Source: Conidiobolus incongruus B7586 | Taxonomy: Eukaryota | Direction of reading: 5' to 3' | NCBI GenBank assembly: GCA_000697335.1 | Contig: JNEM01009148.1 | Coordinates: 1 to 44,339 of the forward strand | DNA: 44,339 nucleotides | Shown: positions 1-44,339 of the stretch, in pieces | How positions within the stretch are numbered: position 1 is the stretch's first letter | How the letters are laid out: every line of letters begins with the position of its first letter | Notes under the pieces: generated by a model | Seen by the model: the letters and a program-made list of their open reading frames with translations, nothing else | Told to the model about the DNA's origin: nothing | Database searches by the model: none | Program-made: the position numbers and the translations under genes

Positions 1-1639
1 AAATATTGATAATTAATTAAAATTAAAATATTCATATAGTATAATATTTGAAATCTTTGCAAAATATTATATTTGATTTTACTATTAATATTCTATATAA
101 TATGTTGTAATTTTTTTATGATTTATTAGCAATACTAATATATACTTTTTAAATTATAAAATTCTAAATATAAAGATTAAATATAGATAGATTTTGTTAA
201 AATATGAAATATAACATTATTATTTAGTTGATATATAAACTTGATTAATGAAATATATTATCAATTTATTAATAAAATATTTATATTAATATATTTTCAT
301 AAATTGATAATATAGTTTATTTAATATTAAATGGTTTTTCGTAAAAAACATATTATTAAATAGTATTTTGTCAAAAAATATAGAATTATTATTATTATTA
401 TTATTATTATTATTTGCAAATAAATTACTAAAGCTCAAAAATAAGGTGTTTATAAAAAATAGCAAATTAAAATTTATAAATGAATAAATGACAGTGACAT
501 TGTTTAAATATGAATAATAAAAAGATGGAGATTAAACAAATACATTTAATATTCATTGTATTAATTTTACAATATGCAGCTTAGTTATTAATAAATATTT
601 AATACATCGGCTAATCATTTTACTCAATTAAAACACTAAATAATTAATGTCATTATACAGTAACAATATATAAATATATCTTTCAAATTGAATAATTTCA
701 AATTTTTAATTAAAATACTGTAACTTATTAAAATCCTTTAAAATAACTAAATATTAAAATTTGAATCAAGTAAAATATAATAAATTAATCAAAATTATTA
801 AAATATAATTAAAATTATTTTATATTTAAGGATTTAAATTAATAAATTTTAAATATTAAAAATAATTTTTAATATATTCTCATGGCTAAAATTGTTAAAA
901 TTGATATTATCTAGACTTAATTTCACAGTGGAATTGGACATTATGGAGCATGGGAATTTTAGATAGACTAATTTTGGAATAAAATTTAAATGAAATGTAT
1001 TTAACCATAAAATTGAGGTGAATAAACTATGATTTCTTGATATTTTTTTTGGTAAAGTATAATAAGCTTTGCTGTAAAAATGAATCTGGTTATATGTTTT
1101 GTTTATTCAGTCTATAAAATCTCTTATATTCATAATTTTGGTTAAATTTTCCAATCCAAAAGACAGTACTATTTCATATAGAATTCAATTCAATTCGATC
1201 CAATACTATTTTTAGATTAGTATGCTGAATGAAAAATTAAAATTCATTTGAATATGCTTTATATATCCATTAGTTTTAACATTAATTATTTATTTTCAAA
1301 TCATATTGAATAGTAAATTATGTCAATAATACCGAAATAGATTAACTAAAATGTTTAAATACATATGATTAAATATCAACATAATTCAATACTTAAAATT
1401 TCAAAATAGTATTTTACAAACTTTGAATTGATTTTTCATTAATATTTAATTAAATATATACCCTTGAATATAAATCAAGTTTCACTATAATTTTGCCTAA
1501 TATACTTGAATAAACTTGAGAATAACAGTTTCAAGAATTTCCACTGGTTTTGCACACACTTACCAATACTTAATCCAGGTCTAGATAAATTATTTCTTGC
1601 AACATAAACGCTCAGATATTATTTTACAATAACATATAA

Positions 1640-2125
1640 GTTCAAACAATATAGAATTAAATGCGTTATTGTTATTTTTAGTTAAGTATGAACAATTTTG
1701 ACTTTGTTTTTGCCTGTAAAATATCAGAACAAATTGAAGTCATATTTATCAAAGAATCAGCAATATCCAAGAAAAAATATAAAATATGATATATAAGAGT
1801 TTTTACAAAATACCAAAAATAAAACTTTGATAATAAATTTAAAACCTTAACAAAAGTAACTTTATATACGAAATTATTGGGTTGATTAGACCAAAGCTTA
1901 ATTATCAGTGTTATAAATTTTAAACCATATAAAAATAAGTATATAAAGGAATAACCTGTAAAGTTATTTAAGTCTATGAAATCAAGCTTTATTATTATAA
2001 ATTTAAGTTTTTAGAATGTATTTTCATAAAAGAAATGTATAATTAAAACTATAATTATTTGTTAAAATATTAAATTGAAAAAATTAAATAGAATATGTAT
2101 TATTAAAAAGACTTTATAAAAAGAT
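1640..2125 (+). pseudogene. tnpA: IS607-type TnpA serine recombinase relic
   Basis: 1781-1849 reads KI*YIRVFTKYQK*NFDNKFKTL (family pattern KIxYxRVSTxxQKxDLxxQ; catalytic Ser codon now TTT). 1867-2034 reads YEIIGLIRPKLNYQCYKF*TI*K*VYKGITCKVI*VYEIKLYYYKFKFLECIFIKE (pattern HEIIxDIGSGLNxxRxxFxxIL..V.KG....VVVAYxDRLCRxGFEFLEW.F). RLYKK near 2108-2122 matches RLYGxR. There is a weak HTH trace VQTI*N* at 1640-1660. Confidence 0.75.
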
Positions 2126-2215
2126 ATAAATATCAAATAAATAATAATAAATAAACCTTGGTAAAAAACTAATAATAATAACAAATTCAAAATAATATTC
2201 TTTTGAAAATATTAA

Positions 2216-3291
2216 AAAATCTGAGCTTGTTTTACTTTTGAACAAAAAAATGTAATTTAAAATAATCAACTGATGATCGGCGGTTTATTAAGGCTAAATG
2301 GAAGAGTATACTTAAACCAAAAAATATTAAAAAATAAATATCAAATATAAATTAATTCATAATAATAACCAATATGTAAATGAAAACTATTGTCATATTT
2401 AAAATAAAATATTTAATACTAATTTTATAGGCTAAAAATTCAAATATATATATATATATATTAGTAAACAAAGTGAATATAAATTGAATGTTATTTAATT
2501 GGAATATTAACAAGAGATAAATATATTTTAGCTTACCTATTTTAATAATAAACTAATTGAAATAGCGAACCTATTAATAAAAATACTTAATTAGATTATT
2601 TCCTTTAAAATACAAAGCTTGGTATATTTTATTTTGTATTTTAATACCATTGAAAATTAATAATAACTATTACACTCCTAAGCCAAATATAATTAAAAAA
2701 GGTTTTAACCCTTGAATTTAACATATAGACTTTTGTAACAAATTATTTCTTTTGGAGTTTATATATTTAAAAAAGATACTGTAGCGATTAAATATCTGTA
2801 TCGTTATTATAATAGAGTATAAAACAAATGGTTTTAAAAATTATACTATAAAAAATATTATAAAATGAGAAAATAGAAGAATAAAAAATTCAAATATTAT
2901 AAATAAGATATATAACAAATTTACCAAATTAATCTTTGAACAATATAATATTATTTTTTGCTTGGATTTGAGGTTTAAAAAATATAAATAAATAAATATA
3001 TATATTAAGAATAAAAATACAAAAATAACATAAAACTTACTCAATAAAACAAGGAAATGCCTTTAGTAAATAATAATCATTTGCAAAAAGCATTAAACAA
3101 GTAAAAACATATACAAACTATGGATATTTAATATATTGCTTTGATAAAGCAAGATTTTCTAGTACCCACAATATTATGCAAAGATCGATGAAGACATTAA
3201 TAATGCTAGAAACATACTCCTTTATGATTTAACAGTCAATCAAGCTAGACTTCTAGGATTGGTATTGTGGCTCACCCCCTTGGGGTCTTAA
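2216..3291 (+). pseudogene. tnpB: TnpB / Fanzor2-type RuvC nuclease relic
   Basis: KI*ACFTFEQK at 2216-2248 (KIRxYPTxEQK). TKLGIFYF/CILIPLKI at ~2611-2658. RuvC-I VLTLEFNI*TFVTNY at 2702-2746 (VxALDPGVRTFxTGY). Y.RV*NKWF*K and KFTKLIFEQYNIIF/LLGFEV follow. LLNKTRKCL**IIIICKKH*TSK/TYTNYG at 3037-3124 (LLxKxREYPWCxVxICxExYTSKTCxxCG). SKIF*YPQYYAKIDEDINNARNILL at 3148-3222 (SKxFxCPxC...DRDxNGARNILL). Stop at 3289-3291. Confidence 0.88.
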
Positions 3292-3380
3292 GACTCTATG
3301 CAAGACTTGGACAAAAGTGATCAAATTTGATTAAATTTGGACAAGGTTAATTGTTAGCGATTATCATAAAACGAACCTTA
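3240..3380 (+). ncRNA. Putative omegaRNA (scaffold plus flanking guide) of the TnpB/Fanzor element
   Basis: GC-richer segment overlapping the tnpB 3' end and running to the element end, the known position of TnpB/Fanzor omegaRNAs. Inverted repeats ctaga-ct-tctag, acccc-ctt-ggggt and gtcttaagac. Limits are inferred. Confidence 0.45.
3304..3343 (+). repeat. Four tandem imperfect 10-bp direct repeats (candidate TnpA-binding end motifs)
   Basis: gacttggaca / aaagtgatca / aatttgatta / aatttggaca in exact 10-nt register. Confidence 0.6.
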
Positions 3381-4454
3381 AAAATCAGCTATCCATTTTA
3401 ATTCTTAATTCTACCCCCATCATGATCTCTCTCAACCCAACTAATATGCCTAATTGAAAATAATAGTATAGGTATTCAAAGATAAAAAATTTAAAATTTT
3501 TCATGAAAATTATAAAAATAACAAATTATTAAAAATAATAATGGAATATAATAATTATAAAATATTACTTGACTTTCAATCAAATTAAAATATAAAATAA
3601 AATTAAATTAATATATTCTTGAGAAATTTAATATTAAATATTTTATAGTTATTATAAGAATAATTTAACATTACTAGTTTTAAAAATAATAGGGAATTTT
3701 TTTTATCAAAGTTATAGTTAATAATTTGAGAAAATTAAGTATAATTTTTATTTATTCAAAAAAGGAATATTTTTATTTTAATTTAATAATAAAAAAAATT
3801 AAATATATAAATTATTTCTTTTTATATAAACTTTTTTTTATTTATATTAAGATAATATCAAGTTAACTATTATTATCAAATTATACTTTACAATTTCAAA
3901 CCATACTTTAATTTGTCCATTAAAATATGATTATTATTTGTGATCTACTTGGTTCGCTAAAATATGGAATTCTGATTTCAATTAAAATAAATATGATATA
4001 TTGTGTTATTTTAATAAGCATTCATTTTAAATTAGTTGCTTATAGTAATCAATATTAAAATATATAACATTATATAAACTTTAAATTGTGATTTTTATTA
4101 CTTTTAATAAATTAACAATTTGATTGTTTGTATCATTTTTGATGGGAAGGTTAAATTATTAAATATGTTCAAACTACACAGTTATTCATAAGCTAAATAA
4201 TTTAAATACCAGTTTTTAATTTGGAGTAAAATAAATAAAATTTTCAGTATATTTAAAACTATTTGTATCTATAATTATTTTTCTTATATACAAATGAAAA
4301 ATTAATTGTTATTTAGGATAATAATTTTATTCTGTTTAAAATTAAGTAATTTAAAATGTCTATTTAGGATTAAATACAAAAAAAAATTTTTCTTTTATTA
4401 TTCTTATAACAGAATTTAAAAAGTTATTCAACCAATAGAATTTGATAATATGAA

Positions 4455-4609
4455 TCAATTAGATCGATTAAACTCAATCGGGAATTCACTCATGGATCTC
4501 TTGATTGAATTCACTTTATTTGAATCACAACTAAAATCAGAAATAGTTAGTTAAACTAATATTACAAACATCTGATCTCCTTCCAATTGGAGAAACTGGG
4601 GATCTTCAT
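4455..4609 (-). other. Possible spliced small ORF (39 aa) or spliced non-coding transcript divergent from DES1
   Basis: ATG at 4609 and a 35-nt GTAAT..CTAAC..TTAG intron (4531-4565) give MKIPSFSNWKEIRCFCDSNKVNSIKRSMSEFPIEFNRSN*. It lies in a GC-elevated patch. No homology recognised. Confidence 0.2.
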
Positions 4610-4986
4610 AATTGTTCTGATTGGATAGCTATGGAAGTTGACTGCTGGATGGAGTACAAGGTCATACACTAATTTTTCAAAGTTCCTGAGAACTTAACCT
4701 GAAGCGCTTTAGTAAGAGAAGTTGAGGGGAGGGAGGGGGAAATAAGTGGGAAGTAATATGAATGAATAAAGAAGATGGTGTAAATGTAAAATTGAGGAGG
4801 TACAATGTATATATAAAAGGATTATCGTTTATCATTCCTATTTTAACTTATTATTTTTATTCTGATGCACTTGATGAATATTTAAAATTATAATTTATTA
4901 CTTTTATTCATAAAATCAAACATATTCACCTATAAATATTAATTATTATCTTCATAATCTGAATAATACTATATCACACTCAATTT

Positions 4987-5022
4987 ATACATACATACAT
5001 ACATACATATATATATATATAT
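4987..5022. repeat. (ATAC)5(AT)n compound microsatellite just upstream of DES1 start
   Basis: Direct reading. Confidence 0.9.
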
Positions 5023-5040
5023 AATATTTAATAGATCATT

Positions 5041-6123
5041 ATGCCTCCTAACGTATCCCTTTCAACCAAAGTAACTCAAGATATCCACCCAGATCATCGC
5101 CATCCATTATATTTAGGAGAATGGAAGCGTTCAATTCCCTACAAGGACACCGGAATGGCTGTCGATAACATGGATGAACCCCACTTCAAGCGCAAGTTAG
5201 CTATTCTAAAGAAGTATCCCGAAATTGCTAAACTTTATGGCCCAGACTGGAGAACTAAGTACATTATCATTATTACTACTTTGCTTCAACTCGGTTTAAG
5301 CTATCTGATCGGTAAGATTTGGCAACCTAGCGCTCTCCCAATGTTTTTGATGAGCTATTTTGTTGGAGGAACACTCACTGCTCTTTATGGAGTACTGATC
5401 CACGAATGTGCTCACAATCTTTGCTCACATAGCCCCTTGGCTAATCGTATCCTTGGTCTGATCGTTAATACTTGTATTCCTTTCCCTATTTCTTCTTCCT
5501 TCCGCCGTTATCACTTGACACATCACGCATACCAAGGTGTAGATGATATTGATCCTGATCTTCCACTTGAATGGGAATTATATTTGATTAAAGGTAATTC
5601 ATTCCTTAAATTCCTCTGGGTCTTCTGCTATCCCCTCATGTATGTTGTCCGTGGTATTGCTAAGTTCAAGCCTTTAAGTTTTTGGGAAATTGTGAATATT
5701 ATCTATACCATTACTGTCGACCTACTGGTTTTATACTTCTGTGGTGTCCAAGGCTTCCTTTATCTCTTCTTCTCCCTCTGGTTAGGTTATGGTCTTCATC
5801 CTGGCGCTGCTCATTTTATTCAAGAACACTACACCTTTGATGATGGTCAAGAGACATACTCCTACTATGGTGTATTGAATAAGGTATTTATGAATATCGG
5901 ATATCATAATGAACATCATGACTTTATGCAAATTTCATGGGCCAACTTGCCTGAAGTACGTCGTATTGCACCAGAATTCTACAACACTTTGAAATATCAT
6001 ACCAGCTGGGTATGGATGCAAGTCCGTTTCATTACAGAGAGTATGATGGGACCTCAATCCAGAGCTATTAGAAGCCAACAATCCCATAAAGAGGGCAGGA
6101 AATTGGTCGAAAAATCAAATTAA
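5041..6123 (+). CDS. DES1: Sphingolipid delta(4)-desaturase (dihydroceramide desaturase), intronless
   Basis: N-terminal EPHxxRxxxILKKYPEIxKLxGPD motif. His boxes HECAH, HLTHH, HNEHH. LHPxAAHFIxEHY and ETYSYYG motifs. Confidence 0.95.
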   Translation: MPPNVSLSTKVTQDIHPDHRHPLYLGEWKRSIPYKDTGMAVDNMDEPHFKRKLAILKKYPEIAKLYGPDWRTKYIIIITTLLQLGLSYLIGKIWQPSALPMFLMSYFVGGTLTALYGVLIHECAHNLCSHSPLANRILGLIVNTCIPFPISSSFRRYHLTHHAYQGVDDIDPDLPLEWELYLIKGNSFLKFLWVFCYPLMYVVRGIAKFKPLSFWEIVNIIYTITVDLLVLYFCGVQGFLYLFFSLWLGYGLHPGAAHFIQEHYTFDDGQETYSYYGVLNKVFMNIGYHNEHHDFMQISWANLPEVRRIAPEFYNTLKYHTSWVWMQVRFITESMMGPQSRAIRSQQSHKEGRKLVEKSN

Positions 6124-7034
6124 TTTTGACAATTCATAAATATATATATATTTATGATATTTATAATATTTGGATATCATCTTTAATAATATATATTGTT
6201 CACTAACCATAACATGTTTTACAATAATAAATTAATATAGTATAAATCAATATCTAACAGTTATATTGTATTTTATATCTACTTTATCTTAAATCCATAT
6301 TTTTAGTTTGATTATTTATTTTCTTGACTAAATTTGGATATAATATCACTTATGATATATTGTCATTTTAGTAATACTTAAATTTGATATTTGATTTAAA
6401 TTATATTCATCATTTAAATGATCTTTAATTAATTTTAAAATTATTTCAGATACTATAATTAAATAAAAATTACTAATTTTAATTACTATTTTATTTTATT
6501 TCTTATTTTTTTAAGAAAAAAAATTAATATATATTATATAATTTCACATAATTTTTTATCTTCTGTATAATGATAACTCCCTTAAAACTTTTTTAAACTA
6601 TATTATTTAATATTATATTAAATTAATTGGATATATTAAAAAAATAAAATATCGCATAATTAAAATTGGTATGACTCATATTATAATTATACTCATTTAT
6701 TACATTTTTAGCGCCATTATTCACTGTGAATAAATAAATGAGCCGAAATATATCCTAAATAAGGTTGTAAAATTAATGTTCTTTATCAATTTGATACTTT
6801 TCATTATTAGAACATAATTGATCCAATTAAATTAAAATTGATATTACAATTAAAAACTGTGTTTAATTCGTAAAATGATCATTTTCTAGAGAATTTTTTA
6901 AATTGTAACATAATATTATCAACCATATTTTTTTATTACATTATTTTATACTTTATAAATGAATTATTTTAAATAATAAAATATATTTTACAAATTAAAA
7001 ATATTTTTATAATTTAATATTTATTTAATTAACA

Positions 7035-7432
7035 AACGTCGATACTTAAGGTAATTGATGGGGAATGATCTTGTCAATTACTCAAGAAACTCCGATTACC
7101 ACACTGGATCGTAAAGTCACATTGCAAACACTTATTTCCTGAACTCTAATATAACATTATCACGAACGAACTAATAAACACATCTCTTTTACCTTCATTC
7201 CAAAAGTATCCAGTCTCTAAGTTTTCCTCGTAACCCTCACAAAAGTGTTGAGCTGTGACGAGTGTGAGATAGTTACTTTACACGAAGAACCCAATTTACA
7301 GTAAGCCGTTTGCACCTGATTTGGTGAACCTTATCGATTTCCCGTAACTCTGTGGTAACCTGTCATTTACCACTGGCGATTCCCCGCTTAAGCTCTAAAA
7401 GTCTATTTCCTCCTACAATTACGGTCGTCATA
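7035..7432. ncRNA. Unassigned structured non-coding island (ncRNA candidate)
   Basis: Sharp GC/CpG-rich island inside extremely AT-rich flanks, with no ORF of 60 aa or more and many local and long-range complementary segments. Confidence 0.4.
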
Positions 7433-9509
7433 ATGATATTAAAAAAATTAATAATATATATGTAATATTTTATATTCTAATTATTTTATTAAAATCCAAA
7501 TTAATAAATAAAATTTATAAAACCTAATATATAATAAATATAATTTCTGAATATTAAATTTCAATAATTTTAAATTATATTATTATTATTATTATTAAAT
7601 TAAATATTTTTAATTATTAATTGATAAACTAAAGCTTATATTTTAATGATAAAACAATGATTAATAATTTAAGTTTTGAAGATTAAAAATATTTTGACCT
7701 AAATTTAATAACTAAGGAATATATATATAAATGAATTTCCATATAGTTTCGTTGATAATAAACCTCCAAAGCAATATATAAATATATTTGAGTATTTTAA
7801 TTCTATAAAACATAATTATAAAAATTCATTTCATATTTCAAAATGAGTTTATGAGTATGAAAAATATATTAATTTAATTAGCATTAGTTTATATAATATT
7901 TTAAAATCGAAACAATATTCAAATTTGTTCAAAAGCAAATTGAATAAGCTAATATCTCAATTGAAACAATATCATACTGAGAGTGCACAATTATAGTTGG
8001 TTGAGAAAATACAATAAAAAATGGTCCTTGAAATTTGTCTATAATAGCTGAGATATTTGAATAGTTTAACAAATTTCCAAGTCAGTAAAGTATAAATATC
8101 ATATAATCTATCAATAAAATCATACTAAAAGTATTATATTTTTATTACTTATTTGAATAGAAGTTTAGTTAAATATAAATTGTCTCATGCAAAATAATAC
8201 TTCCACTACAATGTTGATTGAAATCCTATTTCATATTCCAAGCACTTTGTAGAGATAAAAATTTGGAATAATCTCTTAATAATAAACTTTCAAATACAGT
8301 ATATATATTATTTGATTTTAAAAATATATAAATTTTTGCAAAAAGTAATTTACTCAATTTAAATATACGTTTTTGAATTGTATATTAAGATATATTATAC
8401 TCTCAAGTTAATCATAAAGACATTTTTTATACTATTGAAACTTCTGTACCAATATTTAAAGTAAAAGGAAAAGATTATCTAATTTATTTATATTGATGTA
8501 TTTGTATATAAATTGGGAGTTATTTTGGATTATAAATTTCAAATTAAAATAAAATCAATGATTAATAATTTGAAATTAAAATTGATCTCAAACAATTTGA
8601 TAAGTTGCAATAATAAGCTATTTGATACTTTATATATTAATAAATTTTAATTATTTAATACAAATTTCAAAATTAACCTATATAGTAAATTTGAATATAA
8701 GCAGGAGTACTAAAAGGTTTGTGTATTTAAGTTTTAACATCAATCAGCAAAATTATATCACTTTCATTTATGAATGGTTTTAAACTGAAAATTAATGAAA
8801 TAAGTTATTATTTTTAACTTGATTTATCCATTGAATTTAAAACAAAAATAAAGTGATATTGGTCATTAATGTTATGAAAAAAACGAGGTCATAAGTTGTC
8901 ATTATTATTAAACTATTACCTTTATATTTTAATTTAATAATATATCAAATTTTAATAATTAATTTTAAATTAATCTTTTAAGGAAATATATTTTTGTTAT
9001 TGAAATTTTTTAATAGAAAAAATTATTCTTATATAGGATAATAAAATATACTTATATTGGTAAATCTATCGTTAATATTTATGAGATTAATATTAAATAA
9101 TAATCAATGCTATTAATCAATGTTTACTAAAAACCAGTAATCAAATAAATTATATAAATTTAGCAGAATGTTTATAACTTTAGAGTATGTAAATTTGAAT
9201 TTTTCTCGTTGAAATCATTCAAAATAAAATGAAAAATTACTATATTAATCAAGATTTATTATGTATAATTATATTTTATGACATTTAATTTAGTTTGACG
9301 CAGCAAGACAGTGTTTATTTATTACAAGGCAAAGGTTTCAAATTGGTAATAAGATTCCATCTCTGATCAATCATATCTTAGTTTATAAAGCAAATACTAT
9401 ATTACCATTAATTATATAAACCCAATAAATCTTAACTTAGTTTAAAATTAATAAAATAATTAAATCATTAACTTATCCAATTTAAGATTTACTCTATAAT
9501 TTATAAACT

Positions 9510-10412
9510 ATGTTTAAATTTTTAAAGAAAAGCCCTAAACAACTGTTCAAAGACCGCTCTTCCTTTGATGGTAAGGTGGATGGCAGTCCAGTACATAAGA
9601 TAGGTCCCGAAGAAGGTGTAGACATCGGTGAATATCATTTGTCTTTCAACTGCTATACTGGTGCTATGTTCACATTAATTAAAAATTGTAAAGCTTGTAT
9701 GATGGAGCACTCAGATGAAGAACTTTGCAACTTATTCAGGAAGACTGCGAAAACTATGAAAATTGGTAAAAAAGAAAAAATGTTAGTTGCCCAAATGATG
9801 ATGTCCAGGGAAGATGAAACCATTTACGACAACGTAGCAGCCTTATCATCTGTATTAACTCAGCGTCAACTTTATCGTATATTAATGGATTCAACTCTAC
9901 TTTTTAAATCCAATAAAAAAACTGCTGAAGACTTGGGTAAGGCAATATGCAAGAAGAGACTCGAAGAAATTGCATCAGGTGAAATTGACGGTTATGTGGA
10001 CGCCATTTCCAATACACTTGCTTATGGTGTTAGTCAGGATTTGGTTCGCCCTACGGGATGGAATGATGAATGCCAGCATAAAGGACGCAAATCTTTTTTC
10101 GGTAAGGTGAAAAATGGACACACCTGTGAAGCTTTGATTCCAAATTGTCTGGGAAATGCAGTACTTGGAATATCAATAATTGGTGATCAAATTACTATGA
10201 CCAAGGATGAATTCCTGCGCTTTACCCGCGAGTTCAACATCTCTTGTGATGGATTTATTTTAGATAAAGGTAACATCCATTTGTCTGGTGATGAAGTTAT
10301 AGATAGATGTGATCACGATGAAGGCAAGTGTCAATTTAATGAGCTTCCGGATGAGGTACATGTTGGTTACAGTGAAGAAGCTGATCAAATGATAATTTTT
10401 TATAATGTATAG
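9510..10412 (+). CDS. Hypothetical protein, 300 aa, intronless, Cys/Met-rich
   Basis: Long clean ORF with coding-like composition in an AT-rich background. TATATAAA ~95 nt upstream. No family recognised. Confidence 0.8.
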   Translation: MFKFLKKSPKQLFKDRSSFDGKVDGSPVHKIGPEEGVDIGEYHLSFNCYTGAMFTLIKNCKACMMEHSDEELCNLFRKTAKTMKIGKKEKMLVAQMMMSREDETIYDNVAALSSVLTQRQLYRILMDSTLLFKSNKKTAEDLGKAICKKRLEEIASGEIDGYVDAISNTLAYGVSQDLVRPTGWNDECQHKGRKSFFGKVKNGHTCEALIPNCLGNAVLGISIIGDQITMTKDEFLRFTREFNISCDGFILDKGNIHLSGDEVIDRCDHDEGKCQFNELPDEVHVGYSEEADQMIIFYNV

Positions 10413-12070
10413 TTTAAAACTGCTGAAATGATAGCAAACTAATTACTTATTTGATAAATCCGTATTTAAGTTCATGATGATAATAATACTAATGTTTAAC
10501 TATTAAAGTTAATAAATGAGCATTCAATTTATAATTGAATATTATATTTATTTTGCATTATATTAATTAATTTGGAATTAATTTCAAAATAGGGAAATAG
10601 ATATTTGAACTCATAATCAATTGTTTATTTAATTTGATTAAAAATTGATTCAAATATACCTTGTCAGAAATTTAAATAGGATTTTCTCTTTCTAATAAAA
10701 TATATCAAACCATATTATTAATATGAGAGTGATTTATAAGAAGTAATATTAAATTTTGAATTAATTGAAATCGAGATGTAATATTTGTATTTCAAATTAA
10801 AGTATCAATGAAAGCTATGATATTTGTTATTTATCTATGATGTTTTAATTGATTTATATATAGTTATTAATATTCTAATTTTGATATTATCAAATTTATA
10901 TTGTTTGGTTGAGTGTATTTCAAATTTTATTAATTAATTGGAACACTTTGCTTGGAATTATATTAAAATAATGGTCATTGATAATCAGTGTAATTGTATA
11001 ACTGTTTTAAAGATGAATTATTAATGTGTATCATAATTGATTAGAAACGCACCATTTTCAAGACAATTTAAAACACCAAGCTATATAGATATGTAATTTA
11101 ATTTGAAAATATGATTTTATTCCAATTAACAATACAATAAAAAGGATTTATACACTTTTATGCATCAAATTCAGATAATAATAGTGACGCTTGATTTGAA
11201 TATTTGTTTATTAGATTCTTAGTATATTACCTGCAACAAATATTGGATGTTAATTAATATTTAATAATAATAATCAAAATTTCTAATTTTTAAAATATTA
11301 AATAAAAAAATTTTTAATCAATGTTTTTGCATTTAAATAGTAAAATGTATAAAGATAAATTTTACAAATAAAGTTAATCCTAATAAGTGAATATCATGAT
11401 ATTTTGATCAAATTTATTTTTAATCAAGTAAAAATCTTAGTAAATAAGATAATATATATGATGATCAAGGTGTGATTATTTCATCCATATTATATATTAT
11501 ACTTTGGTTAATATTATTATTTATATTATTCTGTTATCAAAATAAAGTTAATGATGAAATATTTATTTTTCAATCTATTAAATATATTTGAAATTAAATT
11601 ACTGAAAAATATTCATAATGTATTTCATTTGAAAATGATAATGATATTTGGAAAAAGTGTTATTAAATAAATAGAAAGGATTCAAAGTATCTCTGAGTGT
11701 TAATTAAAGTGTATTGATACTGTATATATATATCATTATTTTATCATTATATAATTTTAAATTTTATCACAAATGAATTCATCTGAAATTAATACTTTGA
11801 TTGATATCAATTATAGGAGTTTGTTTAATAGTTTAAATTGATGACGTAGGATATCAAATATAAGATTAGTCAATATATTTAAAATATATGGGTAAAAAAT
11901 TGTTGAGATAAATATGAAAAAAAGATGTTTGAGGTGATTTTATATTATAAATCAATAAAAAACATTTAGAGAATCTTTCAAAATATAAAATATTTATCAA
12001 GACAAAAATAAATGAATTTAATTAAATAGAATATAAAAGAAAGATTAGTAATTTATTAAACAAAAAGGGT

Positions 12071-14101
12071 TTAAATATCATAAGGAGAAGTATTATTAGT
12101 CCACTTATTTGCCCATCTGATCTTTTCAGCGAACCATCTCAACTGGTTAGCAGGCTTGGAGACCCAATGATTCTCATCAGGGAAGTAGAGGAATCTGGAG
12201 GGAACGCCTTGGCGTTGAAGAGCAGTAAAGGCCGCAATACCGTCAGTGCTGACGCAGCGGTAGTCCTTGCCACCGTGGATGAGGAGAGTGGGGGTACGCC
12301 ATTTGGAAACAGTGTTCATAGGATTCCAGCGTTCAACAATGTCGCGAACTTCCCAGGCGGGACCTCCAAACTCGGCCTCGTTGAAGAAGGTTTCGTCGGT
12401 GGTGAAGTAATCTTCGTAAGTATCAAACGTACCATCGTGGCCTATGAGACATTGGAAGCGGTCAGTGTGACCATTGAGCCAATTGACCATATATCCACCG
12501 TAGGAAGCACCCCAAGCACAGGATCTCTTATCGTCTAAGAAGTTGTACTTTTGGAGGGCGTAGTCGTAGCCCTTGATCAAATCTTCATAAGGATAACCTC
12601 CATAGTGCTGGAAGATAGAATCGGTGAATTTTTGACCGTAACCGGTAGATCCGTGGAAATTGATCATTATGACAGCATAGCCAGCAGATGCTGGGATTTG
12701 AGGATTCCAACGATAACCGAAGCTATCACCCCAAGCGCTTTCAGGACCTCCGTGAACCCAAAAAGCAACTGGGTACTTTTTGCCTTCTTGGAAGTTAACA
12801 GGCTTAACGATCAAACCGTGAACGACTTCATTCAAAGCACCCTTGAACCAGAAAGATTCGGCATCTTGAAGTTGGTAATCTTTGTAAGCATCGATATTAA
12901 ATGAAGTGAGTTTCTTTTCGTTGGCACCATCCAAATTGACTGTAAACAATTCAGAAGGTTGATTGATTCTAGTTTTTTTGAAGATGACTTCATTGTCATT
13001 AACTTGAAATACTGAAGCAGATCCAGTTTGAGTCAATTCCTTGAGCTTTTCAGTCTCAATATCTAACTTGAACAACTTGTTCTTGGAGAGATGATTGGCA
13101 TCCAAGATCAATGACTTGGAATCTGGAGTGAATTCAACGGATCCGGCGCTAAGATCCCAATCGTCGTACAAATATCTCTTCTTCTTGGTGGTTCTGTCGT
13201 AAAGGACAATATGGTTGCGATCAGATTCGTTATTATCTTTGATGATTTCTAACCAAGCTAAATACTTGCCATTTGGAGAGTATGTGGGAGATGCAAGGGC
13301 ACCTAATCCACTATCATTGATCTTAACAGGCGCTTTACTTCCATCGGAGGGGACAATATAGAGCTCTAAAGTGGTTTTCCAGGCGATATCTCTACGATCT
13401 GGACGAGTTAAGAAAGCAACTTCTTTTCCATCAGGAGAAATTGCATAATCACCACTATCGCCAAATGGAGAAATGGGAGTACTTGACTTGGGAGTTTCGA
13501 TCAATAAATCTTTTCCAGAGTTAGGGACATTTCCATCAAGACTAGCAGCAAAGAGATGGCTTCTGACTGAGTAATCCTTGAACTCATCCCAATGACGTAC
13601 ATAGAGCTGCTCATAAACCAAAGCTGAGTCGAATCTCTCTTCTTTCTTTTCCAATTGGTATTCGGTTGTGAAGGTCAATAACTTTGATTCAGGATGATAC
13701 TTCACATTATCAATAGATTCATAAGTGAAATTTGTCAATTGTTTGATGGTAGGATTGTTAACATCCTTAAAGCTAATAGACCAGAACTGAGCAGTATCAT
13801 CCTTATTAGCGACATAACCAACCTCATCATCATTGAGCCAAATCGGATTATAAAAATCGGAAGGTAAAGTTGATGTCAAATTGGTAGACTGACCAGATTT
13901 CAAATTATATAAGAAAACATTCACTTTCTTTTTATTGGTCTCTTTATCATATTGGGAAGTGCTGTAAATTACATTTTGACTATTTGGTGAAATTGCATCA
14001 TAAGTAGTTCTAGGTAAAGTTACCAAAACTTCAGGTGATACTGGTTTCTTTCGACCTTGAACTAAACTTAATAAAATATTAATTAGAAATAATTTTTTCA
14101 T
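12071..14101 (-). CDS. DPP5: Secreted dipeptidyl-peptidase V (peptidase S9C), copy 1
   Basis: Signal peptide, LYVRHWD, SPDG/SPNG propeller repeats, HGGPES, GSTGYGQ, nucleophile GASYGG, KDYR, DENHWV. Confidence 0.93.
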   Translation of the reverse strand: MKKLFLINILLSLVQGRKKPVSPEVLVTLPRTTYDAISPNSQNVIYSTSQYDKETNKKKVNVFLYNLKSGQSTNLTSTLPSDFYNPIWLNDDEVGYVANKDDTAQFWSISFKDVNNPTIKQLTNFTYESIDNVKYHPESKLLTFTTEYQLEKKEERFDSALVYEQLYVRHWDEFKDYSVRSHLFAASLDGNVPNSGKDLLIETPKSSTPISPFGDSGDYAISPDGKEVAFLTRPDRRDIAWKTTLELYIVPSDGSKAPVKINDSGLGALASPTYSPNGKYLAWLEIIKDNNESDRNHIVLYDRTTKKKRYLYDDWDLSAGSVEFTPDSKSLILDANHLSKNKLFKLDIETEKLKELTQTGSASVFQVNDNEVIFKKTRINQPSELFTVNLDGANEKKLTSFNIDAYKDYQLQDAESFWFKGALNEVVHGLIVKPVNFQEGKKYPVAFWVHGGPESAWGDSFGYRWNPQIPASAGYAVIMINFHGSTGYGQKFTDSIFQHYGGYPYEDLIKGYDYALQKYNFLDDKRSCAWGASYGGYMVNWLNGHTDRFQCLIGHDGTFDTYEDYFTTDETFFNEAEFGGPAWEVRDIVERWNPMNTVSKWRTPTLLIHGGKDYRCVSTDGIAAFTALQRQGVPSRFLYFPDENHWVSKPANQLRWFAEKIRWANKWTNNTSPYDI

Positions 14102-17100
14102 TTTTTTAATAAGTTACATTATTTTAATTAAACATAGATTTTAAATATCCTATTTGTATCTAATTAAAATGATGGGATAAATTTAATTAATTTTACCGAA
14201 TTTATCATAAATTTGCAGTCATAAGGCATTTAATGCTGATAAATGTGAATAATATGATCATCTCAACTTGTCTTCGATATATATTTTCCTTTTTGATCAA
14301 ATATAATAAACTGTAATGAGAAAATGGTTACAATTTTTATTACAAATAATTTTTGAAAATTACAAGTTTAGATATATGTTATTAGGTGATCGGTAATCGG
14401 GTAAAAATTGGATGATTATTGTTATATAAACTTTGGATTGAAGTATTAATTTGAAATAAAATTATTGGATATTATATAATATATTGGATATGATTCATAA
14501 TGGATATTTCTTAAGTAATACATTTTTATATTTATCATTATTTTTTTTTCGAAATTTTTAACTAAATAAGTCCGATATTGTTTTTAATATCTGAATTCAA
14601 AAATATAATTTTCATATAAATTTGACATTAAAGATTTTTCACAGTGTTATAGCAAATTATTTTGAATCCTGTCAGTGCATGGCCAAATAAAAATTTGAAT
14701 AATAACCTAATATTTCACTTTGTTCTTAATAAATGATTATATAAAAAATCAATGGTGTATTAATTATAATGATTTAATAAACAAATCATTATGCTTGGCT
14801 ATATTTTAATGAACTTTGCTTAACAATAATTACTTTAGTTTTTTTTATAAGCTATAATAAAATTTAAGATATATGTTTTATATCTATATTAATTTTAATA
14901 TTAATGTTTATAATATAGTTATAAAACAAATATTTTAGTTATTTTAATAATCTATCAATTAAAATTAAAAATTTAAATTTTAGTTTATTAATTAGTAATA
15001 TTTCCTCGAATATAATAATATCAATATCTAAATAATAACTTTTTTTTCAAATAATTATTTACTTTGGTATTTATTATATAATTTTAATTTTTTGTCCCAA
15101 GCAATTATCATATTTTTTTTAGTTTTAAGTTATATATGATGATTCATTATTTATTTATTTGATTGATACTCTTAAATATAGTAGGATAAGTAACATATCG
15201 ATATAAATTTATATTGACTTTATTCATTTTATTCACTTAATTTATAATTATAATCAAAAGTCTTATATGGTTAAATTTTTAATTAATATCAAATAATCTG
15301 TTAATAAAATTATAATAGAGTTAGTATCCAATTGTAAAAAATATCTTAGTTTGTTGGTTAGGCTATATAGATAATATTGGAAATATATTAAAATTTTATT
15401 AAAAAAATCGATAAATTAAAAAGTAAAAAGAACTTAAACAAGGTAAGTCTTTAATATCAGATCTTCTAAGCTGGCTAATATACTCTGTAATATTATATAT
15501 TAAAACCTTTTGCCACCATTTAGTATTTAATAATATATTTTAATAATTTATAAAAAATTTATATAATACGATATTATGATGTAAACTCTAAGTTAAAAAT
15601 TTGTAAAATTTATAATACCTTAATTTTAGTAATAATGGTTTTTGTGACAATCTATTAAAAGTTATAATATATATAGTAGGGATTATAAATTATTAAATGA
15701 TTTATGAATATTTAGTATGATATTATAATAATGATGAAATATTAATTATTATGTAATTGTATATTATCATAAAATCAAAAGAACTTTTAATAAAAATTGT
15801 TCCAAATTTATTATATTATATTATATTTTAAATTATTGTTAACAATACATATTATTATTTACAATTATAAATTTTTGAAATAACATTTAATTCAAAATAA
15901 CAAATAATATGTTATATATTTGAAAACATTATTAACTGAGCAATAAGTATATATTTTTTATTCTTTTTGAATCGAATCTTGAACTTAATGTTGATAGAAA
16001 AAGTATCTAAATTTTTTCAATCATCATAAAAGAAATAAATTAAAGAATTTCAAAAAAGCTATACTAGGTTTCAAAGAAAAATTCACAGTATTTTGAGTAA
16101 AATTTTAAGAATAATCATTTTGAAAGTTATTGAATTGACTATAATTAATTGGCATGTTAATTATCATCAATGTATAATATTAAAAAGTTAGCTTATAACT
16201 AGTATCTGATGGTCTGCATATTTTATAACCAATATTATCTGGTTTAAAATATTTGCAATTAGCTATTAAATCTGACTAATTAAAGACTGATATTTCTTAT
16301 AATAATTATAACCTAACCAAATTAAATCATATATATATATATTATTATACTTATATTATTTTAATTAAATGATAATTAAAGTTATGTTAGTCTATATACA
16401 TTATATTAATGAAAAATATCAATTTTTATTCAATTTATTTGTATTTTCTTTATTTGAATATATACTGCAAACCTATATATTAACCACTTAATATATATAA
16501 TTAGGATAGTATTAAAATCGATTGCAAGTATACATAATATGAAATATTTAAAAATAACTATTAAATATTTTTTAAATAATAAATTAGCAAATTTATACTT
16601 ATACATAATATGCTCAAAATTTATAATTAAATTTTCTCAAATTGATGAAATTATATTCTTTAAATATTTTAATTGACAATTTCAAATTAACTTGCAATTT
16701 CCGCTATTCATTATTTTCATCATATATTGAAACTATTATAATATTATATATCAAATAGTATTTGTATTTTACTTTAAAAGAAATAATTAAATCATTTATT
16801 TTATTAATATTTATATTCTTGGATTAAATTATCCAGTAATTAAAAAATTATTGTTGGGTTAAATGTATTATTCTCTAAACTATTAATCATTCAAAATCAT
16901 CTTTTAAACCTCGATATGAGATTAATCCAAAATTAATTATTTAAAATTTCACGATAATGGTATGATTATTATATAATTTAAGCCAAATATAGTTAAACAA
17001 AAAGATACAACCACTTTTCAATAAACATAGTGTATATAAAATGGTTCGTAATAATTAAAGTTAATACTCTATATAATAAATGAACCGAATTTAACAAATA

Positions 17101-19507
17101 TGCTGATTATATTAATTGACTTTTTTTATTAAAAAATGATCTTATATCAAGATTTAAAACAATTTTATATTCTATTTCTCAAAAATTTTGATTGAGATGA
17201 ATTTCAACTAAATCAATTTTTCCATTATTTAATAGTATAGTGATTATATCAAATTCAGATATTCTATTCCATTTGTAATTCCTAAGAGTTATTAATATTA
17301 TAATTTTCTGATCCACTTTCATCTTATTTTATATGCTATATATTTTTCATCCGTAATTTAATAATTTCGCAAGACATTCTTGTAAGTTATATCCTTATCA
17401 ATCCCAAAAATTGATCATTAAATTATTAAATCTTAACTATTTCAGCACCAATAATTATTGCAATTTTGAGTTTGAGATGTATTCCTTAGCTTATGATTAA
17501 TATAATCTATAATGTAATGTTTCATATGCTAATATTTCAATAAAAAATAAAACTAAATCCACATGATATCAAATAATTATCTTCGAATCGAGCGATAATA
17601 CAAATCTATTAAATGATTAAAATTACTATATAAATCAAATTTATATATAATATTATGAATCAAAATATAGATACTGTGACAAATTTATTTAATTCCAGTT
17701 TTAGGTCAAAAATTTGATCTCAAATACTCTTCGTCTCATTTTTATAATGGTTTTATCAAATTAAAATCAAATATTTTCAATTATATAATAATATCAAAAT
17801 AAATAATGATGGAATATTATAACATCCATAACTTTTATTTAATAATTCTGCATCAATATCTAATCTGGTATTCATCGTTTAAAAAAACAAATCTTTTACA
17901 AATTATTCATTAAATACAATAGCAAAAGCAAGTTGATATAGAATTATTTTTTGTACACTGCATTGTAAAAATTGAATGCTTCTTGCTGTTTCATAACTAT
18001 AGAAACTGTCAAACGTCTGAACAAATGTAAATATTAATAATAAACAACATCATATAACAATATGGACTAATAATTTTTCAAGATAATGATTCTAACACAT
18101 TTCTTGATATATCAGGTTTGGGTATATTTCGGTTGAAAAGGATTTTTATATTTCTATAATTTCAATTTGAGAAATTACAAAATAATAAATATTTCTAATT
18201 GTTATATTATTTGTAATTAAGTATTTAAAGCAAATACTGAAAGAAAAAGTTAAATTATGATCCATTTAACCGGGTAATAGCTTGAAATATTCCAATATAA
18301 TCCAAATCTTGGATAATCAATATTGTTATTGATATGCAAAATATATATTAAAAATTTCAATAAAATTATGAAAACAATATATTTGTATGATTTTTTAGAG
18401 ATAATGATCTAGAGTCAATGATATAAAAATTAAACAAATACAATTTTGATTATGATAATTCATAAAAATAATTTGCTTAATTATATTGTTAAATGTGTCT
18501 GATGATAACAAATTTTGTTGTTATTAATATAATTAAACTAGATGATTTAGATCTTTTATCCTTAATGTTTATAATTATAGCAAGAGAAATGTCAATTTAC
18601 CACAGTTTTATATCATCTGTAAATTAAGTATTTCCCAAATTATCTTTACTATAAAAGGAAATATCAACTGTTGCGAATTATATCCGAATATTATGGATAA
18701 CATCGGTATTTATTTACTATATTATTGAAATAATTAAATAATTATCAAATATGAGTAATTTATTATGTAATAATATGGCAAAAAGATATTTGATTCAGTT
18801 GATTAATTGATTAGATGTGAGTAAATTTTCATATAGATTTATCTGTGAAATTGATATGATATTATTATAAAAATATCAAAAAAAGGATCATATTAAATCT
18901 AGGATATTGAGAATATAATAATAGAAAATTGGAAAGAGTAATCTTCTATTCTTTAAGGTGAGTTATTTTTAACTTTCGATAATAAATAATATAAAAGTAC
19001 CAAAGCTACACAATCACACTTTTGATTTTACCAATCGTCATCATAGTATCTAATCAGGTGATCAAAGAAAATTCAATTCACGAGTCTAACCAAATTGCTC
19101 ATGTGATAAATACAAATGGAAAAATTGGAGTGTAATTGATCTCAGGTGATTTGATGGAAGAGTTAATGGAAAAAAATATGACGCTGACATTACTCAAGTT
19201 TAAGATATTATCAATGAACCAAATACCAAGCATACTTAGAAGATTAATGCTGTCTTATGAGGATAGCGTAATGGTTATATTATGGAATATAACTTACATT
19301 CAATTGTATAAAGTCAAATGTATCAGTTTAAACATAATAATCAATGCAACATCACCAAACCACTAAACTTAAACTTGTAAAACTCATAATCATTCTGAAT
19401 TGCATAACAAATAAAATACAAAATAAATGAAATGTTAAACCTGAAATTGACTATATATATGACTCAAATCCTTAATACTTCCCTACTATTTTTAACATAA
19501 TCATATA

Positions 19508-21532
19508 ATGAAAGTATCCCTACTTTTTTCTCTTTTAGTCTTTGTAGTTGCTGGGGAAAAGAAGCCTCTCAGTCCCACTGATTTGATTGCTTTCCCCCGT
19601 AACTCCATCCAAACTGTCTCTCCCGATGGCAAATCTGCTCTCTATTCTACCACCACATATAATCCTCAGACAAATAAGAAATCAAAGCACTTCTTCTTAC
19701 TTGACATCGCTTCCGGATCTGCAAAGAATGTAACTGAATTCATTCCCGCTGGTTTCAACACTCCCTCATGGATTGATGACAATAATTTAGGTTTCTTTGC
19801 CACTAAAGATAAAAAAACTCAATTTTTCTCTTTCCAATTTGGCAAAGAAATCTCCAAACCTGTTCAACTTACCAACTTCACTCAAGAAATCAGCAATTTC
19901 AAATATCATGCTGATTCTAAGTTATTAACTTACACTGTTGATTTTGAGTTGGAAAAGAAACCTGAAACTTTTGATTCCGGTCTTGCTTATGAACAATTAT
20001 ATGTTCGTCACTGGGATACTTTCAAGGATTACAATGTTTACTCTCATCTTAATGCTGTCCCCATTGGCAAAGATATAGTTACTAAAGGCGTTGATTTGAT
20101 GGCTAAAACTCCCAAGGCTAGCACTCCAGTTGGACCTTTTGGTGATGCTGGTGATTATAGCATTTCACCCGATGGTAAAGAAGCTGTCTTCTTGACCAGA
20201 CCCGACAAAAAGAACATTGCTTGGAAAACCACCTTGGAATTATATCAAGTTCCTACTGATGGATCAGCCGCTCCTGTCAAGATCAATGATGAAGGATTGG
20301 GTGCCATTGCTTCTCCTCGCTACTCTCCCGATGGCAAATACATTGCTTGGTTAGAAATCACCTCTGACAACAACGAATCTGGTCGCAATCACATTGTACT
20401 TTGGGATCGCGCCACCAAGAAGAAGAAGTATTTGTATGACAACTGGAATTTAAGCCCTACTTCCGTTGATTGGGCTAAGGATTGTAAGACTTTATTACTA
20501 TCTGTACCTCACCATGCCCGTGTCAAGATCTACTCCTTAGATATTGAAGGCAAGAATCTCAAAGAATTGACCTCCAATGGAAAATCTACTCTTTATGAGG
20601 CCCGTAAGGATCACATTCTCTTCACTCAAAATGACTTGACCAGCTTACCTGAATTGCACTCAATGAACTTGGATGGCTCTAATGTCAAGAAGTTAACCAA
20701 CCTCAATACCAAGCTTATTGAACAATATCACACCTCCAAACCTGAATTCTTCTGGTTCAAGGGCGCTAAGGATGAATTGGTTCATGGTTTCATTCTCAAG
20801 CCTATCAACTACCAAGAAGGTAAAAAATATCCCATTGCCCTTTGGGTTCATGGTGGTCCTGAATCTAACTTTGCTGATTCTTTCGGCTTCGGTTGGAACC
20901 CTCAAATTCCTGCCAATGCTGGTTTCGCTACTATCATTATTAATTTCCATGGTTCTACCGGTTACGGTCAAAACTTCACTGAATCCATCCTCCATAACTG
21001 GGGCAGTTATCCCTTCGAGGATATTATGAAGGGCTTTGACTATGCTCTTACTAAATATCCTTACCTCGATGGCAACCGTGCCTGTGCTTGGGGTGGTTCT
21101 TATGGTGGTTTCATGATGAACTGGCTCAATGGTCACACTGATCGCTTCAAGTGTCTCATCAATCACGATGGTGTCTTTGATACCAAACATTCTTACTACA
21201 CCACTGACGAACTCTTCTTTATGGAAAACGAAAATGGTGGTACACCTTGGGAAAATCCCGAAAACTACAATAAATGGAATCCTGCCAACTTTGTCAAGAA
21301 CTGGAAGACTCCCACTTTAGTCATTCATGGTGGTAAGGACTACCGTTTGGTCGATGGTGAAGGTTTAGCCACTTTCACTGCCCTTCAAAGACAAGGTGTT
21401 CCTTCTAGACTCCTCTACTTCCCTACCGAAAACCACTGGGTCTTGGATTCAGCTAACCAGATCAGATGGTTGAATGAAAAGATCAAGTGGGCCAACAAGT
21501 GGACTAACAACACTTCTCCCTACAAGCTTTAA
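19508..21532 (+). CDS. DPP5: Secreted dipeptidyl-peptidase V (peptidase S9C), copy 2
   Basis: Signal peptide, LYVRHWD, HGGPES, GGSYGG, KDYR, ENHWV. Colinear with copy 1. Confidence 0.93.
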   Translation: MKVSLLFSLLVFVVAGEKKPLSPTDLIAFPRNSIQTVSPDGKSALYSTTTYNPQTNKKSKHFFLLDIASGSAKNVTEFIPAGFNTPSWIDDNNLGFFATKDKKTQFFSFQFGKEISKPVQLTNFTQEISNFKYHADSKLLTYTVDFELEKKPETFDSGLAYEQLYVRHWDTFKDYNVYSHLNAVPIGKDIVTKGVDLMAKTPKASTPVGPFGDAGDYSISPDGKEAVFLTRPDKKNIAWKTTLELYQVPTDGSAAPVKINDEGLGAIASPRYSPDGKYIAWLEITSDNNESGRNHIVLWDRATKKKKYLYDNWNLSPTSVDWAKDCKTLLLSVPHHARVKIYSLDIEGKNLKELTSNGKSTLYEARKDHILFTQNDLTSLPELHSMNLDGSNVKKLTNLNTKLIEQYHTSKPEFFWFKGAKDELVHGFILKPINYQEGKKYPIALWVHGGPESNFADSFGFGWNPQIPANAGFATIIINFHGSTGYGQNFTESILHNWGSYPFEDIMKGFDYALTKYPYLDGNRACAWGGSYGGFMMNWLNGHTDRFKCLINHDGVFDTKHSYYTTDELFFMENENGGTPWENPENYNKWNPANFVKNWKTPTLVIHGGKDYRLVDGEGLATFTALQRQGVPSRLLYFPTENHWVLDSANQIRWLNEKIKWANKWTNNTSPYKL

Positions 21533-22622
21533 ACACTTCTAGGATGGAGTTATATATAAAGACACATATATTTATTTATTAATTAATCAATAAATTATTT
21601 TACAAGTTCGATCATTAAATTTTAATCTTAAATTAATTTGATTTATAATTATTCAATTATTGATTAAGTTCAAACATCAAGTAGCAATATTATATCATTA
21701 AATATTACTTATTTGCCACTGATTAATATATTTAAGTATAATGATATATTTGATTTTCAGCAACTATGCAATTATTATCAATTTTATCAAATAACAAGCT
21801 AAAAATTCTTTATCAGTCATCCTCCTATTTATAATTAATTTTATCAATTGTTTATATTGAAAATATGAATATATGGGTATTAGATACTTATTTCATTTCA
21901 TATTTTTTAATGAATATAACTGATTAACTAAGTATTTTTAGAATAATTATTACAATTAAATTTTTAAATTATTTAACTATGAAAATATTTTTCGTTATCT
22001 TAATGATTTCCATATACCTAAAATTTTTTTACTAAATTCATTATTTTGAGAATTAAAATTGTTTATATTTCATCATTATTAGTTAATTAACAGTTTAAAG
22101 ACTAAAATTATTTCAACAGGTATAAATTATATTAAATCCTCAATTTACAATATAAATTAATTTTATTAATATAATTTGGAGTTTTTATCTAATGATTTAA
22201 ATAATTAAATCCAATCTGGTACAATAAAAATTTTTGCTATATTATCAATTTAAATTTTTTAAATCAAATAATCTTATTATTCGTCAATTAAATTTTTATC
22301 ATAAAATGTAAATTTTATATGTGAAAATTGTGAGTGACTCATTTTGCAAAGTTTTAATATTGTGAGGTAGAAAATATATAGTTAATTGTGATTAATATAA
22401 GGGTTTGAGTTGAAGCGATTTTTTATTAAAAAATATTAATTATGAAATTTATCTGTAGTTTTGACAATAAATTGATTGAATTATTATTTTATTACATTTA
22501 AAGTATTTTTATCAACTTAGTTTATCAAAGTAAATACTACTGGGGATAATTATAAAAAAATATATTAGATTTTATTAGTAGTATTTAATACAAGAATATA
22601 ATTTAAAAATTTAAAAAAATTA

Positions 22623-22624
<2 letters not shown>

Positions 22625-22653
<29 letters not shown>
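22625..22653. repeat. (AT)14 microsatellite
   Basis: Direct reading. Confidence 0.9.
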
Positions 22654-23199
22654 ACATTAATTTTGAGGAAAATTGCTAAAATTTGTCAATTTGATGCCCG
22701 ATTTAAATATTAAAATCATTGATTAATTGAATTTGAAAATATTAGATGGGAAACATATTAATATATATCAAAAAAACTAATTCTTTGATTAAATCAACTT
22801 TCAGATAAATGTATTATCATAATAAAATTATATAAATTTACTGGATAAAATAGATTGATGCAATTCAAAATAAAATATTTGTGACACTATCAGTAGGATT
22901 CGGCATATATTTTTAAATTCTATATGTGTTGACTTTCAAACTCTAATATCATTTGACATCATATGACTTCTTTAATGAAAAATCAGAATTATCTATTTAA
23001 TTTTAATATTGTTAATTTATTTTAAATCTAATAGTCATCAAATATTCACAATCTAAATGATATTTTCAGTATTATAGTAATGATACTTATATCAATTATA
23101 TTTAAATTTTATTTGGGTTAAAAATATTTGGGATCAATCATCAATTATAATAATTAATCTAGTATACAGATCCAAATTTTGGATCCAAAATTAATAAAA

Positions 23200-24270
23200 T
23201 ATATTTGAAGTGATAGTATAGATTGGCTGATTAAAGGGAATATCTTAAATTCGTTAGTAAATATATCTCTATTTTTATTTGTTGCTTGTTTAAAACTTTA
23301 GTATGCTTATTGATAATTTAAACAAAAATCCAGTTCAATTTCTCCAAAGTTTTTTTATTTTGAATTAGCCAATCAAATGAAACTATAGTATTAATAAGAA
23401 GTTCTGGAATTTTCAATTAGAATCCCATAATAATTAAATCTAAAATTTTCTTCCTCAAAGAGTATAAATTCTCCCTTAAATTAATTCTTAAAACCTTGGT
23501 TAAGTAGGAAAATTACACCTGTAAAAATTTAATATTTTTACAATTTTAATGATGCAAATTAGGCGCTTTTATAAATTTTTTCCTGTTGAGATTTATCTCG
23601 ATGGGAATTGATTAGATGTAGCGTCAGGGAAAGAGGCCTTTCAATCTAACCCTTTTGCTGATCCTTCAAAGTGTAATTAGTACTACTTTGGTTATTTACT
23701 TTATTATTCTAAAAATTTTGGTTTATTATCTCTTACTAGGGATTTGATAAATTGTGGCAATTGGATTAGTATTTGATTAGTTTTCTAATTGTTTTACTAA
23801 AACTGTTTGATATTTTCTTGACATTATCTTTTTTGGATTAATCAACATTTCAATATTTGTATTCATAATATATATCCAATATACTGGATACATATTTTAA
23901 TTAATAAAACATACATCTATTATTGAATATGATTCATTGAATAAAATATTTCTTATATTTTATTAAATTATTTTTAACATTTTTGATCATATTCACATTT
24001 TGTATTATTTCAAACTCTTTGATCTTGAATATTGTTTTACAATTGATATCAGATCTCGATGACTTTTAATTACAAACCCTAAACAAATAATTTTATCACT
24101 AATAAAATACCAGAATATTATAAAAGCTATTCGTTAATTTTTTGAATTATTACATAGTACAAAATACCTAAAAATTTTAAAATGAATTACATATATGTTT
24201 ATTATGTTAAATTGAAAATCATCAACATTGTTTGAAAATATCATATCCCCAATTTTGAATTGCATTTCGA
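23200..24270 (-). pseudogene. Possible heavily decayed multi-exon gene, unidentified
   Basis: Coding-like pieces (MQFKIGDMIFSNNVDDFQF; FEGSAKGLD*KASFPDATSNQFPSR*; CNFPT*PRF*ELI*GRIYTL*GRK) with interspersed GT..AG intron-like stretches and frequent in-frame TAA/TGA. Confidence 0.25.
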
Positions 24271-24608
24271 ATTTTTTATATTCTAAAAATATGAATATAC
24301 ACTTGATTATATTAATCAGTTGAAATATATTCAAATTATAAATAGTTAAAAATTTGTCATAATATGATATTATCTATTAAAACTTTCATACATATTTTAT
24401 CAATCCTTGAACCAAATTTGGATAAATTAAAAAAGTCCCATAAATATTTGACTTAATAAGTTTATAAATTATTTTAATTACCTGTCAATTTCACTTGAAC
24501 TTAAATCTCATTTTAAAATTCTTTTTAATAATTAAATCTCTCTCTGATAATTCCTAGTTCAATAAATTTTACCAAGTTAACAACTTAATAATATTAATTA
24601 TATAAAAA

Positions 24609-35763: not shown

Positions 35764-38700
35764 TGAATGAGTATGATTATGGTTATGAATATGAATATGA
35801 AATTAAGCTAATAATATGAAGTATGAAAGATATTTATATATGCTATTCAATACAACAGTAGCCCTAGATGAAAAGTTTGATGAACGATCATTGCCCTATT
35901 CAGACACAATGAACTCATTATAGAAACAACTAAACATTTGAATCTCAGTTGATTATTTTTATTATCAATTGAAATTGCTAAATTTAAAATGTTACAAAAA
36001 TTTTGAAATGTAGCCAAATTTTGTTACTTGATTTCATTACTATTCAAAATACATTATTACTGTTTCAACTACTTTAGAGTTTCATAAAATCATATTTTAC
36101 TGCAATTTTTATTGATTTTTATTATTTTGAATCATAATAGTATTGAAAATTAATCAGCATTGTTTGATTATAGTATTAATAGTATTAATTTGGTGAATTT
36201 CATTTATATGAACATTATTATGAATTGCAGCATTATTTTTTCAACAAAATGAGTTGATGTGATTTAATGGAATATGTACATGGATAATATAGTGCATCTT
36301 TACAGCCATTACCAATCTTATTAACCATTAATAAGCTGAATATCACCAAATTTCATAATTACCATAAGATTTTCTGATATATTAATTATTCGATAAATAA
36401 ATCACTTCCATGAAAATGATATGATTATATTGATATTCATTGAATATATTCTTGAGGTACTAACTTTATTGAGTTAAAATAATCCAATTTACAATAACAT
36501 TAGTTTTATTTATTTTTAACCTATCCCAATGACGATGTGTATAGTATTTGCACCTATTGAATCATAGTAATATAAAATTTTAGGTTATTTTTACAGCTCA
36601 TCTTGATTTTTAAAACTCTAGATTTGGATACTTTGTTCTGGAATTTGTATAACTAAGATTGAATCCTCTGTAATAATATACAGATTCACCAATTGTCATT
36701 ATAAAAATATATAGTATTGTTTGGACGTAAAGGATATTGATATAGTTGAATTAAATTTTAACGTTTTTCTATGCGATATCAATTGTTTTACACTATATTG
36801 TTGTTTGTCTCTTTCAATTAAGACAATTAATCATAATAATAAATTATTTTCAAAGAATTTAAATTGAAAACATGATAAAGTTTTTGATAAATATCCATTA
36901 TTCCATTTTACAATTGAATATCATTGATTTAAATTTTAACGATATCAAAAAACAAGATCAACAATTAGTAAATATATTAATTATATCAAGCTGGTGGACA
37001 ATATCTGTGTTATTAAGGTGAGTAAATAATTAAGTACATTTTTTATCATAAAAACTTGGTTTAAGGAATATATTCAATTACCTATCCATGATCAATCTTA
37101 ATTTATAATATTATGTTTGATTACATAGGATTTTAATTCAATATATTAAGCTTATTTATCTTGACAATCTAAATGACCACAACTTGACTGAGTTTGATTA
37201 GCAAAATATTGTATAAAACCTCAAATGAATTCAATGAATAATTTATATGCTATTACACTGTCAGTTAGTCCTTGAACTAAATAGTTGATATGTTGATAAA
37301 AATGGCTAATATAATGGCAGGATCTTGAAGTATAAATAAAAGAGGTATAAAAATGTTAAATTCTTATTATTTATTAATTTAAAATCCAACATTAATACAA
37401 TATAAATTGGCTAAATTTGAAATAATAAATAGCAAGTAGTCAATAAATTCGACTTCTAGCCTTTATTTGAAATATGTCAATATTCGTAATTGGAATGAAT
37501 GCAATTTTATAATATATAAGATAATAGCATAAATTATATGACTTTAGCTACTGGTTAAATTAATCAGCTAATTCTTTTGGCACAATAGTCACATGTTGAT
37601 TTAGATACAAATGAGGCAATTGTGACTTAATTTCAAGTTGTCAGATTTAATATTAATTAATAAATTTTTCAACTTCAATTAATTACTGATTTACAGACAT
37701 TTGCTTTGAATAATATATAGATGTAATAACTATAAATATTATCAAATGCAACTAATAATGGAATTTAACATTTTTAAAATATTTAAATTACCAAACTGAC
37801 TAACATCCAACCTTAATAGTTGCCAATTTTGACCAAATAAATGATGGAGATTATTATTGCATTAGTTTAAATATTTACTATATACCGTAGCATAGTCATT
37901 GTTAGCCTTTATTATTATAAATTATCGATCCACAAATAATAACTTGTATAAATGTATATAAAATATATTCAAGCTTGAAAATCAAAATCCTTTTGCATTG
38001 GTATTTTGAATATATTTTTTTAATTAAAATATATATTTGCATATATTTATATGTCAAGGAAAATATTTAATTAGAGTGTTTCCTAATATATTAAGGAAAA
38101 AAAATATATGACTGACATACAATTTTCATATTTTTTCAAGGTTCACAATAGTTGAATAGTAAATATTGTATTGAATGATGGTAGATAAGAGTAGATATAT
38201 ACTAGTACATTATTTATGAAAACATTGGGTTATACCATATATCAACTATTGTACAAAAACTAATTTGTATACTGGATGTTTTTTTATAGCAATTGAAATT
38301 ACTAACCACTCAAGTTTGATCGTATTTTAAAATAAAATCAAACCAAGAATTATATACTAAAAACCATATATAACAATATACAATAAAGTCAAGTACCATA
38401 TTTTAAATAATTTAATATACTAAGTCTATATTGATTTTCGATTAATTTGAAAAATGATTGCTACTTAGTGCTCATAGTATTTATGAAGAAAAGATTAAGG
38501 TTCATTTGAAACGATTTTCAATTTGTTTCTGAAATGGAGAAAAACTTACTTATCAATGATTAAGAACATCTACTGCCAAAAAATATGAACATCAATAATT
38601 GACAGTATGAAGAAAGGATTGATACAAGAGATATACATCTAGAAAATTTAAGTTAGATTTAATTTAGTTTTAAGATCGAAACTAATGGAGAAATATCTTT

Positions 38701-38774
38701 TAAATAAAACCGGTTAATTAATATTTAAATTTATTGAAAAAATTAGTGAAAAAAAATCATATTTGGGTATTTCT

Positions 38775-41727
38775 TTACAAATGTGATTTAGGAGTGAGTT
38801 GAACGTCGTTGAAGAATTCAACAGCAGCATTGTTGAGTACAATGGCATCTCTTTCTTTGACAATAGTTTGGAAAATAACCTTCTTAGGATTGGCATCATC
38901 CTTCCAAATACGCACTTCCAAAGTTTCACCTGGGAAGACGTGCTTGGTGAATCGAACTTTCATACTACGAACCGAAGTTGGATCTGCATTTCCAAGAATG
39001 TCAACAATCTGTTTGACAGAAATACCGAATGAACAGAGTCCATGAAGAATGGGTACATCAAATCCCCCAATGGCAGACATCTGAGGGTCAATATGGAGAG
39101 GGTTATAGTCACCACTTAATCTATATAAGGCAGCTAAATCTTCAGAAGTCTTGTAAGTAGCAACGACATCTGGTTTACGCGAAGGAGGAATGTTGGCAGC
39201 AGTAGCAGGTCCACGATCAGAACCTTGTTTTTTGCCTCCAAATCCACCAGCTCCACGAATAAATGCAGTAAATTCAGTGTAGAATAGTTTATCTCCGCTG
39301 TTTTCGTCATAGCCAGTAGAATCTAAAACTACAATTGCTCCCTTACCCTTATCCAAAACTTCGAGAAGTTTACCTTCACATTTAATCTTTCCTTCAGCTT
39401 GTAGTGGCTTGAAAATTTCGACATATTGCTCACCATGAAGCAACATCATAGGATCGAAATCAGGAATAATTGATGAAAGATCAGTTTCAAATACAACATT
39501 AGAAGCAGGGATAACAGGGTAAGTTGGTAAAGGTAAAATGTTCTCGTGGTTCTCGTATACGTAATGTAGCTCTTTACGAGTGGCACCAAGTCCCAAGTTA
39601 TATAAGATAGTATCTTTCTTGGTGTATTCAAATGTAGCGACAGACTTGGGAACTGAACTATCTGCTGAGTCAGATCCTCCTGCTTTAAGTTTTTCAGCTT
39701 GTTCGGCGTATCGTTCATAGAAATGTTGAAAGGATTCAGTGGTGGTAGACGGGTTGGAGACATTCTTGTCAAAATTGGTGATTGATGCCCAGTTCTCTTT
39801 AATTTGCTCAGGTGTGATAGTGGTTGGTGGGAGAGTTTTTCCTTCTGATCTCTGCCAACGGACTCGAGAAACCTTACAACTTCCTACTTCAAAAATACCA
39901 CTATTAACAGGGCATTCTTCAGAAGCAAGAAGACCGACAAGGGGAGCGATAAAATCGGGCTTAAACATTTCGTGAAGTTCATCAGGGAAAATACCTTTGG
40001 TCATTCTTGTTCCAGCATTGGGAGCGATAACATTGGATAAGATATTTTTGCGTTCGCCTTCGAGTGCACAAGTATGAGTAAATCCAATAATACCACCCTT
40101 AGCAGCAGCGTAATTAATTTGACCAAAGTTTCCATAAAGACCCACAGCAGAACATGTGTTAATGATACGGCCATATTTTTGTTTATTGAAGTGGGGCCAA
40201 GCAGCCTTAGTTACGGAATAGGTACCAAACAAATGGACTTTATAGACCAAATCGAAATCTTGATCAGTCATCTTGAGGATTGATTTATCACGCAAAATAC
40301 CAGCATTATTAACGAGAATGTGCACACCACCAAATGCTTTAATGGCTGTATCGACAATCTTTTGTCCAAACTCAACCGAATCATAATTGGCAACGGCTTT
40401 ACCACCAGCCTTCTTAATTTCATCAACTACAATATCAGCTGGACGGCTACTGCCACCCGAAGAACCATCGGTAGAACCACCCAAATCGTTGACGACTACT
40501 GAAGCTCCCATTTTAGCCAATAAAAGTGCATAGCAACGACCAAGACCAGCACCAGCACCAGTGACAATGGCAACTTTACCATCTAAACGAATTTCTGGTC
40601 CTTGAGGATTGGAAGCTGATTTGGTAGCAATTTCCAAAGCAGATTGCCAATCATTATCAACCAAAGATTGTGGAAATTCGCTATCCTTGAAATCATTAAT
40701 TTCATCCCATCTTTTAAGAACAGCGGATGGAGTGAAGGTATCGTCTGCTTTGAATACAACACCTTTACTGCGTTCCCGACGGACTTGGTGGTATACACCA
40801 GCAGCGAGTTCAAAGAGATCTCCAGAGTTCTCATTATCTTTATGGGCAAGATAAAGTACAAGAGGAGCAATATAATCAGGCTTCATAGCTTCCATAAAGT
40901 CTTCTGGAATAATACCCTGAGTAAGACGAGAGGCAGCGATAGGAGCGATAACATTACATTTAATATTATATTTATCCCCTTCAATGGCAACGGTTTTAGT
41001 TAAAGGAATGAGCGAGTGCTTGGCTAAATAGAAATATTTAATAAAAATAATTAGTTGAAAATATAACTATTTACCAGAAGAATAGTTTGTTTGACCAAAG
41101 TTACCATACATACCAGCAGCAGAAGATGTATTAATAATTCTAAATAATTGGTTATTAACATGAAAGAGAATACTATAATTGATAATACCTTCCATATTTT
41201 TGTTTTCTGAAAGTATCCCAAGCAGCTTTAATACATTTGTAAGCACCTCTAAGATGTACGCGGTGAATAAGATCCCAATCAGAATCTTCCATTTTGGCTA
41301 AAGATTTATCACGAAGAATACTAAAACGAAGTATATTAGTACTAGATATGAAAATTAATATAAAGCATATTTACCCAGCATTATTGATCAAAATATCAAT
41401 TCTTCCAAAGTTTTGAAGAGCAGTGGCAATAACTTTGTCCCCATCTTCAACGGAATCATAATTAGCAACAGCAATACCGCCCTTCTTACGAATTTCTTCA
41501 ACAACAAGATCTGCAGCACGTGAATTACTTCCAGAGCCTGAAGCGGAACCACCCAAGTCGTTAACAACGACTTTAGCACCTCGTTCAGCTAACAATAGTG
41601 CATATATTTTACCGAGACCTTGATAAAAAGGACAATTAATATATTAAATCGAAAAAACACAAATGGAATTACCTCCACCAGCACCAGTCACAACAGCTAC
41701 CTGATTATCAAAACGTAATTGAGACAT
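38775..41727 (-). CDS. FOX2: Peroxisomal multifunctional beta-oxidation protein (two SDR dehydrogenase domains + hydratase 2), 5 exons, ~914 aa
   Basis: Two TGAGxGLG / VVVNDLGG / [10 protein letters not shown] / YGNFGQxNY domains, hydratase motif [15 protein letters not shown]-terminal SHL PTS1. Introns 41619-41672, 41321-41374, 41140-41188 and 41024-41074 keep the frame. Confidence 0.96.
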
Positions 41728-44339
41728 GATAAATCAAAAGTGAATAGGTTATAAAATACAAATAAAAAGATTAAATCACAAAGAAAGCAACCTTAGCCCA
41801 ATTTAAACCCTTTTGAATTCAATCAACCAAAAATCATATGTCACTCTTTAGATCATTTCGTCATCCTAATTAGTCAGGTGAAAGTTAAACCAACTGCATA
41901 ATGTAATTATCTTGAAAAAATATGTTTATTAGGCATAATTCATTCGATTATTTCATTGTGACAATAGATTTAATCGTGATATTGCGGACCTAATTAAATT
42001 TATGTTGAATAATATTTCTTTTAAACATGATTCAATATACAATTTTGTAAGTATTTAAATAATTTGTAGTATATAGTTCTTTCAGATAATTTCATTAAAT
42101 AAAAAATTGACAGGAATTAAAAATTTGTTTTTATATTTTAAATATAATAAAAATTTAAATAGATATTTACTTTATTAACATTCGATAGTGATTATATTAC
42201 TACTTGAAATTAATAGCTTAGTAATTGATTCAAATATATATTTAAAATTTCTTTAATTAAAATAATTTAAATTTCAACATTATCTCCTTTTATCCGATAG
42301 AATTATATATATTGATATACAGATACAAAAGATCTATAAACGATGATTTAATTAAAATTATATAACTACTCAGTATTCAATTAAGCAAAAGAAATATTTT
42401 TGGTAAATACAAGGTGTTTAATATTATAATTAAACCTAATGGATATATATTGAAATATATATTTACAATAGATTAATTTAAATTTTAAACCAAAAGATTA
42501 TTTTTAAAATCATAAAGTTATCTCGTTTTATCTCCACCTTAGATATTTTAATTAATTCCGATAGCATATCAAGATATTTAAGGTTAAATTCTAACCTGAC
42601 TTAATTATATAATTGGCCAGAATTAATTAATATTCAATGGTATAGAATTATCTAGTTAATACAATGATTACAATATTTTTGACAAATATACTCCTTATAT
42701 ATAAAAAAGCATTTTTTGATTTTTCGCAATAATTATTCATTTACAAAATATTTAATATTTGAAAGTTCATATATCCTTTTCTATCATTAGTTAATATTTT
42801 TAAAACTGTAAAATATTGTTAAATTATATAATTCTATTATAATTTTTTCAAAAAAAATCATCTGTAATTTATTTATAAAAATATAATATATCATTTCGAG
42901 TGCAGAATATTGCATTATATTCAATTTTGGTTTGTGATTAAATAATCCCCTTATATTGATTCATTTTTCTAAATTTTTGAATATTTGCATATTTAGGACA
43001 AAAAATATAACTGAAAATCAATTACTATAATTGGAATAGTTTAAATTTTAAGAATTTAGTTATACTTACATCATCATTCATCTTTCTTGATCTACTTTAA
43101 AATTTTAATTCAAAATAGAATATTTTAATAACATTTAATTTGAGTATTGGTATATTAGGTATCTTTATATTTATATTAAAATTTATACATATTTAGTGTT
43201 GGAATATTAAAAAATAATAAATTATAATCTACTCTTTTTGAGTTCCAAATTTAACTGATAGATTAGTCGATCAATTGAAATCGCACTAAAATTTAATGTC
43301 AATCGTCTGATCAACTGTTATTTTCATATGAATGTCATCTATTTATTCCAAATAATTGACATAATCAGCAATCCAAAACCAATTTCAATAAGTTTAAAAA
43401 GCATTTTGATATCATTTATATTATGACCATAATATAAACAATCAAGGATTAAGAAAATCTTTTACAAAATTGATAATTTTAAGTTGAAAGTATTAATAGA
43501 ATAAATTAGGTCATGATTAACAGGAGTACCAATATTTTATTCAAAGATTTTTTTATAAATCAATTTACAGTGATTAAAACTAGATTTTTAATTCAAAAAT
43601 ATAATAGAATTAGAAAGATAATGTTGAAAAAAATACAGTCCATTATAGTTAGAATCTTAAAAATTATTGAATATAAAAATTTCATTCATAATTTATATAA
43701 AATTTGAAAGTAATTTAGAACGAAACATGTGTTAATTCATTTTAATATGTTCAAATAATTCATAGTTGTCATATCAATATTACATTGGCTAGATTTATAT
43801 ATATCAATAAAAGTATTTAATTTTAAGATATATCCTTTGATATATTTGTTCTAATGTATAATCAGCTATACATTTCAAAAAATTTTAACAAATCTGAATA
43901 AATTCAGAATGTAATTATCATTTTTCAGGATATCAAAAATATAAATAGTGAGTATATTATTAATTTGTTAATGAATTAGAAATCTAATGTATATAATATA
44001 AAATGTGGTTAATAAAATTAGTACCTGAAAATTTTTAAATATTAGTATAAAAACTAAGTAATAGCATAATTTTAAATTAAAATTAAATAAAAATATTAAT
44101 ATATTATTTATAAAATTGAATATATAATATAAAATTAATATTCTCTTTTATTATTAATAACTCTTTATTATACTTAATAAGCTTTTAACATTTCAAAAAC
44201 AGTTCTTTCTATTAAAGACTAAAATTTGATATTTTATAAATTAATTTATTTTCAGGAATTTTGTTTGTAAATATATTTTTAATTATCTAAAACAATTATA
44301 ATTATATAAGTTATAATCAAATAAATTATAATCTAATAA

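What the first reader, a model, noticed from the sequence alone, without database searches (positions are those of the whole stretch)
1461..3360. Hidden two-gene IS607/Fanzor2 RNA-guided nuclease transposon fossil in a fungal genome
Seen: DNA that looks intergenic translates, across stops and frameshifts, into a serine recombinase followed by a full TnpB motif series (HTH, RuvC-I, RuvC-II, zinc finger, RuvC-III) in the right order and spacing. Known: IS607 elements encode a TnpA serine recombinase plus TnpB, and their eukaryotic derivatives are Fanzor2 omegaRNA-guided DNA nucleases. Inference: an autonomous IS607-Fanzor2 family was once active in this lineage. Intact relatives or a reconstructable consensus may exist and would be missed by ORF-based mining.
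Basis: partly seen in the sequence, partly recalled or inferred. Interest (0 to 1): 0.9.

Follow-up and report, generated by a model that had tools for sequence, protein, structure and literature searches.

The report
Dead Fanzor2 transposon with nested genes
This stretch is the heavily mutated, dead remnant of a bacterial-type jumping gene (a serine recombinase plus an RNA-guided Fanzor2 DNA cutter) in an early-diverging fungus, a kind already known; in its intact relatives the start of the cutter is written in a second reading frame on top of the recombinase gene.

Summary
Real and correctly named. Window ~1523-3359 (+) is a decayed IS607-type element in a Conidiobolus-like fungus. An unbiased search of 1.84 billion proteins gave 5 hits, all TnpB/Fanzor. 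Frameshift-aware alignment finds Fanzor2 at 2463-3330 (119.5 bits, shuffle maximum 25.6) and, more weakly, the TnpA catalytic domain at 1751-2037 (41.9 bits, 0 of 500 shuffles; significant only under a GC-to-AT decay model). The HTH is not significant. The right end (3359) and an omegaRNA pseudoknot covary across relatives. About 20 other contigs carry the right end, a few the left part. The copy is dead: the TnpA serine, two of three RuvC residues and the zinc cysteines are lost. Correction: the genes are nested, not side by side. In 76 of 81 relatives the +1 frame over TnpA has no stop, and it encodes the motif that contacts the omegaRNA in the ApmFz2 structure. The scan already noted this nesting, and similar fungal fossils, on other DNA. 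Intact relatives are ordinary called ORFs, so resurrection is unnecessary.

The parts
1523..3359 (+). Whole decayed IS607/Fanzor2 element (left edge approximate, right edge firm)
1523..1651 (+). Left part shared with sister copies in the same genome; the exact left end is not fixed
   Evidence: pieces 1523-1604, 1536-1594, 1565-1630; joints 1577->3227 and 1651->3304, one contig per run
1751..2037 (+). TnpA serine-recombinase catalytic domain remnant; one frameshift near 1831; catalytic Ser codon reads Phe at 1802-1804
   Evidence: 41.9 bits, 0 of 500 shuffles; sequence
1832..2032 (+). Remnant of the Fanzor2 N-terminal extension, read in the +1 frame over TnpA
   Evidence: 31.0 bits over 1712-2032, 0 of 200 shuffles; same DNA as TnpA, so not independent of it
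2269..2304 (+). Probable TnpB HTH remnant; right place, not significant
   Evidence: 60 and 54 of 200 shuffles as high
2463..3330 (+). Fanzor2 WED, RuvC-I, RuvC-II, zinc finger, RuvC-III and tail remnant; 19 stops in 291 aligned codons, about 7 frameshifts; stop at 3328-3330
2714..2722 (+). RuvC-I position (DPG in relatives) reads EFN
3088..3090 (+). Alternative RuvC-II Glu position, just before the zinc finger, reads Lys
3193..3195 (+). RuvC-III Asp, kept
3187..3359 (+). Predicted omegaRNA (right-end RNA) scaffold, overlapping the end of the ORF; its 5' limit is unknown; multi-copy in the genome
3267..3278 (+). Small hairpin whose loop (3270-3275) is predicted to pair with 3353-3358 as the omegaRNA pseudoknot
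3347..3359 (+). Conserved right-end motif ending in GCG; sequence beyond it varies among relatives
   Evidence: loose ends pile up behind 3352

Best explanation
This is a dead copy of an IS607-type transposon carrying a serine recombinase (TnpA) and a Fanzor2 nuclease, with the nuclease's N-terminus read in the +1 frame over the recombinase; when intact it likely moved by TnpA recombination and likely used a right-end guide RNA to cut empty sites. Shown here: the two remnants, their order and frames, the right end, sister copies, and the loss of catalytic residues by G/C-to-A/T decay. Inferred from characterised relatives: TnpA excised the element as a double-stranded circle and inserted it by crossover at a dinucleotide, here probably CG because relatives end in GCG and vary beyond it; a transcript of the right end folded into a pseudoknotted omegaRNA whose guide was the flanking host DNA; Fanzor2 cut element-free sites next to a short TAM, predicted to end in CG, which favoured retention of the element. 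Short derivatives with both ends were probably moved in trans. All copies seen then decayed by C-to-T and G-to-A changes, and this locus does nothing today.
For: 5 of 5 unbiased hits are TnpB-family; 49 of 102 identities to P0001; 119.5 bits vs max 25.6; the reverse-decay model gives only 26.8; TnpA; the upstream ORF of relatives L073 and L093 passes NF033518 IS607 transposase; L072 hits solved IS607 TnpA structures; right-end motif in 24 of 51 metagenome loci examined, one of them likely chance; 147-252 nt from RuvC-III in the other 23, window 173; pseudoknot and hairpin: 89.6% of cells paired, 19 double changes, 0 of 500 shuffles; slid controls 40-55%; 20 contigs in X1 and 22 in X3 differ at 3335; 8 and 7 loose ends behind 3352; at sites conserved in relatives the window keeps 143 of 167 A/T but 35 of 115 G/C; 65 of 80 G/C changes are transitions; 57/61/77 (nesting under selection); 68 (fungal host). 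Mechanism from PMC10711439 (part 1 and passages) and PMC6188088 (passages).
Against: The TnpA score is modest and depends on the decay model; other tiles come close. The middle (about 2040-2460) has no significant match. The left end, the crossover dinucleotide and the TAM are not fixed: there is no CG between 1400 and 1608 and no empty site was seen. The window's own right-end RNA does not fold better than shuffles (z -0.86 and -0.62). Sister copies come from one sample, probably the source of the window, and two joints rest on one contig per run. The decay counts use an alignment made under a decay model, so they lean that way.
Confidence: 0.92

Rival explanations
1. Only the Fanzor2 half and the right end are real; the 'TnpA' is a chance reading of AT-rich DNA, and the nuclease was carried by another kind of eukaryotic transposon (a Fanzor2* with terminal inverted repeats).
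For: TnpA domains are not significant in plain hmmsearch (E 0.16 and 2.3) or without the decay model; other tiles reach 38.4.
Against: Those two pieces are the top two of three TnpA domains reported in the whole 44 kb, colinear and on the right strand; spacing fits 38 relatives; the +1 frame matches the Fanzor2 N-terminus as in relatives; no inverted repeat or target duplication was found; contigs join the 1577-1651 region to the right end.
Confidence: 0.05
2. The sequence is a passive leftover of a larger insertion (giant-virus or other foreign DNA) and the element never transposed in this fungus.
For: Giant viruses carry the same architecture; no empty site was seen.
Against: About 20 contigs hold the right end with unlike sequence beyond it; the window's other genes are ordinary fungal ones; in the tree the window falls with fungal and unnamed rows, apart from the viral and cyanobacterial clades, though on a long branch and in a set seeded from its own best hit.
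Confidence: 0.08
3. The right end persists because the omegaRNA or a short peptide was domesticated by the host.
For: The 3' 330 nt are richer in GC (0.31 against 0.17 in the core) and are the part seen in most copies.
Against: Copies differ by about 18% (31 of 173 letters); the window breaks its own hairpin and pseudoknot pairs; short right-end derivatives are the usual by-product of such elements (general knowledge, recalled).
Confidence: 0.04

Closest known systems
ApmFz2 / ISvMimi, Acanthamoeba polyphaga mimivirus Fanzor2 in an IS607 element (PDB 9B0L; PMC11832414 passages; PMC10530073 passages)
   Same: Best PDB match of intact relatives by sequence (E 6e-71 for profile A2) and by fold; DPG RuvC-I, Glu before the zinc finger, N-terminal extension, pseudoknot at the right end, TnpA upstream.
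   Different: The window copy is dead; relatives end in GCG rather than GG; the omegaRNA overlaps the ORF end here, while the ApmFz2 conserved region runs 200 nt past the ORF. The passages searched in the structure paper do not contain 'TnpA' or 'overlap'.
Pro-Fanzor IS607 elements of cyanobacteria and other bacteria (ISXfa1, ISArma1 type; PMC10711439; PMC3673617 passages)
   Same: Same two genes; the +1 frame is open across the TnpA catalytic motif in 26 of 42 prokaryotic loci.
   Different: Only 31-40% identical over long matches; they form clades apart from the window; their right ends differ.
Fanzor2-like proteins of arbuscular mycorrhizal fungi (Racocetra persica P0012, Diversispora epigaea P0002; both genera are in Table S2 of PMC10711439)
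   Same: Closest named relatives; P0012 shares the C-terminal tail that the omegaRNA region encodes.
   Different: Different fungal phylum; 'Conidiobolus' has no hit in the supplements searched or with 'Fanzor' in the library.
NlovFz2 of Naegleria lovaniensis (PMC10432273 passages)
   Same: Fanzor2 with a long N-terminal segment and a TAM ending in CG (5'-CCG), as predicted here from the GCG end.
   Different: Its sequence was not compared here; the likeness of TAM is an inference.

Membership tests
IS607 family | Serine-recombinase TnpA upstream of TnpB | tested here: met
   for the window (catalytic domain only, decay model needed); for relatives
IS607 family | N-terminal MerR-type HTH on TnpA | tested here: inconclusive
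   149 of 200 shuffles as high in the window; present in relative L073
IS607 family | No terminal inverted repeats and no target-site duplication | tested here: met
   (inverted match reached by 217 of 500 shuffles; no duplicated flank of 5 nt or more); decay could hide either
IS607 family | Short direct repeats inside both ends | tested here: inconclusive
   A 10-nt word occurs at 3305, 3335 and 1504, but it is not enriched in the window (15 seen, 10.3 expected); left-right likeness is not significant
IS607 family | Crossover at a shared dinucleotide, usually GG | tested here: inconclusive
   Relatives end in GCG with variable sequence beyond; left end and empty site not found
Fanzor2 / pro-Fanzor clade | DPG RuvC-I and alternative RuvC-II Glu before the zinc finger | tested here: met
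   Invariant in alignment A2 of relatives (D366, G368, E508); the window aligns at both places but reads EFN and Lys
Fanzor2 / pro-Fanzor clade | C4 zinc finger followed by the RD motif | tested here: met
   Spacing and flanking residues align to P0001; the cysteines are lost in the window and the last Asp is kept
Fanzor2 | Encoded in a eukaryotic genome | tested here: met
   One 4630-nt contig runs from the element to 4974; the neighbouring desaturase is 90% identical to Conidiobolus coronatus
Fanzor2 | Right-end RNA with a pseudoknot | tested here: met
   Covariation in 16 aligned ends; structure chosen by eye from that alignment; expression not tested
Fanzor2 | RNA-guided DNA cleavage next to a TAM | not testable with these tools
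   This copy lacks two of three catalytic residues; intact relatives would have to be assayed
Fanzor1 | Large REC/WED insertions, eukaryotic transposase, no pseudoknot | tested here: not met
   Relatives fold like 9B0L and compact TnpB; the pseudoknot is supported; the partner is a serine recombinase

The most novel reading that the evidence does not exclude
The Fanzor2-specific N-terminal domain (RuvC-R and thumb of ApmFz2) was born by overprinting on the tnpA gene in bacterial pro-Fanzors. This nesting put both start codons near the 5' end of one mRNA, letting a scanning eukaryotic ribosome make transposase and nuclease from one transcript, and may be why only this TnpB clade colonised eukaryotes. 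This fungal fossil keeps a trace of that layout.
Probability: 0.3. Interest if true: 0.8.

Novelty: new member of a known kind. Interest (0 to 1): 0.4.

Why it matters
For the locus itself: it extends IS607/Fanzor2 elements to an entomophthoralean fungus, for which I found no record in the searches made, and shows that such fossils hide from Pfam, NCBIfam and PDB searches. It gives no usable enzyme. The by-product matters more. The relatives form a compact Fanzor2 family with a predicted CG-ending TAM and a pseudoknot that can be read from covariation. Their N-terminal domain is dual-coded with the transposase, which bears on the stated open question of why one narrow TnpB clade adapted to eukaryotes (PMC10711439) and on where such proteins should be started when cloned.

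Tried and rejected
No whole genome is held, so copies could be seen only through contigs of one sample. Six-frame Pfam, NCBIfam on 10 pieces, PDB sequence searches, tblastn in phages and plasmids and the word-index protein search (none of 1314 candidates) all gave nothing for the raw frames. No language-model look-alike search of the fossil was obtained. No RNA holder was listed; runs X5 and X7 of other samples showed only 19-24 nt matches. My first idea that viral elements are TnpA-TnpB fusions was wrong: the frames differ. My first whole-window control was invalid because an AT-rich background inflates GC-rich tiles; it was redone with per-tile backgrounds, and the remaining high score was traced to a GC island without motif identities. 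A shared repeat at left and right ends was not significant. The NSWF motif remnant in the window was not significant (138 of 200). Rfam found nothing. The RNA model found only its own training copy in the window. A RIP or CpG-specific cause of decay is not shown: C-to-T by next base was CA 12 of 15, CC 7 of 15, CT 4 of 5, CG 2 of 2, and dinucleotide indices resemble the flanks. RNAalifold recovered only the 3-pair hairpin. Three window proteins were not in the collection by exact look-up.

Full report
Setting. The window is AT-rich DNA with ordinary eukaryotic genes. The desaturase at 5041-6120 is 90% identical to a Conidiobolus coronatus protein, and the next named hits, at about 60%, are other early-diverging fungi. 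The host is therefore an entomophthoralean fungus. No whole genome is held. One 4630-nt contig of run X1 covers 600-4974 with no difference, so the element is not an assembly join; X1-X4 are one sample and may be the source.
Noticed in passing
window 7031-7438: A 408-nt island of 39-40% GC without a long ORF inside DNA of about 15% GC. No Rfam match, no tRNA, minus-strand fold z +1.28. Could be an RNA gene or a repeat remnant.
   Followed up: partly
window 9507-10412 (+): Intron-free 301-codon ORF with no Pfam family.
   Followed up: partly
window 34948-35802 (-): ORF with a hydrophobic start, four cysteine-rich repeats of about 58 residues and a polyproline run; no Pfam family. Looks like a secreted repeat protein.
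   Followed up: partly
window 12071-14113 (-) and 19496-21532 (+): Two divergently oriented S9 peptidase paralogs, 71-79% alike in DNA over long stretches.
   Followed up: no
L128, L129, L119-L121, L232-L301: Pairs of near-identical elements with different flanks show the ends of several intact pro-Fanzor and Fanzor2 families; cyanobacterial ones end near ...GTATCAG, others near ...TATCGG.
   Followed up: partly
L020, L034, L058, L064, L066, L069, L180, L182, L189: A second type of IS607-like TnpA in giant-virus contigs has 17-31 stops in the +1 frame, so it is not dual-coded.
   Followed up: partly
right-end alignment, codon after the RuvC-III motif: The Arg of 'LLRY' uses a CGN codon in 20 of 21 Arg-bearing loci among 25 listed, hinting at a further RNA-level constraint.
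   Followed up: no

Follow-up and report, generated by a model that had tools for sequence, protein, structure and literature searches.

Dense C:G>T:A damage in a relic IS607-Fanzor2 transposon of Conidiobolus follows a CpG-first context and is likely linked to methylation

A broken coding element in a 44,339-nucleotide stretch of fungal DNA (hereafter the window, meaning the whole stretch analysed) raises the question of which process destroyed it. Repeat-directed C>T hypermutation outside Dikarya is disputed, with indices published in 2024 saying yes and a kingdom-wide screen of 2025 saying no. The original prediction for this locus placed an element at 1781-3222 and held it to be destroyed almost only by C>T and G>A transitions, through a RIP-like genome defence acting outside its textbook range.

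A decayed coding element is present where it was placed. Briefly, positions 2851-3231, with stop codons entered as X, were searched with phmmer against 1.84 billion proteins, and all five matches are TnpB/Fanzor proteins carrying PF07282. A search started from a cluster member of these matches gave 542 relatives, of which 120 were listed; 127 proteins were ranked against the relic, and a close nuclease profile was built from 13 of the best among the 127, the other 114 being left out. The top single nuclease relative (P0161) scores 192 bits, and the nearest named relatives (P0121 and P0200) come from the glomeromycotan Diversispora epigaea, those closer still being metagenome proteins. A TnpA profile was assembled from 11 IS607 recombinases from viral contigs; all four that were scanned pass NF033518. 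With a fixed transition matrix, the recombinase and the nuclease reach 38.2 and 38.4 bits, respectively, versus maxima of 21.1 and 23.5 bits among 30 controls, all AT-rich stretches taken from the window. Judged by these alignments, the element is a relic IS607-type transposon that would have encoded a serine recombinase (TnpA) and a Fanzor2/TnpB nuclease (Table 1).

Plain HMMER with the TnpA profile returns E values of only 0.013 and 0.43, and with the Fanzor profile it does not recover the relic; tblastn with viral-locus open reading frames yields low-complexity noise only. The relic frames go unrecognised by Pfam, by phmmer against PDB and by phage tblastn, and metagenome scans give no match for the right-end motif and none for relatives of P0126. 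LINE, Gypsy, mariner and CACTA readings were weighed by eye and discarded after the TnpB and recombinase motifs aligned.

Table 1. Coordinates in the window of the relic element, of its damaged codons and of the host gene used for placement
Feature	Position	Strand	Remarks
Whole IS607-type element, relic	1522..3352	+	left end approximate (about 1500-1533); right end 3352-3354
IS607 serine recombinase (TnpA) catalytic domain, relic	1784..2034	+	catalytic Ser codon is TTT at 1802; one frameshift
Fanzor2/TnpB nuclease relic, confidently aligned part	2406..3288	+	296 codons, 274 bits
RuvC-I segment (family L-D-P-G-V-R-T-F)	2711..2734	+	transitions in Pro, Gly and Arg codons
Shifted RuvC-II Glu (AAG, 3088), C4 zinc finger (4/4 Cys to Tyr) and RuvC-III D-x-D-I-N-x-A-R-N-I	3088..3216	+	
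Right end, expected place of guide (omega) RNA	3181..3352	+	multi-copy; far fewer mutations than body
Ser>TTT	1802	+	aligned family residue
Pro>TTT	2717	+	aligned family residue
Gly>AAC	2720	+	aligned family residue
Gly>AAT	2520, 2544, 2741	+	aligned family residues
Arg>TAG	2726, 2874	+	aligned family residues
Cys>TAT/TAC, 4/4 zinc ligands	3110, 3119, 3163, 3172	+	aligned family residues
Glu>AAG	2905, 3088	+	aligned family residues
Gln>TAA	2606, 2820, 2835, 2976	+	aligned family residues
Host sphingolipid delta-4 desaturase	5041..6123	+	outside element; served to place host

The N-terminal helix-turn-helix part of TnpA falls outside the alignment, the upstream part of the nuclease (about 1960-2400) aligns weakly, and the reading frames of the relatives extend to about 3330. 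The motif D-X(125,275)-[TS][TS]-X-X-C4 zinc finger-X(5,50)-RD is present in the relic in mutated form. The closest relatives carry DPG at RuvC-I together with a C-terminally shifted RuvC-II Glu, and the relic aligns with both (2714-2722 and 3088) through mutated codons; the RuvC-I Asp position reads GAA, which requires a transversion. At the right end, the RNA fold has a z score of -1.33 and no credible Rfam match. Inverted pairs number 269, and the 25 longest include none that connects both ends of the element as a terminal inverted repeat would, though decay could mask one, and the 19 matches to a 9-base end motif, versus 13.1 expected, do not amount to a clear enrichment.

The original prediction hinged on a host outside Ascomycota, and the desaturase gene downstream of the element bears this out. 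Its product shares 90% identity with Conidiobolus coronatus CONCODRAFT_76714, and the other named fungal matches stand at about 60%; because of this gap, the sequence places the host in Conidiobolus (Entomophthoromycotina, Zoopagomycota) and not among the ascomycetes. None of four window proteins matched the protein collection exactly, which, with the 52% identity of an S9 peptidase described below, marks the host as a Conidiobolus distinct from the C. coronatus reference. The element would add an IS607-Fanzor2 family to Entomophthoromycotina. A literature search, conducted mostly outside subscription papers, found no publication that treats Conidiobolus and Fanzor together.

Within the window, genes have a GC content of 37-41%, spacers 18.5% and the relic 17.5%. 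Elsewhere in it, a 400-base island (7040-7440) of about 33% GC, with a normal CpG observed/expected ratio of about 1.2, lies among spacers of 15% GC; it contains no open reading frame of 100 amino acids, no Pfam match and no Rfam match up to E 1, and is possibly a small gene or a non-coding RNA. An intronless open reading frame of 300 amino acids (9510-10412, plus strand) has no significant Pfam family, no exact match in the protein collection and no usable atlas match. Two divergently oriented paralogues of an S9 peptidase (dipeptidyl-peptidase V-like) lie at 12071-14101 on the minus strand and 19508-21532 on the plus strand; they share 396 of 673 residues and 64% of their nucleotides, and the top C. 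coronatus match of the second is only 52%. An ORC4-like gene (PF14629, E 3e-9), split by introns, occupies about 32100-33900 (minus strand). At 34951-35763 (minus strand) is encoded a protein whose hydrophobic N-terminus precedes a poly-proline tract and four repeats that contain Cys, for which no significant Pfam family was found. Finally, a stop-broken hydrophobic frame at about 35950-36500 (plus strand), again with no Pfam match found, looks by eye like a decayed membrane-protein gene.

The substitution spectrum of the relic was estimated with a codon model that joins the protein profile of the family to synonymous codon usage and allows for frameshifts, the base-substitution matrix being left free. 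Only codon positions 1 and 2 of the body (332 codons) enter the spectrum, with ancestral codons inferred from proteins and not from intact DNA. Rates per site reach 0.57 for C>T and 0.63 for G>A. Transversions from C and G are at 0.04 for C>A/G>T (95% below 0.10) and 0 for C>G (below 0.02), and changes from A and T are at 0.04 for A>G/T>C (below 0.08), 0.01 for A>T and 0 for A>C; the non-transition rates among these also contain true protein divergence from the profile. Softer profiles, used first, gave transversions of about zero, and the sharper close-relative profile gives 0.04-0.05 for C>A/G>T, the figure reported here. Of the substitutions inferred at positions 1 and 2 of the nuclease, about 131 of 169 are C>T or G>A. 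The body is thereby estimated to have lost about 60% of its C and G, for the most part to C:G>T:A changes that affect both strands. As foreseen, both types run along the coding strand, at similar and high rates.

A local fit from a neutral start stuck in 35 codons, and multi-start fits were used instead. Four of five starting matrices, one of them transversion-rich, lead to C>T rates of 0.59-0.65; the fifth gives 0.41 with a shorter alignment. Two sets of simulations (24 and 30) show that the estimator distinguishes pure-transition, 10:1, 3:1 and 1:1 spectra, and the relic estimate of 0.54 fits the 10:1 simulations (0.48-0.57) and not 3:1 drift (0.36-0.44). Fifteen shuffled or spacer controls produce short alignments only and no consistent transition-only fit.

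Transitions were not the only agents of decay. Among 153 near-invariant nuclease columns, the residue survives in 62, C>T or G>A changes suffice in 50, and 41 require another change, a number that compares with 22-33 in the 10:1 simulations and 45-60 at 3:1. The alignment score of 274 falls within the range of the 3:1 drift simulations (238-296). An ancestor more distant from the profile could account for both the excess of non-transition columns and the drift-range score. The nuclease alignment further contains 9 frameshifts, 7 in-frame deletions and 2 insertions, counts that depend on the alignment, which with the single frameshift of the recombinase makes about 19 indels. Since these indels stand beside 41 of 91 changed conserved codons that need another change, destruction 'almost only' by C>T/G>A was overstated, even though such transitions dominate. 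Eight of the nine types of codon change offered as examples are located at aligned family residues (Table 1); for the ninth, CGA>TGA, no aligned Arg offered an instance.

Sequence context was examined over 368 codons with a chain model whose rates depend on the neighbouring bases, under three codon-usage assumptions. CpG carries the highest rate (0.83-0.85, at or near the limit of the fit, with a lower bound of about 0.7), followed by CpA (0.53-0.56) and CpT (0.51-0.60), and CpC is at 0.23-0.28. The effect of the 3' neighbour gives 2dLL of 28.5-34.9 across the three codon usages, versus 0.5-8.1 in six flat-rate simulations; no effect of the 5' base was found (2dLL 2.3-3.4 on 3 df). In the whole set of 12 context simulations, the fitted order is recovered, and RIP of the CpA type gives CpA 0.85 and CpT 0.19-0.34. 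The CpA preference that is a trait of Neurospora RIP is thus lacking: CpG comes first, and CpA is about equal to CpT. The contexts originally named (CpA, CpG and CpC) were rightly called broader than Neurospora CpA, but CpC proves to be the least affected and CpT is affected as much as CpA. Judged against the usual thresholds for RIP, the relic's indices (product TpA/ApT 1.03, substrate 1.03, composite 0.00) do not indicate RIP.

To count copies, contigs of four runs (X1-X4) from a single sample, which may be the source of the window itself, were matched to positions 1300-3700 at 80% likeness. A single contig covers the whole stretch at a depth of 28.9 with zero differences. In bins 3163-3405, depth is 448-1107 versus the 28.9 of this spanning contig; a given right-end variant is carried by up to 21-22 contigs, and in run X1 ten contigs end their match at 3352 and four at 3354. 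Based upon this depth, these variants and these 14 contig ends, the sample holds roughly 20-35 copies of the right end. At the left end, three contigs with variants match from 1522 (run X1). Single contigs also join left-end to right-end sequence, 1577 to 3227 and 1651 to 3304; joints of low likeness can be false, and these two suggest short copies with internal deletions. Among the longest body pieces, which are those listed, none exceeds 173 bases at 80% besides the locus itself, so other element bodies are absent, deleted or less than 80% alike. At the right end, 22 of the 29 variants listed (73 weaker ones left out) are C/T or G/A, and G or C still stands at 48 of 130 bases. Between 3225 and 3335, the window departs from the copy majority at 15 of the places listed, nine of them by C>T or G>A.

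The damage is spread unevenly along the element. The C>T/G>A load is 0.15 (0.01-0.34) in the last 36 aligned codons (3181-3295) versus 0.59 (0.54-0.65) in the body, a difference with a 2dLL of 18.9 at a boundary, 3181, that was picked after seeing the data (division into seven segments gives 24.6 on 6 df). None of 48 uniform simulations yields an end load of 0.2 or less, and their largest 2dLL is 6.8. Uniform drift therefore does not account for the spared last ~170 bases.

The spacers give a second view of targeted versus genome-wide change. The fitted spectrum would equilibrate at 6.6% GC versus the 18.5% of the spacers, and the observed/expected ratio of CpA is 1.19 in spacers versus 0.95 in the relic; low CpG (0.56) and high CpC (1.34) are features that the spacers have in common with the relic. 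The composite index of 14 spacer tiles has a mean of -0.62 (sd 0.18, maximum -0.26), and the relic's value falls outside this range; simulated relics score -0.06 to -0.27 under every model, indicating that much of the gap between relic and spacers is ancestry. For TpC, the observed/expected ratio is 0.78 in the relic versus 1.09 in spacers, and the 3'-context model alone gives 0.91-0.93. As for a single-copy neutral control, Pfam detects no pseudogene in seven spacer regions, and the S9 pair, with 43 transition and 34 transversion differences at four-fold sites, was set aside as too old and saturated. The 36 amino-acid differences between the desaturase and its C. coronatus counterpart (11 transition-type, 21 transversion-type, 4 multi-step) are a weak control, being under selection. 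These three indirect lines, namely the spared end, the predicted versus actual GC, and the CpA and composite index of the spacers, favour targeting. The suggestion that the same process explains the very AT-rich spacers is unsupported, as the spacers keep both their CpA and a GC content well above the predicted one.

How, then, was the body damaged? A repeat-directed process becomes likelier because the host is no ascomycete, the element is repeated, C:G>T:A change affects both strands and the load is uneven; to this extent the proposal of repeat-targeted deamination stands. The CpG-first context, unlike the CpA context of RIP, points to decay of methylated cytosines rather than RIP proper. 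We favour, with a probability of roughly 0.55, the reading that the body damage reflects such decay in a silenced repeat, at CpG and non-CpG sites; its steps from marking to deamination we infer. The host would mark the element as a repeat, and DNMT1-type and DIM-2-type activities would place 5mC on it in CpG and non-CpG contexts. The 5mC would then deaminate to thymine across many cell generations, making a pairing step unnecessary, while indels of the usual kind and occasional other substitutions would accrue alongside. The right end may have escaped by lying where the methylated domain stops, or have been renewed from the many short end-only copies; alternatively, gene conversion or selection on ends in the course of non-autonomous transposition may have kept it. 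The CpG-first context, the equal strands and the absent 5' preference all fit 5mC decay, and the favoured reading rests on one element with inferred ancestors. The accessible text of PMC11105155 reports PF00145 genes in all fungi of its set, and these could be tRNA-type DNMT2.

Much of the same evidence bears on generic drift, in which a genome-wide, strong C:G>T:A bias with CpG hypermutability would have worn down the relic and the end would look younger through selection or replacement from copies. The nearly equal GC of relic and spacers, their shared CpG and CpC values, the indels expected of long neutral decay, and a parsimony count and score near the 3:1 simulations all suit it, as do the places pooled from run X1 (68 transitions, 34 transversions, including short chance matches in AT-rich DNA). 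We nonetheless consider drift doubtful: with C>T at 0.6, the rates of A>T, A>C and C>G stay close to zero, the equilibrium GC and the spacer CpA disagree with it, the load differs fourfold inside one insertion, and the decayed body, by the longest pieces listed, is not visibly re-amplified. The desaturase differences, weak control as they are, also lean toward transversions.

A true RIP-like mutator would recognise duplicates by pairing, probably near the sexual stage, and convert cytosines in bursts with a context broader than in Neurospora. Equal strands, a very high load and heavy non-CpG damage are compatible with this. RIP has a length threshold, which would be in keeping with the tapering at the end and with short end-only copies being less damaged. 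In the available parts of PMC12543289, C. coronatus repeat pairs of at least 1 kb number 0 at 95-100% identity and 555 at 80-95%, a gap that may reflect assembly; RIP has also been proposed for Zoophthora radicans, as discussed below. We judge such a mutator unlikely, given that the top context is CpG and not CpA, that CpT far exceeds the value simulated for CpA-type RIP, and that the product and substrate indices are both 1.03. Further, PMC5751038, as far as its accessible text goes, reports fungal RID/Masc1 from Pezizomycotina only, and the k-mer screen of PMC12543289 scores C. coronatus as 'no_rip'. It would be a long shot, to which we grant little credence, that Conidiobolus possesses a RID-independent, repeat-directed cytosine mutator (CpG > CpA/CpT) that index and k-mer screens miss and that erases transposons, keeping its genomes small while those of sister Entomophthoraceae exceed 500 Mb.

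An APOBEC/AID-like deaminase acting on single-stranded transposon DNA or R-loops would, by pure C>U chemistry, yield the same class of transitions, and the low TpC ratio of the relic hints in this direction. Enzymes of this kind choose their targets by the preceding (5') base, and their changes come in strand-coordinated runs. The relic has no 5' context effect, its strand loads are equal overall, and the 3'-context model by itself goes part of the way to its low TpC; together these points make this origin highly improbable.

The damage to the Conidiobolus element is RIP-like in outcome and departs from RIP in context and indices; it is likely methylation-linked decay, undocumented by alignment in this lineage. 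If methylation decay is the true cause, non-CpG 5mC would exist in a phylum described as 5mC-poor. The locus contributes to the dispute an alignment-based spectrum, from a repeat family whose copies run into the tens, that index and k-mer screens would both miss.

Precedents for the favoured reading come from other fungi. CpG-led C>T change in fungal transposons, with a CpG signature in Microbotryum, rusts and Tuber, has been attributed to methylation and tied to DNMT1-type enzymes (available portions of PMC4352252 and PMC3318451); in Tuber, CpA is affected besides CpG. In Zymoseptoria tritici, Dim2 drives mitotic C>T mutation at CpA in transposons (PMC8016269, in the part available), and DIM-2 is reported from early-diverging fungi in the excerpts at hand of PMC7862722 and PMC13297926. 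The accessible sections of PMC11258239 locate 5mC at repeats in Phycomyces and Linderina and call it scarce in Zoopagomycota. The Conidiobolus relic resembles these systems, as far as those texts describe them, in its excess of C:G>T:A in a repeat, on both strands, with CpG first and, as Tuber also shows, a non-CpG class behind it; it differs in its zoopagomycotan host, in CpA and CpT rates that are both about 0.55, in the absence of a TpCpG preference and in that its methylation is putative.

With RIP of Neurospora and other Pezizomycotina, the relic shares the inactivation of a repeat by dense C>T and G>A change on the coding strand. In contrast to that system, it lacks the CpA preference, its indices stay outside the RIP range, and RID is unreported in the lineage. 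A place 'outside the textbook range' holds as regards the host, but the relic is not the first such case: in the available text of an eLife 2024 study (PMC11105155), the composite index is positive in 24.2% of Z. radicans windows and RIP outside Dikarya is suggested, with caveats. That claim concerns the same fungal order (Entomophthorales) and asks the same question; it relies, in the text available, on composite indices in large-genome species, unlike the alignment-based spectrum presented here for Conidiobolus, which index thresholds would miss. A PLoS Biol 2025 study (PMC12543289), in its accessible parts, finds RIP-like signatures in Ascomycota only. A literature search on RIP in early-diverging lineages, again reaching few subscription papers, found no alignment-based study of Conidiobolus repeats.

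Among mobile elements, the closest comparison is with IS607-Fanzor2 elements as described in the available portions of PMC3627910 and bioRxiv 2023.08.09.552727. The relic has TnpA upstream of a TnpB-like gene and the DPG, shifted Glu, C4 zinc finger and RD motif of these elements; like them, it has many end-only copies. Elements of this kind carry neither terminal inverted repeats nor a target-site duplication; the relic may likewise lack such repeats, none having turned up among the 25 longest inverted pairs. The 2013 species table, as accessible in PMC3627910, places fungal Fanzor2 only in four Saccharomycetaceae yeasts. The Conidiobolus element differs from the IS607-Fanzor2 elements described there in being dead.
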